Positions 1 to 64,000 of a stretch of DNA of 64,000 bases are shown here, in pieces. The translations under genes and the position numbers were made by a program. Below the pieces are notes generated by a model that worked only from the letters and a program-made list of their open reading frames with translations, did no database searches and had not been told where the DNA came from. The number at the start of each line of letters is the position of its first letter. The first letter of the stretch is position 1. The DNA is from Marinicella sp. (lineage in GTDB: Bacteria > Pseudomonadota > Gammaproteobacteria > Xanthomonadales > Marinicellaceae), in the NCBI GenBank assembly GCA_965230295.1, contig OZ246001.1, positions 1,568,001 to 1,632,000 on the forward strand. The letters run 5' to 3'.

Positions 1-46
1 GAGTTTCTGTCGGATCTAAATCTGGTGTTGTTTTGATGTTAGTCAT
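1..46 (-). CDS. aceE: 5' fragment of probable pyruvate dehydrogenase E1 component (runs off the window edge)
   Basis: Manual translation from ATG at 46 gives MTNIKTTPDLDPTET, matching the DxDPxET N-terminal motif of AceE; starts 15 nt after the maeB stop; only 15 codons visible. Confidence 0.55.
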   Translation of the reverse strand, partial: MTNIKTTPDLDPTET

Positions 47-61
47 AGCTTTTATCGTTGG

Positions 62-2362
62 TTATTCTGCGGTTTTTAATTGTGCTTGTGAATGGGCATT
101 GGTCTGGGCATCAACCGCAGCAATGGCCACCATGTTGACGATCCTACGGACTGATGATGACGGATTCAGCACATGGGCTGGCAGCTGGGTTCCCATCAAC
201 ATCGGGCCCACTGTCACACCTTGGGAAAAATATCTTATCATGTTTAACGCCATTGTGGCGGCATCCAAATTGGGCATGATCAGCAAGTTGGCTGCTTGTG
301 CATAATCGGCATTAGGAAAAGCATGGGCACGGATGTTTGGCATCAATGCATATTCAGCATCCATCTCACCCTCAACGGCCAGCTCAGGTGCTTTTTCACG
401 GATGATTCTTAAAGCTTCACGCATTTTTTCTGGGCTGTTACCATCGCGGGTACCAAAATTTGAATACGACATCAAAGCCAACCTGGGTGTTTTTCCAAAA
501 GCCCTGACACGTTCGGCGGCACTGATGGCTATGTTGGCCACTTGTTCAGCAGAAGGGTTGGCGTTGACGTTGGTGTCGGTGACAAAGTAGCTGCCCATGT
601 CAGTGGCCACCGCACTCAATCCGGAAGTGGTTTGGTCTTTCAAGCCAATCACATCAATGATGTGTTGTAACACTTTATGAAAACGACCGGTCAAACCTGC
701 CAACATGGCATCGGCTTCACCACGTTTCACCATCAAAGCTGCAATCACGGTGGTCCGGGTCCGAACCACGGCTTTGGCTATTTCAGGGCTCACACCCTGA
801 CGTTCCATGAGGCTGTGATACAACATCCAGTAATCTTTAAAACGTGGGTCTTCCTGTGGATTAACCAGTTCAAAATCACGACCAATCTCTAAATTCAAGC
901 CAATTTTCTTGATGCGTTGGCTCACCACATCGGGCCTGCCAATCAAAATTGGGAAGGCCAACTGATCATTGTTGATGTCTTGTACTGCACGCAGCACCCG
1001 CTCATCTTCGCCTTCTGCCAGCACCACCCGCTTGCGGTCTTTGCGTGCAGCATCAAACACCGGACGCATCATCAAGCCACTTTGGTAGACAAACTCATTG
1101 AGTTTATTTTCGTAGCCAACCATGTCATCAATCTGGCGAGTTGCCACGCCACTGTCCATGGCCGCTTGTGCCACAGCAGGTGCGACATGGATCAAAATAC
1201 GTGGATCAAAAGGCTGTGGAATCAAGTATTCCCTGCCAAACTTCAGCTCCTTACCGCCATAGGCCTGACTGCTGACTTCACTGACTTCCAAACGGGCCAA
1301 CTGGGCCAAAGCATGTACACAAGCAGTTTTCATCGCTTCATTGATGCAGTTGGCGCCGACATCCAGTGCGCCCCGAAAAATGTAAGGGAAACACAACACA
1401 TTGTTAACCTGGTTGGGGAAATCTGAACGGCCGGTGGCAATGATGGCATCCGGTCTGGCCTCCAAAGCCACATCAGGCATGATCTCTGGTATTGGGTTGG
1501 CCAATGCCATGATCAATGGGTCTTTGGCCATCGGTTTAATCATCTCCGGTTTCAAAACACCTGCCACTGAGACCCCAAGAAAGATATCTGCATCCACCAG
1601 GGCTTCCGTCAGGGTCTGTTTTTCAACCCCTTTGGCATAAGACCGCTTGCGTTCAGACTCCAAATCCTCTCGCCCTTCATACAGCACCCCGGCTGAATCT
1701 GAAACGATGATGTTTTCCATCTTCATACCCAACTCAACCAGCAGATCTAAACAGGCCATGCCAGCAGCACCGGCCCCTGAAGTCACCAGCTTAACTTGAG
1801 AAATGTCCTTACCGACCACATGCATGGCATTGATCACTGCCACCCCACAAATGATTGCGGTCCCATGTTGATCATCATGAAACACCGGTACCTTCATGCG
1901 GTTTTTGAGTTTCTCTTCCACATAAAAACACTCAGGGGACTTGATGTCTTCTAAGTTGATGCCACCAAAGGTGGGCTCCAAAGAAGCGATGATGTCGATC
2001 AACTTATCAGGGTCTTTTTCATCAATTTCGATGTCAAACACATCGATACCTGCAAACTTTTTGAACAACACCCCTTTACCTTCCATCACTGGTTTGGAAG
2101 CCAAGGGACCTATGTCACCCAAACCCAAAACTGCCGTACCATTGGTGACCACAGCCACCATGTTGGCCCTTGACGTATAATCGGCTGCGGTTGCAGGGTC
2201 GTCTGCAATGGCCATCGAAGGTGCAGCCACGCCGGGAGAATAGGCCAAAGCCAAATCCTGTTGTGTGGTCAGCGCCTTGGTGGCGGTGATTTTAATTTTG
2301 CCAGGCGTTGGATGCTTGTGGTAATCCAAAGCCGCTTGCTTGATGTCTTCTCTTAGACTCAC
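62..2362 (-). CDS. maeB: NADP-dependent malic enzyme with C-terminal phosphotransacetylase-like domain
   Basis: 766 aa; [41 protein letters not shown] motifs; C-terminal PTA-like domain ([14 protein letters not shown]). Confidence 0.96.
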
Positions 2363-2484
2363 GATGTTGCCCCCAACATTGTCATTGAGACAACAACGCT
2401 CATGACTGTAATCAGCATGAGCGTTGTTGGTTAATTTTTGATCAACTGTTTACTTCCTGAAACAATCGATCAGATTACATGTAG

Positions 2485-3510
2485 TTACTCTTGTTCTAAT
2501 TTGGCTTCGTATTCGCCCATGGCTGCCAAGCCATTCATACGAGCTCGGTGTAACAATTCAGCTTGGGCTGCCTGGACGTTGTCCTGAGGATTGGCACCCC
2601 AAACTTTCAGTGCCGATGCTTGCAATGCGCGACCATATGAAAAACTCAAGGGCCAAGGCAATGTGCCAATGCGATTCATGGCATCCAGGTTTTCCGTGGC
2701 TTCAATTTCAGACTGTCCACCTGATAAGAAAACGATACCAGCCAAAGAAGCAGGGACCGTGTTAAAGAAACAGCTCAAAGTGGCTTCAGCAATTTCATCA
2801 ACGTCTGCTTGTTCCGGGCAGTCACCACCAGGGATCACCATGCTTGATTTTAAGATACAAGCTTCCAATACCACGTTTTGATCAAACAGCTGTTCAAACA
2901 ATGTTTTCAATGTCAATTCTGTGACTTCATAAGCGGTGGCTATGTCGTGATCACCTTCCATCAACACTTCAGGCTCAACCATGGGCACCAAGCCTGCTTC
3001 CTGACACAAGGCCGCGTAACGAGCCAAGGCATGACAGTTGGCATCGATACAGGCCTGAGACGGGTTAACCTCATCTATGGTGATCACTGCTCGCCATTTA
3101 GCAAAACGGGCACCCAACTCATAATATTCATTCAATCGATCACGTAAGCCGTCCAAACCTTCGGTGATTTTTTCACCTTCATAACCAGCCAAAGGATGGG
3201 CCCCTTTGTCGACTTTGATGCCTGGAATGACACCGTTGTCTTTCATCACTTGGGTAAATGCCACACCATCTGCTGATGATTGTCTGAGGGTTTCATCAAA
3301 CAAAATGGCACCTGATATGTGCTCACCCAGGTCTTTGGCGCTCAAGAGCATGTGACGGTAATCCCGACGATTTTCTTCGGTACAATCAACGCCAATGCTG
3401 TCAAAGCGTTTTTTGCAGGTACCAGTGCTCTCATCTATGGCCAAAATACCGCGGCCAGGTGCAACCATCGCTGCGGCCGTTTCAATCATTTCATTCAGTT
3501 TATCTGTCAT
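2485..3510 (-). CDS. fba: Class I fructose-bisphosphate aldolase
   Basis: GILAIDES, GARFAKWRAV, VPMVEPEV, FLSGGQS, SFSYGRALQ motifs; start set at ATG 3510 after an AGGA RBS. Confidence 0.95.
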   Translation of the reverse strand: MTDKLNEMIETAAAMVAPGRGILAIDESTGTCKKRFDSIGVDCTEENRRDYRHMLLSAKDLGEHISGAILFDETLRQSSADGVAFTQVMKDNGVIPGIKVDKGAHPLAGYEGEKITEGLDGLRDRLNEYYELGARFAKWRAVITIDEVNPSQACIDANCHALARYAALCQEAGLVPMVEPEVLMEGDHDIATAYEVTELTLKTLFEQLFDQNVVLEACILKSSMVIPGGDCPEQADVDEIAEATLSCFFNTVPASLAGIVFLSGGQSEIEATENLDAMNRIGTLPWPLSFSYGRALQASALKVWGANPQDNVQAAQAELLHRARMNGLAAMGEYEAKLEQE

Positions 3511-3577
3511 GTTCAATTCCTATCTATTATTCTGGGTTGCGCGTGATGCCACGACGCTGGTTCAATGTTTTGTCTAT

Positions 3578-4753
3578 TTATTTGGCCATTTCTTCCAAAA
3601 TGGTCACCGCTGGCAGTTTTTTACCCTCTAAAAACTCGAGAAAAGCCCCGCCACCTGTAGAAATGTACGATAGTTTATCTGTTATTTGATATTTATCAAC
3701 CGCAGCAAGCGTATCTCCGCCTCCAGCCATAGAAAAACCTGTACTTTCTGCGATTCCAAGCGATAAAGTGCGGGTTCCTTCACCAAATTGATCAAATTCA
3801 AACACCCCAACCGGTCCATTCCAAACCACGGTTCCAGCTTCTTTGGCCATATCGGCATATTGCACGGCTGTTTTTGGACCGATGTCTAAAATCATCTCAA
3901 ATGGTCCCACCTCACTGACATCTTTGATCAAGGCATGGGCATCTTCACTGAAGGCATTGGCCACCACCACATCCACTGGAATGGGTATTTCTTTGCCTGC
4001 CTGTTTGGCTTGTTCAAGTAAATCTTTAGCCAATGGGATTAAATCTGGCTCACACAACGATTTACCCACACTGTGGCCAGCAGCTGCAATGAACGTATTG
4101 GCAATGCCGCCACCCACAATCAATTGATCCACTTGTTCAAACAAACTTTTCAGCACAGTTAACTTGGTGGATACTTTAGAGCCCCCAACAATCGCCAACA
4201 TCGGTCTGGCAGGATTTTCCAAACCCTTGGCCAAAGACTGTAATTCATGTGCCAACAGGGGGCCGGCACAAGCAATCGGTGCATACTTGGCCACCCCATG
4301 GGTTGAGGCCTGGGCACGGTGTGCTGTACCAAAGGCATCCATGACAAAAACATCACACAATTGGGCCAAACTTTTTGCCAGCTCATCATCATTGGCTTTT
4401 TCACCGACATTGAATCGAATGTTTTCCAACAACACCACTTCGCCTTTCTCAACCCCGACGCCACTCTGCCAATCATTGATCAGGTGCACTTTTTGGTTCA
4501 GAGCCAAACTCAGGTATTCAGCCACTGGTTGTAATGAAAAGCTGGATTCTGGCTGGCCTTCTGTGGGCCTGCCCAAATGTGACATCAGCATCACAGCAGC
4601 CCCTTTTTCTAACGCCAGTTTGATGGTTGGCATGGAAGCCAATATACGTTGGTCACTGGTCACCACACCATTTTTTACCGGAACATTCAAATCTTGTCTG
4701 ATCAAGACTTTTTTATTCATTAAGTCTTGGTCTGCCATTAATTTAACTTTCAT
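3578..4753 (-). CDS. pgk: Phosphoglycerate kinase
   Basis: [42 protein letters not shown] motifs. Confidence 0.98.
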
Positions 4754-4777
4754 TTTTTTAACCTATTCATACCGGGT

Positions 4778-5785
4778 TTATTTTGCCTTCATCAATGCCA
4801 GTGAAACATCCAGCATGCGGTTGGCAAAACCCCACTCATTGTCATACCATGCCAACACTTTGACCAGCTTCCCCTGGACAATACGAGTCATGGTGGCATC
4901 GTAAATGGATGAAGCAGGGTGGTGATTGAAATCAATCGATACCAAAGGCTGATCACAATAGTCCATCACCGCAGATTGTTCAGCTGCCAATTTTACCACT
5001 TCATTGACTTCTTCGACGGAAGTTTCTCTGCCAGCAATGAAAGTTAAGTCCACGGCCGAAACATTGATGGTGGGTACCCTCATGGCATAACCATCTAACT
5101 TGCCGTTCAACTCTGGCATCACCAGACCGATGGCAAGGGCTGCACCGGTTTTGGTCGGGATTTGGCTGAGTGTGGCCGCTCGGGCTCTGCGCAAGTCTTT
5201 GTGGTAAGTGTCTGACAAGACCTGGTTGTTGGTATAAGCATGTATGGAGGTCATCAATCCAGACTCTATACCAATTTTTTCATGCAATGCTTTGGCCAAG
5301 GGTGACAAACAATTGGTTGTACATGAAGCATTTGAAATGACCTGGTGTTCAGCGGTCAGCACGTCATCATTGACACCATAAACCACTGTGGCGTCTATTT
5401 CGCCATTGGCAGGTGCTGATATGATGGCCTTTTTAGCACCCGCTTCGATGTGTTTTCCGGCCAATTCACGGCTGCGAAAGATGCCAGTACATTCCAAAAC
5501 CACATCAATGTCTAATTCACCCCATGGCAATTGAGCCGGATCTGATTCCGCTAATAACCTGATGCGGTCGCCATTGATCAACAAGTGATCTTCATCCAAC
5601 TCGACTTGGGCATTGAAATGCCCATGGGCAGAATCTTGTTGGGTCAGGTAACGCATGGCTTCATGGTCACCCAGATCATTGATCGCAACAATCTCTATTT
5701 CATGGTTTCTTTGGTATTCGTAAAGGGCTCGTAATATGCATCGACCGACGCGACCATATCCGTTTATGGCTATTTTTGTTTTCAT
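4778..5785 (-). CDS. gap: Type I glyceraldehyde-3-phosphate dehydrogenase
   Basis: INGYGRVGR, catalytic [25 protein letters not shown]; start moved to MKTKIAING. Confidence 0.9.
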
Positions 5786-5887
5786 TTTTCTTCTCTTCTT
5801 TTCTACTTTTCTATCTAATGATTTTCGGTCATTTTTCAAGTAGACTCAAGCAAAGCCTTTGATATTTTTTGGCTTTTCAACCAGCAC

Positions 5888-5917
5888 AAAAAAGCCTGGA
5901 ATAAACCAGGCTTTTTT
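5888..5917. terminator. Bidirectional-type intrinsic terminator after the downstream symporter
   Basis: AAAAAAGCCTGG-N6-CCAGGCTTTTTT. Confidence 0.8.
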
Positions 5918-5934
5918 CATTCGATTCGGGTTGA

Positions 5935-7443
5935 TTAAGAACTGAATTTCAATCGTCCGGATTTCACATCATCCATAAAGGCCCGGAGCTCTGACTTAAC
6001 CACTGGCGCCAGGAAGTACAAACCGATGATGTTGGGGAATGCCATCGCTAAAGTCATGGCAAAAGAGAAGCCAATCACTGCGCTGAGATCCAGACTGGAA
6101 CCAATCACCACGAAAACCAGGAAGATGACCTTAAACACATTTTCCTGGGTTTTGTTTTCTCCAAATAAGTAGGTCCATGCCCTGACACCGTAATAAGACC
6201 AGGAAATCATGGTTGAAAAAGCAAACAAAATGGCAGCCACGGTCAACACATAAGGAAACCAAGAAACGGCACTGGCAAAGGCATTGGAAGTCAATGGAAT
6301 GCCTTGTAAACCCGCCGAACTGTCGAGTGAACCGGTGATCACTATCACCAAGGCTGTGATGGTACACACCACAACGGTATCGATGAATGGCTCATACAAG
6401 GCCACCAACCCTTCAGTCACTGGGCGATCGGTTTTCACCGCAGAGTGGGCAATGGCTGCAGATCCGATACCAGCTTCATTGGAGAACGCAGCGCGTTGAA
6501 AGCCCACCACCATCACCCCAATCACGCCACCCAAAGCGGCTGAAGGGTTGAAGGCACCACTGATGATTTGACCAAAAGCCCACAACAATTGATTGCCATT
6601 CATCGCTATCACCACCAAGCCGGTGATCAAGTAAATCAAACCCATGATGGGCACCAGTTTTGAAGTGACTTTTGCTATGCTTTTGATCCCGCCGATGATG
6701 GTGATGCCAGTGATGGTGGCCAATGCCAAGCCAAACAACCAGCCTTTGCCAGCCATCATGCCTTCAGCACCGCCGGTGATGTTCTGCAGTTGAGCATACG
6801 ATTGGTTGGCCTGAAACATGTTGCCACCGCCTAATGAGGCACCAACACACAAGATGGCAAACAACACAGCCAAGCCTTTGCCTAAACCGCCAAAACCCTT
6901 TTCGGCAAAACCCTTGGCCAAATACTTCATGGGACCACCTGCCACCGTGCCATCGGCATGCACATCGCGGTATTTAACCCCCAGGGTGCATTCGACAAAT
7001 TTAGAAGACATGCCCAACAAGCCAGCCACAATCATCCAAAAGGTGGCCCCGGGGCCGCCTATACTCACCGCAGTCGCCACACCGGCAATGTTGCCTAAAC
7101 CCACTGTGCCAGAGACTGCTGTCGATAAAGCTTGGAAATGGGTCACTTCTCCAACGGCATGGCTGGTGTCGTATTTGCCCCTGATCAACTTCATGCCAAT
7201 GCCAAATGAACGCAGATTAATGAATTTAAAGTACAGTGTGAAAAACGTGGCTGCCACGACCAACCAAACCACAATAAATGGGGCACTGCCGACAAAAGGG
7301 ATCGGTATGCTGGTCATAAAAAATGCATCGATGGCATTGGCTACGGGCGTTAAAAAATCATTGATGGCTTGATCTACCCCAGCAGCATGACTGATTTGAG
7401 TCATTAATAACAGTAAAAATATCAGCAATCCTTTTAATTTCAT
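5935..7443 (-). CDS. Alanine/glycine:cation symporter (AGCS family)
   Basis: [41 protein letters not shown] motifs; many hydrophobic helices. Confidence 0.93.
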   Translation of the reverse strand: MKLKGLLIFLLLLMTQISHAAGVDQAINDFLTPVANAIDAFFMTSIPIPFVGSAPFIVVWLVVAATFFTLYFKFINLRSFGIGMKLIRGKYDTSHAVGEVTHFQALSTAVSGTVGLGNIAGVATAVSIGGPGATFWMIVAGLLGMSSKFVECTLGVKYRDVHADGTVAGGPMKYLAKGFAEKGFGGLGKGLAVLFAILCVGASLGGGNMFQANQSYAQLQNITGGAEGMMAGKGWLFGLALATITGITIIGGIKSIAKVTSKLVPIMGLIYLITGLVVIAMNGNQLLWAFGQIISGAFNPSAALGGVIGVMVVGFQRAAFSNEAGIGSAAIAHSAVKTDRPVTEGLVALYEPFIDTVVVCTITALVIVITGSLDSSAGLQGIPLTSNAFASAVSWFPYVLTVAAILFAFSTMISWSYYGVRAWTYLFGENKTQENVFKVIFLVFVVIGSSLDLSAVIGFSFAMTLAMAFPNIIGLYFLAPVVKSELRAFMDDVKSGRLKFSS

Positions 7444-7504
7444 AGTTACCCTCTTTGTCTTAATGGTTATCTAGTTACACATTCCAAATCTAATATTCAG
7501 CCAT

Positions 7505-7535
7505 AAAAAAGCCCGACCGAAGGTCAGGCTTTTTT
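7505..7535. terminator. Intrinsic terminator between the two symporter genes
   Basis: AAAAAAGCCCGACCGAAGGTCAGGCTTTTTT hairpin with A/T tails. Confidence 0.75.
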
Positions 7536-7556
7536 ATGACAGGATGCCGTTGTCAA

Positions 7557-9065
7557 TCATGAGCTTTGCTTGATCTCGCCTGACTTGATTTTAGCCATGT
7601 AATTGGTCAACTCACGTTTCACCACCGGCGCCAAGAAGTACAAACCAATTAGATTCGGAATCGACATGGCAAAAATCATGGCATCAGAAAATCCAATCAC
7701 TGCAGTCAAGCTCATGGAAGATCCAATAACGATGAAGGCCAAGAATAAAATGTTGTAAGTCATGTCGACTGCTTTACCGTGTCCGAACAGGTAATTAAAA
7801 GCACGGAGGCCATAATATGACCAAGCCAACATGGTAGAAAAGGCAAACAACACAGCCGCAACGGTTAATACATACGGGAACCAAGAAATGGCTGAACCAA
7901 AGGCCGCAGATGTGAGGGCTATGCCTTGACCTGAAGTAGGCGCCTCAGGAATGAAACCGGCAATACCAATCACCAAAGCAGTGATGGTACAAACAATCAC
8001 TGTATCAATAAATGGCTCATACAAGGCAACCAACCCTTCTGTTACGGGATGATCTGTTTTAACGGCTGAATGCGCAATCGACGCCGAACCAATACCGGCT
8101 TCATTCGAGAACGCAGCCCGTTGGAAACCAACGATTAACACACCCACCAAACCGCCGAAAGCAGACTGGGTTGAAAATGCACCATCATAAATGGCGCCAA
8201 AAGCAGCAGGCACATGTTCAATGTTCATCAAAATAACAATCAAGCCCGCCACCACATATAAAATACCCATGAACGGTACCAGGCGAGAGGTGACTTTGCC
8301 GATGCTTTTGATGCCACCAATAATGGTCACACCAACCAGCGCAGCAACCACCACACCAAATACCCACCCATTGTTGGCCAGGAATGATTCTTCACCACCC
8401 GTGACACTGACCACTTGTTCTAAGGCCTGATTGACCTGGAACATGTTGCCACCACCGAATGAACCACCGATACAACAGATGGCAAAAACCACTGCCAAAA
8501 CTTTACCAAATCCAGCCATGCCTTTTTCTGCAAAACCTTTGGTCAGGTAACGCATGGGTCCACCATGCACATGACCGTTTGGTAACACATCACGGTATTT
8601 CACCCCTAAGGTACACTCAACGAACTTGGTAGACATGCCTAATAAGCCGCAGACGATCATCCAAAAAGTGGCTCCAGCACCACCAATGCCAACGGCAGCA
8701 GCCACACCGGCAATGTTACCCAAACCAACCGTGCCCGACAGTGCCGTAGACAAGGCTTGGAAGTGGGTCACCTCACCCGGTGCATTGGAGTAGTCATACT
8801 TACCTCGGATCAAAGCAAAACCATGGCGGAATGATCTCAGGTTGATGAATTTAAAATAAAAGGTAAAAAAGGTAGCTGCCACCACCAACCAGATAACAAC
8901 CCATGGGACTGTGGTCCCAAATAAGGGAATCTGCATGAAGATGAAGTTGGTAAATTTACCCAAATAAGGGCCGACAGCATTGTTGATTTTTTCATCCAGA
9001 CTTTGTGCTTGTACAAAACCAGAAATCGATAAAAGCAAAACAGCAAGTTTTAATTTAATGTTCAT
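7557..9065 (-). CDS. Alanine/glycine:cation symporter (AGCS family), paralogue
   Basis: Same motifs ([26 protein letters not shown]); start moved to MNIKLKL. Confidence 0.93.
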
Positions 9066-9183
9066 ATGGTTCCCAAAATGATTAGCAGAATGGTCACAGT
9101 AGTTTGTTGTTATTTTTAGCCACTGCACACCGAAAATTCGGACATCATCTTAACTGGTTTTCGGCAGTAAGGGTAGGACAAAG

Positions 9184-9621
9184 CTATTTTTTCAATTCAA
9201 TGGTCAGTTCATCACCCGGTTTAAAACCATATTTTTCACTCAACCCGGCATTGATTTCCAACACATATTTGGCTGGTTTAGTACTCGGATAATTGGGACA
9301 ACGAGAAGTGGTGTTCTTACAGGGTGGTGTTTTTTCACTGATGCTGACCAAAATTCTGTTTTCATCAAAATACAAAATATCCAAAGGTATCAAAGTGTTT
9401 TTCATCCAAAAAGCTCGCCGATAAGCATCTGGAAAAATAAAAAGCATGCCCGCATCATCAGCCAATTTTTCTCTAAACATCAGGCCCATGGCTCGGCTGT
9501 TGTTGTCATCAGCCACTTCAACTAAAAATGATTGGCCTTTCAAAGTCACTCGGTTTTGGTTCTGTTGGCAACCCGTCAAAAGCAAAATCAACAGCACCAT
9601 TGGGATTATTTTTTTTATCAT
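9184..9621 (-). CDS. DUF192 family lipoprotein
   Basis: VEVAD..RAMGLMFR, GMLFIF, FWMKNTLIPLDI, YVLEINAG; lipobox LTGC. Confidence 0.88.
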   Translation of the reverse strand: MIKKIIPMVLLILLLTGCQQNQNRVTLKGQSFLVEVADDNNSRAMGLMFREKLADDAGMLFIFPDAYRRAFWMKNTLIPLDILYFDENRILVSISEKTPPCKNTTSRCPNYPSTKPAKYVLEINAGLSEKYGFKPGDELTIELKK

Positions 9622-9705
9622 CAGAGACATTTTTTTAAAAAGTAAACTGGAATTTATCACTTAACAAAGCTAAACTCAATACAAGTTAATTGATAGGGTT
9701 TTCAA

Positions 9706-10743
9706 GTGGATATAGCCGAGTTATTAGCCTTTACCGTAAAAAACAAAGCATCAGATTTGCATTTGTCGGCAGGATTACCACCCATGATTCGTGTGGATGG
9801 GGACGTACGAAGAATTAATTTGCCACCTTTGGAACACAAAGAGTTGCATGACATGATTTACGACATCATGAATGATTATCAACGCAAAGAGTTCGAAGAG
9901 ACCTTTGAGATTGATTTTTCATTTGAAATTCCAGGTTTGGCCCGTTTCAGGGTAAATGCCTTCAATCAAAACCGTGGTTGTGGCGGTGTATTCCGGACCA
10001 TTCCAACAGAAATTTTGACCTTTGAGGATTTGAACTGTCCTGCCATATTCAAAGAACTCATTGATGTGCCCAGAGGCTTGATTCTGGTAACCGGTCCGAC
10101 CGGTTCCGGTAAATCCACCACCCTGGCAGCCATGATTGATTATTTAAACAAAAAAGAACATGGTCATATTTTAACCATTGAGGACCCGATAGAATTTGTA
10201 CACACAAGTAACAAATGTCTGATCAATCAACGTGAGGTACATCGGGACACCAAGAGTTTTGAAAACGCCTTACGCTCCGCCTTGCGTGAAGATCCAGACA
10301 TCATCCTGGTGGGTGAGTTGCGGGACCTGGAAACCATTCGCTTGGCACTGACTGCAGCAGAAACGGGTCACTTGGTGTTTGGTACCTTGCACACCACCTC
10401 AGCGGCCAAAACCATTGACCGGATCATTGATGTGTTTCCTGCCGGTGAAAAACCGATGGTGCGATCCATGCTTTCCGAATCATTGCGGGCGGTGGTGGCA
10501 CAAACCCTGATCAAAAGGGTTGGTGGTGGCCGAGTGGCTGCCCACGAAATCATGGTGGGTATACCAGCGATCAGGAACTTAATTCGAGAAGACAAAGTGG
10601 CTCAAATGTATTCGTCCATCCAAACCGGTCAATCGGTTGGTATGCAGACTTTGGACCAGTGTTTGATTGAACTGGTGAGAAAAGGCTTGATCTCTAAAGC
10701 ACAAGCAAGATCAAGGGCAGTGAAGAAGGCAGATTTTGATTGA
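9706..10743 (+). CDS. pilT: Type IV pilus retraction ATPase PilT
   Basis: ASDLHLS, GPTGSGKSTT, EDPIE, LREDPD, AIRNLIRE motif. Confidence 0.97.
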   Translation: MDIAELLAFTVKNKASDLHLSAGLPPMIRVDGDVRRINLPPLEHKELHDMIYDIMNDYQRKEFEETFEIDFSFEIPGLARFRVNAFNQNRGCGGVFRTIPTEILTFEDLNCPAIFKELIDVPRGLILVTGPTGSGKSTTLAAMIDYLNKKEHGHILTIEDPIEFVHTSNKCLINQREVHRDTKSFENALRSALREDPDIILVGELRDLETIRLALTAAETGHLVFGTLHTTSAAKTIDRIIDVFPAGEKPMVRSMLSESLRAVVAQTLIKRVGGGRVAAHEIMVGIPAIRNLIREDKVAQMYSSIQTGQSVGMQTLDQCLIELVRKGLISKAQARSRAVKKADFD

Positions 10744-10786
10744 TCTGGTTCACTGATTTGAATAACCGTACAACAGAGGTATAACC

Positions 10787-11908
10787 ATGGACTTTAATTC
10801 GTATTTAAAATTGATGGTACATAAAAAGGCGTCTGACCTTTTTATCACAGCCAATTTGGCACCAAGTATTAAAATTCATGGCCGGGTGATTCCCATCACC
10901 CAGCAGCCACTGACCAAGGCCCAGGCGCGAGATATGGTCACCGGCATCATGTCGCCTTATCAGAAAGAAGAATTCGAGCGGACGCACGAATGTAACTTCG
11001 CCATCGGAGTGTCATCGGTGGGTCGTTTCAGGGTCAGTGCCTTTTACCAAAGAAACGCTGTTGGTATGGTGATTCGTCGGGTTGAAACCAAAATCCCAAC
11101 TTTTGAGTCTTTGAAATTACCAGAGGTGTTAAAAGAACTGTCATTAACCAAACGTGGCATCATTATTTTTGTGGGTGGTACCGGTACTGGTAAATCCACC
11201 TCACTGGCTGCGATGGTGGGCTACCGCAATGTGAACACCACCGGTCACATCATCACCATCGAAGACCCCATAGAATATGTACATGAACATCAAGGCTGTG
11301 TGATCACCCAGCGAGAAGTTGGCCTGGATACAGAGTCATTTGAAGTGGCATTGAAAAACACCCTGCGACAAGCCCCAGACGTGATCATGATCGGTGAGAT
11401 CAGGACCTCTGAGACCATGCAACAGGCGGTCACCTTTGCTGAAACCGGACACTTGTGTTTGGCCACTTTACATGCCAACAATGCCAACCAGGCCTTGGAT
11501 CGGGTGTTACACTTTTTCCCCAAAGATGCCAGAGAACAACTGTTGATGGATTTGTCTTTGAACCTGCGTGCCATGGTCGCACAACAGTTGATTCCAACAC
11601 CCGATGGCAACGGCAGACGGGCAGCTGTAGAAATTCTGATCAACTCACCTTTGGCACAGGAGTACATCCGTAAAGGCAAAATTGAGAAACTCAAGGATTT
11701 GATGAAAAAATCCACCAACATGGGCATGCAAACCTTTGACCAAGCCATGTTTGACTTGTACCAAGCCGGTGAAATCACTTATGAGGATGCACTCAGGCAT
11801 GCTGATTCAGCCAATGAAGTGCGACTGGCCATTAAATTGTCACAAGGTGGTGATGCCGACTCCTTGTCGATGGGTATGGACGGTATTGGTTTGGAAGAAG
11901 ATAAGTAA
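10787..11908 (+). CDS. pilU: Type IV pilus ATPase PilU
   Basis: ASDLFIT, GGTGTGKSTS, LRQAPD, HANNANQALDR; directly follows pilT. Confidence 0.95.
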   Translation: MDFNSYLKLMVHKKASDLFITANLAPSIKIHGRVIPITQQPLTKAQARDMVTGIMSPYQKEEFERTHECNFAIGVSSVGRFRVSAFYQRNAVGMVIRRVETKIPTFESLKLPEVLKELSLTKRGIIIFVGGTGTGKSTSLAAMVGYRNVNTTGHIITIEDPIEYVHEHQGCVITQREVGLDTESFEVALKNTLRQAPDVIMIGEIRTSETMQQAVTFAETGHLCLATLHANNANQALDRVLHFFPKDAREQLLMDLSLNLRAMVAQQLIPTPDGNGRRAAVEILINSPLAQEYIRKGKIEKLKDLMKKSTNMGMQTFDQAMFDLYQAGEITYEDALRHADSANEVRLAIKLSQGGDADSLSMGMDGIGLEEDK

Positions 11909-11924
11909 GCCTGTACCGAATAAA

Positions 11925-11952
11925 GCTCACTTCGACTCCGCTCAGTGAGCGG
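11925..11952. repeat. REP-like palindrome, family A (core CTTCGACTCCGCTCAG)
   Basis: GCTCACTTCGACTCCGCTCAGTGAGCGG; same core recurs at 12178-12257, 45012-45139, 49785-49865 and 50249-50375. Confidence 0.85.
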
Positions 11953-11963
11953 TTAAATGATAG

Positions 11964-11991
11964 AAAACCCGGTTCAATGTCCGGGTTTTTT
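11964..11991 (+). terminator. Intrinsic terminator of pilTU
   Basis: AAAACCCGG-N8-CCGGGTTTTTT. Confidence 0.75.
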
Positions 11992-12000
11992 ATTGCATCC

Positions 12001-12119
12001 CGTCATTGCGGCGAAGGCCGCAATCCAGCGTCTTTATTTCACAATGCAATGTATGAATTTATTGCAGCTTTAAACGTATTTCTGAAAGACACTGGATGCC
12101 GGCCTTCGCCGGCATGACA
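12001..12119. repeat. Inverted doublet of CGTC-type palindromic repeats (family B)
   Basis: CGTCATTGCGGCGAAGGCCGCAATCCAG ... CTGGATGCCGGCCTTCGCCGGCATGAC in inverted orientation; relatives at 39991-40105 and 47701-47736. Confidence 0.8.
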
Positions 12120-12177
12120 AATCAGTTGGGGTCATCACCCTGAATAGGAAAACTGTGTCTGTGAAGCTAATTTGCTT

Positions 12178-12257
12178 GGCTTCGACTAAGCCTGTCATGA
12201 GTTTGTCGAATGGCTCAGCCAGCGGTAATCCGTTCACTGAGCGGAGTCGAAGTGAAC
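12178..12257. repeat. Family A REP doublet (interrupted forward unit plus inverted unit)
   Basis: GGCTTCGACTAAG[23-nt insert]CTCAGCCAGCGG...CCGTTCACTGAGCGGAGTCGAAGTGAAC. Confidence 0.85.
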
Positions 12258-12270
12258 TGAACAAGACAAT

Positions 12271-12298
12271 AAAAAACCCGGTATCAAACCGGGCTTTT
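12271..12298 (-). terminator. Intrinsic terminator of the BtuB-like gene
   Basis: AAAAAACCCGGT...ACCGGGCTTTT, giving a U-tract on the minus strand. Confidence 0.7.
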
Positions 12299-12323
12299 AT
12301 CGGATTCGTATTCACTCTTTTGA

Positions 12324-14258
12324 TCAGAAGCGACCCCTCAGACCAATGGAATAAGACGCACCGGGACGGGCATAACCCAACACCTCTTCATAATCTTCAT
12401 CAAACAGATTTTGGCCTTTTAAATACACTTGGTAATCCTCAGACAACTGCCAGTTGAAGGTCAAATCAAATGTGGTATAAGCATCCAATTTTACATTCGA
12501 TGAAACAAAAGTCACTGGATCAAAAAACACGTCCAACTGGTCGCTTTGGTAATTCACCTGGGCATACAGTTGTGCACGATCTCCGGCAAAGCGGTAATCA
12601 ACACTCAAATGAGCCATGTTTTCTGGTCGACGCACTTCTTCTGCATCACGACCATCGCTGCCAGGCTCAGTGGCATCGGTGTACGTGTAATTAAAGTTGA
12701 AGCCCAAATCTGGTCTGATTTGGCCAGAGTAATTCAACTCCAGGCCTTGTCGTTCGCTGTCGCCCGCTTGATTGGCTGCCGTAAACAAGCCGGAAGCTGC
12801 ATCAAACACAAAACCGTTGATTTCATTGGTCAGGTCTTGGCTGAAATAAACCACTTCAAGCGTGTTCTGCTCCCATGACTTGATCAAACCAATTTCAAAG
12901 GCATCTGATTCTTCTGGCTCCAGCTCTGGGTTACCCATGAAGTTGGCTGGAAAAAATCCAAACCGCTCGATGAATGACGGTGCTTTGCTTCCAGTGCCGA
13001 ATGAACCACGCAGGCGTAAATCATGATCAAATTGATACGAGGCTGCCAATTTATAGTTGCTGACGTCCTCGAATTTGTTAAAAGTGTCATTGCGAGCTGA
13101 CAAGCTCCAGTTAAACCGGTCATTGACTTGTTGCTGGTATTCGCCGGCCAAGCCAGTGCTGTGATAACTTTGTTGTTGGTTGGGGTCTCCAAAAGGCGAA
13201 GCTTGTCCACGTTGAACAAAGTCAACGGCTCGATGATCTGCCACAAAAGAAACGCGATGCTGGTTGCGCTCACCTAACCAGAATGTGCTGTTGAACTTGT
13301 ATTCATCTGTTTCTGCAGCGGTTGAACTGGTCACACCCAAGCCATGGGTGAAATTATCTGCATCGACATCAGTCCATTGATATGACAATGAAGACTGCCA
13401 TTGCTCATTGTGGTTGAAATCAGCCTGTAATTGACCGCTGTTTTGTGTTCTTTCTGTCCACAAATCAGCATCTGTTGGTAAGCCGGTCACAACAAAGTCA
13501 GTGCCATCGAATTCATTCAATGCATCACTGTGACGCAGTGACAAACCCAGTCCAACAGCCTCGGTGACATCAACCCCTACTTTGACATGCCCAACCAGGT
13601 TTTCAAACCCGTCTTCTTCAGGCCCTTGTCTTGAGATGTTGCTACCAGATGAGTCCAAATAGTTAACACCGGCGTCCAGCCGCCATTGCCCTTGATTCAC
13701 CCCACCATTGACAGCCAGTCTTTTGGTGTTGAATGAACCCAGTTCTGAATCGAAATTGAAGTTATTGTTGTTGGATGTTTTGGTGATGATGTTGATGACT
13801 GCGCCCACTGCATCAGTGCCCCAAATGGCACTTTGTGGGCCACGGATCACTTCGATGCGTTCAACATCATCCAGCAAAGCATAATTGAATAAGAATTCAT
13901 CTCCCGCACTGGGGTCATTGACCCGTACACCATCAATGAGTACCAACACGTGGTTGGCTTCAGAGCCTCGAACCCGCACTTGGGTTTGGGTGCCAGGACC
14001 TCCTGATTGATTGACTGCAAAACCAGGTACTTTACGCAGAACATCAGATAAATAAGTTGCTTGTGCAGCAGCAATTTCTGCTGCTGTGATCACGGTTAAT
14101 GAACCTGCAAAATGGTCTGATTCAATGGGTGCTAAACCACCACTGACAATCAGGTTGGGTAAATCAGCCAAAGGGGCTGCTGAATCGGTGTCTTGTGCTT
14201 GAACTGCAACAGACAAGGCCAACAAACCAGTGGCCACATGGTATTTTTTGAATTTCAT
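12324..14258 (-). CDS. btuB: TonB-dependent receptor, probable cobalamin transporter
   Basis: Signal peptide, plug motifs (VRVRGSEANHVLVLIDGV, IERIEVIRGP-like VERIEVIRGPQSAIWG), C-terminal Phe; cobalamin riboswitch upstream; start moved to MKFKKY after an AGGAG RBS. Confidence 0.85.
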   Translation of the reverse strand: MKFKKYHVATGLLALSVAVQAQDTDSAAPLADLPNLIVSGGLAPIESDHFAGSLTVITAAEIAAAQATYLSDVLRKVPGFAVNQSGGPGTQTQVRVRGSEANHVLVLIDGVRVNDPSAGDEFLFNYALLDDVERIEVIRGPQSAIWGTDAVGAVINIITKTSNNNNFNFDSELGSFNTKRLAVNGGVNQGQWRLDAGVNYLDSSGSNISRQGPEEDGFENLVGHVKVGVDVTEAVGLGLSLRHSDALNEFDGTDFVVTGLPTDADLWTERTQNSGQLQADFNHNEQWQSSLSYQWTDVDADNFTHGLGVTSSTAAETDEYKFNSTFWLGERNQHRVSFVADHRAVDFVQRGQASPFGDPNQQQSYHSTGLAGEYQQQVNDRFNWSLSARNDTFNKFEDVSNYKLAASYQFDHDLRLRGSFGTGSKAPSFIERFGFFPANFMGNPELEPEESDAFEIGLIKSWEQNTLEVVYFSQDLTNEINGFVFDAASGLFTAANQAGDSERQGLELNYSGQIRPDLGFNFNYTYTDATEPGSDGRDAEEVRRPENMAHLSVDYRFAGDRAQLYAQVNYQSDQLDVFFDPVTFVSSNVKLDAYTTFDLTFNWQLSEDYQVYLKGQNLFDEDYEEVLGYARPGASYSIGLRGRF

Positions 14259-14369
14259 TTGTACTCCTGTTCCACCCGAACATGAAGGGATCTTGATGCT
14301 GATCACACAGTTGATTGATATCAGCAACAAAAAGGTTTAAATCAAGCGCCAAGCGCTCATGAATAAGCC

Positions 14370-14676
14370 TCCTCAGGTCGGTCTCCGGACTCGAAGTAAG
14401 GATAGTTCCGTGGCCACTTCTTTCACCGGTGGTGAAAGTCGTAACCACTTCCCATACTTGAATGAGCCGCCTTTTTGTCTCGCTGAGCGATTCAAAAAGT
14501 CGGCATGCTTCTTGCATGGGTTTAACCATCCAAAATCAACGGCCTTCCCATGATAATCACAGTGGCGTGTTCGTTGATCGTTTACTACTTACCGTTGCGG
14601 GGGCAGTGTTGGCTTTGAAATAGATGATTTCGCACCGACTTCCCGTTTAACCTGACTGATGTCAGGACCTGCAGGT
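14370..14676 (-). ncRNA. Cobalamin (AdoCbl) riboswitch
   Basis: Minus strand has AAACGGGAAGTCGGTGCGAA, CACTGCCCCCGCAACGGTAA, GCCACTG...GGGAAGG and the B12 box AGTCCGGAGACCGACC; outer pairing CCTGCAGGTC/GACCTGAGG; lies upstream of a TonB receptor. Confidence 0.9.
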
Positions 14677-14892
14677 AGGTGCGCACATGCTATATAGAGC
14701 CTGCTCAGAAGTCAATAAACAATTGATTTGTCTGTTGTAGAGTGACCTTTGTGGGCTGTTTTGATTGCTATTATGGGTTTCTAGATAAGCAGTGAAGTGG
14801 TCTTCAGGTGTGGGCTTTTGTTGAATGACCCGGCACAAACCCCTGTCACCTACGTATTAGAAGAGCGACAGGGTGCGACTTAGACTTATTAT

Positions 14893-15234
<342 letters not shown>

Positions 15235-15240
15235 TCATTC

Positions 15241-15903
15241 CTACCAGGGTAATTGCTCGCCTTCAGCATGCCAGAAAGTGCCCGTATTTTCTATACGTAA
15301 TTGTGCGATCCTATCAAGTAATCCGTTGGCAGCATGCTGGGTATCTACAAAGCCATTGTGCCCTGTCATATCAGTCTTCACATAACCAGGGTGCAACAAA
15401 CCCACAGCAATCCCTTTGGGCTTGAGGTCAACTGCCAGACTGGTGCCTGCCATGTTAACGGCTGCTTTGCTCATGCGGTAACCGTAGTGACCACCAGAAT
15501 CATTGTCTGCCATCGAGCCCATGCGACTGGTCACTATGGCCACTTTCGCACCAACAACTAAATGAGACAACAAGGCTTCGGTCACCATCAAAGGACCGAT
15601 GGCGTTGACCTGGTATTGTTGCATCACCGTTTGGTAATCAATGTCACCCAGGGCATTGCGAGCCAACACACCGGCATTGTTGATCAAAACATCAATTTTT
15701 TCATCGCCCAAGCGCTCTGACAACTGTTGAACCGATGACAGGTCCGACACATCACATTGGTCAATAACCCGCACCCCCAAGCCGTCCAAAGCTGGACTGC
15801 TGGAGCGACAAACCGCAATCACCTGATGGCCTTGATCCTTGATTTGTCGACACAATTCCAAACCAATGCCTCGATTGGCTCCAGTGACTAAATACGTTTG
15901 CAT
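15241..15903 (-). CDS. Short-chain dehydrogenase/reductase (CsgA-like)
   Basis: TGANRGIG, INNAG, YRMSKAA, LHPGYVKTDM. Confidence 0.9.
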   Translation of the reverse strand: MQTYLVTGANRGIGLELCRQIKDQGHQVIAVCRSSSPALDGLGVRVIDQCDVSDLSSVQQLSERLGDEKIDVLINNAGVLARNALGDIDYQTVMQQYQVNAIGPLMVTEALLSHLVVGAKVAIVTSRMGSMADNDSGGHYGYRMSKAAVNMAGTSLAVDLKPKGIAVGLLHPGYVKTDMTGHNGFVDTQHAANGLLDRIAQLRIENTGTFWHAEGEQLPW

Positions 15904-15976
15904 GGTTAACTCCTGATGTTGCTGCTGGTAAATGATTCCATAAACATGGTCATGATTACACTGAAATCAATGCCAG

Positions 15977-16741
15977 ATGTTATAAATGAAACCAAATTGT
16001 GAACCCTGTGACAGCCCGTTGCCAGCCGAATCACCACATGCTTACATATAAGGAATGTTCTTGGGGCTTCATTCTGGCTCATGGTCTGAGCAGTTGCTTC
16101 GCACTGCATGTCTGTTTCAGACAAAAGAGAAAGCGACTGCTTACATGGATGTAAGTATGCAGCGATAGCAGGCAGGAATTGTTCCCAACAATTCTCTGCA
16201 TTCACCCCGTCCTGGGGATCGATGTGGTAGCTGCCGAGGCGAACATGACTTGCTACCTCGCACGCACTGCGGCATTCAAATCGGGCTTCTTTATCTTCGA
16301 TAAAACCGCCCAACTTTCATTGCCTGTGCTATAACGCCATTCACATAAGGCTTCTTGACTTCGTCAAATCACCATATGCTCATTGGCTATTCTCTTCGCC
16401 TCTGATTGGCTTACATGGAAGTAAGTCCTCTGAGGAGGCAGGATGCCGGTATCAGAGGTGACTACATGGATGTAGGTCTGCCGCGATAGCTAGGAGCGAT
16501 AGCGGCCGCTATAACAAAAGCTCACGGCTAATCAATCATTACATCAAGGCTTCTTTGCTTTGCAAAATCGCCATGATTGCATGATTTGCCTAACCAGCTC
16601 GACGGGTCAAGCTGCTCAGCAGCTTTCCTTAGTTACGAATGCACGTTCTGCGATGAATGTAATGTCCAAACCTTCAACTTTGTCTGCCCTGATTGTGGCG
16701 GGGAATTGGTCAAGCGACCCAGTCGAATCAAGTCTGATTGA
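15977..16741 (+). pseudogene. DUF1272 family Cys-rich gene split by an insertion
   Basis: N half 15977-16048 reads ML*MKPNCEPCDSPLPAESPHAYI; C half 16631-16741, in the same frame, reads SYECTFCDECNVQTFNFVCPDCGGELVKRPSRIKSD*; together they match the DUF1272 pattern. Confidence 0.8.
16049..16631. mobile_element. MITE-like non-coding insertion (family C)
   Basis: Ends TAAGGAA / TTCCTTA (inverted, TA-terminated); interrupts a recognisable gene; shares segments with 59704-59902 (inverted) and 49720-49757. Confidence 0.7.
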
Positions 16742-16761
16742 GCCGCTTTAAGGTGTTTGAA

Positions 16762-17475
16762 TTAATCGAAGAAGTTGCTTTTAACTTCGTCGATATCGGT
16801 GTGACGCACGTCTTTACCAATCACCAAATAAATGATGTTTTCGCATATATTCTTTGCGTGATCACCGATGCGCTCCAAAGACTGTGCGCATTGGCTGAGT
16901 TTTAAGTAAGGTTTTACCTTATTGGGGTCTTTAACCATGTGTTTGATTAGGTGCCCATTCAGTTCATCAAAATGGGCATCGATCACCTGGTCTTTTTGTG
17001 CTATTTTTATAGCTTCTTCCGCATCTAACCGCGCCAAGGCATTCAAAGACCCAGACAAATTGGCCAACACTTCTTGTCCCAAATGATCGATCTCCTGATA
17101 GTATTTCGATTGAAAATCACGCTTCATTAATTTTTTTAAAAGGCGTGCCATTTTTTCTGTTTCATCTCCTATCCGTTCAATGTCGGTAATGCTTTTCATC
17201 ACCGCCACAATCAAACGCAAGTCACTGGCTGCTGGCTGCCTGCGCGCGATGATGCGGGTACATTCTTGATCCAAGTCCACTTCCATCTGATCAATGTCAT
17301 CACCATGAGACAACAGTTCTTCTGCCAAATCCTTATTGTTTTCAACCATCGCCGTTAAAGCCATGCGCAACTGACTCTCGGCTTTACCACCCATTTTTAA
17401 CAGGTGGTTTCTGATGTCTTCCAATTCAGCGTTGTACTCACTGGATGTGTGTGTTTCAAATTCAAATTGCTCCAT
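16762..17475 (-). CDS. phoU: Phosphate signalling complex protein PhoU
   Basis: IARRQPAASDLR, DIERIGD, LERIGDHAKNI. Confidence 0.96.
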   Translation of the reverse strand: MEQFEFETHTSSEYNAELEDIRNHLLKMGGKAESQLRMALTAMVENNKDLAEELLSHGDDIDQMEVDLDQECTRIIARRQPAASDLRLIVAVMKSITDIERIGDETEKMARLLKKLMKRDFQSKYYQEIDHLGQEVLANLSGSLNALARLDAEEAIKIAQKDQVIDAHFDELNGHLIKHMVKDPNKVKPYLKLSQCAQSLERIGDHAKNICENIIYLVIGKDVRHTDIDEVKSNFFD

Positions 17476-17486
17476 TATCAGCTCCT

Positions 17487-18362
17487 TTACCCGAATCGAC
17501 CGGTGATGTATTTTTCAGTTAAATCATGTGCAGGGTTGGTGAAGATTTGATCGGTGTCTCCGACTTCAATCAACCGACCCATATGGAAATATGCCGTGCG
17601 TTGTGAAACCCGTGCTGCTTGTTGCATGGAGTGTGTCACAATCACAATGGTGAAATTTTCCTTCAACTCATTGATCAACTCTTCAATCTTAGCTGTCGCA
17701 ATCGGGTCCAAAGCTGAAGCCGGCTCATCCATCAAAATCACCTCAGGTTGCACAGCGATGGTGCGTGCGATGCACAAACGCTGTTGCTGCCCGCCAGAAA
17801 GACCAGTACCCGGGGCATGTAATCGATCTTTGACTTCAGCAAATAAACCTGCTTTGATCAAGGAATCTTCAACCAGGTCATCCAGTTCTGCTTTGTTTCT
17901 GGTCAGGCCATGAATTCTGGGGCCATAGGCGACGTTGTCATAGATTGATTTAGGGAATGGATTGGGTTTCTGAAAAACCATACCCACCCGCGCTCTTAAC
18001 AACACCGGATCTTGTTTCTTGCTGTAGATGTTTTCATTGTCCAACAACACCTGTCCTTTAACTCGACAAATATCAATGGTGTCATTCATGCGATTCAAGG
18101 TTCGCAAGTAGGTTGATTTACCACAGCCCGAAGGACCAATCAGTGCGATCACTTCGTTGGCACCAATGTCCAAGGTGACATCATGGATGGCTTGGTTGTC
18201 AGCATAAAAAACATCAACGTTTTTGGTGCTGAATTTGGGGTTTTCACACAGCGGCTGACCCACGGTATCTGTATACTCAATGTTTAATGAGTCTTCTGTT
18301 TCAGGGTTTGATCTGACATTCATTGTTGGTTCTGCCAACTCGTTTAATACGGCTTCATTCAT
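17487..18362 (-). CDS. pstB: Phosphate ABC transporter ATP-binding protein
   Basis: [36 protein letters not shown]. Confidence 0.97.
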
Positions 18363-18368
18363 GATACT

Positions 18369-19643
18369 TTACCATTTTTTCTCAAACTTTTTCCGCAGAT
18401 AAATGGCTATGGCATTCATCGCGACCAAAAAGAACAGCAAGACCATAATGGCTGCTGAGGTTTTTTCTAAAAATCCGCGTTCAGGTGAATCTGCCCACAA
18501 GAACACTTGGATTGGTAATACGGTTGACGGATCAACAACAGATTGTGGGATATCGACAATAAAGGCCACCATACCAATCATTAATAAGGGTGCTGTTTCA
18601 CCAAGGGCTTGTGCCATACCAATGATGGTACCGGTTAAGATACCTGGCAAAGCAGCCGGTAATACGTGGTGAAACACCGTTTGCATTTTCGATGCCCCCA
18701 ACCCCAAAGCCGCTTCTCGCAAAGAGGGCGGTACTGCTTTGATCGCTGACCGCGAGGCAATGATGATGGTCGGCAAAGTCATCAATGACAACACAATACC
18801 ACCGACCAAAGGTGCTGATCTGGGCAGGCTGAAAAAGTTGATAAACACCGCCAGACCCAGCAAACCGAAAACGATTGATGGCACAGCTGCCAGGTTATTG
18901 ATGTTGATTTCGATGAAATCAATAAAGCGGTTTTTCGGCGCAAACTCTTCCAGATAGATGGCAGCGGCCACAGCCACTGGAAATGACAATGCCAAAGTAA
19001 CCAACAAAGTGAACAATGAACCCAAGATGGCACCTTTGATGCCGGCCATTTCTGGTTCCCGAGAATCACCACTGGAGAAAAAGTGCCAGTTAAAACCGGT
19101 AGAAATTTGGCCGCTGGCTTCCAAGGTTTCTATCCAGGCCAACTTGTTGTCTTTAACCCGGCGATCTGACTCAGGCAAGTTGCGATCTATCGAGCCTTTG
19201 ATCACAGCATCCACATCGTCATCAGCCATGAATTCAACAGCCAGTGTCTGACCCAACAAACCGGGATCTTCTATCAACATATCTCTGAGTTGAAACTCTG
19301 CGCCCATGCTGGTCAAGGAATACAGGGCCCTTTTGTCATTACGCTTGGTCACTTCAGGAAATTGTTTCAACAAAGCCGCTCGGATCACTTTTCTGAAATC
19401 GGCTGCCATCATATCCTGGTTTGAACTGTCGGCATCCAAACCCAACTCATCGCCATTCAAATCAACCGTCAATTCTATTTTCGTTTGTGAAAATGCCGGC
19501 ATCGCTTTGCCCGCAATGTCCGTCAACAAAAACAGCAAAAACAAAATGGCAGTGGCGATTGAGAACAACCCCAATGATTTGAAAATGCGTTCTTTGATGT
19601 AGCGCTTGCGCAGGCTATTTTTAACCAATTCTGTGTTATTCAT
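18369..19643 (-). CDS. pstA: Phosphate ABC transporter permease PstA
   Basis: NLAAVPSIVFGL, EAALGLGA, QALGETAP; start moved to MNNTELV, overlapping the pstC stop. Confidence 0.95.
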   Translation of the reverse strand: MNNTELVKNSLRKRYIKERIFKSLGLFSIATAILFLLFLLTDIAGKAMPAFSQTKIELTVDLNGDELGLDADSSNQDMMAADFRKVIRAALLKQFPEVTKRNDKRALYSLTSMGAEFQLRDMLIEDPGLLGQTLAVEFMADDDVDAVIKGSIDRNLPESDRRVKDNKLAWIETLEASGQISTGFNWHFFSSGDSREPEMAGIKGAILGSLFTLLVTLALSFPVAVAAAIYLEEFAPKNRFIDFIEININNLAAVPSIVFGLLGLAVFINFFSLPRSAPLVGGIVLSLMTLPTIIIASRSAIKAVPPSLREAALGLGASKMQTVFHHVLPAALPGILTGTIIGMAQALGETAPLLMIGMVAFIVDIPQSVVDPSTVLPIQVFLWADSPERGFLEKTSAAIMVLLFFLVAMNAIAIYLRKKFEKKW

Positions 19644-21018
19644 ACTGCTCTCGGTATTTCCTGACCACATGTAATGCGATCACATTCAGAATCAAAGTGG
19701 TGACAAACAACATCAAGCCCAAAGCAAATGCAGCCAAGGTCTTGGCGCTGTCAAATTCTTGGTCACCTGTCAATAAAGTCACAATTTGCACCGTTACGGT
19801 GGTGACCGCTTCCAACGGATTGACGGTCAAGTTGGCCGCCAATCCTGCAGCCATCACCACAATCATGGTTTCCCCAATGGCCCTTGATGCCGCCAACAAA
19901 ACACCACCAACAATCCCTGGCAATGCAGCCGGAATCAGGACTTTGGTGATGGTTTCAGAGCGGGTGGCGCCCAGCCCCAATGAACCTTCTCGTAAACTTT
20001 GGGGCACCGCTGATAAAACATCATCAGAAAGTGACGAAACGAATGGAATGATCATGATCCCCATCACCAATCCTGCGGCCAATGCACTTTCTGAGGCCAC
20101 TGACAAGCCCAAAGATTCACCAAACCCACGAATCATCGGCGCCACCGTTAAGGCGGCAAAGAAGCCATAAACCACTGTAGGGATACCGGCTAAAATTTCC
20201 AACACCGGCTTGGCCACCGCACGGATGGAAGTGCTGGCATATTCAGATAAATATATCGCAGACATCAAGCCCAATGGTACAGAAACCAATAACGCAATGA
20301 ATGAAATCAACATGGTGCCAACAAACAAGGGCACTGCACCAAAAGCTGCTGATGAACCCACTTGATCGGCACGGATGGCAGTCTGTGGTGACCACTCAGT
20401 ACCAAACATGAATGACAATATGGGCACTTCACCAAAGAACCGGGTTGATTCAAACAACACAGAAAATACAATTCCGACTGTGGTCATGATGGCTATCGAA
20501 GCCGCCAATAACAGGATCCCTTCGATGATTTTCTCGAATACTTTTCGTGCCGGGGTGTCGGTGTTTATTTTTCGCATCCCCCATACTGCCAACAATATGG
20601 CCAACGCCAGGACCACCACAGATATGGTGCGGTTGGTGGTGGTCTCAATTTCATGGTAGCGCTGATAGACCATTTGTTTTTCAGGACTCAAGGCACTGAC
20701 TTCTTCTGGAGTATCGGCGCTTTTGATGTCGTTCAAATACAAATCCAAATCATCAGATGCTTGTATTTCTGTGGTGGCTATATAGGCTGAAATTTCGCTG
20801 TTGATGTAAGGTTCTTCCACCAGCTGCAAAAAAAACAACACCAGCAAAGCCGGTAACAAAGACCACAATGCTGCCACATAACCAAAGTACTTGGGCAGAG
20901 TTAAAATCTTTTTCTTTTGTTTGTGTTGCCGATAAGCTGTGGTTATTTTCTGCCTGGCCATAAAATAACTGAAGGCCGCAAACAGCAACAACAAAAAGAT
21001 CAAGGCACTGATTTTCAT
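19636..21018 (-). CDS. pstC: Phosphate ABC transporter permease PstC
   Basis: LAGIPTVVYG, SRAIGETM, AIYLSEYA. Confidence 0.95.
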   Translation of the reverse strand: MKISALIFLLLLFAAFSYFMARQKITTAYRQHKQKKKILTLPKYFGYVAALWSLLPALLVLFFLQLVEEPYINSEISAYIATTEIQASDDLDLYLNDIKSADTPEEVSALSPEKQMVYQRYHEIETTTNRTISVVVLALAILLAVWGMRKINTDTPARKVFEKIIEGILLLAASIAIMTTVGIVFSVLFESTRFFGEVPILSFMFGTEWSPQTAIRADQVGSSAAFGAVPLFVGTMLISFIALLVSVPLGLMSAIYLSEYASTSIRAVAKPVLEILAGIPTVVYGFFAALTVAPMIRGFGESLGLSVASESALAAGLVMGIMIIPFVSSLSDDVLSAVPQSLREGSLGLGATRSETITKVLIPAALPGIVGGVLLAASRAIGETMIVVMAAGLAANLTVNPLEAVTTVTVQIVTLLTGDQEFDSAKTLAAFALGLMLFVTTLILNVIALHVVRKYREQYE

Positions 21019-21139
21019 TGGATATTCTTCTCTCAGTTTACAATCAAAAAAATTCGCTTAAGCGAATTGAGTTACAAAAAAGACCGCAACCGAAAGTTCA
21101 TCCGGTTGCGGCTTAAGATTATTGAAACGTAATCTATCT

Positions 21140-22177
21140 TTACAACTCAAGGTTGTTCAGTTTTTGGGTGTTTTCCTTAACATTCATGTACTTATCGGCA
21201 TCCAAAGGAATCAAACCTTTGTCCGTTAAATAACCTTCATCACCCATGGCTTTTTCGCTGGTGAATTCTGTCAAGAATTCAGACATACCTGGGATTTCAG
21301 AAACATGGGCTTTCTTCACATAGAAATACAAGGGTCTTGAAACCGGGTACTCACCTGTTGCAATGGTTTCGAACTCTGGAACCGCACCATCAACCAATGA
21401 ACCTTTTACCAAGTCTGCATTTTGATCCAGGAAAGAAAATCCAAAGATACCCAAAGCGTCTGGGTTCTTTTGCAATTTTTGAATAATCAGGTTGTCATTT
21501 TCACCGGCTTCTACATAAGCACCGTCTTCACGAATACTGTGACAAATGGTTTTATATTTTGATTTGTCAGCTGCTTTGGTGTCTTTGATCCACGGGAATT
21601 TTTTACAACCGCCTTCCATCGCCAACTCAACAAAGGCATCACGGGTACCCGAAGTTGGAGGAGGACCCAATACTTCAATCTTGACCGCTGGTAATTCAGC
21701 ATTCACTTCATTCCACATGGTGTATGGGTTAGCAACCAACTCACCATCTTTTTCGGTTGGCACTTCTTTGGCCAAAGCCAAGAACAAATCTTTGCGAGTC
21801 AATTTGAAGTCATGAGAATTAATTTCATTGGCAACCACAATACCGTCATAACCAATCAATACTTCAACCACTTCAGCAACACCATTGTCATGGCACATGG
21901 TTAACTCAGACTCTTTGATTCTTCTTGAAGCATTGGTGATGTCCGGAGTATCCACACCGTTGCCTTTACAAAACAACTTCATGCCACCGCCAGTACCCGT
22001 TGATTCAATTTTTGGCGTTTTGAAAGAAGTAGACTTACCAAACCTTTCGGCAACAACCGTTGAAAAAGGGTATACAGTTGATGAACCCACAACGCTGATG
22101 TAGTCACGACCTGCTGCCTGAATTTGTGAAGCAGCTACCAAACCAGCAACCAAAGTAATTTTCTTCAAAGTTTTCAT
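21140..22177 (-). CDS. pstS: Phosphate ABC transporter substrate-binding protein
   Basis: Signal peptide, VGSSTVYP, STGTGGG, PPPTSGTRD, YPVSRPLYFY; first gene of the pst operon. Confidence 0.93.
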   Translation of the reverse strand: MKTLKKITLVAGLVAASQIQAAGRDYISVVGSSTVYPFSTVVAERFGKSTSFKTPKIESTGTGGGMKLFCKGNGVDTPDITNASRRIKESELTMCHDNGVAEVVEVLIGYDGIVVANEINSHDFKLTRKDLFLALAKEVPTEKDGELVANPYTMWNEVNAELPAVKIEVLGPPPTSGTRDAFVELAMEGGCKKFPWIKDTKAADKSKYKTICHSIREDGAYVEAGENDNLIIQKLQKNPDALGIFGFSFLDQNADLVKGSLVDGAVPEFETIATGEYPVSRPLYFYVKKAHVSEIPGMSEFLTEFTSEKAMGDEGYLTDKGLIPLDADKYMNVKENTQKLNNLEL

Positions 22178-22223
22178 ATAATAATCATTCAAGTGTTACG
22201 ATGGCTGGCATTGTATTAAGCTT

Positions 22224-22253
22224 TTGTTACAGTTATATGACATTTTTGTAACA
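22224..22253 (-). promoter_or_regulatory. Pho box upstream of pstS
   Basis: Minus strand TGTTACAAAAATGTCATATAACTGTAACA has three 11-bp-spaced TGTCAT-like units, followed by a TACAAT -10-like element. Confidence 0.8.
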
Positions 22254-22327
22254 AACCTTCAAACAGGCCTTCCAAGCCCATTCTATAACGTGATTAATCA
22301 CAGTAACGTGACAAACAATTGAATATT

Positions 22328-23629
22328 TCAGTCCTTGATGATGGTTCTGTAAGTCGGAAAAACCACTTTAAAAGTCGACCCGGAGTTGGCCTCGCTGTCA
22401 ATCTCTAAACTGGCGCCATGTTTTAAACAGATGTGTTTAACGATGGCCAACCCCAATCCAGTACTTTGGTGGTTGCGGGCTTTTGAATTGTCAACTCGAT
22501 AAAAACGCTCAGTCAAATGAGGTATGTGGCTGGGGTCGATACCCGGCCCATTATCAACCACCCAAAAATTGGCCTCGCCATTATGCTCAAACCATTTGAT
22601 CGCGACCTGGGTGCCTGCTGGCGTATGAATGATGGCGTTGTGCATTAAATTTAAACAAATGCTGGTGATCTCTGACACATCGCCGGTTACCGATAAAGTA
22701 GAGTTGATTTCGGCTGACAACTCATGGTCGTGTGAATCGGCACTGTTCTTGATGTCATTAAACAAACCATTGAGCAACTCAGGCATGGCAATTTCTTGGT
22801 CGTCTGATTCAATGACCCTGTCATGTTCAATTTTAGACAGCTTTAACATGTCATCAATGATTTTTGACATCCGGTTGGCTTGATCCTTGGCCTGGTCAAT
22901 GGCCAACGACCAATCCTCACTGACATCATTCGATGTTTGCAACATCTCTAAATAACCTGATATAACGGTCAAAGGTGTTCGCAGTTCGTGAGACGCATTG
23001 GCCACAAAAGCCTTACGGGATTTCTGCAATGCTTCCTGTGCACTGATGTCTCTGGCCACCATCAGATAACGCTCCTTGTTGATCTTTATTAACCTGATCT
23101 GGATGCTTTTATCGTTGTGCTTGCCATGCGGCAGTTTAATTTCCTGGTCCTTTTTACCGGTAGTGAGCAATTGCACAAAAACAGGAATTCTGATGATGTT
23201 ATCAATTCGGGTGTTCACATCATTGTCGTTGATACTCAGAATTTCCTGAGCAATGTGATTACACCATTGAATCTCAAAACGCTGGTTCAACAAAATGGTG
23301 GCAAATGGCAAAGCCTGGGCAGTGGTCACAAATTGCTTCAACAGGAATTTATTGCGCTTTTGGGCTTCTTTGGTCTGGTTCTTGTTGTTGATGACTTGAC
23401 ATGTTATGGCTTCAAACACGCCATGGTTGTCAGGCACGTGGCTGCTGGACGAACCTTTCATATACCAATCATAAAATGTTTTGAACTCCATGATCTTCCA
23501 TGTGATATAAACCAATAACCACAACAACAAGCACAATGTCCAATAGCCCGTAATCAAACCAGACAAAGCGGCCAAAGCGACAAATATCAAAATGGCTATT
23601 TTTTCTTGTTTCCAACCAGAGAATTGCAT
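22328..23629 (-). CDS. phoR: Phosphate regulon sensor histidine kinase
   Basis: N-terminal TM, PAS-like region, FVANASHELRTPLTVI, HLTERFYRVD, TGLGLAIVKH; next to the pst operon. Confidence 0.9.
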   Translation of the reverse strand: MQFSGWKQEKIAILIFVALAALSGLITGYWTLCLLLWLLVYITWKIMEFKTFYDWYMKGSSSSHVPDNHGVFEAITCQVINNKNQTKEAQKRNKFLLKQFVTTAQALPFATILLNQRFEIQWCNHIAQEILSINDNDVNTRIDNIIRIPVFVQLLTTGKKDQEIKLPHGKHNDKSIQIRLIKINKERYLMVARDISAQEALQKSRKAFVANASHELRTPLTVISGYLEMLQTSNDVSEDWSLAIDQAKDQANRMSKIIDDMLKLSKIEHDRVIESDDQEIAMPELLNGLFNDIKNSADSHDHELSAEINSTLSVTGDVSEITSICLNLMHNAIIHTPAGTQVAIKWFEHNGEANFWVVDNGPGIDPSHIPHLTERFYRVDNSKARNHQSTGLGLAIVKHICLKHGASLEIDSEANSGSTFKVVFPTYRTIIKD

Positions 23630-23750
23630 CTTTATTACATAGGATCGTATTATAGAACTGCCGCAATCATAGCTTACCGCACCCCTAAATAATGAGTAAT
23701 TTTCAACTATTTTACTGTTTCGTCATCAAGATGATATCAAACTGAAACAT

Positions 23751-23784
23751 TTGTCATATAAATGTCATATTTGTCATCTAACAT
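23751..23784 (+). promoter_or_regulatory. Pho box and -10-like element upstream of the porin gene
   Basis: TTGTCATATAAATGTCATATTTGTCATC (first two units 11 bp apart), then TAACAT. Confidence 0.75.
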
Positions 23785-23817
23785 TCACGTTTTTGAAATC
23801 TTACGTGGGTAATTATC

Positions 23818-25020
23818 ATGAAGAAGAAGGTATTGGTAACGTCTTTGTTACTGTCTATGGGCACAACGGCATGGGCCGATTCAACACAAGATGAAATCGC
23901 CATGTTGAAAGAACAGTTGAAGCTGTTGACCCAAAAAATTGAAAAATTGGAAACCAAAACCAATAACAACGAAGCTGAAGTTAAAAAAGTGGCTGAAGCC
24001 AAAGCTGAAGCTAAATCTGACAACTGGGCAGATCGCATCACTTTCTCTGGTGACCTGCGTGACCGCTTCGAATACATCGATGAGCGCGGTAAAGACGTGC
24101 GCACCAGAAACCGCATTCGTTTTCGTTTGGGCGCCACTGCCAAAGTCAATGACGATTTGAAAGTGGGTTTCAGATTGGCCTCAGGTGGCGAAGACCCCAC
24201 TTCAACCAACCAAACTTTAGACGGTGCATTCTCAACCAAAGGCATCCAGTTAGACTTGGCTTATTTTGATTACAAATTGAACGATGCTTTGACTTTGACC
24301 GGCGGTAAAATGAAAAAACCGTTTTACATCCCATCTAAAACACCCGTTTTTTGGGACGGCGATTTGAATCCTGAAGGTTTTGCCTTGAGTTATGACAACG
24401 ACGGCTGGATGGGTACCCTGGTTGGTTTTTCTGTGGATGAAAGAAAAGCCGATACAGATGCCTTGTTGTTCGGTGGTCAAATGGTCAAAACTTTCGATTT
24501 GGACGGCAACACATTAACGGCCGGTGTGGGTTACTACGACTACCAAAAATTACAAGGTTCAACGCCTTTGTTTGATGGCAAAGCCCGTGGTAACACCTTA
24601 GATGCCAATGGCCAAATCGCCAATGACTTCAACATTGTTGAAGGCTTGGTTGAATACCAAACCAAATTGGCTTCTCAACCTTTCTCAGTATTTGGTACTT
24701 ACTACCAAAATACCGAAGCAGATTTAGATACCGGTTTTGCTCTGGGCTTTGGTTTGGGTAAAGTCAAGGACGCCGGTTCTTGGTCTATCGGTTATTCGTA
24801 CTTGGACTTAGAAGCCGATGCTGTTTATGGCTTGTTCAATGATTCAGATTTCGCCGGCGGTGAAACCGACTCCAAAGGTCACATCCTGAAAGCCGGTTAC
24901 GGCTTACGTAAAAACATGTCGTTGGGCATGACTTACATCAGTTCAGAGCAGGACCAAAGCAAAGCCACCCAAACCGATTATGACCGCTTACAAATGGACT
25001 TGAAAATCAAATTCAAATAA
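23818..25020 (+). CDS. Putative outer-membrane porin with N-terminal coiled coil
   Basis: Signal peptide, coiled coil, GDLRDRFE...RIRFRLG, DPTSTNQTL, WDGDLNPEG, beta-strand-rich, ends LKIKFK. Confidence 0.8.
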   Translation: MKKKVLVTSLLLSMGTTAWADSTQDEIAMLKEQLKLLTQKIEKLETKTNNNEAEVKKVAEAKAEAKSDNWADRITFSGDLRDRFEYIDERGKDVRTRNRIRFRLGATAKVNDDLKVGFRLASGGEDPTSTNQTLDGAFSTKGIQLDLAYFDYKLNDALTLTGGKMKKPFYIPSKTPVFWDGDLNPEGFALSYDNDGWMGTLVGFSVDERKADTDALLFGGQMVKTFDLDGNTLTAGVGYYDYQKLQGSTPLFDGKARGNTLDANGQIANDFNIVEGLVEYQTKLASQPFSVFGTYYQNTEADLDTGFALGFGLGKVKDAGSWSIGYSYLDLEADAVYGLFNDSDFAGGETDSKGHILKAGYGLRKNMSLGMTYISSEQDQSKATQTDYDRLQMDLKIKFK

Positions 25021-25040
25021 GCCAAATCATCTTTGCATCT

Positions 25041-25072
25041 AAAAAAACCCCGATTTTTTCGGGGTTTTTTTT
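25041..25072 (+). terminator. Intrinsic terminator of the porin gene
   Basis: AAAAAAACCCCGA-TTTTT-TCGGGGTTTTTTT. Confidence 0.85.
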
Positions 25073-25150
25073 GGTTTGCAGTAACTAAATCCATTCTGGT
25101 GCGTTAATAGGGGATAATAAAATTAATAATAGAGGAGCCCTGAACCCAAT

Positions 25151-26554
25151 ATGTTGTTCAACACGCCGATATTTTTTGTCTTTCTGATCGTCTTCTTGCT
25201 GTTTTACGGCTTTGTCTTTTTACGCCGAACACCAAGGGTTTATTTCATTCTGGTCTCTTCGCTGGTGTTTTATGGCACCTGGAATTACCGTTTTATCCCC
25301 CTGTTGGTGGGTTCAGCGGTCATCGACTATTTCCTTGCACAGGCAATCCAGAATGCCAGTGAACAGCGGCGCAAAAAACTCTTGTTATCCTTATCGGTGG
25401 CCATGAACCTGGGTATACTGGCCCTGTTCAAGTATGCCGATTTTGCCATCCAATCGGTGGCAGATTTCCTCGGAGTTCTTGGTTATCAAGCTGATTTAGG
25501 CTCTTTGTCCTGGGTGTTGCCTGTGGGTATTTCTTTTTATACCTTCCAATCTTTGAGTTACACCATCGATGTGTATCGTGGGGAAATGAAAGCCCGCAAA
25601 GGCCTGGTTGAATTCACCACGGCACTGGCCTTCTTCCCACAATTGGTCGCAGGTCCCATCTTGCGTGCCAAGCATATTCTGCCACAGTTTCATCGCATCC
25701 CGGTACCGACCTGGGACATGGTACGCAATGGCTTTTTACTGATCACCATTGGTTTGTTCAAAAAAACCATTGCAGATTTACTCGCAGCACCAGCGGCCAT
25801 GGCTTTTGATGGCGGTGCAGTAAGCTTGATTGAAACCTGGACTGGGGTGCTGGCCTTTGCTGGACAAATTTACGGCGATTTCTCTGGCTACAGTGACATG
25901 GCCATTGGTATCGCCATGTTGATTGGCTTTAAGATACCTTTGAACTTCCGCTTGCCTTATTTTGCCCTGTCACCCGTGCAATTTTGGCAACGCTGGCACA
26001 TCTCTTTATCGACCTGGCTGCGCGACTACCTGTACATTTCATTGGGTGGAAAATACAACCGCATTCGCAATGTCATGATCACCATGTTATTGGGCGGGTT
26101 GTGGCATGGTGCTGCTTGGACCTTCGTGGCTTGGGGCGCATTTCATGGTTTGATCATCATCGCCACCCACCAATTGGGTAACTCTTCAGCATTTGCCGGC
26201 TTTGCCCAAAGTCAGCAGTTTTTCAATAAATTGCTCAAATGGATCATCACCTTTTATTTGGTCCTGATCGGCTGGGTACTGTTCCGCGCCACAGGCATGG
26301 ATTCGGCTTGGCAAATCATCACCCAAATGCACACTTTTTCCGGGTTACCTGAACCTGGTTCCAAGTCCCTGATCATTTTCGGTCTGACAGTCGGCGCCCT
26401 GTTTTTTATGCACTTCATCGATTATTTTGTGCTCAATAAAACCCAACAATGGATGGCCCGATGGTGGCTGTTCTGGCCCTTGTTAATTTTGATTCAAGCC
26501 ATTTGTTTACTTATTGGAGAACCCAGCAATGCCTTCATCTACTTCCAGTTCTGA
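25151..26554 (+). CDS. MBOAT family O-acyltransferase (AlgI/DltB-like)
   Basis: LPVGISFYTFQ, FFPQLVAGPI, DFSGYSDMAIG, FWQRWHISLSTWLRDY, GLWHGA, FIYFQF. Confidence 0.93.
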   Translation: MLFNTPIFFVFLIVFLLFYGFVFLRRTPRVYFILVSSLVFYGTWNYRFIPLLVGSAVIDYFLAQAIQNASEQRRKKLLLSLSVAMNLGILALFKYADFAIQSVADFLGVLGYQADLGSLSWVLPVGISFYTFQSLSYTIDVYRGEMKARKGLVEFTTALAFFPQLVAGPILRAKHILPQFHRIPVPTWDMVRNGFLLITIGLFKKTIADLLAAPAAMAFDGGAVSLIETWTGVLAFAGQIYGDFSGYSDMAIGIAMLIGFKIPLNFRLPYFALSPVQFWQRWHISLSTWLRDYLYISLGGKYNRIRNVMITMLLGGLWHGAAWTFVAWGAFHGLIIIATHQLGNSSAFAGFAQSQQFFNKLLKWIITFYLVLIGWVLFRATGMDSAWQIITQMHTFSGLPEPGSKSLIIFGLTVGALFFMHFIDYFVLNKTQQWMARWWLFWPLLILIQAICLLIGEPSNAFIYFQF

Positions 26555-27812
26555 CCCCGGTAACAAGCATCCCTTGTATCCTTATGCGGTGCAAGATGAG
26601 CTGAGTTCCGACAAAGCCACTCAGACGGCTGATGGTGGCTTCAACCCCATCTATGGCAAAACCCTGCTGTTTATCATCTTGGGAATGGGCATGGCACTGG
26701 GTCTGATCAGGTGGTTTGCCTGGATCAATGATGCCGCACCAACCGACTTTCTGGGCCGGGTTTTAGAGGCCAAAGAGTCGTTGCCACAAATCGTTGAAGA
26801 ACCACATGATCTGGTTATGGCATTTGGTTCGTCCATGGTTCAGGCCGGGTTTTCACCCAGAGAATTTGATCAATGGGCCAAAGATCGCGGTAACAACAGC
26901 GTCAAATCATTCAATTTTGGTTTTGGTGGGCTGAACCCTTTTTATCAGGACATCCTGACCCGCCGCATCAAAGAATCATTTGATCAATCTGATCGTCGTT
27001 TGAAAGTGGCTTTGATTGAATTCAACCCATTTCAAACCACCATCACCCGCTACAACCGCAACCGCATCCTTGAAGACTCATACTTGACCATATTGGGCAA
27101 AGACCAGGAGTTGTGGAAAATCTTCATGCAAGACCCCACCCGTGGTATCCGATTATTCAACATCAAATACCTGCGCAACAGCATTTCAGCCGAAATGGTC
27201 ACCAGCTTTTTTGGTGGTTCTTTGCGCGAACCCAGAAAACGTACCGAGCTGGAAAGAGACGAAGCGAGTCAGGAACGCTTGCGCGAGGTGGGTGAACTCC
27301 TCAACAAAGCCTTTGAAGAAGAATACCCTGATTACGTCAGCAGCAATTGGTCTTATGCCTGGCAAGGCGGAGGTACCATCGCTGCTGAAAGAAAGCCTGA
27401 AACCCTGAAAGTGTTCGATGAATACTACGAATTGCTTAGAGATCCGGCTCGCATGGATGATCGACGTTTGAATCGCATCCACACAGCCGACATCATTGAC
27501 ATGCATTTCAGTGAAGAGTTGATTGTGGCATTCATAGATATAGTCAACCAATTCAAAACCTTCTCTGATCATGTGGAAGTGGTGATGCTGCCTCGCAACA
27601 CCAAATGGATCACCCACTCTCCGGAGGGTGCTGAACGATTGAAAGCCACAGTTAAGCGCATTGAACAAGCCACCGGGGTGACGATCAAGAATCACCAGGA
27701 TTTACCCGTCATCAACCCAACCATGTTCAGTGATGCCACCCACTTGAATCGCTACCAAGGGGCGCATAACTACACCAAATACTTGATTGACGAGTTGTTT
27801 CCATACCTGTAA
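26529..27812 (+). CDS. Membrane-anchored SGNH/DltD-like partner of the MBOAT protein
   Basis: Start overlaps the MBOAT 3' end (MPSSTSSSD), one TM helix, GSS near the N-terminus and DATH (DxxH) near the C-terminus. Confidence 0.65.
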   Translation: MPSSTSSSDPGNKHPLYPYAVQDELSSDKATQTADGGFNPIYGKTLLFIILGMGMALGLIRWFAWINDAAPTDFLGRVLEAKESLPQIVEEPHDLVMAFGSSMVQAGFSPREFDQWAKDRGNNSVKSFNFGFGGLNPFYQDILTRRIKESFDQSDRRLKVALIEFNPFQTTITRYNRNRILEDSYLTILGKDQELWKIFMQDPTRGIRLFNIKYLRNSISAEMVTSFFGGSLREPRKRTELERDEASQERLREVGELLNKAFEEEYPDYVSSNWSYAWQGGGTIAAERKPETLKVFDEYYELLRDPARMDDRRLNRIHTADIIDMHFSEELIVAFIDIVNQFKTFSDHVEVVMLPRNTKWITHSPEGAERLKATVKRIEQATGVTIKNHQDLPVINPTMFSDATHLNRYQGAHNYTKYLIDELFPYL

Positions 27813-27877
27813 AACTGATCTAACAAGGCGGTCAGGCGTGTTAATATAAGCACTGAGACACACCACCTGACCGCTGA

Positions 27878-28408
27878 ATGAATCGCAGAAAGTTACTGAA
27901 AAAATCCTTGTTGTTAGGCACTGCCGGCTTGATTGCTGGCGGTGGCTATTGGTTGCACAATGGTGAAGATGTCGCCAACCTCTCCATTGAGAATTGCCAA
28001 AAACGCCTACAGGGTTTAAACCTCAAACGCACCAAGGTGGTGGGTGAATGGAACATGAGTGAAGTGTTTAATCACCTGGCACAAAGCATTGAATATTCGA
28101 TGACCGGTTATCCAGTTCACAAATCGGATGGGTTCAAAAAATACCTAGGGCGCCATGCTTTTGCGGTGTTTTCATATCGAGGCAGGATGGCCCACAATTT
28201 GGCCGAAGCCATTCCAGGGGCACCCGCCTTAGATGCCAGTGATCCATTATTGGCACTCAGTCGCCTGTTGACTGCCTTGAATGATTTTCGGGTTTATCAG
28301 GGTGATTTAAAACCACATTTTGCCTATGGTGAGTTGAACCACCAACAATACACTTGGGCCCATGTGATGCATGTTTACAACCATCTGGAATCATTTGAAA
28401 CGGTTTGA
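27878..28408 (+). CDS. DUF1569-like protein with Tat-like signal
   Basis: RRKLLK N-terminus; HLAQSIEYSMTGYP, PHFAYGEL, HVMHVYNH (DinB-like His pattern). Confidence 0.75.
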   Translation: MNRRKLLKKSLLLGTAGLIAGGGYWLHNGEDVANLSIENCQKRLQGLNLKRTKVVGEWNMSEVFNHLAQSIEYSMTGYPVHKSDGFKKYLGRHAFAVFSYRGRMAHNLAEAIPGAPALDASDPLLALSRLLTALNDFRVYQGDLKPHFAYGELNHQQYTWAHVMHVYNHLESFETV

Positions 28409-28427
28409 ATGATCTGCGCCAAGACTA

Positions 28428-28600
28428 CAAATCCCATGGCTCATCCTTGAGCAACTAAATCCTTAAAAATCCATAGTGATGCAAATAATTCCATATCTCA
28501 TCCTTGAGTCATTAAATCCTTCATATCCTTACTTTGTTAAATCATCCTTGACTCATCCTTGAGTGTGTTACTCCTTTGATGTCCCTATATCAAAATAAAA
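28428..28600 (-). ncRNA. Candidate CsrB/RsmZ-like sRNA (multiple GGA hairpins)
   Basis: 12 GGA motifs on the minus strand in about 155 nt, including three perfect CTCA-AGGA-TGAG hairpins; strand and ends are inferred. Confidence 0.55.
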
Positions 28601-28745
28601 AAGAGGGGACAGTGATTAACTGTCTTACTTATATACTCGCGAAACAATCGAAAACCTTGTCAAAAAATATTAATTTTTTTAAAAATAATTAATTTAAAGG
28701 GCCAGAAAACAATGAACCAGGAAGGTGGGTGAATAAATTTTAGGC

Positions 28746-28776
28746 AAAAAAAAACCGCCTTAATGGCGGTTTTTTT
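28746..28776. terminator. Bidirectional-type terminator downstream of the ECF-kinase cassette
   Basis: AAAAAAAAACCGCC-TTAAT-GGCGGTTTTTTT. Confidence 0.85.
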
Positions 28777-28787
28777 GTTTTCCTTGC

Positions 28788-29630
28788 TTAATTTTTTCCA
28801 GATGGTGGCCTATATGGAGTATGGAATGTGATGCCATCTCCAATATTGACACCTGAATCATGGCTTATGATTCCCAAACGCGCTTCTGATACCCGCAAAG
28901 TATTGGTCTTGAATGGTGAAACAAAAGTATGGAATTCTTTCAATTCACTCGGGTCAGGCTTTTGATTGGCATATGGGCTGATGTCCAACAAAACCGGTTG
29001 TTCTTCGTAATTAGAATCAATCCTGGTCAATCCTGAATGTACAGACACACGGGTTTGTGTGCCACCATTTACACTGTTGTTGGTGTTGACCATGAAATAC
29101 AACAAACCTTGATGTATGTCACTGGGTAACCAGACATGATCTTTAGTATATTGTTGGACAGGGCCGTTTTCCGGGAAGCTGTACCACATCAAATGGACTT
29201 TCCATTTAAAATCTCCATTAGAAAGTGGTTTTTTCTTGATTCGAATCAGCATGTTTTTGGCTTCCGTTTCAATTCCATCTCCAACGGGATCGCCTTTGGC
29301 CCATAGCTCAAAAAACGTCACCCGATTACCTGTAGAAATCAATGACAACACTTCTGCAAAATCGATCGCAAAAGAATAGTTGTAACCGCTTACATTGGTA
29401 TCCAGTTCAGGCAAGAAATATGCATAATCGACTTCACCGCCTTCTGGCACATTGGCCACAAACACTTGATCCTCACAGTTACCACCACGAAAATCTTCTG
29501 TTAGCTCTGAGGTTGTGTTGGTGTGTTCAAACGGGTTAAGCCAGGATAAGTTTCCTTGAAAGTTCTGCTCTTCACAATCAAGAGCAATGGCTGACTGAGT
29601 TATTAACAACATTAAAAATACTTTTTTCAT
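28788..29630 (-). CDS. Secreted hypothetical protein
   Basis: Signal peptide MKKVFLMLLITQSAIA after an AGGA RBS; no family recognised. Confidence 0.7.
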   Translation of the reverse strand: MKKVFLMLLITQSAIALDCEEQNFQGNLSWLNPFEHTNTTSELTEDFRGGNCEDQVFVANVPEGGEVDYAYFLPELDTNVSGYNYSFAIDFAEVLSLISTGNRVTFFELWAKGDPVGDGIETEAKNMLIRIKKKPLSNGDFKWKVHLMWYSFPENGPVQQYTKDHVWLPSDIHQGLLYFMVNTNNSVNGGTQTRVSVHSGLTRIDSNYEEQPVLLDISPYANQKPDPSELKEFHTFVSPFKTNTLRVSEARLGIISHDSGVNIGDGITFHTPYRPPSGKN

Positions 29631-29668
29631 AATCATTCCTTTTAAAAATCTACGCGATGTTACCAACA

Positions 29669-32239
29669 TTAAAAGACGGTCTCAAGTTGATTCAGATTAT
29701 TTTCTGCCAAAATAAGTAACTTGTCAGATTTTTGCAAATTAATTCGCATAATCGGTACAGACTCATCCAATAAGGCCTTGGCTTCTGAATAGTTGTTTTG
29801 TTTAATCAAGGCATAGGCCAGAATCGATTGGGTGATGGTGACATTGTTCCTGGCCTTTCGGTTTTTTTGTTCGAAATATGAAACCAAATCCTCCAGCAAC
29901 TCAGTCGCTTCTGCAATTCGGCCCACTTCAATCAAAGCCAATGCATATTCAACACTCATGATTTTCAAATTGTTTTGGCTGCCATTGTTGTCTCTTATTA
30001 ATTTAAAAGCCTTTTCAAAATAAGACAAAGATTCACTGTGCTTTTTCAAATGTGTAGAAGTAACAGAACCTAAACTGTAGTATTGAACAGACAGACGTAA
30101 AGAGTTTTCACCAAAGTATTTGACTTTAATTTCCAGGGCCTTGTTATAGTGCTCGATTGCTTTAACATATTGACCCAGTGCTTTTTCGATGTTTCCCAGT
30201 AAATGTTCAAATGAAGCAACTCTCAGGTGTTCTGAACCATAGACTTCATCTACGATAACCCTGGCTTTTTCAATGTATTGTTTCGAGAGTTCAAATTGAA
30301 AGTCTCTTTTATAATTTTTTGCTAAGTCATAATAAATATTGGCAAGCCGGATTGATTCATCACTGAAAGAAGATTCAAGTATGTCTCTAATTTCTACAAA
30401 AACTGCCAGCTTCTTTTCCGTATTGCCATATTCTGGATCAATCGATGTATAAAACATAAGGGCGTCAACGTACTCCAGTGAAGCCTTGGTGTGTTGTTCG
30501 ATGGCCCTTTCTGTCAATTGTTTGGCCAGCTCGAGTGCCTGGGCTTCGTCCTCATTAGATTTCAATAATTGAGACTTGATTTGGGTGTATTGGGCATACT
30601 GCTTGTAGTCTTGTAGATTGGGTTGATCAATGTCTTGCAACAATTCATAGGATTCAGATATTTGACCTGTTTTGTGTTTAACTTCAACCATATCAAGCCT
30701 ATGATCCATCATCAGGTATTCATCTTTTATGGCATACATGCTGTCCCACATCCGTTCAGCACCGGAGAAGTCGGATAGATTGAAGTACACTTCACCCACC
30801 ACAGATTTCAGGCGGTTATTGATTTGTGGGTTCAAACCCTTGGAGAGGATCAGGTGTTCAGATTGCTGTAGGATATCTGCGGCGGTTACTTGAGTGCCCA
30901 AAGTTCTGGTCGGGTCTGCCGACTTGAAGGTATCCACCAGGAAGGTGGTGACTTCTTCGGCCACTTGTTTTTCAGTGAGGGCCTTGTCTCTTTCTTCAGA
31001 GATGATCTTCGATTGTTGCCATATCATGACCGAGGAAGTGGCCAACACAGTAAATATGGCCGTCATTGCACTGACCGGTAACCAGTGTTTACGCAATTGC
31101 TTTTTCAGACGGTAAGCCGTTTGGCTTTGTTTGATTTGCAAAGGCTCATGATTCAGGTAATGGTCGATGTCAGCAGCCATCTCTCGTACACTCAGGTACC
31201 GTTCATGTGGTTCTTTCTTTAAGGCATGCGAAACAATGGCATCCAAATCACCCTTGAGTTTGTGGGCCCAGTTAGGGGCGACCAGTTTGGCTTTACTCAG
31301 CAACCGACTGGGTAATGTGGGCAACTCTTGATTGATCACCTGCTCAATCTCACCCCAGGTCTTACCCACCAACTCAAAGGCATGTTGATCAGTCAACATT
31401 TGATACAATAACAAGCCCAACACATACACATCACAAGAGACGGTGATCGGATCGCCGTTGATCTGTTCGGGTGCGGCATATTGCGGTGTTAAGGCTGTGG
31501 TGCCCACAATGGTTTCATGCACTTGATCGGTACCTGGCAGGGTCTTCAGCGGTTTGGCAATACCAAAGTCTAACAATTTCACCTCACCCTGCTCGGTCAC
31601 CAGGATATTACCCGGTTTCAAATCACGGTGCACAATCAAGTTACTGTGAGCAAAGGCCACGGCTTCACAGATTTTTTGAAACAAAGCCAAACGCTCAGTA
31701 AGGCTCAGCTGCTTATGTTGACAATATTGATCAATGGGCTCCCCATCGATGTATTCCATCACGTAGTAGGCTTGCCCTGTTTCACTGCCGGCGTCGATCA
31801 ACCGAGCGATGTTCGGATGTTCTAAGCTGGCCAGAATGCGCCTCTCGGTATCAAAACGGGCCTGTGATTGGGCATCCATGGTGTGGTGATTCAGCACTTT
31901 GATGGCCACTTTTTGGATCACTTCATCATCCCTTTGAGCCAGATACACTTGGCCCATTCCACCGGAACCTAAGGGTTTGATAATTTGGTATTTACCAAAG
32001 GTATCACCGGCTTTAAGTGCGGTTGTATCCACCAGGGAACTGGCAGCAGAATTTTGTGGAGTGATGGTTCGATCAACTGACGACAAGTGGGTATCCACCA
32101 TGCCCTGGACCGTTGTTTTCAAATGTGGTTGCGCAGCGCACAATTTTTCAATGGCCGCTTGAATCTCAGCTGTAGGCAGTTCGATGACTTGGTTGAAAAT
32201 GGCTTTGATTTGTTGCCAATCAGCTGGGGTCAATTCCAT
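29669..32239 (-). CDS. Membrane-anchored Hanks-type Ser/Thr kinase with C-terminal TPR-like region
   Basis: GSGGMGQVY, VAIK, HRDLKPGN, DFG, YAAPEQ, DVYVLG; TM helix; helical repeats after it. Confidence 0.93.
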   Translation of the reverse strand: MELTPADWQQIKAIFNQVIELPTAEIQAAIEKLCAAQPHLKTTVQGMVDTHLSSVDRTITPQNSAASSLVDTTALKAGDTFGKYQIIKPLGSGGMGQVYLAQRDDEVIQKVAIKVLNHHTMDAQSQARFDTERRILASLEHPNIARLIDAGSETGQAYYVMEYIDGEPIDQYCQHKQLSLTERLALFQKICEAVAFAHSNLIVHRDLKPGNILVTEQGEVKLLDFGIAKPLKTLPGTDQVHETIVGTTALTPQYAAPEQINGDPITVSCDVYVLGLLLYQMLTDQHAFELVGKTWGEIEQVINQELPTLPSRLLSKAKLVAPNWAHKLKGDLDAIVSHALKKEPHERYLSVREMAADIDHYLNHEPLQIKQSQTAYRLKKQLRKHWLPVSAMTAIFTVLATSSVMIWQQSKIISEERDKALTEKQVAEEVTTFLVDTFKSADPTRTLGTQVTAADILQQSEHLILSKGLNPQINNRLKSVVGEVYFNLSDFSGAERMWDSMYAIKDEYLMMDHRLDMVEVKHKTGQISESYELLQDIDQPNLQDYKQYAQYTQIKSQLLKSNEDEAQALELAKQLTERAIEQHTKASLEYVDALMFYTSIDPEYGNTEKKLAVFVEIRDILESSFSDESIRLANIYYDLAKNYKRDFQFELSKQYIEKARVIVDEVYGSEHLRVASFEHLLGNIEKALGQYVKAIEHYNKALEIKVKYFGENSLRLSVQYYSLGSVTSTHLKKHSESLSYFEKAFKLIRDNNGSQNNLKIMSVEYALALIEVGRIAEATELLEDLVSYFEQKNRKARNNVTITQSILAYALIKQNNYSEAKALLDESVPIMRINLQKSDKLLILAENNLNQLETVF

Positions 32240-32253
32240 TGAAGATTCCTCGA

Positions 32254-32829
32254 TTATTTATACTGCATCAACAACCAACTGCGAGCAAACTGCCAGTTTC
32301 TGGAGACGGTTGATTCTGAAACGTCCAATACACGGGCCATCTCTGGAATGGTCATGCCACCAAAAATTTTATATTCAACCACCTTGGACGCTTCCTCATC
32401 CACTTTGCTCAGATCCAGTAACAGTTCATCCAACTCAACCCAATTAAACTCATTGGCATTGGGGCTCTCTATCAAATCAGTGACTTTCTCTAAAGTGATG
32501 TGTTGTTCCAAGCCCCCCCTTTTCTGACTCAACTCTGATCGGTAATGATCAACAACCACCCTTCTGATGACTTTGGCTGCAATGGCCAGAAAATGGTCTT
32601 TGTTTTGCCAGTTGACTGATTTTTGGTCGCTGATGCGAATGAAGGCTTCATTGACCAATTCTGTGGTCTGCAAGGCACTGGCTGAATTGGACTTGATTTG
32701 AAAATGAGCAATGCGATGGATATGTGGATACAACAATTGAATCAATTGGTTTTCCACTTTTTCATCACCCTGAGACCAAGCATGCAACATGTCATCAATC
32801 TCAGTTGGGTCAGCTTTTAGATCATTCAT
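32254..32829 (-). CDS. ECF sigma factor of the kinase-associated (ECF43/TIGR02999-like) type
   Basis: LQTTELVNEAF, WQNKDHFLAIAAKVIRRVVVDH, QKRGG, RNWQFARSWL; directly upstream of the kinase. Confidence 0.88.
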   Translation of the reverse strand: MNDLKADPTEIDDMLHAWSQGDEKVENQLIQLLYPHIHRIAHFQIKSNSASALQTTELVNEAFIRISDQKSVNWQNKDHFLAIAAKVIRRVVVDHYRSELSQKRGGLEQHITLEKVTDLIESPNANEFNWVELDELLLDLSKVDEEASKVVEYKIFGGMTIPEMARVLDVSESTVSRNWQFARSWLLMQYK

Positions 32830-33156
32830 CTTTAATGATTATTTGGGTACTTCTGCAACACAATTAAACAAAAATACAGTTCACACATCGACCCAACAAA
32901 TTGAGTCACACAACACTAAGTCTATACATTGTAACCAATTGTATGTACTTTTTTCAGCATTGCATCGAAATTCTTGATCCCAAACCAGCCGCTTAATACC
33001 ATGGTTTGTGCCAAAGATTGGTTTAATTGATGTCATCATCTGTATTGCCAAGGCCGCCTGTCACTTGATGTCGCTCAGATGAATCACTTTTTATCACAGA
33101 CCATTCACGCTGCTGATGAAGCGACGTAGCTCATTAAACCAAGCTAAAACGGTCTG

Positions 33157-35571
33157 TTACAACAGATACAAAATACTGTGCCTTATGCGACGAGAGAGGA
33201 TGTTCTTTGCGCCCTGATACATGGGCTCTAAATTCTCTGAATGGATGATCTTTCCGGCAATGTCAGTCCTGATGATCTGCTCTTCTTTCAACACCGATAT
33301 GAACTGACGGAACAAATTCTTATCAAAAAAGTCGGGTGAATTGAATTCATACAACAACGACAGTTGGCTGGCCACTTGATGGCACAAGGACTCCAATTCT
33401 TTGCTGGTTAGGGTCCCTGAACCCCGGTTTTTCAACAGCGCAATCACAATGAAGAAGCGCTCATAAGTTTGCATCAAGGCATTGGCCAGCACCCGCAGTT
33501 GTGCGGCCTGTAGCGAACCGCCTTTGTGCCGCTCTAAATTTCGCCCGGTTGATACCAGTAAATCCAAATCTTTCAACAATCCCAGAGTTTTTCTGCCATA
33601 CTCAACAAATTCTTCTGTTGTCCATTTGAGGAACAGTTCATTTTTTATGAAAGGGTAGACAATGGCCATCATGCGCAACACTTCTTTGCGCGGTTGTTTT
33701 AAATCATTGACAAAAAACATGGCAATGAAGGAACTGGCAGCAAACAAGTGCAAAACGTTGTTGCGGTAATAAGTCATCAACACACCCATTTCATCTTTGA
33801 CCTGAATGACATCACCCAAAGAGTGTTTAACGCGCTGGATGAAACCAAGAAAGATGCCTTTTTCAATGATTTCATCCACCGATAAAGTGGTCACCGTGGT
33901 GCGCTGAGAATAGGGTAAATCCAAAATGATCTTTTTATACAGTTCAATCTGGTTCCTTAAGTTGGCTTCAGAAGCCGCACGATTCGGGGTAGACAGCAAA
34001 GTCACTGCCAAAAGGTTAATGGGGTTAACATGTGATGCTTCATTGATTTTGGTCAGGATTTGCGTACCTGCATCTGACACCACATTTTTGAACCACTGGG
34101 GTTTTTCTTTAATTTCCAGTTTGACCTCTCGCCAGTCTGGTTTGTGCTTGTCTAACACATCATCCAATTCGATGGGTTCAGAAAAATTCACTGTTAAGCG
34201 ACCATAGTCTTCCTTTAATAACTTGATGGTTTTGAACAGTCCGCCGATTGATTCTTTCTTTTTACCTTTGCCTCCCAGCTCATTTTTATAGGATGCCCCT
34301 TCCATCAATTTTTCATAATTCAATGAAGAAGGCAAAAACACCAGGGGTTTACTGCGTTCATTCAAGTAACTGCGAACCGTCATTGCCAACATGCCAGCCT
34401 TGGGGTGTAACAAACGGCCAGTACGTGATCGGGTGCCTTCGATGAAGTATTCGATCGAAACACCATGGGCTATCAAGGAGCTCAAGTATTCAGAAAATAT
34501 GGTCGAGTAAAGTACCGAATTAAAAGAACGGCGTAAAAAGAAGGCCCCAGACCCCCGCAGGATTCGACCCACCAAAGGTAAGTTTAAATTGATGCCTGCT
34601 GCAATGTGTGGAGGTACGATGCCCCGTTCATACAAGGAGTAAGACAAGATCAAATAATCAATGTGGCTGCGGTGGCATGGGGTATAAATGATTTCTTTTT
34701 CGATGGTGAGGTTTCTGAACTCATCAAAAAAGTTCAGCTTCACCCCATCATAAACCTTGGTCCAGAACCAACGGAATATACCACTCATGAACTTTATCGA
34801 TGAATACGAATAGTCAGCTGCTATTTCACGGATGATTTTCTCAGCTTCTTTTTTTGCTTTTTCTACAGGAATTTTCCGCCGCTCTGCATAACTGTTGATT
34901 TCATGCTGCACACTGGGCCTTTTGATGATGTTTTTGGCAATGGTTCTGCGGTGTGATAAATCTCGTCCCACCACAGCCGTTTTGACCCGGTTGTTATGCA
35001 GCCGCAAAACCCTCGACAGTTTGTGCGACATTTTTTCAGCTTCGTCATCTGAATCATCCAATGTTTGATTCACCACAATGGGTTGGCTGAGTCTGACCAA
35101 TGTGTGCTTGCCGTGTACCAGGAATGAAATGAATTTCCTGAATCGACCAGTGATGCCCCATTTTTCAGAAAATATGACTTTAAATATGCCGTGGTCTCGA
35201 TCTGGTGCGCGCCCTAAAAAGACTGAAATGGGCACCAGTTGTAATTGTTTAGAGGCGTCTGCTTGAATTTGTTTGATGACATCAGTGAGCTGGCTCTCAA
35301 ACTCCTTGTAATCGGTTTTTCGGTTCCAGAACCCAACGGTTTTTTGTGAGGCCAAGATACTTTTGCTGAGGCCAAACTCAGCGTCTAACTTGAAAGGTTT
35401 TGGTAAGTGTCCGCGGTTGATTTCTTCCCACAAGATACTTCTTGAGACCGTTGACTCTGAGGAAAGAACATAAACGAAAGGCATGTCAGGATCGACCCCT
35501 AAACTGGAAAGTTTTTTGGGGCTGTATTCTACTTTTACTCGCAGATAGAGTAACTTACTGAGTAATGACAT
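33157..35571 (-). CDS. plsB: Glycerol-3-phosphate 1-O-acyltransferase
   Basis: 804 aa; CHRSHIDY (HX4D), GAFFLRR, YFIEGTRSRTG. Confidence 0.94.
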   Translation of the reverse strand: MSLLSKLLYLRVKVEYSPKKLSSLGVDPDMPFVYVLSSESTVSRSILWEEINRGHLPKPFKLDAEFGLSKSILASQKTVGFWNRKTDYKEFESQLTDVIKQIQADASKQLQLVPISVFLGRAPDRDHGIFKVIFSEKWGITGRFRKFISFLVHGKHTLVRLSQPIVVNQTLDDSDDEAEKMSHKLSRVLRLHNNRVKTAVVGRDLSHRRTIAKNIIKRPSVQHEINSYAERRKIPVEKAKKEAEKIIREIAADYSYSSIKFMSGIFRWFWTKVYDGVKLNFFDEFRNLTIEKEIIYTPCHRSHIDYLILSYSLYERGIVPPHIAAGINLNLPLVGRILRGSGAFFLRRSFNSVLYSTIFSEYLSSLIAHGVSIEYFIEGTRSRTGRLLHPKAGMLAMTVRSYLNERSKPLVFLPSSLNYEKLMEGASYKNELGGKGKKKESIGGLFKTIKLLKEDYGRLTVNFSEPIELDDVLDKHKPDWREVKLEIKEKPQWFKNVVSDAGTQILTKINEASHVNPINLLAVTLLSTPNRAASEANLRNQIELYKKIILDLPYSQRTTVTTLSVDEIIEKGIFLGFIQRVKHSLGDVIQVKDEMGVLMTYYRNNVLHLFAASSFIAMFFVNDLKQPRKEVLRMMAIVYPFIKNELFLKWTTEEFVEYGRKTLGLLKDLDLLVSTGRNLERHKGGSLQAAQLRVLANALMQTYERFFIVIALLKNRGSGTLTSKELESLCHQVASQLSLLYEFNSPDFFDKNLFRQFISVLKEEQIIRTDIAGKIIHSENLEPMYQGAKNILSRRIRHSILYLL

Positions 35572-35630
35572 GTATTGAGTTTAGCAGATTAGGTCGCCAA
35601 AACAGCAACATTATTGATTGATCAAAGCGG

Positions 35631-35658
35631 AAAAAGGGCCGAGAATCGGCCCTTTTTT
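35631..35658. terminator. Intrinsic terminator
   Basis: AAAAAGGGCCGA-GAA-TCGGCCCTTTTTT. Confidence 0.8.
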
Positions 35659-35679
35659 CTGACTTTTGGAAGTGTGGAT

Positions 35680-36507
35680 TTATTGCTCGCCAACCCAAAC
35701 GCCGTCTTTCTTAACCATGTTCATGGATTGTTTGATGCTTTGACCAAAAATATCAAAACTGACATCCATGGTGGCATTGTCACCATTGACATTAACGTTA
35801 CCAACTTCAACAGAATCCAACATGTCGTCCATTGAAATACCGTAAGCGCCTAACACGTCTTTCAAACCACCAAAGGCAATGGAGCCTTTCGCCAATGCTT
35901 GATCAAAACTCATGTTCTCAACTTCATCCAATGAAGTCATGTCCAAAGCTTTGGCCGTGCTGACTATAGCCGAAATGGCTGCTTTGGTTTTTTCTTCACT
36001 CAGGACGTCGTTTTCTCCAACCCAGTCCATCGCGGCACCGGCCACAGCGGCCATGGTGTCACGTTGATCTGCTGGTAACATGGGGTTTTGTTTGATGCCC
36101 TGGATCATTTGATCTTTACCCATCATGACCATCATGGGTAACATGGCGCGTGCTTGCTCTAATTGAGGTTCAGCCATGGCATACAAGCTGTCTTCTGCAC
36201 CATCGGCAGTCAGCATGCTCATGGTTTGCGCAAACTGGGCTTTATCCGCTTCAGAAAAATTACCGGTTTTATTTTTTTCGAATTCATTAACCAGCTCGTT
36301 GTATTTCTCTTTACTCATTGAGTTTTTAATCAACGATGCCAAGTCGTTAGATTTCATGGCAGCAATAGATGCTTTCAACGCACCATCAGGTGTGTCAGTA
36401 TCCATCATGGCAATTTCTTTTTCTGCTGAATTTTCGTCACCACCACAGGCTGTTAAACCCATCAGTGCAATCAACAAAAGTGACAGTAATTTTAAATGTG
36501 TATTCAT
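35680..36507 (-). CDS. Lipoprotein of unknown function
   Basis: Lipobox LTAC; Met/Ala-rich helical body. Confidence 0.75.
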   Translation of the reverse strand: MNTHLKLLSLLLIALMGLTACGGDENSAEKEIAMMDTDTPDGALKASIAAMKSNDLASLIKNSMSKEKYNELVNEFEKNKTGNFSEADKAQFAQTMSMLTADGAEDSLYAMAEPQLEQARAMLPMMVMMGKDQMIQGIKQNPMLPADQRDTMAAVAGAAMDWVGENDVLSEEKTKAAISAIVSTAKALDMTSLDEVENMSFDQALAKGSIAFGGLKDVLGAYGISMDDMLDSVEVGNVNVNGDNATMDVSFDIFGQSIKQSMNMVKKDGVWVGEQ

Positions 36508-36579
36508 GTGATCCTCTTCAATAAATATAAGTGTAAACCGCGTATTATGTCTCGATTCAGACGATTTAACAAGAATTCA

Positions 36580-37905
36580 CTACAATATGTAGCGACTCAA
36601 ATCTTCATCTTTTGAAAGCTCGCCAACAGCACTGTTAACATGTTCAGCATCGATGATGTACTCTTGTCCTGATTTATCCGGGGCATCAAAGGCCACTTCA
36701 TCCAAGATGTTTTCTAATACCGTATGCAGTCGCCTGGCCCCTATATTTTCCGTTTTTTCATTCACCGACCAAGAAATTTCTGCGATTCGTTTGATGCCAT
36801 CTTCAGAAAATTTAAGCACCACATTTTCAGTACCGATCAAGGCCCGGTACTGCTCAGTCAATGAATGCTCAGGTTCGGTGAGGATGCGCTCAAAGTCTTC
36901 ACTGGTCAGCGCACGCAACTCCACCCTAATGGGTAACCGACCTTGTAATTCCGGAATCAAGTCTGAAGGTTTACTCAAGTGAAATGCACCTGATGCGATG
37001 AACAAAATGTAATCGGTTTTGATCGGGCCATATTTGGTGTTCACTACCGAACCTTCAATCATCGGTAACAGGTCTCTTTGTACCCCTTCACGAGACACTT
37101 GGCCTGAACCACCGACCCCACCACTTTTGGCCACTTTATCAATTTCATCAATAAACACAATACCGTTTTGTTCGGCTTGAGTCAGCGCCTGTTGTCTGAT
37201 TTCTTCTTCATTGATGAGCTTTTGTGCTTCTTGTTCAGCCAGGATGGGCAGGGCTGCTTTGATGGTTAATTTCTTGGTTTGTTGTTTCTTTTTACCCAGG
37301 TTTTCAAACATGCTTTGTAACTGGTCGGTCATTTCTTCCATACCTGGAGGGCCCATGATGTCCACACCCATGTTCATGTTGACCTGAATTTCAATTTCCT
37401 TATCGTCCAACTTGCCTTCGCGTAAACGGGTTAAGAATTTGGCCCGGGTGCTGCTGTCATCCACCGTTTCATCAGGAATGGGCGACTCACGCTTGGGTAA
37501 TAAATAGTCAAGAACCCTTTGTTCTGCGGCGTCTTCGGCTTTTTTGTTGACTTGTTTCATCGCCGTTTCACGGGCTTTTTTCATCGAGGACTCAACCAAG
37601 TCTCGAATGATTGATTCCACGTCTTTGCCCACATAACCCACCTCGGTGAATTTGGTGGCTTCCACTTTGATGAAGGGGGCATCTGCCAATATGGCTAAAC
37701 GCCTGGCAATTTCTGTTTTACCCACTCCAGTGGGCCCTATCATCAAAATGTTTTTGGGGGTGATTTCTTTGGCCATGGCATCATCCAGTTGCATGCGCCG
37801 CCAACGGTTACGCAGTGCAATGGCCACTGATCTTTTGGCATTGTGTTGGCCAATGATGTGTTTGTCCAATTCCTGGACAATTTCTCGGGGAGTCATATTT
37901 GACAT
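36580..37905 (-). CDS. hslU: ATP-dependent protease ATPase subunit HslU
   Basis: [42 protein letters not shown]. Confidence 0.98.
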
Positions 37906-37915
37906 AACAATTCCT

Positions 37916-38467
37916 TTATAAATCCAATGTTTCTATGGTCTGGTTGCGGTTGGTGTAAATACAAATGTCGGCAGCAATGTTCAAGGCTTCCTTAACCAAA
38001 CGCTCAGCCGGTAACTGGCTGTTTTTGATCATCGCTAAGGCGGCAGCCTGGGCAAACGGGCCACCTGATCCAATGGCAATCAAACCGTGTTCCGGCTCGA
38101 TCACATCGCCATTACCAGAAATGATCAACGAAGTGGTGTGGTCAGCAACTGCCAACAATGCTTCCAGGCGCCCTAAGCGGCGGTCGGTGCGCCATTCTTT
38201 GGCCATTTCAACCGCAGAACGCACCAAATGCCCGGAATGCTTTTCTAACTTGGCTTCAAACACTTCAAACAAGGTGAAGGCATCTGCCGTGGCACCGGCA
38301 AAACCAGCCAAGACTTCATTGCGGTACAATCGCCTGACTTTTCGGGCGTTGGATTTCATGACGGTGTTGCCCAGGGTAACCTGGCCATCACCGCCAATCA
38401 CAACTTGTTTATCGTCGCGGTAACTGACTATGGTGGTCCCGCGGTAGTTATGCATTGACTCTTTCAT
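37916..38467 (-). CDS. hslV: ATP-dependent protease peptidase subunit HslV
   Basis: TTIVS...[27 protein letters not shown]. Confidence 0.97.
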
Positions 38468-38560
38468 GTATGATTTGTACTTAGATAAGCCCTATAAATG
38501 GGTTGTTTTCAGGAAAAATCAAACAATTAATCCTTCAGACAATGTTTTTTTCATCAAGGC

Positions 38561-38593
38561 AAAAAAAAAACACCCAGCCTTGCCGGGTGTTTT
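38561..38593 (-). terminator. Intrinsic terminator
   Basis: A10-CACCCAGC...GCCGGGTGTTTT. Confidence 0.7.
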
Positions 38594-38624
38594 ACTGACA
38601 GGCATTGGTGCCTGAAAACTGTGA

Positions 38625-39140
38625 TCACCAACCTCTTTTGCGTTTGGCTTTTCTGAATCTGCGGTTTCTGGCACGGCTGACGGCCTCTTGATCTTTGATA
38701 CCCGCCCAGTCATCCAGGGTGAAAGGTCCATTCTTGGCATACACCAATCTGGCCCGACAGAAATCTTTGTATTCCATCATTTCCTCTTCAACAGCGTCCA
38801 TGGTGCCATCAATGACGATACAGTCATCCACATAACCGATACCTGGAATGTGATCTGGAATCACGTCGTTGTCATCAATGAAGTATTTGATGGTGGCATT
38901 GATTTTTTCTTTGTTGCTGTCTTCAATGACCCAAGTTTTGTCTTCAACCATGCTGAGCATCATTTGCAAACAACCCACTTGATCAATCACATAACCATCA
39001 TTCACGTTGGCTCGCACTTCTGCCACCTTTTCCATGGCCTCTTTGACATCTGCTGAATCTATATTGGTGCCATGCTCTTCGATGAATTTATTAAAATGTG
39101 CTTTGACCTGATCATCAATATCAATTGAAACGGTAGCCAT
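38625..39140 (-). CDS. YkvA/DUF1232 family protein
   Basis: YFIDDNDVIPDHIPGIGYVDD motif; basic C-terminal tail. Confidence 0.8.
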   Translation of the reverse strand: MATVSIDIDDQVKAHFNKFIEEHGTNIDSADVKEAMEKVAEVRANVNDGYVIDQVGCLQMMLSMVEDKTWVIEDSNKEKINATIKYFIDDNDVIPDHIPGIGYVDDCIVIDGTMDAVEEEMMEYKDFCRARLVYAKNGPFTLDDWAGIKDQEAVSRARNRRFRKAKRKRGW

Positions 39141-39240
39141 AAGTTGTCCTCTGTGAAATTTAATTGGATTATTATAAACAGCCGTGACAATAAATCAAAT
39201 GGCTGTCCTCATGCTTTTATATTATCATTGTCGTAGATCA

Positions 39241-39909
39241 ATGCGAGCAATATTTATCAAAAACACGAGCGTCTCATACTTTAATTACGTTTTGAGTGGT
39301 ATTTTGTTACTCTTGGCAACCCTTTCACTGGCCAAAGAAAGCAATGACCCCACCTCTGCCTTGGTACAGGATGCAGAAAAACAACAACGATTGTTGTTAG
39401 AAAAATATGGCATAAGCCAACACCCCCAATGGACAGCCAAATGTCAATCGATGATCGAATTACTGCAATTAGTGGAGTTCAAGTCATGTCAGGTGTTGGC
39501 CGCAGATTATGCCAATGCCTACTCACTTGCAAACGGCGTGGTGCTCTTGACCGAAGGTTTGCTGGGCAACATCAACAACAACGACCAACTGGCTCATGTT
39601 TTGGCCCATGAACATGCCCACTTATCCCTCAAACATCACCAACAAGCACAACAAATGGTCAACAACCCACCTGTTTTCTTTACCAAATCACGCATGAAAA
39701 AATTTTACCGTCAAATGGAGCAAGACGCTGATTTGGCGGCTAATGAGTTATTGATAAAACACCAGTTGGACCCTTTACAGATTCACCATTATCTGCTGCG
39801 GATTGAAAAAACCACCACAGAACGTTCGGCTGACCATGAAAAACTTAAAAACCGCATTCAGAGGAAAAACCTATCTCCTGAGCATATAGATCCATGGTGG
39901 CAAAAATAA
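39241..39909 (+). CDS. M48 family metallopeptidase
   Basis: NAYSLANG, LAHVLAHEHAH (HExxH), EQDAD; start uncertain. Confidence 0.8.
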   Translation: MRAIFIKNTSVSYFNYVLSGILLLLATLSLAKESNDPTSALVQDAEKQQRLLLEKYGISQHPQWTAKCQSMIELLQLVEFKSCQVLAADYANAYSLANGVVLLTEGLLGNINNNDQLAHVLAHEHAHLSLKHHQQAQQMVNNPPVFFTKSRMKKFYRQMEQDADLAANELLIKHQLDPLQIHHYLLRIEKTTTERSADHEKLKNRIQRKNLSPEHIDPWWQK

Positions 39910-39990
39910 ACCAATCGATATACCGATTTGATTTGATTAAATAAAATTATCATCGGGATTTTCATATTGGATGAATTTTAAAAAAACGCA

Positions 39991-40105
39991 CGTCATTCTG
40001 TGACTTGACCACAGAATCCAGGTAGTATAATTTTGACGCTTATTAAAAGTTTGAATCACTGAAGTACTGTCCGCCTGGATCCTGCGGTCAAGCCGCAGGA
40101 TGACG
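39991..40105. repeat. Inverted doublet of CGTC-type palindromic repeats (family B)
   Basis: CGTCATTCTGTGACTTGACCACAGAATCCAGG ... CCTGGATCCTGCGGTCAAGCCGCAGGATGACG. Confidence 0.85.
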
Positions 40106-40269
40106 AGGAGTTAATTTTGTATAACAAAACTTTACGGGTTTCTGGAACGGGACAAAGTGAAGGCTAAATTATGGATCGGGCTGGGTTGCACAGCAACTCT
40201 TTGCAAGACTCATTCAATAGATGACTAATGGTATGAGTCTAAAGTGATAAATCTCGCTATAATGTATTG

Positions 40270-41727
40270 ATGAAGTTAAACAGCAAATCCTTGTTGGCCA
40301 TCATTTTTACTGTCCTGGGCTTGTTTGCCCTGGTCATGGTGTTGATTCTGGCTGAGAAGCTATTGGCCATCTGGGATTACCTCCAATCTGCACCCCTGTG
40401 GGTGACGGTCATGTATGCGGCCCTGATCGTGGTGGTTACCAGCATACCCGTTTGGTTGTTTGTTAAATTAACCAGGCCTAAAGTCAAAACCGAACCACAA
40501 GTACAGGTGCTTGATGAACAAAGCTTGGAACAAGCCATCCAACAAGAACAACTGCGCGGTGTGGACACTCAGGCTGCTGATGCCGAGATGCTTGAACTGC
40601 GAGAACGCCGATCCAGCGGGCAGTTCCACATCAGTTTGTTCGGCAGTGCTTCAACCGGAAAAACCAGCCTCATTCAATCTTTAATTCCTGATGCCCATGT
40701 GAAAACCGATGTGGTCAAGGGTACCACCATTGCAGCTCAACACCACAGTTATGGGCAACTGGAAATAACCGATTTGCCTGGCTTTGATGCGGTGGGACAA
40801 GATGAACTGACCCAGCTGGCACTCGAAGAAAGCCAACGGGCCCATGTGGTGGTGTTTTTACTCAATACCGACTTGGCCAGAAGCGAAATGTTGCTGTTTG
40901 AAAAACTCAATGAATGGCACAAACCCATGGTGCTGGCTTTGAATAAAGTCGATGTGTATAGCAATGAACAATTACAACAAATCACAGCGGCCATCGAACA
41001 AAAAACCCGACAACTTTTTCCAGTGGTGATGATCAACACAGGCGGATTTCAAGAGGTCGTCGTCGAACAAGCCGATGGCAGCCAACAACATCGCACCCAA
41101 GCGGTGCAACCCAACATCAAACCACTGATCGATGCCATCGAACAAGTGGTCAGTGACAACCCTGAAGCCTTGCATCGCTTTCGCGATGCCGGCATCCTGA
41201 TGTTGGCCGAACAGAAGCTCAATGCGGCCAGCAGAGAACACAACCAAACAGTGGCAGCAGAAACCATAGACCGCCACACCAAACGCGCCATTGTTGGGGC
41301 GCTGGCATCTGTGGCGCCAGGTTCAGACCTGGTGATTCAAGGAACCATTGGTACCCAATTGGTGCGAGAATTGTGTCAGTTGTATGATGTACAAGTGAAT
41401 CAACTGCAGGTCGATGAAGTTTTGAAATCAGCCGGTGGTAAATTACGCACATCAACCTCGTTGGTATTAGCAGTGGCCGGCAATGCACTGAAAGCCTTTC
41501 CTGGTGTTGGAACCGCAGCTGGCGGCATCATGCATGCTGTGGCCTATGGCATGATATTCAATTCACTGGGTAAAGCGGTGCTCACCAGCGTCAGCACCCA
41601 AGGACGACTTGACACCGAACAAACCAAACAGACTTTTGAGGAAAATTTACTTGGCTCATCCAAAGAACTGGCTAAAGATCTGGCAAAAATGGCGCTCAGA
41701 CTCAGCCGCGAAAAAAGCAGCCGCTAA
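40270..41727 (+). CDS. Membrane-anchored GTPase with C-terminal DUF697/YcjF-like domain
   Basis: Two N-terminal TM helices; G1 GSASTGKT, G3 DLPG, G4 NKVD; Gly/Ala-rich hydrophobic C-terminal region. Confidence 0.8.
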   Translation: MKLNSKSLLAIIFTVLGLFALVMVLILAEKLLAIWDYLQSAPLWVTVMYAALIVVVTSIPVWLFVKLTRPKVKTEPQVQVLDEQSLEQAIQQEQLRGVDTQAADAEMLELRERRSSGQFHISLFGSASTGKTSLIQSLIPDAHVKTDVVKGTTIAAQHHSYGQLEITDLPGFDAVGQDELTQLALEESQRAHVVVFLLNTDLARSEMLLFEKLNEWHKPMVLALNKVDVYSNEQLQQITAAIEQKTRQLFPVVMINTGGFQEVVVEQADGSQQHRTQAVQPNIKPLIDAIEQVVSDNPEALHRFRDAGILMLAEQKLNAASREHNQTVAAETIDRHTKRAIVGALASVAPGSDLVIQGTIGTQLVRELCQLYDVQVNQLQVDEVLKSAGGKLRTSTSLVLAVAGNALKAFPGVGTAAGGIMHAVAYGMIFNSLGKAVLTSVSTQGRLDTEQTKQTFEENLLGSSKELAKDLAKMALRLSREKSSR

Positions 41728-43069
41728 CAATCAACCTGCTGCGGCTGCCGATGGGGCTGGGAGCCCTGAAAATTCAGAACCGCCCAGTGATGCCATCAGA
41801 ACGGTCAATGAACAGGCTTTAAGCAGTCTGCGTCAGTTGCTGCATGACCCCAAAATTCCAACCACCGTACGCCATCAGTTACAATCTGAATACCAGAACA
41901 TCAAGCGCTTGATTGACAAGCTTGAGAACGAACAAATTCACATCGTCACTTTCGGTAAAGTCAGCACCGGCAAATCATCACTGCTCAATGCCATCAGTGG
42001 CCAAAATCACTTCAAAGTCAGCCCATTGCACGGTGAAACCAAACACACCAATCATTTGGACTGGCCCTCTTATGAACAACAGTCTGTGGTGTTGATTGAT
42101 ACACCAGGCACCGATGAATTTGATGGTGAAGAACGTGAGTTGATGGCCCAACAGGCCGCTAAACAAGCCGATGTCATTTTGTTTGTGCTGGATGGCGACA
42201 TCAGCGAGTCACAAAAACAACAGCTGGAAATCATTGCCCAACCGAATAAACCGATCATCCTGGTGTTGAACAAAGCGGATTTATATACCTATGATGAAAT
42301 TGAGCGGATTAAAAAGTCAATCGCTGAAAAGACCCAAGGGATCAACAGCCAAATCGTGGCAATATCTGCCGACCCAAGACCACGCACGCTGATTGTAGAA
42401 TTGGCCGATGGCAGCCGTCAGGAAAAGGTGGAAAAACCACCTGCGCACATTGATGAATTGAAACAATTGATTTGGGAATTGCTGGATAAAGAAGGCAAAA
42501 CCATCACCGCCTTGAATGCCAGTTTGTTTGCTGGAGAAGTGTCTGAAAATGTGGCCAAAAAAGTGATTGAAGCACGCCAACAGGCGGGGCAAAAAATCAT
42601 CCGCACCTACAGCATGGCCAAAGGCATTGGTGTGGCATTCAATCCCATTCCGGTGGCAGACTTGTTATTTGCGGCTGGTCTTGATGTGGCGATGATCAGA
42701 CAGTTATCCAAGTTGTATGGTTTGTCATTAGGGAAGGTTGAAGCCACCAAGCTGACCACTTCCATCATGGCCCAACTGGCGGTTTTGATGGGTGCCGTTT
42801 GGGGGGTTAATTTACTCTCTTCAGCGATGAAAACAGTCAGTGCCGGCTTGTCCACAACGCTCACTGCCACGGCGCAAGGCTCATTGGCTTACTATGCCAC
42901 ATATTTGGTTGGACAAATTGCTGAATATTACTTTGTTCAAGGCAACTCTTGGGGCAAAGAAGGCCCCAAAACAGTGGCCAAAAACATCGTTAAAAATCTG
43001 GACAGGAATTCGATTTTACTGGAAGCCCGGGAACAAATACTGAAAACATTGAACCGAAAGCCGTCTTAG
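41651..43069 (+). CDS. GTPase with C-terminal DUF697/YcjF-like domain (paralogue)
   Basis: G1 GKVSTGKS, G3 DTPG, G4 NKAD; NPIPVADL motif; TTG start inferred from the GAGG RBS; overlaps the upstream gene. Confidence 0.82.
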   Translation: MAHPKNWLKIWQKWRSDSAAKKAAANNQPAAAADGAGSPENSEPPSDAIRTVNEQALSSLRQLLHDPKIPTTVRHQLQSEYQNIKRLIDKLENEQIHIVTFGKVSTGKSSLLNAISGQNHFKVSPLHGETKHTNHLDWPSYEQQSVVLIDTPGTDEFDGEERELMAQQAAKQADVILFVLDGDISESQKQQLEIIAQPNKPIILVLNKADLYTYDEIERIKKSIAEKTQGINSQIVAISADPRPRTLIVELADGSRQEKVEKPPAHIDELKQLIWELLDKEGKTITALNASLFAGEVSENVAKKVIEARQQAGQKIIRTYSMAKGIGVAFNPIPVADLLFAAGLDVAMIRQLSKLYGLSLGKVEATKLTTSIMAQLAVLMGAVWGVNLLSSAMKTVSAGLSTTLTATAQGSLAYYATYLVGQIAEYYFVQGNSWGKEGPKTVAKNIVKNLDRNSILLEAREQILKTLNRKPS

Positions 43070-43087
43070 AAACGGACCTAAATAAGC

Positions 43088-43462
43088 TTATTGGCAGGAC
43101 TTAATCAGATGGTCTAATCTGAATTTTGATTTGAAATTCTTGCTGGCCAGATAGAAACCACCCACCACGGTATCTTCATGTTCATGCTGCTTAAGCCACA
43201 ATAGTTCAGCAATGACCTTGATGTATTGCTTCTCGCTTTTGCCGTTTTCGACCACCAAAGTGACTTCGAGTATCTGGTTCAAATACATCTCCTTGTTGAG
43301 CCTCAATTGCATGCCTGCTTTATTGAAATTCACGACTGTGCCAATCAATTCATGTGATTCTGAATCAAAAACCTGGATGGCATTGTTGGGCTCAATGCGG
43401 GCAGCACGCTCAACAAATGCATGGGTTTTTGCGTTCATCATTTCTGCTGTTTCTAGATTCAT
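43088..43462 (-). CDS. PilZ-like domain protein
   Basis: ERAAR and NFNKAG resemble the RxxxR and D/NxSxxG motifs (second one degenerate). Confidence 0.65.
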   Translation of the reverse strand: MNLETAEMMNAKTHAFVERAARIEPNNAIQVFDSESHELIGTVVNFNKAGMQLRLNKEMYLNQILEVTLVVENGKSEKQYIKVIAELLWLKQHEHEDTVVGGFYLASKNFKSKFRLDHLIKSCQ

Positions 43463-43955
43463 GTGTTGCTCCTGTTGATACAATTATTTTATGACAAAAG
43501 CACACCAACTGGCCAAGAAACCGGGTTAAACATTGTTACATTCTGATCATTTGGACCCGCAGGCCGCATCGGCCATCAAGTGCGCATTGATGAAGTAACA
43601 AATTTTGTTACTTTTTTTCAAAACAGGGCTACGTAATTTCCGCATTTGTATCGGAGACAACCGACACCTGGCATTCAAATTTCAACCAAATCCTGATCAT
43701 TCAATGGTTATGACTATTTTCTATATACGCAGAATAGACACTTAGCAATTTTTGCGATGAAGAATACAGTGGGGCTGTAAGTCATTGACATGTACAAATT
43801 GGATTAAGAGCGAGAAGATCCAGCTGTAAAGTCAATACCTGGAACAACCACGCGAAAGCTGACAGTCTGTTTACCAATTGATGGATTGGATTTTGTGTTT
43901 TTAAACCTTTTTTGTTCATGTTTTATCCATTAAATATGAGGAGGTAAATTCTGTC

Positions 43956-44654
43956 ATGAACAAAAATCAATCAACTAAAGTATGCAGTGCCATGGCCCTG
44001 CTGTTACTGGCTTCAGCCACAACACAAGCAGAAGTCAGCACCAATTTTTCAATGGTTTCTGACTATGTGTTCCGTGGCATCTCACAATCTCAAGAAGACC
44101 CCACGGTACAAGGTGGCTTCGACTGGGCCCATGAATCTGGGTTTTACCTGGGAACTTGGGCTTCAGGCGTTGATTTCGTCGGTGCGGGTGATGACGATGG
44201 TGCCGATGTCGAATGGGACTTGTACCTGGGTTATGGTGGCAGCATCAATGTAGATTGGAGCTGGGATGTCAGCTATGTACAGTACCTGTATCCGGGCACT
44301 GTCTCAGGCGTAGACTACGATTACGGTGAAGCCTTGGTTTCATTCGGGTATAAAGAGCTGGTGGGATTGACCCTGGGTTATGCCAATGACGTGTTCAACT
44401 CAGATGAAACGGGCATTTATTATGAAGTTTCAGGTGGTTCCGACCTCGGTTCAGATGGTTGGAGTTGGAATGCGGCTGTCGGTCATTACGATTTGGATGA
44501 CCTCAACAGCTCATACACCCATTATTCAATTGGCGTAGCCAAAGCCTTAGAGAAACTCTCCGTTGGATTGACTTTACATGATTCAGATGGCGATGATGAG
44601 TTCGGTGACATCGCTGAAGCCAGAGCCGTGCTCTCTGTATCTACCGAGTTTTGA
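43956..44654 (+). CDS. TorF/TIGR02001-like outer-membrane protein
   Basis: Signal peptide, SDYVFRGISQ, QGGFD, GFYLGTWAS, EWDLYLGY, terminal Phe; GAGGAGG RBS. Confidence 0.85.
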   Translation: MNKNQSTKVCSAMALLLLASATTQAEVSTNFSMVSDYVFRGISQSQEDPTVQGGFDWAHESGFYLGTWASGVDFVGAGDDDGADVEWDLYLGYGGSINVDWSWDVSYVQYLYPGTVSGVDYDYGEALVSFGYKELVGLTLGYANDVFNSDETGIYYEVSGGSDLGSDGWSWNAAVGHYDLDDLNSSYTHYSIGVAKALEKLSVGLTLHDSDGDDEFGDIAEARAVLSVSTEF

Positions 44655-44689
44655 TCACAATTTTTTATGCACTCAATGAGTGTTTTGCT

Positions 44690-44729
44690 CGGCCTCATCA
44701 ACTGACCCTTGAGATGAGGCCGCTTTTTT
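44690..44729 (+). terminator. Intrinsic terminator
   Basis: CGGCCTCATC...GATGAGGCCG followed by a T-tract. Confidence 0.75.
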
Positions 44730-44732
44730 AAT

Positions 44733-44951
44733 TCATTGTTCCAAAGGCGATTGATTTTTCAAAGCGTTGATGCGTTTGGTTTCTTCAAAATCCTTGGGGT
44801 TGTTGGCCAGAATGCGCTGAGATTTTGCGATGTCCTGCAAGCTGTCATTGATTTGTTCAGCTTGGCGCAGGATTTTATAAAAAAAGGCCGCCATCAAAAT
44901 AAACAACGACACCACCACAAACAACAGTGCCAATACATCCGGTTGGTTCAT
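44733..44951 (-). CDS. Small single-pass membrane protein
   Basis: GAGG RBS, N-terminal hydrophobic helix, coiled-coil-like tail; no family recognised. Confidence 0.55.
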   Translation of the reverse strand: MNQPDVLALLFVVVSLFILMAAFFYKILRQAEQINDSLQDIAKSQRILANNPKDFEETKRINALKNQSPLEQ

Positions 44952-45011
44952 TTGTTCACCTCAAATACAGATTGTTCAAGTATACGTCAGCCCTCTACAA
45001 TCACCAAGCCA

Positions 45012-45139
45012 TTCACTGAGCGGAGTCGACGTGTAAACCTATTTATTCCATCAAACATCAGATTGAGGCGGCTTCGACTCCGCTCAGCCAGCGGAAGACC
45101 ACATATCATCAAACCCGTTCACTGAGCGGAGTCGAAGTG
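45012..45139. repeat. Cluster of three family A REP units
   Basis: TTCACTGAGCGGAGTCGACGTG (45012), GGCTTCGACTCCGCTCAGCCAGCGG (45070), CCGTTCACTGAGCGGAGTCGAAGTG (45115). Confidence 0.88.
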
Positions 45140-45292
45140 GACTTAGTCTGGAAACAACCCAAACCACTCATTCAACAATTAAACAAGCTCATCAAAAGTG
45201 TATTCAAAGAACTGTTTGTTTTGTGTGCAACCTATTTTTTTGCATACCAAGATGATTGATTTCTGAAGCCGACTCAGCCAGAATGACGCGCT

Positions 45293-47179
45293 ATGATTCA
45301 ATTGACCAACCTTTCTTTGCGACGTGGCCATAAAGTCTTGTTTGAAGAGGCCACATTAAGCATCCACCCAGGACAAAAAGTCGGCTTGACCGGCGCCAAT
45401 GGCACCGGAAAATCAAGCCTGTTTGCCTTGTTCATGGGTCAGTTGCAAGCCGATCTGGGTGACTGCAGCGTACCGAAACACTGGCAGATTGCTCACGTCA
45501 AACAGGAAACCCCTGCCTTGGATCAATCAGCTCTGGATTATGTGCTGGATGGTGATGTGGTGTATAGATCCATTGAACAACAAATTGAGCAAGCCACGGC
45601 CGATGAAGCCCATGAGCAATTGGGTGAGTTGTATGCAGAGATGGAACGCATAGGTGGTTATGCCGCCCATGCCAAAGCCGGTCGCTTATTACATGGCCTG
45701 GGTTTTGCCGCAGGTGAAGAATTGCATTCGGTCAAATCCTTTTCAGGTGGCTGGCGCATGCGATTGAATCTCGCCCAAGCATTGATGTGTCCCTCAGATT
45801 TGTTGTTACTCGATGAGCCCACCAACCACTTGGATCTCGAAGCTGTGGTGTGGTTACAAGATTGGCTGAAACGCTACGAAGGGACCTTGGTGTTGATTTC
45901 ACATGACCGTGACTTTCTGGATGGGGTGATAAAGTTCATCTTGCACATTGAGCATGAAAAACTCAAGCAGTACACCGGTAATTATTCAGCCTTTGAAAAA
46001 ATCCGCACCGAGCAACTGGCCTTGCAACAAGCGATGTTTGAAAAACAGCAGAAACAAATTGCCCACATGCAATCTTATGTGGACCGTTTTCGCTACAAAG
46101 CCAGCAAAGCCAAACAGGCCCAGTCTCGACTGAAGGCTTTGGAACGCATGGACACCATTGCTGCCGCTCAAGTGGAAAACCCCTTTCATTTTGAATTCTA
46201 CCCATGCCAAAATCTCAAACACCAGATCGTTGAATTGGAGCATGCCGACATCGGCTATGGCGATCACCTGGTGTTTCAAGATTTAACCTTTTCTGTGACT
46301 GCAGGTGCTCGCATTGGTCTGTTAGGCCGCAATGGTGCAGGCAAATCAACCTTGATCAAAGCCATGTCTGGAGAAAAGGAACTGCAAAGTGGTGAGCTTA
46401 AAACAGCCAAAGACCTCCACATTGGTTATTTTGCACAACACCAATTAGAACAGTTAGACCCCCAATCCACAGCGATAGAACATGTGATGCAGCTGGATGC
46501 CAAAATCAACAGCACCGCAGCCACTGAACAAGCGGTGAAAAACTTCCTCGGTGGATTTGGCTTCCAGGGAGAAAAAGCCGACACCCCGATCAAGCCCTTT
46601 TCTGGCGGAGAAAAAGCACGCTTGGCTTTGGCCCTGATTGTCTATCAGCGCCCTGACTTGTTGTTGCTGGATGAGCCGACCAACCACTTGGACCTGAACA
46701 TGCGTGACGCCATCAGTTTCGCCTTGCAAAGCTATGAAGGCGCCGTGATCCTGGTCTCGCATGATAAACACATGCTCAATTCAGTGATCGATGAAATGGT
46801 TTACATCGATCGCGGGCAGATCCACCCCTTTGATGGCGATTTGGACGGTTACCAAAGTTTCATCAAAGCACAGATCAAAGCAGCTGAAGCTGAAGAACAA
46901 GCACAATCAGGGCAAGCTGATGTGGTGTCAATCAGCAAAAAGCAAAACCACAAAGCCAACAAAGCGGCCAAGAATCGTTTGAAAAAACTCGAAAGGATGG
47001 TCGATGATTACACGCAAAAACTGGTCGATGTCACAGCCAAATTGGGATCTGAAGACATCTACGAACCGGAGAATGTCCATGAACTCACCCTCTGTTTGAA
47101 CCAGTCCAAAGAGTTAAAAATGAAACTGGATGAAGCCGAAAACGAATGGATGGTACTCAGTGAGGAGTTGGAAGGGTGA
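45293..47179 (+). CDS. ABC-F family ATPase (YheS-like)
   Basis: Two ABC domains (GANGTGKS/FSGGWRMR and GRNGAGKS/FSGGEKAR), LLDEPTNHLD twice, no TM helices. Confidence 0.92.
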   Translation: MIQLTNLSLRRGHKVLFEEATLSIHPGQKVGLTGANGTGKSSLFALFMGQLQADLGDCSVPKHWQIAHVKQETPALDQSALDYVLDGDVVYRSIEQQIEQATADEAHEQLGELYAEMERIGGYAAHAKAGRLLHGLGFAAGEELHSVKSFSGGWRMRLNLAQALMCPSDLLLLDEPTNHLDLEAVVWLQDWLKRYEGTLVLISHDRDFLDGVIKFILHIEHEKLKQYTGNYSAFEKIRTEQLALQQAMFEKQQKQIAHMQSYVDRFRYKASKAKQAQSRLKALERMDTIAAAQVENPFHFEFYPCQNLKHQIVELEHADIGYGDHLVFQDLTFSVTAGARIGLLGRNGAGKSTLIKAMSGEKELQSGELKTAKDLHIGYFAQHQLEQLDPQSTAIEHVMQLDAKINSTAATEQAVKNFLGGFGFQGEKADTPIKPFSGGEKARLALALIVYQRPDLLLLDEPTNHLDLNMRDAISFALQSYEGAVILVSHDKHMLNSVIDEMVYIDRGQIHPFDGDLDGYQSFIKAQIKAAEAEEQAQSGQADVVSISKKQNHKANKAAKNRLKKLERMVDDYTQKLVDVTAKLGSEDIYEPENVHELTLCLNQSKELKMKLDEAENEWMVLSEELEG

Positions 47180-47192
47180 TGGTCTCCCCTTT

Positions 47193-47624
47193 TCAAACCA
47201 CCTGACAGCCTGACAAGCCCTGTTCAAAACAATCCTTGGGCAACAAACCCAATTGGCAGTACAAGCCCATAAAATCGATGTGATTGTAAGCCTGTTGGAT
47301 TTGGCCTTGGCGTATTTCCACGTGGACATTGCCTGAAAAGCTGACTGCTTGGTTGTTGGCCCGGGCTCGGGCATCAATGGTGATCAATGCAGAAATCCAG
47401 TCTCCTTGTTCTATGTGGTGATCGATTGAAATTTTAAAATCTTTCAACAGTTCACTCATGGCATGATGAAAGACTTTGAAGTCTTTAGGACCCACCAATG
47501 TTTGTTTGTCTAAACCTCGGGCACGTCCAGCATCCACAAACAACTCATCAATGGCAGCCACTTCCTGGTCCGTCCGCACACGCTGCATCCACGCTTCCAT
47601 CAAAGCCAACTTTTCTGACATCAT
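47193..47624 (-). CDS. SnoaL-like/ester cyclase family protein
   Basis: NTF2-like pattern (AAIDELF...GPKDFK...IEQGDW...GQI...DFMGLYCQLG). Confidence 0.75.
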   Translation of the reverse strand: MMSEKLALMEAWMQRVRTDQEVAAIDELFVDAGRARGLDKQTLVGPKDFKVFHHAMSELLKDFKISIDHHIEQGDWISALITIDARARANNQAVSFSGNVHVEIRQGQIQQAYNHIDFMGLYCQLGLLPKDCFEQGLSGCQVV

Positions 47625-47700
47625 CACACCCTTTCTGTTATTAAGGACATTTATTATGTCACAATTTACACAATTGAACAAAGGGCTGATTAGATCATCA

Positions 47701-47736
47701 AAAAGACACTGGATACCGGCTTTCGCCGGTATGACG
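47701..47736. repeat. Single CGTC-type repeat (family B)
   Basis: AAAGACACTGGATACCGGCTTTCGCCGGTATGACG, nearly identical to 12084-12118. Confidence 0.8.
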
Positions 47737-47792
47737 ATATAACCAACTCAAGTGATTTCTGAGCTTATCTTCGTTTTTGAATAAACTAAAAC

Positions 47793-48179
47793 TTATATTG
47801 ACAGCAGCTGTTCTCTCAAGGCTTTAAGATCTTCAATGATGGCTTGTTGCTCTTTGGCCAAAGGCTGATTGAATTTCTGTTCCATTGATTTCGGGTATTG
47901 GTCCAAATTAAGCTCCATGGTCTCAAGTGCCAACAATTCAGGTTCATTGACGGCTGTCAATTCAGTGTTTTGCCAAGTCAGCCATGTCAAAACGGTCAGG
48001 CAGATGGCCGCTGCAACAGCCACCAGCCCAAGTTTCGGTGCTCTGCGGTGTTGAGTGGGTTGGTTGGCCAGCAGCGTCGCCATGTTCTGACTGAAATCTT
48101 TTTCTTGAAGTCGAGCCGCTGCCTGGTCCTGAATGGCCTTGGCATCTTGTTTGAGCTGTTTCTCTAAATCTGGATTCAT
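47793..48179 (-). CDS. Putative anti-sigma factor (single TM)
   Basis: Directly downstream of an ECF sigma gene; central TM helix (VAVAAAICL). Confidence 0.55.
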   Translation of the reverse strand: MNPDLEKQLKQDAKAIQDQAAARLQEKDFSQNMATLLANQPTQHRRAPKLGLVAVAAAICLTVLTWLTWQNTELTAVNEPELLALETMELNLDQYPKSMEQKFNQPLAKEQQAIIEDLKALREQLLSI

Positions 48180-48180
48180 G

Positions 48181-48711
48181 TTATTTCGCCTCCAACAACA
48201 ACCCGAGTTCACTGTTGTTGCTGAGTTTCATTTTACTTCGATGTAAATTGGTTTTCACCCAAGATTCTGACTGATTCATGATGTGTGCGATTTCTTTGAT
48301 GCTGGCTTGTTCGACATAAAAGAACCACAACACATCATAGTTCTTGGGTGAAACATCTTGTTTGATGATGTTCCAAATATTGTTCTGGTCCACAGCAAAA
48401 GGGTCTTCTTCCGTCATATACTCTTGACCAGAAACAGCCTCAATGGCCGTGTGATAAACGGTTTTCAGTTTACTGAGAATCCTTCTGGCAATGGTGAACA
48501 ACCAAGTACTGAACTGCCACTGTGCATCATAGGTTTTCAGGTACTTAAAGGCGCTGATGAAAGTTTCCTGGAGCACATCATCCGCATCGAACCTGTTCTG
48601 GCAACGGGCCAACAAATAACTGTACAGACGCGCTTGGTAAGAAGCCACCAACTGCGTGAAGCAATTGGTGGCACCTTGTTGCGCTTGTTTGATCAGTTGC
48701 TGTTCAGTCAC
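48181..48711 (-). CDS. ECF RNA polymerase sigma factor
   Basis: DADDVLQETF, FSTWLFTIAR, SIKEIA...VKTNLHR; GTG start inferred from the GAGG RBS. Confidence 0.9.
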   Translation of the reverse strand: MTEQQLIKQAQQGATNCFTQLVASYQARLYSYLLARCQNRFDADDVLQETFISAFKYLKTYDAQWQFSTWLFTIARRILSKLKTVYHTAIEAVSGQEYMTEEDPFAVDQNNIWNIIKQDVSPKNYDVLWFFYVEQASIKEIAHIMNQSESWVKTNLHRSKMKLSNNSELGLLLEAK

Positions 48712-48721
48712 AGACCGATCC

Positions 48722-49618
48722 TCAATCGAAATCAACCTCAGGAATCATGCTCATTGGAAACCCAGTGCTGATCAACAAGTCATTTCCCTGGTTACTGATA
48801 GACAGTCCAGACATCAAAGCAGCCAATACTGGTTTGTCATCATTCATGTTTGATAATGCATTCATGGCAATCAAACCATTGATCACTTGCTCCAACTGTT
48901 TTGCTGTGGCTTCGTCTGCTGTAGACAGTGCGGCGTCAATACTCAGGTTTTGCTCAGCTTCATACAAACTGGCTGAGAACTGTGTGACTTTTTGGAACAC
49001 CGCTGAATTGAATGGCCTGCTGTTGCTCTTCAAGTCTGCACCCATATGGGCCATGGCAGATTCAATGTTGACCAACAATGACACCATGCCTGAATTGTTC
49101 AGATCATATGTGCTGTAACTGTCAGCAGCCCAATTTTTGACTTCTGCTTCATCGAAACTCACCACAATGGTTTCATCGCTCAACTTGGTGCTAAAAAAAG
49201 ATTTGGTTTTGTTGTCACCACTGACTCTGAATTCTTCGACCACTTGCCCATTGTGTTTATAGGTGTTAAACAAACCCACATTGATGTCTTTGTCTGATTC
49301 GACCAAATACATCAAATTATTGATGAAGTCATTCAAGGTGAATTGACTGAAATCACCATGGAGAACCAATGATAAATCATCTTCTGCTTCACTGTGTCCA
49401 TAGGCCGTGATTTGCTTCACTTCATGAGGCAGGTGTTCGTTGATGGAAAAATCTGCGTGTGCCTCTTTGTGTTGAGGAATCAAAGGGACTATCTTGGTAC
49501 GTACTTGCTCAACATCCACAGAAAAATACCAATTGGCCTCATCATATGGGCTGGCCTGGGTGTTGATTGACAAGGCCAATGTGGCCATTAAAAATAGGTT
49601 GGTTAATGTTTTTTTCAT
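48722..49618 (-). CDS. Secreted hypothetical protein, first gene of the ECF operon
   Basis: Signal peptide MKKTLTNLFLMATLALSINTQA; GGAG RBS. Confidence 0.75.
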   Translation of the reverse strand: MKKTLTNLFLMATLALSINTQASPYDEANWYFSVDVEQVRTKIVPLIPQHKEAHADFSINEHLPHEVKQITAYGHSEAEDDLSLVLHGDFSQFTLNDFINNLMYLVESDKDINVGLFNTYKHNGQVVEEFRVSGDNKTKSFFSTKLSDETIVVSFDEAEVKNWAADSYSTYDLNNSGMVSLLVNIESAMAHMGADLKSNSRPFNSAVFQKVTQFSASLYEAEQNLSIDAALSTADEATAKQLEQVINGLIAMNALSNMNDDKPVLAALMSGLSISNQGNDLLISTGFPMSMIPEVDFD

Positions 49619-49784
49619 ATCATGCTCCGATTCAATACTATTAGATATGAAAACTTATAGGCTTGGTAACTGCCAAAGGTTACAAATATGTGAAATTAAT
49701 TTCGTTCGCTTAGACGCAAGAAAGCTGCTGAGCCAGTAGGTGAGCATAGCGAATCACCACAAAGCGAATTTCAGTGAGCAGTTA

Positions 49785-49865
49785 GGCTTCGACTCCGTTT
49801 GTTATGAGTTGGCTGAATGTCTCAGCCTGCAAGACACCCGTTCACTGAGCGGAGTCGAAGTGAAC
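49785..49865. repeat. Family A REP doublet left of the GIY-YIG gene
   Basis: GGCTTCGACTCCG[23-nt insert]CTCAGCC...CCGTTCACTGAGCGGAGTCGAAGTGAAC. Confidence 0.88.
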
Positions 49866-49931
49866 TTGAGTGAAACACTAATTTCAGTATCTCTGATATG
49901 TTAAAGTAAATGAGTCTATAAGGAATTGATT

Positions 49932-50246
49932 ATGAATGGATACGTTTACATACTCGAATGCAGTGATGGCAGTTTTTATACTGGCAGCACAAAAGATATT
50001 GAGCAACGTATCTGGCAGCATCAGAATGGACAAGGTGCAAAATATACCCAAAAAAGGCTGCCTGTAAAACTTGTATATATTGAACATTGTTTTAGAATCG
50101 ATGATGCTTACCACAGGGAAGGACAAATAAAAGGATGGAGCAAGAAGAAGAAACTGGCTTTGATAAACAATAATTTAGAAGCTCTAAAAGCCTATTCCAT
50201 TTGTTTGAATAACAGCCATCATATGAACCAAGATCCCATTGATTAG
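49932..50246 (+). CDS. Stand-alone GIY-YIG nuclease (YhbQ/UPF0213-like)
   Basis: YVYILECSDGSFYTGST, R..QHQNGQGAKYT, AYHREGQIKGWSKKKKLALI; AGGA RBS. Confidence 0.92.
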   Translation: MNGYVYILECSDGSFYTGSTKDIEQRIWQHQNGQGAKYTQKRLPVKLVYIEHCFRIDDAYHREGQIKGWSKKKKLALINNNLEALKAYSICLNNSHHMNQDPID

Positions 50247-50248
50247 CA

Positions 50249-50375
50249 GGCTTCGACTCCGCTCAGCCAGCGGTAATCCCTAATCTAAACTTTTGGCTTC
50301 GGCTCCGTTTGTCATGAGCATGTCGAATGGCTCAGCCAGCGCGATTTCCGTTCACTGAGCGGAGTCGAAGTGAAC
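50249..50375. repeat. Three family A REP units right of the GIY-YIG gene
   Basis: Intact forward unit at 50249, interrupted forward unit at 50295, inverted unit at 50348. Confidence 0.88.
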
Positions 50376-50389
50376 ATGAGGTTTGTTCA

Positions 50390-51061
50390 CTAGCCCATAC
50401 CAAAAATCAAATAAATGATTTCCACCCCTTTTTGGGTGTGGTGTAGCAACAAGAATGACAACAAATACAGTAACGAAGACAACAAGCCCAAAGACCACAG
50501 GTATTTTGTATTGACTTGAAACATCTGATGCAATCCATAAACTGCGATGGCGGTGGCATGTAACCAGATCAGAACCAACAAGTAGATATGCCAATCCATC
50601 ATCGCCTCAGCATGAGCCAGTTGTAAAAACAAGTTGTGGTATTTTTCCCCGGTAAAACCGGCATGGACCTCAAACACCATATTCCACAACCACAATGGAA
50701 TCCAGTAAACCACAATAAACCACCCAACCATCAAACCCACTTGATGGTGGTTGCGCAAACCCAACCAGGCAACACCAGCAACCAAAATCGAAACCAAGGC
50801 CCCGTGCACCAACAGCACTGCAAAAATTTCTCCTGGTTTTTCCTGCTCCTGAACAAAGGCAAAGCTTGAAAATAACAACGACAATACCGTGATGATGATC
50901 ACCATCAGTGCAATCGACTTTTTCACATTCAGCATGGCATGCTCAATGGCGTTGTTGTGATTCTTAACACCTGCCATCACCCAACTTGGGCGCAGATAAA
51001 AACAAAACATGGCCATAAAGGCATGGTACAAGGCAGCGCATTCTTTGATGATGTATTGCAT
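50390..51061 (-). CDS. Multi-pass membrane protein of unknown function
   Basis: About five hydrophobic helices; no family recognised. Confidence 0.6.
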   Translation of the reverse strand: MQYIIKECAALYHAFMAMFCFYLRPSWVMAGVKNHNNAIEHAMLNVKKSIALMVIIITVLSLLFSSFAFVQEQEKPGEIFAVLLVHGALVSILVAGVAWLGLRNHHQVGLMVGWFIVVYWIPLWLWNMVFEVHAGFTGEKYHNLFLQLAHAEAMMDWHIYLLVLIWLHATAIAVYGLHQMFQVNTKYLWSLGLLSSLLYLLSFLLLHHTQKGVEIIYLIFGMG

Positions 51062-51159
51062 GTTGGCATTGTAACCAAAGTGTGACTTGGCTTGAACTTT
51101 AATTGAACCATCTGACTTTATCAGAGGTCCGAATTCTTAATTAATCAAGGAGTCTTGGC

Positions 51160-51552
51160 GTGAAAAAACAAAATACTTTGCAGCAACAACAGGATGAAAT
51201 TAACATCACACCGATGATGGATGTGGTATTTATCATGCTGATCTTTTTTGTGGTCACCGCTTCATTTGTCAAGGAAACCGGCATTGGCATCAGTCGCGCC
51301 ACAGCTGCTGTAGAGCCCAATGAAAATGCAAAAATCGCAACCATCAAGTTGGATCCTCAAGGATACAGCATCAACGGACATGCTGTTTTATTGGATGGCA
51401 TTGAAGCCAGAATGGCTCAGCTGAAAGCTGAATTTCCAAACCTTCAAGCCCAATTGATCACGGCCAAAAACATCAAAGTGAACACCTTGGTCAGAGCGGT
51501 AGAACAGGTCAAAAATGCCGAGGTCAAAGGTCTGTCTGTAGCCACTTATTAA
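51160..51552 (+). CDS. ExbD/TolR family protein
   Basis: INITPMMDVVFIMLIFFVVTASF; no exbB next to it. Confidence 0.9.
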   Translation: MKKQNTLQQQQDEINITPMMDVVFIMLIFFVVTASFVKETGIGISRATAAVEPNENAKIATIKLDPQGYSINGHAVLLDGIEARMAQLKAEFPNLQAQLITAKNIKVNTLVRAVEQVKNAEVKGLSVATY

Positions 51553-51566
51553 GGGTGGTCGCTTGG

Positions 51567-52259
51567 TTATTCCAGGGCTGTTTTTACCGCTGCCTTGATG
51601 TGACTGTGGGTGGCATCAATCAATGGCACATGGGTGTCTGATTGTTTGATCAACAGACCTATCTCAGTACAACCCAAAATGATGGCCTGGGCACCTGCTG
51701 TGGTTAACTGGTTGATGGTGTCTAAGTAGATTTGTTTGGATTGTTCATTGATGATGCCATGACACAGTTCTTCAAAAACCACCCGATCCACCTCATGCCG
51801 TGCTGCTGCATTGGGCACCCAGGTTTGGATGCCATACCCTTGTGCCAATCGATCTTTATAAAAATCTTCTTCCATGGTAAAAGCAGTACCCAATAACCCG
51901 ACTTGTTTTATTTCTTGGTTTTTTAACTCTTTGCCCACCACATCTGCAATGTGAAGCAACGGTATATCCAGGGCCGCTTCTATTTGAGGGGCTAATTTAT
52001 GCATGGTATTGGTGGCAATGACCAGAAAATCAGCACCTGCACTTTGTATGCTTTTACAGTGATCAGCCAGTTGACGACCAATTTCATCCCATTCACCCGC
52101 TTGCATCAAGGCTTCGATCGGCGCAAAGTCAACATTGAACAACACCATTTGAGCAGAATGAAGACCACCCAGGTTTTGGTTGATCTGTTGGTTCAATTCA
52201 CGGTAGTAAATGCGGGTGCTTTCCCAACTCATGCCACCCAATAAACCAATGGTTTTCAT
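51567..52259 (-). CDS. Aspartate/glutamate racemase family protein (YgeA-like)
   Basis: IGLLGGMSWEST, ATNTMH, ILGCTEI. Confidence 0.92.
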   Translation of the reverse strand: MKTIGLLGGMSWESTRIYYRELNQQINQNLGGLHSAQMVLFNVDFAPIEALMQAGEWDEIGRQLADHCKSIQSAGADFLVIATNTMHKLAPQIEAALDIPLLHIADVVGKELKNQEIKQVGLLGTAFTMEEDFYKDRLAQGYGIQTWVPNAAARHEVDRVVFEELCHGIINEQSKQIYLDTINQLTTAGAQAIILGCTEIGLLIKQSDTHVPLIDATHSHIKAAVKTALE

Positions 52260-52287
52260 ATGGCAATGCGGTTTGGTATTAAATGCC

Positions 52288-52872
52288 TCATTTCATCCAA
52301 GTGTATATTCGCATCGGGGGGATGTTTTTGAACTCTATTTTTTTGCAGGTGTATTCTCCGAACAAAGGCTCTGCCAACCTGCTTACATGGTCCCTCAATT
52401 GGTAAGCCAAAAAAATACCTCCAGGCTTCAATGTATCGTGAATGGACTGCATGATCAGTTTATCCATCCCTTTTGGCAAAGTGGTAAATGGAATACCAGA
52501 TATGATCACATCGGCAGACTCCCATCCATGTTCATCCATGATTTCAAGCAAATTTTGGGCCCCTTTATTACTCACAATTAAGCGGTCATCATCGATGGTT
52601 TTTATCATGTGATCGATGAATTTTTGGTTGATCTCTACACTGATGAGTTTGGCGTCATCAGCCATATATTTTAAGATTCCTTTGGTGGTTCCGCCTGTTC
52701 CCGGACCCAGCTCCATGATGTGACGGGCTTCTTGCAAATGAGCCGTTTTGGCAATTTGCTCAATCAACCAAGGCGATGATGGCATGAAGTAACCCACTTG
52801 TAACGGGCTTTTTATGGCATGTTTCAAAAATAAGGCAGAATCCTTCAAGGAATTTTTCACTTTTTTACTCAT
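52288..52872 (-). CDS. Class I SAM-dependent methyltransferase (PmtA/OlsG-like lipid N-methyltransferase)
   Basis: [26 protein letters not shown]; 4-bp overlap with proS. Confidence 0.75.
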
Positions 52873-54575
52873 GCCTTGATTTGCCCTGATAAGAAGCCCT
52901 CGATTGTATCACGACTGATGTTTTTTGACTGCATGTCCTGACGATTGCGATATTCCACTTCATTGTTATCCAATGCTCGATCACCGATGATCACCTGATG
53001 AGGTATGCCAAGTAATTCAAAATCTGACATCATAAAACCCGGTCTTACTTTGCGGTCATCCAATATCACTTCTATACCCTGAGCCAATAATTGATTGTAC
53101 AGATCATCTGCAGCTTGTCTGACCCGTTCAGATTTTTGATAATTCATGGGCAAAATCGCCACTGTGAATGGGGCTATGTTAACTGGCCATATAATGCCCT
53201 TGTCATCATGGTTTTGTTCTATGGCCGCCGCCACCATTCGTGTCACACCCATACCATAACAACCCATTTCCATGGCTTGTGACTTACCCTGTTCATTCAA
53301 AACCACAGCATTCATGGCTTGTGAATACTTGTTACCTAACTGAAAGATATGACCCACTTCAATACCACGAGCCATTTTTAGGCTACCCACACCATCAGGA
53401 CTGGGCTCACCGACTTGAGCATCCCTGAGGTCCTTAACTGCATCAAAATGGGCATCACGTTCCCAGTTGACTCCGGTAAAATGATGGCCGTCTTCATTGG
53501 CACCACAAATAAAATCGCTCATGTTGGCAACGGTTTTGTCCACCACAACCATGCAATCCAAATCCTTCACACCAATTGAACCTGCATCACATCCAGCCAC
53601 GGCTTTGATTTCATCATCATTCAACATCCTGAATGGAGATTCAACCACCTCCAGATTGCCAGCTTTGACTTCGTTTAAATTGTGATCGCCTCTGAGCACC
53701 AAAGCAACTGGGCCATCCACACCAGCAACCAATAATGTTTTGATGGTCTGTTCTTTGTCTACCTTTAAGAATTCTGACACGGCATCAATGGTCTTCTGCT
53801 CGGGAGTCGCCACCTTCTCAAGTTGAGCAACTGGTGCTGCCCGTTCTGGCAGCATACTGACCGCTTCGCACTTTTCTAAATTGGCCGCGTAATCACCGGT
53901 GTCAGAATACATGATGGCATCCTCACCTGATTCGGCTATTACATGAAATTCTTGTGATCCAGACCCACCTATGGCGCCAGAGTCAGCCAGAACACAACGG
54001 AAGTCCAGACCTATTCTATTGATGATATTGGTATAAGCTTGGTGCATTTTTTGATAGGTTTCAACCAATGACTCATGAGACAAATGGAACGAATAGGCGT
54101 CTTTCATGATGAACTCACGAGAGCGCATGACACCAAAACGGGGCCTGATTTCATCTCTGAATTTGGTTTGGATTTGGTAATAGTTGATTGGCAACTGTTT
54201 GTATGAGTTGACCTCATTGCGAACAAAATCAGTGATCACTTCTTCATGTGTAGGCCCAAAAAAGTAATCCCGTTCGGCACGATCATGAATGGCCAATAAT
54301 TGACCGCCAAAATCTTCAATTCGGCCGGTTTCCTGCCACAATTCTTTGGGTTGAACAGCTGGCATCAGCATTTCCAAAGCACCGGCAGAATTCATCTCTT
54401 CACGGATGATGTTTTCTATTTTTTGTAACACCCGCAAGCCTAACGGCGCCCAAGTATACAAGCCAGCACCCAGTTTCCTGATCATGCCAGATCGCACCAT
54501 CAATTGATGAGAAATGATTTCCGCGTCCTGAGGTGTTTCCTTACGCGTTACTAAATGAAAAGCCGTGGTTCTCAT
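52869..54575 (-). CDS. proS: Proline--tRNA ligase with editing insertion
   Basis: [45 protein letters not shown]. Confidence 0.98.
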
Positions 54576-54790
54576 GGGTCATATTCTGAAGTCTTGAAAT
54601 TAGCGCTATCTTAACTGATTCTGTGCATTTCTGCTGCTTTTAATCGGGTCAAATGTAAGCACGTTCTTAGGGTTTTAAATTTTGCAATATTGAGCCGGTC
54701 AATGGCTTCAATAGTGTCACACAATCGGTTGATTAAATGGTCAACGGTTTCTTTCCGGCCGGGTTCTGTTGTTGCGGTCCCGACCGCGGT

Positions 54791-55327
54791 CTACTTTTTT
54801 GAGTTTTGGTGCATAAAGAAAGTGATGGTCTTAGATTTTTTCATCACTTTGTTGCTGAGTCGATCAACCAACAACGCTTGTACTTTATGTTCGCCGCGGT
54901 AGATGCCGGAGAATTCTTGGGTGGTGGCGTCGTTGGGCTTTTGTTTTTTGCCATCCAACACGAATTGTACCTGGTAACGTAATTGTTGTTGTTCATTCAA
55001 GGGACCCACTGAAACCTTTAGTTTTCCACCTGTACCCCATAAATTTTGCTCATTAACCGGCTCAATGATTTCAAAATCGGCGACTTCAGCAGGATCAATG
55101 ACTTCATCACTGCTGGTGCTGTCAGTGGCTGTGCTGGTGGTGACTGGCGCAGAAGGAATGATGGAGAGCTTGGGCAGATCTGCTTCCTTATAGTTATCAT
55201 TGGGCTTGGTCTCGCTGTAGTGGGTCACCCCATTTTCATCGGTGTACTTATAAATTTTCTTTTCTTCCGCAGCCAATACGCCAGTACTGGCAACTGCCAA
55301 ACCCAATAATATCCAAGCTTTTTTCAT
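54791..55327 (-). CDS. DUF4124 domain secreted protein
   Basis: Signal peptide, IYKYTDENGVTHYSETKP, C-terminal YRGEH Ig-like region. Confidence 0.8.
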   Translation of the reverse strand: MKKAWILLGLAVASTGVLAAEEKKIYKYTDENGVTHYSETKPNDNYKEADLPKLSIIPSAPVTTSTATDSTSSDEVIDPAEVADFEIIEPVNEQNLWGTGGKLKVSVGPLNEQQQLRYQVQFVLDGKKQKPNDATTQEFSGIYRGEHKVQALLVDRLSNKVMKKSKTITFFMHQNSKK

Positions 55328-55329
55328 AT

Positions 55330-56517
55330 TCAATCCGAAAATAACATACTTTCTTTGTTATACAGCCTCACAGCGATCCATGCAAGGATCACACCAAAGA
55401 ACAGCGTACCAAAAATGGTGACCAAAATGGCTGACATACCCGGCTCTTCGCCTCGTATGATTTGATTGATAATCAAATTCTGGCTCAAAATAGGCACCAG
55501 CATCATCCACAGTTTTTCTTTCACAGATAAAAACATCAATAACATACTGGGTATCATCGGCACCAAAATCAAGAGCCCCACATAAGTTTGGGCTTCCTTG
55601 AAAGATTTGCTGAACGAGGCAATGATGGTTTGGATGGCACTGGCCACGACAGCCAATGGCATCAACACCAAAAACATAATCAGGATTTTATACAGACCCA
55701 AGTCCAAACTCAGACCCAGTTTTTTCTGAGGATAAAAGGGCAAAGATAATTTGAACACAATCATCGCCAAAACCAGTGTCACCAAACCAAAAGTGATGGT
55801 GGCTGCCAGTTTTCCTGAAAGGATGTCCGTGCGGCTAACTGGATTGAGAAACAGCGGCTCCAATGATTTTCTTTCTTTTTCACCAGCCGTGGTGTCAATC
55901 GCCAGATACATGCTGCCGGAGAACAAAATCAAGATCAGGAAATAGGGCAAGAAGGTCATCATCTGGCCTCCTTTAGACTCTAAAGAGGCTTGGTCATGAT
56001 TCTCAATAGTGACCGCTTTCATGATACCGGGAGACACCCCTCGCAACTGGAGTCGAATGGCTCCAATGCTGGATGAATAGGCGTTGATCAAGGACCTGGC
56101 TTTGCGCACAGAGATGTTGGTCGTGCCTTTGGCGGATCCATCAAAATACAGTTTAACTTTGGCTGCTTTTCCTGCGCCGAAAGCCTCTGAATACCCTTCA
56201 TCAATGGCTAAAATCACATCATGGTCTTTGTCTTTAATCGCTTGTTCTGGCGATTTGTCACCCATAGGGACAATTTTGACACCTTGAGACAACAGGTATT
56301 TTTCCAGATTCTGCGCCCCTTCAACATTGATCACAGGCAGCTCTAACTGTTCTTCTGCTTTGCCCTTGGTCATGTTGGTGGTTAATTGGATCAGTCCCAA
56401 CATCAATAACGGTCCGAACACCGCAGACATCACCAATGAAGACATGATGGTTCTTTTGTCGCGCAAGTTTTCCCTCACTTCTTTGAGGAACACCACTTTA
56501 AAAGCATTGCTGATCAT
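55330..56517 (-). CDS. ABC-2 type exporter permease (NatB-like)
   Basis: KEVRENLRDKRT, DTTAGEKERKSLEPL, KSFKEAQ. Confidence 0.88.
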   Translation of the reverse strand: MISNAFKVVFLKEVRENLRDKRTIMSSLVMSAVFGPLLMLGLIQLTTNMTKGKAEEQLELPVINVEGAQNLEKYLLSQGVKIVPMGDKSPEQAIKDKDHDVILAIDEGYSEAFGAGKAAKVKLYFDGSAKGTTNISVRKARSLINAYSSSIGAIRLQLRGVSPGIMKAVTIENHDQASLESKGGQMMTFLPYFLILILFSGSMYLAIDTTAGEKERKSLEPLFLNPVSRTDILSGKLAATITFGLVTLVLAMIVFKLSLPFYPQKKLGLSLDLGLYKILIMFLVLMPLAVVASAIQTIIASFSKSFKEAQTYVGLLILVPMIPSMLLMFLSVKEKLWMMLVPILSQNLIINQIIRGEEPGMSAILVTIFGTLFFGVILAWIAVRLYNKESMLFSD

Positions 56518-57257
56518 GCGACACCTCCTGCAGTGGCGGGTTGTTGGGTGACTAAATTCACGAAGGCATCCTCCAGGTTTTTCTCACCGGTTAATTCCAA
56601 CAATTCTTGTTCTGTGCCAGTGGCCCGGATAATACCCGCATCAACCACTGTAATGATGTCACAAACTGCCGAAACTTCTTGCATCACATGAGAAGAAAAC
56701 AACACACACTTGCCACGGGCTTTTTCTTCGCGCAAAAAAGCTCGGATGGCTCGGGTACTCATCACATCCAAACCATTGGTGGGCTCATCCAATAATATGT
56801 TTTTCGGGTCATGAATGATGGCCCTGGCAATCGCCACTTTGACCCTTTGACCTTGAGAAAAACCATCGGTTTGTCGGTCGGCAAATTTTTCCATCCCTAA
56901 GCGTTGAATCAACTCATCAGCACGGCGCTTGATGTCGGCTTCGCTCATGCCTTGCAGTCGCCCAAAGTAGGTCATGTTTTCTCGCGCTGTTAAGCGTTTA
57001 TACAAGCCACGTGCATCTGGCAAAACACCCATGCGGGCTCTGGCAGCAACCGGGTTTTCAGTTGAGTTGATACCATCCACTGTTACCACTCCTGTTTCTG
57101 GTTTTATCAAAGCATAAATCATCCGCATAGAGGTGGTTTTGCCGGCACCATTGGCACCCAGCAAAGCGGTGATTTTCCCATCTTCAGCCACCAGGCTGAC
57201 GTCTTTGACGGCTTTGACTTCGCCAAAGGATTTACTGATTTGGTCAACTTTAATCAT
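56514..57257 (-). CDS. ABC exporter ATP-binding protein (NatA-like)
   Basis: GANGAGKTT, FSQGQR, LDEPTNGLDV; start moved to MIKVDQ. Confidence 0.9.
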   Translation of the reverse strand: MIKVDQISKSFGEVKAVKDVSLVAEDGKITALLGANGAGKTTSMRMIYALIKPETGVVTVDGINSTENPVAARARMGVLPDARGLYKRLTARENMTYFGRLQGMSEADIKRRADELIQRLGMEKFADRQTDGFSQGQRVKVAIARAIIHDPKNILLDEPTNGLDVMSTRAIRAFLREEKARGKCVLFSSHVMQEVSAVCDIITVVDAGIIRATGTEQELLELTGEKNLEDAFVNLVTQQPATAGGVA

Positions 57258-58687
57258 TCTTTCGGCCCATTCATGTTGATGAAAAAGGAAAAATCCCTGA
57301 AATCTTTCATGCATTCGGTTGCCAATTCAGCTTCAGGGTCTTTGATGAACGCAGTCACTATTTTTGGCATACAACCACGGGTACCCACAATGTGGCCCTG
57401 ACCTTTGGCAATCAAATGTTGGGCATTGTTTAAGGTTGCCATGGTTTTTTCAGCAAATGCTGGTGGTGTCACTGGATCATATTCACCTGACAACAACAAT
57501 GTAGGAATGTCAGAACTGACGGGCTCTTTGAATGAGGCGTCGACAGGAACATAATCCCACTGTTCACAGCGGGCATGCATCAATTCAAACAGATTATCTC
57601 CAAACAAGGAGTTAGTGACATTCGATGTTTTCGGCATAAAAGGCACATCTTCAGCACATGATACTGACAACTCCAAAGCATTATTCAAGCCTTGGTTTAA
57701 ACTGTTCATCACCATTTGAGCTTGCGCTGCCATGGTTTCAGGTTGCCCCTGATTGGCCAACGACACCATCAATGGAATCAAACCCATGGTTTCAGGCGAA
57801 TAGGCAAACATACGTAAAGCCAACACCGCGTACTCACGGGTCATCACCACATCCTCAAACTCACCTGTACCTGAATTCAACAGCCTCAATTCAATGGGCT
57901 CTGCTTTCAACTGTTCAAGGAACTTCCACATTTGTTGCTCGGCATCACCAAATGCTGTGGCACATGATTCATCTTTCCCACACAGGTCAAAAATCCGACT
58001 GAGGGTGCTTTGTAAATTCCCTTCATGAGAAACGCCCAAAGCTTCATCTTGTGGCACCACGGCATCCAAGACCACCGAACGGATCGCCTCAGGATACATT
58101 TTCATATAGGTCAGTGCTTTTCTGGTACCGTATGATCCACCGTATAAATTCCAATGGGTATACCCCAATGCCGCTCTGACTGCTTCCAAATCATGGATGG
58201 CTTCAGTCGTGGTATACATGCGGGTGTTGGCATCCAAACTTTGGTGGCATTCTTTGGTCCATGCTTTCAATATTTCCGGGTCCAATTCATTCATATCCTC
58301 CATGTCCTCAGGTGTGATTTCACAACGCAACGGGTTTGATGCACCTGTGCCACGCTGATCGACCATCACCAAATCCCTTAACGGCAAAGCAGCCCCGATG
58401 GGTTTAGCCAATCCTGCAAAGGTGTCAACGGCACCTTGTCCAGGACCTCCAGCCAGCAACAACAGCGGATCGCTGAGTTTTTCTGATGATCCTGATTTGA
58501 TCACCGCGATGTTGAGCTCGATCATTTTATCCGGGTTGGCACGGTCTTCAGGAACGGCCAATCGACCACAATGGGCTGCTGTACTGACCCCTGAACCATC
58601 TGCCCCGATAAAACAGGGCTCCAACTCCAAGGCAGAAACGTCGGCAACAAGCAACCAGGTCACCAACGTGATATAGATTTTTTTCAT
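57254..58687 (-). CDS. Secreted alpha/beta hydrolase (TAP-like peptidase)
   Basis: Signal peptide, GGPG, DQRGTG, GGSYG nucleophile, DPVTP, GH. Confidence 0.88.
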   Translation of the reverse strand: MKKIYITLVTWLLVADVSALELEPCFIGADGSGVSTAAHCGRLAVPEDRANPDKMIELNIAVIKSGSSEKLSDPLLLLAGGPGQGAVDTFAGLAKPIGAALPLRDLVMVDQRGTGASNPLRCEITPEDMEDMNELDPEILKAWTKECHQSLDANTRMYTTTEAIHDLEAVRAALGYTHWNLYGGSYGTRKALTYMKMYPEAIRSVVLDAVVPQDEALGVSHEGNLQSTLSRIFDLCGKDESCATAFGDAEQQMWKFLEQLKAEPIELRLLNSGTGEFEDVVMTREYAVLALRMFAYSPETMGLIPLMVSLANQGQPETMAAQAQMVMNSLNQGLNNALELSVSCAEDVPFMPKTSNVTNSLFGDNLFELMHARCEQWDYVPVDASFKEPVSSDIPTLLLSGEYDPVTPPAFAEKTMATLNNAQHLIAKGQGHIVGTRGCMPKIVTAFIKDPEAELATECMKDFRDFSFFINMNGPKE

Positions 58688-58792
58688 GTGAATATATGCT
58701 GTTTAACGTTAATTATTGTAAAGGAAGTTAAGTTCTTACTTCATGTCCCGATGGTCATGTAAACCATAAGTTTAAAAAAACCGAATATTAAA

Positions 58793-59545
58793 TCATTTTT
58801 TTTTGGTCGCCGGACTGATGTATTTTTCTCGTTTGATCAATGGCACAGGCATGCCTTTCTCTTTCAACAAAGCAAAGGCATCATCAACCATGTTGGGGTT
58901 GCCGCACAAGTAGGCGATGTCATTTTCCGAATCGAAATCATGGCCGGCTAAATAGTTTTGTACATAACCATTTTGATCATTGGGGCCTGCGGTCCCTCGA
59001 GGTTTTCTGGACAGACAAGGCACATAATGAAATCCCTCATACTGTTGCTCAAGTGCGACAAAATCATCTTCATACAGCAAGCCTGTTGCATCTTGTGCAC
59101 CCATCACCACATAGAATTCTGACCCTTGCTGTAAACGCAATTCGATTTCTTTCAACATCGCCCGATAAGGTGTCACACCCGTTCCAGTGGCGATTAAAAA
59201 ATAACGTTCATGCCGATCTGGTAACAAACAAAACCGTCCATAGGGGCCCGTTGCTTCCAACTCATCACCCACTTGCATGCTTGAAAGTTTATTGGTCGCC
59301 AAACCACCTTCTACCCAGGAAACTGCGATATCAATATTATCTAAGGTGGTTTTCTCTTCTGGAAAAATACTCGCTATCGAATAGCTGCGAAAAGTTTCGA
59401 TGCCATCATCCTGCGTGAAGTGCAAGCGCAAGAATTGTCCTGCAATCACCACAAACGGCTGTTCGGACTCAACCGAAAAGGCGATGTTAACGGTGTTGTC
59501 ATTCAACGATTCCATGCTTTGCATGGTTAATTTCAGTGGGGTCAT
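58793..59545 (-). CDS. FAD/NAD(P)-binding oxidoreductase (ferredoxin-NADP reductase family)
   Basis: RSYSIAS, GPYG, ATGTGVTPY, YLCGNPNMV. Confidence 0.9.
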   Translation of the reverse strand: MTPLKLTMQSMESLNDNTVNIAFSVESEQPFVVIAGQFLRLHFTQDDGIETFRSYSIASIFPEEKTTLDNIDIAVSWVEGGLATNKLSSMQVGDELEATGPYGRFCLLPDRHERYFLIATGTGVTPYRAMLKEIELRLQQGSEFYVVMGAQDATGLLYEDDFVALEQQYEGFHYVPCLSRKPRGTAGPNDQNGYVQNYLAGHDFDSENDIAYLCGNPNMVDDAFALLKEKGMPVPLIKREKYISPATKKK

Positions 59546-59644
59546 GTTGGATTATATTGAATCAAAGCTTCATTATCGCAATATTCATGACTAAAAGGAA
59601 TGTTAATGGGGTTTTGTGGACATGTTTATTTGCTGAAAAAAATG

Positions 59645-59673
59645 TTGAACAATGGGTTTTATTTGTCTATACT
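59645..59673 (+). promoter_or_regulatory. Sigma70-type promoter, probably for tRNA-Thr
   Basis: TTGAAC-17 nt-TATACT with an A-tract upstream. Confidence 0.55.
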
Positions 59674-59703
59674 TCGCATCCTCGTTTAGACGAGAGCCAC
59701 TTT

Positions 59704-59902
59704 TAAGGTTGCTGGCTAGTAACTTTACACCGCAGAGCCGGCTGGTGAGCGTAGCTGAATCGCTATCGCTCCATGCTAATGCGATAGACCTACATCCATG
59801 TAGGCCAATCAGAGGCGAAGCGCATAATCGAAAGACATGTTCGAAGTGGTCGCTTTCACTTTTGTCACAGACAAAGTGAAAAAAGACCCAATAACATACA
59901 TA
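59704..59902. repeat. Shorter inverted relative of the family C element
   Basis: Reverse complement shares GACAAAAG(T/A)GAAAGCGAC, CTTCGCCTCTGATTGGC, CTACATGGATGTAGGTCT and GGAGCGATAGCG with 16049-16631. Confidence 0.75.
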
Positions 59903-59906
59903 TCGT

Positions 59907-59982
<76 letters not shown>

Positions 59983-60160
59983 TTTCAAAGCATTGATTCC
60001 AAAGGAATTTCCTTGTGGTTTTCCCTTACTCTAAGTAATTTAATTATTTTTCCTATAATTTATAGAACCTTATTTAGAACCTTGACGAATTCAGTCTAAA
60101 TCTAAATTATCAAGGTTCAAAATTACGGCTTTAACCGATTTGCCATCTCCTTTATTTGCT

Positions 60161-60807
60161 TCACCAGTTTTCTCCCACGTTAAAATAATCAATCATATTA
60201 TCTTCGTCATCTGACAACTCTGTAATGATGCACCTTTTGTCCTTTGGGGACTCAACTAAGGCTGAATGATCAATATCAATAATTTTTCTGTTTATTCTGT
60301 AACACAGGCTTCCACTATATACTTTCCCTTCAATATGGTTACACGATGTAAATTTTTGCTTGCATATAGAACAACCACCTATTGTTTCAGTAAAGCCAGG
60401 ACTGTTATACATAACCCAGCCTGGAAAAATGAGTTTTCGGCACAAATCAATTTTTTCTAGATTGCGAACCCCCTCATAGTCAGTTATTTTTAATGCAATG
60501 CCAGTATAGTCTTGAACATCAATTAGGTGATTCCAAGCTCCATTGAAATTATCAGCCTTTAGTTCAATCCACATTAGCAATGATGGCGATCATACATTGC
60601 ATATGAAACATAATGATTGGCTTCATATTCGTTTTCCATAGCCTGATACTTGCAGCTTTTAACAAATAAAATGTGTTGTTCACACCCAGCAATTTTTTCT
60701 TTTTGAAAGGCTTGATAACGTATAAAGCGGTTAAATTTATGGCAACTGTCTATAAAATCACAACAGTCATCGTGAATTTTTTCGAATGAGGTGCTATTAC
60801 TTTTCAC
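60161..60807 (-). pseudogene. Frameshifted gene for an unknown Cys/His-rich protein
   Basis: Two overlapping ORFs in different frames (60574-60807 and 60161-60580); CSIC..C.H.EG..Y.G..C motif in the second. Confidence 0.5.
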
Positions 60808-61419
60808 TTGAGTTGTTTTTTTCGATATGGTCTTTAATGGCGCCTTCTAATTTGTTGAGGCTTTTATTACCCCTTTGTAAGAAAACTCTGATAACTTTGC
60901 TGTTAGTTGATAAAAAAACCAATGATTAATGGCCCAGTAACCACAAAGGCTTGTACACCGACAGTACCCATTTCTCACATAGTAGGGGTAGTTACCTCAT
61001 AGGTGTTAAAAAGGGTCAACTTTTAACAGATGTAAAAGGCATTGCCCCCTATTAGTTAGCAAGGACGTATCAACTTAAGATGACCAACACTGTTTGAGCA
61101 TGCACATTTCCGAACAAAAAGATCAGCGCTAAATCAGGTTTTGATCAGGACTTTATTGTGATGTTATTTGATAATTTACAGTAAGGAGCCATGCACGAAA
61201 TCTATACGCTATACCGTTGCATGGCTCTTTAGCTGGAAAGCATGGATGGCGGAGTTTTGCTCAAACTCTTTTTTGCCCCGTCACTCTTGTTTCCCATACT
61301 TACAGGGCACTGATCTCAAAAATAACAATGTGTTATTCAGAACAAATGCCTGTCTTTACAACTATATGGTCATTACCCTTAATAAAGAGGTATGCGCCCT
61401 GAACCTAAGGAATATAAAG

Positions 61420-62682
61420 ATGATAAAAAACTGTTCTCACTTAAAAAAAACGGCCCTGGTTTCTGCCTTGCTGCTAGAAATGGGTACGGGGGCACTAGCG
61501 GCCAACATCGCCGTTGATGGCACCACTTGTAACTTAGCAGATGCCATCACTGCCGCCAATACGGACACAGCCACAGGGGGGTGTTCAGCTGGAGCGGGGG
61601 ATGATGTCCTGAATTTAGAATCGGGTGCTAGTCCATTTGTACTAACCACTCAGTTGCCTTATATAAGTTCCAATATCACAATCAATGGTAATGACTCAAC
61701 AGTCTCTCGAGATGCAGGGGCGCCTGAATTCAACGTGTTCAACATAACTGGCACCAACACCACTTCAATTTTAAATGACCTAACAATCACGGGTGGAAAC
61801 AGCCTCAGTAATCGTGGGGGCGGTATAAATGCTGAAGTAGGAACGTTAGTTGAAATCAATAACACCACCATCACAGGCAACACAGGCGGTGGTATATTCA
61901 TGCGTGTTAGTAATTTGACGCTCAGTAATTCTCTGATTGCAAATAACAGTGGAAATGTACAAGCCTATTATTATGGAGCTGGTGTTGCTGTAAATGCTGG
62001 TAATGTGGATATCGTTAACACCACCATTACTGGGAATAACAATCAGTCAACCATTGCTGGTGGTGGTGGTGTCTATGTCACTGATTTTAACGGTCCAGTT
62101 ACACTTGGCATAACCAACAGCACCATTTCTGGCAACACAGCCAGTGTCCGCCGAGGTGGTGGAATCTCCAGCGAGGGCTTTGGCAACGGAATAGAATTGA
62201 ATTTGAATAATGTCACGGTCACTTTGAATTCATCTGGTGGCAATGGCGGTGGTATTTATAACAGAAATACGGATATCACCGTTTCTCAATCTTTGATCTC
62301 TGGCAATACGGCAGCGGTATCCAATCAATGGGAATCTACAGGTGCATCTTACGTGACAGTTAATGCATACAACATCTTTGGAGAAAGCAATGCCGCGGGG
62401 TTGACAGGAGTGACTCCGGGTGTTTATGACATCATACCAACAGTTGGTGTTGCGGAGATTTTTGACACCAACTTAACAGACAACGGCGGTGCAACACCAA
62501 CCCATGCATTGATCGCCAATGGCCCTGCTTTAGACGCGATTGCCGCATGTTTACTGAGCACTGATCAAACGGGTAAATCCAGACCCATCGATGGCGATGC
62601 AGATGGCAATGCATTGTGCGATGTGGGGGCCTTCGAAAACATCTACCCCGATGTGATTTTCACTGATGGGTTTGAAAACTGA
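61420..62682 (+). CDS. Secreted right-handed beta-helix protein with choice-of-anchor Q-like domain and DxIFxDGFE tail
   Basis: Signal-like N-terminus after an AAGGA RBS, CNLADAITAAN, repeated NTTITGN..GGG units, LTDNGGATPTHAL...DQTG..R...CDVGAFE, ends DVIFTDGFEN. Confidence 0.82.
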   Translation: MIKNCSHLKKTALVSALLLEMGTGALAANIAVDGTTCNLADAITAANTDTATGGCSAGAGDDVLNLESGASPFVLTTQLPYISSNITINGNDSTVSRDAGAPEFNVFNITGTNTTSILNDLTITGGNSLSNRGGGINAEVGTLVEINNTTITGNTGGGIFMRVSNLTLSNSLIANNSGNVQAYYYGAGVAVNAGNVDIVNTTITGNNNQSTIAGGGGVYVTDFNGPVTLGITNSTISGNTASVRRGGGISSEGFGNGIELNLNNVTVTLNSSGGNGGGIYNRNTDITVSQSLISGNTAAVSNQWESTGASYVTVNAYNIFGESNAAGLTGVTPGVYDIIPTVGVAEIFDTNLTDNGGATPTHALIANGPALDAIAACLLSTDQTGKSRPIDGDADGNALCDVGAFENIYPDVIFTDGFEN

Positions 62683-62906
62683 CAATGCTCAGCCGAAACC
62701 TTAAAAAAGCCCGTTTCAATCGGGATTGTTTGATTGAAAAGGATGCCCATACGAACTACTTCTGAAAACGGCGCTTTCAAGTAGTTATTTAAATATCATA
62801 CTGTAACTTTTTGCACAAATTCACTCTCAGATCCGGGCTGTTCCTTGCACATTCTATAAATTATAAGACTGGGATTATTGGAAAAGTGGAGGAAATAAAC
62901 AACTTA

Positions 62907-62959
62907 AACTGACTTGTAATCAGTAGGTCCGGGGTTCGACTCCTCGTGTCGGCACCATT
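62907..62959 (+). repeat. att-like duplicate of the tRNA-Thr 3' part
   Basis: Anticodon arm to CCA only; the 5' acceptor strand and D arm are missing. Confidence 0.92.
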
Positions 62960-63071
62960 ATCGCCATGTTCCCTCATCCCCTTATAACAAAGTGACACGA
63001 CATGCATTCGTGGTTTCTTGCTTTCTCATCCTGAGTATTTATTGTTCAGTTAAAATGGTATGATTCTGGCC

Positions 63072-64000
63072 ATGCAGAACTCCGCCAGAAAGTCTGTGGT
63101 CCAAGTGGCTTTGAAAGTGCCATTTGCAGCCCATTTAGACTACCGCTTACCAGACGATTGTCCCACGCCGCCAGTCGGCGCTCGGGTGGTGGTTCCCCTG
63201 GGTAAAAACAAACCCATGGTCGGGGTGGTTTTGGCTTTGGTGGATGACAGCCCTTTTGAAAACCTGAAGCCCATCTCGGAGGTGCTTGACCTAAAACCGC
63301 TGTTGAATGCAAAGAGCATAGAATTACTGCAGCAAGCAGCCAAATACTATCAAGTCAATCTGGGTGAAATGGTGTTCACTGCCTTACCTGCCTGGTACCG
63401 GAAAACTGACAACCGACCCATCCCGATTCAGTACTGGTGGCAAGTTTCAGCCTCGGTTGAAGCAGCACAAGAGTTGTTAAAAGCGGCCCCCAAACAACTT
63501 GAGATTTTTGAATACCTGCATCGACACGGGCCCTTGCAGAGCAAAACCATGAATCACATCAATGCCGCCGCTGCCAAGTTGTGTCGTCAATTGCAAGATA
63601 AAGGCCTGTTGGATTCATCAGAAGTCTGTTTTGTAGCAACCGACCAGGCCAAAGATCCAGGTTTTCAACTGACCACCGATCAAGCCAATGCGCTTGAACA
63701 GTTAAAGGCCCATGAAGACCAATTCCAGGTGGCGCTGTTAGATGGCATCACCGGTTCAGGCAAAACTGAAATATACATCCAATTCATCAACCGCCTGTTA
63801 CAGAAAAAACAACAGGCACTGGTTTTGGTGCCAGAAATCGGCTTAACTCCTCAACTGTTTCAGGAAATCAGTCAACGCATCAATGGTCAAATGGCCATCT
63901 TACATTCCGGACTGTCGGATGGGGCCCGGGGCCGGGTCTGGCAACATGCTGCCAATGGCTTAGTGGATGTGGTGGTTGCCACCCGTTCAGGAATCTTTAC
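63072..64000 (+). CDS. priA: Primosomal protein N' (5' part, runs off the window edge)
   Basis: Manual translation: MQNSARKSVVQVALKVP...LDY...GARVVVPLG..., LLDGITGSGKTEIY, ALVLVPEIGLTPQ, LHSGLSD; absent from the ORF track because there is no stop in the window. Confidence 0.95.
   Translation, partial: MQNSARKSVVQVALKVPFAAHLDYRLPDDCPTPPVGARVVVPLGKNKPMVGVVLALVDDSPFENLKPISEVLDLKPLLNAKSIELLQQAAKYYQVNLGEMVFTALPAWYRKTDNRPIPIQYWWQVSASVEAAQELLKAAPKQLEIFEYLHRHGPLQSKTMNHINAAAAKLCRQLQDKGLLDSSEVCFVATDQAKDPGFQLTTDQANALEQLKAHEDQFQVALLDGITGSGKTEIYIQFINRLLQKKQQALVLVPEIGLTPQLFQEISQRINGQMAILHSGLSDGARGRVWQHAANGLVDVVVATRSGIF

Follow-up and report, generated by a model that had tools for sequence, protein, structure and literature searches.

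A small GIY-YIG nuclease gene flanked by dispersed hairpin repeats in Marinicella, and its relation to the Ssn/SRM systems

In the 64,000-nt stretch of the Marinicella sp. genome analysed here (hereafter, the window), a gene for a 104-aa GIY-YIG nuclease lies among copies of a dispersed palindromic repeat. The locus raises the question of whether the gene and the repeats belong together, whether they move, and whether such a pairing is new. A sequence-only reading of the window had suggested that the nuclease may recognise and propagate the repeats, or that the gene travels as a repeat-bounded cassette, and had presented the locus as a candidate for an undescribed system.

The nuclease gene and the repeat units around it

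The gene occupies positions 49932-50246 on the forward strand, and is assigned below to an Ssn-like group of proteins (group A). Its product matches the Pfam GIY-YIG family over residues 3-74 (E = 4e-20, 72.3 bits vs. a cut-off of 22.6), with no second Pfam domain in the 104 residues, and falls inside the ~90-110 aa size of the single-domain Ssn family. The group A alignment shows no variation at residues Y6, Y16, R26, H30 and E63. No NCBIfam profile scored above its cut-off (TIGR01453 reached 17.7 bits, under its cut-off of 56), and the protein atlas matches were to generic ‘GIY-YIG nuclease family’ clusters only. The G+C count given in the sequence-only reading, 67 of the first 180 nt, proved exact on recounting; the G+C content of the whole gene is 36.5%, compared to 42-44% in both adjoining genes and 44% in the genome (4.008 Mb, single contig). 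This genome carries four small GIY-YIG genes, and a fifth match, within a 615-aa frame, is presumably UvrC. Hairpin repeats with other stems and the same TGAGCG-N-AGTCGAA core flank two of the other small genes, and the fourth has no flanking hairpin repeats.

The repeats comprise two kinds of unit. The F unit reads CCGTTCAC-TGAGCGGAGTCGAA-GTGAAC and the R unit reads GGC-TGAGCGGAGTCGAA-GCC, usually followed by CAGCGG on the other strand; an R unit and an F unit, inverted relative to each other, make up a module. We identified 11 units in the window (6 F and 5 R), all located between ORFs, of which 5 surround the GIY-YIG gene. Upstream of the gene, degenerate repeat remnants read from the sequence (49720-49780, e.g., GGTGAGCATAGCGAATCACC) mark the left edge of the block and are followed by an R unit on the reverse strand (49785-49827), interrupted by 23 nt at 49798-49820 (a small inverted T2a-like unit), and by an F unit on the forward strand (49838-49865), 66 nt upstream of the ATG, in which the stem GTTCAC/GTGAAC encloses the loop TGAGCGGAGTCGAA. 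Downstream, an intact R unit on the reverse strand (50249-50273) begins 3 nt past the stop codon, followed by a second R unit on the reverse strand (50295-50337), interrupted by 23 nt at 50308-50330, and by an F unit on the forward strand (50348-50375) that is identical over 28 nt to that at 49838-49865. The two modules are direct copies of 89 nt each (49782-49870 and 50292-50380), 82% identical, and both end in the same 28-mer, CCGTTCACTGAGCGGAGTCGAAGTGAAC. The unit count, the intergenic placement, the 3-nt distance from the stop codon and the identical module ends all agree with the earlier reading.

Away from the gene, the window contains a solo F unit on the reverse strand with the compensated stem GCTCAC/GTGAGC (11925-11952, by motif and fold), a gene-less composite module built like both gene-flanking modules (12178-12257, consisting of an R unit interrupted by 23 nt at 12178-12220 and an F unit at 12230-12257), and a gene-less cluster directly 5' of an ABC-F ATPase gene (45009-45142), which consists of a degenerate F unit (45009-45036), an intact R unit (45070-45094) and an F unit (45115-45142). 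With up to 3 mismatches, the 16-mer core has 8 matches in the window vs. 0.23 expected (0 of 100 shuffles reached 8), and 79 matches in 47 clusters in the genome. Interruptions of 23-25 nt were found in 3 of the 5 R units of the window (the inserts at 49798-49820, 50308-50330 and 12193-12213) and in 13 R units genome-wide, always between TGAG and CGGAG. Each insert is itself a small unit, of the related T2a kind, and runs opposite to the R unit that contains it. Because the 13 inserts are mutually homologous and all lie at one position, site-specific nesting and one old composite that was copied later are equally possible. An Rfam scan of 49000-51000 yielded one sub-threshold snoRNA match only.

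As single-stranded DNA, the R+F pair at 45068-45142 folds into a long hairpin (-21.2 kcal/mol, z = -5.9), and the module at 50246-50380 has a z-score of about -4.1 to -4.3. Single units fold weakly (-4.5 kcal/mol, z = -1.3), and an alternative small hairpin, CCGYT...AGCGG, the 3' arm of which is invariant, overlaps the unit. We examined covariation in 172 units of loop type T1 from 53 loci, picked with at most 1 mismatch to the core. The mean stem length was 4.3 bp, compared to 1.6 bp with shuffled partners; stem pairs 1-3, represented by several Watson-Crick combinations, were formed in 156-163 of the 172 units. The 14-nt core TGAGCGNAGYCGAA was invariant save for positions 7 and 10, an invariance that is in part due to the selection of units at no more than 1 mismatch. 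The invariant core and the pairing flanks of several pair types show that the group A hairpin consists of a covarying stem of free sequence and a fixed 14-nt loop.

Repeat flanking is specific to two GIY-YIG clades

The earlier reading had proposed measuring repeat enrichment around homologues across genomes. We compared 87 small GIY-YIG loci from 41 related genomes, with E. coli yhbQ as a reference, and divided them into genes like the window gene (group A, 6 loci), genes with the pattern GFT..KY...NPxWxDL (group B, 48 loci), a YhbQ-like gene present once per genome (group C, 21 loci) and other YhbQ-like genes (group D, 12 loci). In a motif-free test, we searched for repeats common to the 350 nt on the 5' side and the 350 nt on the 3' side of each gene (blastn-short, E <= 0.01), leaving out loci with short flanks (1 in group A, 4 in group B and 2 in group C). 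A repeat common to both flanks was found at 5/5 loci in group A and 40/44 in group B, compared to 1/19 in group C and 1/12 in group D. Since the genomes are related, the loci counted here are non-independent samples. In group A, a T1 or T2 loop motif occurs on both sides of the gene at 6/6 loci, and motifs were found around 0/21 of the YhbQ-like group C genes.

A maximum-likelihood tree of 82 proteins, built without the 6 that contain stops, separates groups A and B from groups C and D with E. coli YhbQ (support 98/92); group A is basal to group B, and group C behaves as a single-copy, vertically inherited gene (support 99/100). The window protein thus lies apart from the clade that joins E. 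coli YhbQ with the YhbQ-like gene of the same Marinicella genome. The best solved relative of the window protein is the UPF0213 protein BH0048 (structure 1zg2, E = 3e-17), an entry that a canonical group B protein matches with E = 0.005 only; in pairwise scores, the window protein has a median of 49.7 bits with group B vs. 57 bits with the YhbQ-like group D.

Searching one genome per species with the group A alignment, we found 80 group A loci with 51-80% identity in Bacteroidota, several Pseudomonadota, Spirochaetota, Thermodesulfobacteriota, Planctomycetota, Actinomycetota, Cyanobacteriota and others, and among named records a Marinicella MAG came nearest. The T1/T2 loop motif is present within 350 nt of the gene in 71 of these 80 loci. 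Among 83 loci, we assigned loop type T1 to 49, T2a to 13 and T2b to 12, with none in 9. On the protein tree, loci of one loop type group together: 14 changes were counted vs. 28.1 in shuffles (0 of 200 shuffles were as low; 8 rows with stops or short reads were left out), and in Flavobacteriaceae separate protein clades pair with separate loops. The nearest 5' unit shares the strand of the gene at 62 of 72 loci (median distance 34.5 nt), and the nearest 3' unit is oriented against the gene at 31 of 45 loci (median distance 22 nt). The functional coupling of nuclease and repeats suspected from the window is supported by these results: repeat flanking is specific to two GIY-YIG clades, and loop type tracks protein clade.

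One of these clades has been described. Ssn proteins are small single-domain GIY-YIG proteins (CDD cd10448) whose genes are flanked by dispersed hairpin repeats, termed NTS in Neisseria and SRM generally; at least one SRM lies near 71% of the homologues, and 42% are bracketed by SRMs (Chenal et al. 2025, Nat Commun 16:2388, PMC11893778). Membership of the family is set by assignment to cd10448 or by a blastp match to N. meningitidis SsnA with E <= 1e-10 at 75% cover. In that work, four purified homologues bind their own hairpin and cut beside it, on ssDNA only and on one strand. Group B is this published family. The claim of an undescribed system is consequently not supported: small GIY-YIG nucleases with dispersed hairpins of their own have been known since 2025, and the gene-repeat association, the ssDNA cleavage by four homologues and the comparison with RAYT systems are all contained in PMC11893778. 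Judged from the tree and the flanks, the window protein appears to represent a sister clade of Ssn, group A, spread across many phyla.

The published SRM consensus, HGTCWYN(0-2)YYVSBRHN(0-5)WNVSBRGN(0-2)RNCYNB (PMC11893778), has 64 matches in the window genome vs. 6-11 in three simulated genomes, with none within 600 bp of any small GIY-YIG gene of this genome. Three of these matches were counted in the window; canonical NTS/SRM-like hairpins that fit the pattern, such as TGTCATGCCGGCGAAGGCCGGCATCCAG, lie at 12005-12032 and, on the reverse strand, at 12092-12119, 40075-40105 and 47709-47736, none of them beside a GIY-YIG gene. In flanks, the pattern was found at 17/48 group B loci (one of which, L010, has a near-canonical NTS), and at 0/6 group A loci of the related genomes and 1/80 of the wider scan. 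Each of the two group B paralogues of the window genome (G000, C1:1943542-1944763 and 3081658-3082876) is flanked by several hairpin families in BIME-like mosaics (GTCATCC-TGAGCGCAGTCGAA-GGATC, GTCATTCCGACCGAG..., GTCATTGCGAGG... and GTCATTCTTTGGCTTGACC...).

Filled, unit-only and empty sites

The inserted block of repeats, gene and repeats measures ~670 bp (49700-50395, limits approximate), and the same intergenic site is empty in four relatives. In G000, 774 bp separate the 298-aa gene from the 223-aa gene, compared to a spacer of 96-233 bp in the relatives that keep this gene pair (G003, G006, G015 and G023); the cassette is missing in 4/4, with neither the gene nor units in that spacer. 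The membrane protein of these relatives is 59-77% identical to that of G000, and because the four differ in their distance from G000, parsimony favours a single insertion in the line of G000 over repeated loss elsewhere. At a further site, a group A gene lies directly 5' of the ABC-F ATPase gene in G010 (intact) and G021 (frameshifted). The G000 orthologue of this ATPase gene (45293-47179) is 89% identical, and the gene-less cluster at 45009-45142, 4.8 kb upstream of the cassette, sits at the site that is filled in G010 and G021. Of 24 genomes of the genus, 6 have units at the ABC-F site and 2 have the group A gene there, and the site lacks both in the other 18. Both the travelling cassette and the gene-less modules as empty sites, as envisaged in the sequence-only reading, are supported by these comparisons.

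A T1-type group A gene is present in G000 (30 F and 16 R units), G021 (49 F, 12 R), G006 (42 F, 27 R) and G010 (17 F, 15 R), with 32-69 F and R units in these four genomes. No such gene was found in G015 (2 F, 0 R), in G019 (2 F, 2 R) or in 16 other genomes of the genus, the latter with no F or R units. In G012 (19 F and 10 R, 29 units) and G017 (17 F and 16 R, 33 units), the group A query found no group A gene either, so that the repeats outlast the gene there, or the gene was not assembled. The genes are often broken, L005 by an in-frame TAG and L006 by a frameshift.

In G006 (C35:3412-3710, C26:14-189 and C6:19291-19525) and G017 (C6:16420-16768), as many as ten units follow one another in tandem, at periods of ~29-43 nt, indicating that units have been amplified head to tail as well. 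In group B, (nearly) identical proteins are shared across species (L052 of G011 with L053 of G014, and L070 of G011 with L085 of G016), and genomes carry up to 6-7 copies from separate subclades, which suggests recent transfer or mobility. At L016 (1495-1998), a group B ORF extends through its 3' repeats to 168 aa with a repeat-encoded tail; odd ‘fused’ GIY-YIG annotations are likely to arise from read-through of this type.

In view of the clade-specific association, the covarying stems and the occurrence of both filled and empty sites, we consider it probable that the locus consists of an Ssn-kind GIY-YIG endonuclease of group A and its cognate hairpin units, and that the gene with its flanking units is a cassette that has moved. 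The cognate element would be the repeat unit, an ssDNA hairpin in which a 5-6-bp stem of free sequence closes the 14-nt loop; in the genus, units also occur as inverted R+F doublets, which fold into long REPIN-like hairpins. By analogy with the tested Ssn enzymes, the group A protein is expected to bind the hairpin in ssDNA, on one strand only, and to nick nearby; recognition is probably of the loop and not of the stem. Its recognition rules may differ from those of the meningococcal enzyme: in Nm SsnA, the identity of the loop is unneeded and the loop can be removed (PMC11893778), such that these rules are not simply transferable to group A. The cassette would have been inserted at 49.7-50.4 kb, with gene-less units staying behind at the site that is occupied in relatives. 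The nick may have a role in the copying of units or of the cassette, and propagation of the repeats by the nuclease has the standing of a hypothesis.

Other explanations of the same observations differ in what they assign to the nuclease. The gene might merely have landed in a hot spot among ordinary REPs spread by a RAYT, or among terminators, a coincidence for which the occurrence of units in intergenic mosaics with other repeat families could speak. We regard this as very improbable, as it is contradicted by the flank test, in which the control GIY-YIG clades lack common flank repeats (1/19 and 1/12), by the same loop motif beside homologues across phyla (71/80), and by the only Y1 transposase of the genome. 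The latter is a RAYT-like protein of 197 aa with an HVHLL motif (G000:C1:1669231-1669824, 37 kb past the window end; the sole Y1_Tnp match, 40.5 bits vs. a cut-off of 23), which has no F or R units within 1.5 kb and is flanked by palindromes of its own, GTTGACTTCAGTCAAC and GTCGACTGAAGTCGAC (32 and 25 copies, respectively, with up to 2 mismatches). A classical REP-RAYT pair thus coexists with the GIY-YIG pairs and uses other repeats, and the search for a RAYT bearing the F and R units, which the earlier reading named as a possible refutation, left the coupling standing. Furthermore, a promoter and terminator scan gave no excess over chance and no terminator-like sites in 49600-50450. Some copies of the REP of the Y1 transposase lie in the same intergenic mosaics as F and R units.

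More is to be said for a strict analogue of RAYT, in which the nuclease copies units and cassette to new sites and the repeats depend on it for their spread, although we lean against such a GIY-YIG-driven mobile system. Gene and repeats co-occur within the genus, the cassette was inserted where relatives hold no units, the composite module with the same nested 23-nt insert is found at three places, and G006 and G017 contain tandem unit arrays. Conversely, GIY-YIG enzymes hydrolyse DNA, and no HUH-style covalent strand-transfer intermediate is known for them; G012 and G017 keep units with no gene detected; and the relatives have diverged too far in their intergenic DNA for a target-site duplication or a junction to be read. 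Propagation of repeats by the nuclease is also raised as a hypothesis in the Discussion of PMC11893778. The gene might instead be selfish in the manner of homing, such that a nick or cut at a gene-less unit is repaired by copying the gene from a filled site, with the dispersed units as homology arms, and the units themselves spread by other means. The layout of module, gene and module with direct repeats fits this, as do an ABC-F site that is filled in some genomes and gene-less in others, genes that are patchy, AT-rich and often broken (L005 and L006), and a protein tree at odds with taxonomy. We nevertheless find it unlikely: a pre-existing landing pad is not seen at the G000 cassette site, which has no units in the four relatives, the window protein has no DNA-binding domain of the known homing enzymes, and the tested Ssn proteins leave dsDNA uncut (PMC11893778).

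A service to the host, namely ssDNA restriction or the control of recombination as proposed for Neisseria SsnA, would make mobility a relic, with repeats that mark DNA for cutting when it is single-stranded (transforming DNA, or replication and repair intermediates). An effect on transformation in N. meningitidis (PMC11893778) and the intact, single-copy G000 gene with 46 well-conserved F and R units are consistent with this possibility, which we doubt nonetheless, given that even within a single genus the distribution of the gene is patchy and many copies are pseudogenes. A bolder version of the mobile reading, and a speculative one, holds that group A genes, together with T-loop hairpins, make up a family of mobile elements that is autonomous and extends across phyla, the nuclease being its sole encoded function. 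A nick at the ssDNA loop would seed the copying of units, doublets and cassettes, and one unit type would insert at a fixed loop position of another, of which the 13 interrupted R units would be traces. If true, this would amount to a transposition-like route without HUH, DDE or recombinase chemistry, and would assign a function to UPF0213-like proteins.

Comparison with known systems

The preferred reading, a group A endonuclease with cognate hairpins in a moved cassette, shares features with several known systems. As in REP/REPIN-RAYT systems, the gene is bracketed by dispersed palindromes of its own and is single-copy with tens of repeats; the inverted R+F doublets fold into a long hairpin as REPINs do, and the mosaic repeat clusters resemble BIMEs. 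Unlike in these systems, the flanked enzyme has a GIY-YIG fold rather than HUH. With GIY-YIG homing endonucleases of the I-TevI kind, free-standing or intron-encoded, it shares the catalytic domain, the patchy, AT-rich and often broken genes, and the filled and empty sites, but the window protein has no linker or C-terminal DNA-binding module, and its gene has no intron or phage context. UPF0213 and YhbQ proteins are similar in size and fold, and E. coli YhbQ is annotated in RefSeq as ‘DNA damage response nuclease YhbQ’. However, the YhbQ-like orthologue of the window genome is another gene (G000:C1:840616-840939), which is single-copy, has no repeats in its flanks and appears to be vertically inherited in the genus, whereas the genomic place of the group A gene varies among relatives. 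Literature searches on GIY-YIG with REP, RAYT or MITE returned nothing relevant, those on the repeat motif strings returned unrelated primer matches only, and those on YhbQ with nuclease returned passing mentions only.

The closest match is Ssn/SRM as described in PMC11893778. In both cases, a small single-domain GIY-YIG gene has hairpin repeats on both sides, the repeats are dispersed intergenically, a genome holds several paralogue-repeat pairs, and the layout resembles that of an insertion sequence; the NTS-ssnA-NTS arrangement is itself likened there to an insertion sequence and to the IS200/IS605-RAYT-REP systems. The differences are that the window protein falls in the sister clade, with a UPF0213 protein as its best solved relative, that group A repeats miss the published consensus, that the group A loop is conserved and the stem variable whereas the loop is dispensable in Nm SsnA, and that the units of the Marinicella genus form inverted doublets and composite modules. 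Taken together, and as far as the parts of PMC11893778 used here extend, our analysis adds a second widespread clade that escapes the published pattern and whose hairpin is reversed in build, the 14-nt loop being conserved and the stem free, as well as comparative evidence, from filled, unit-only and empty sites, for a movement of the cassette that the paper raises as a hypothesis only. The conserved loop could serve directly as a substrate in tests for a new ssDNA cleavage specificity, and comparison of filled with empty sites offers a way to approach the spread of such repeats.
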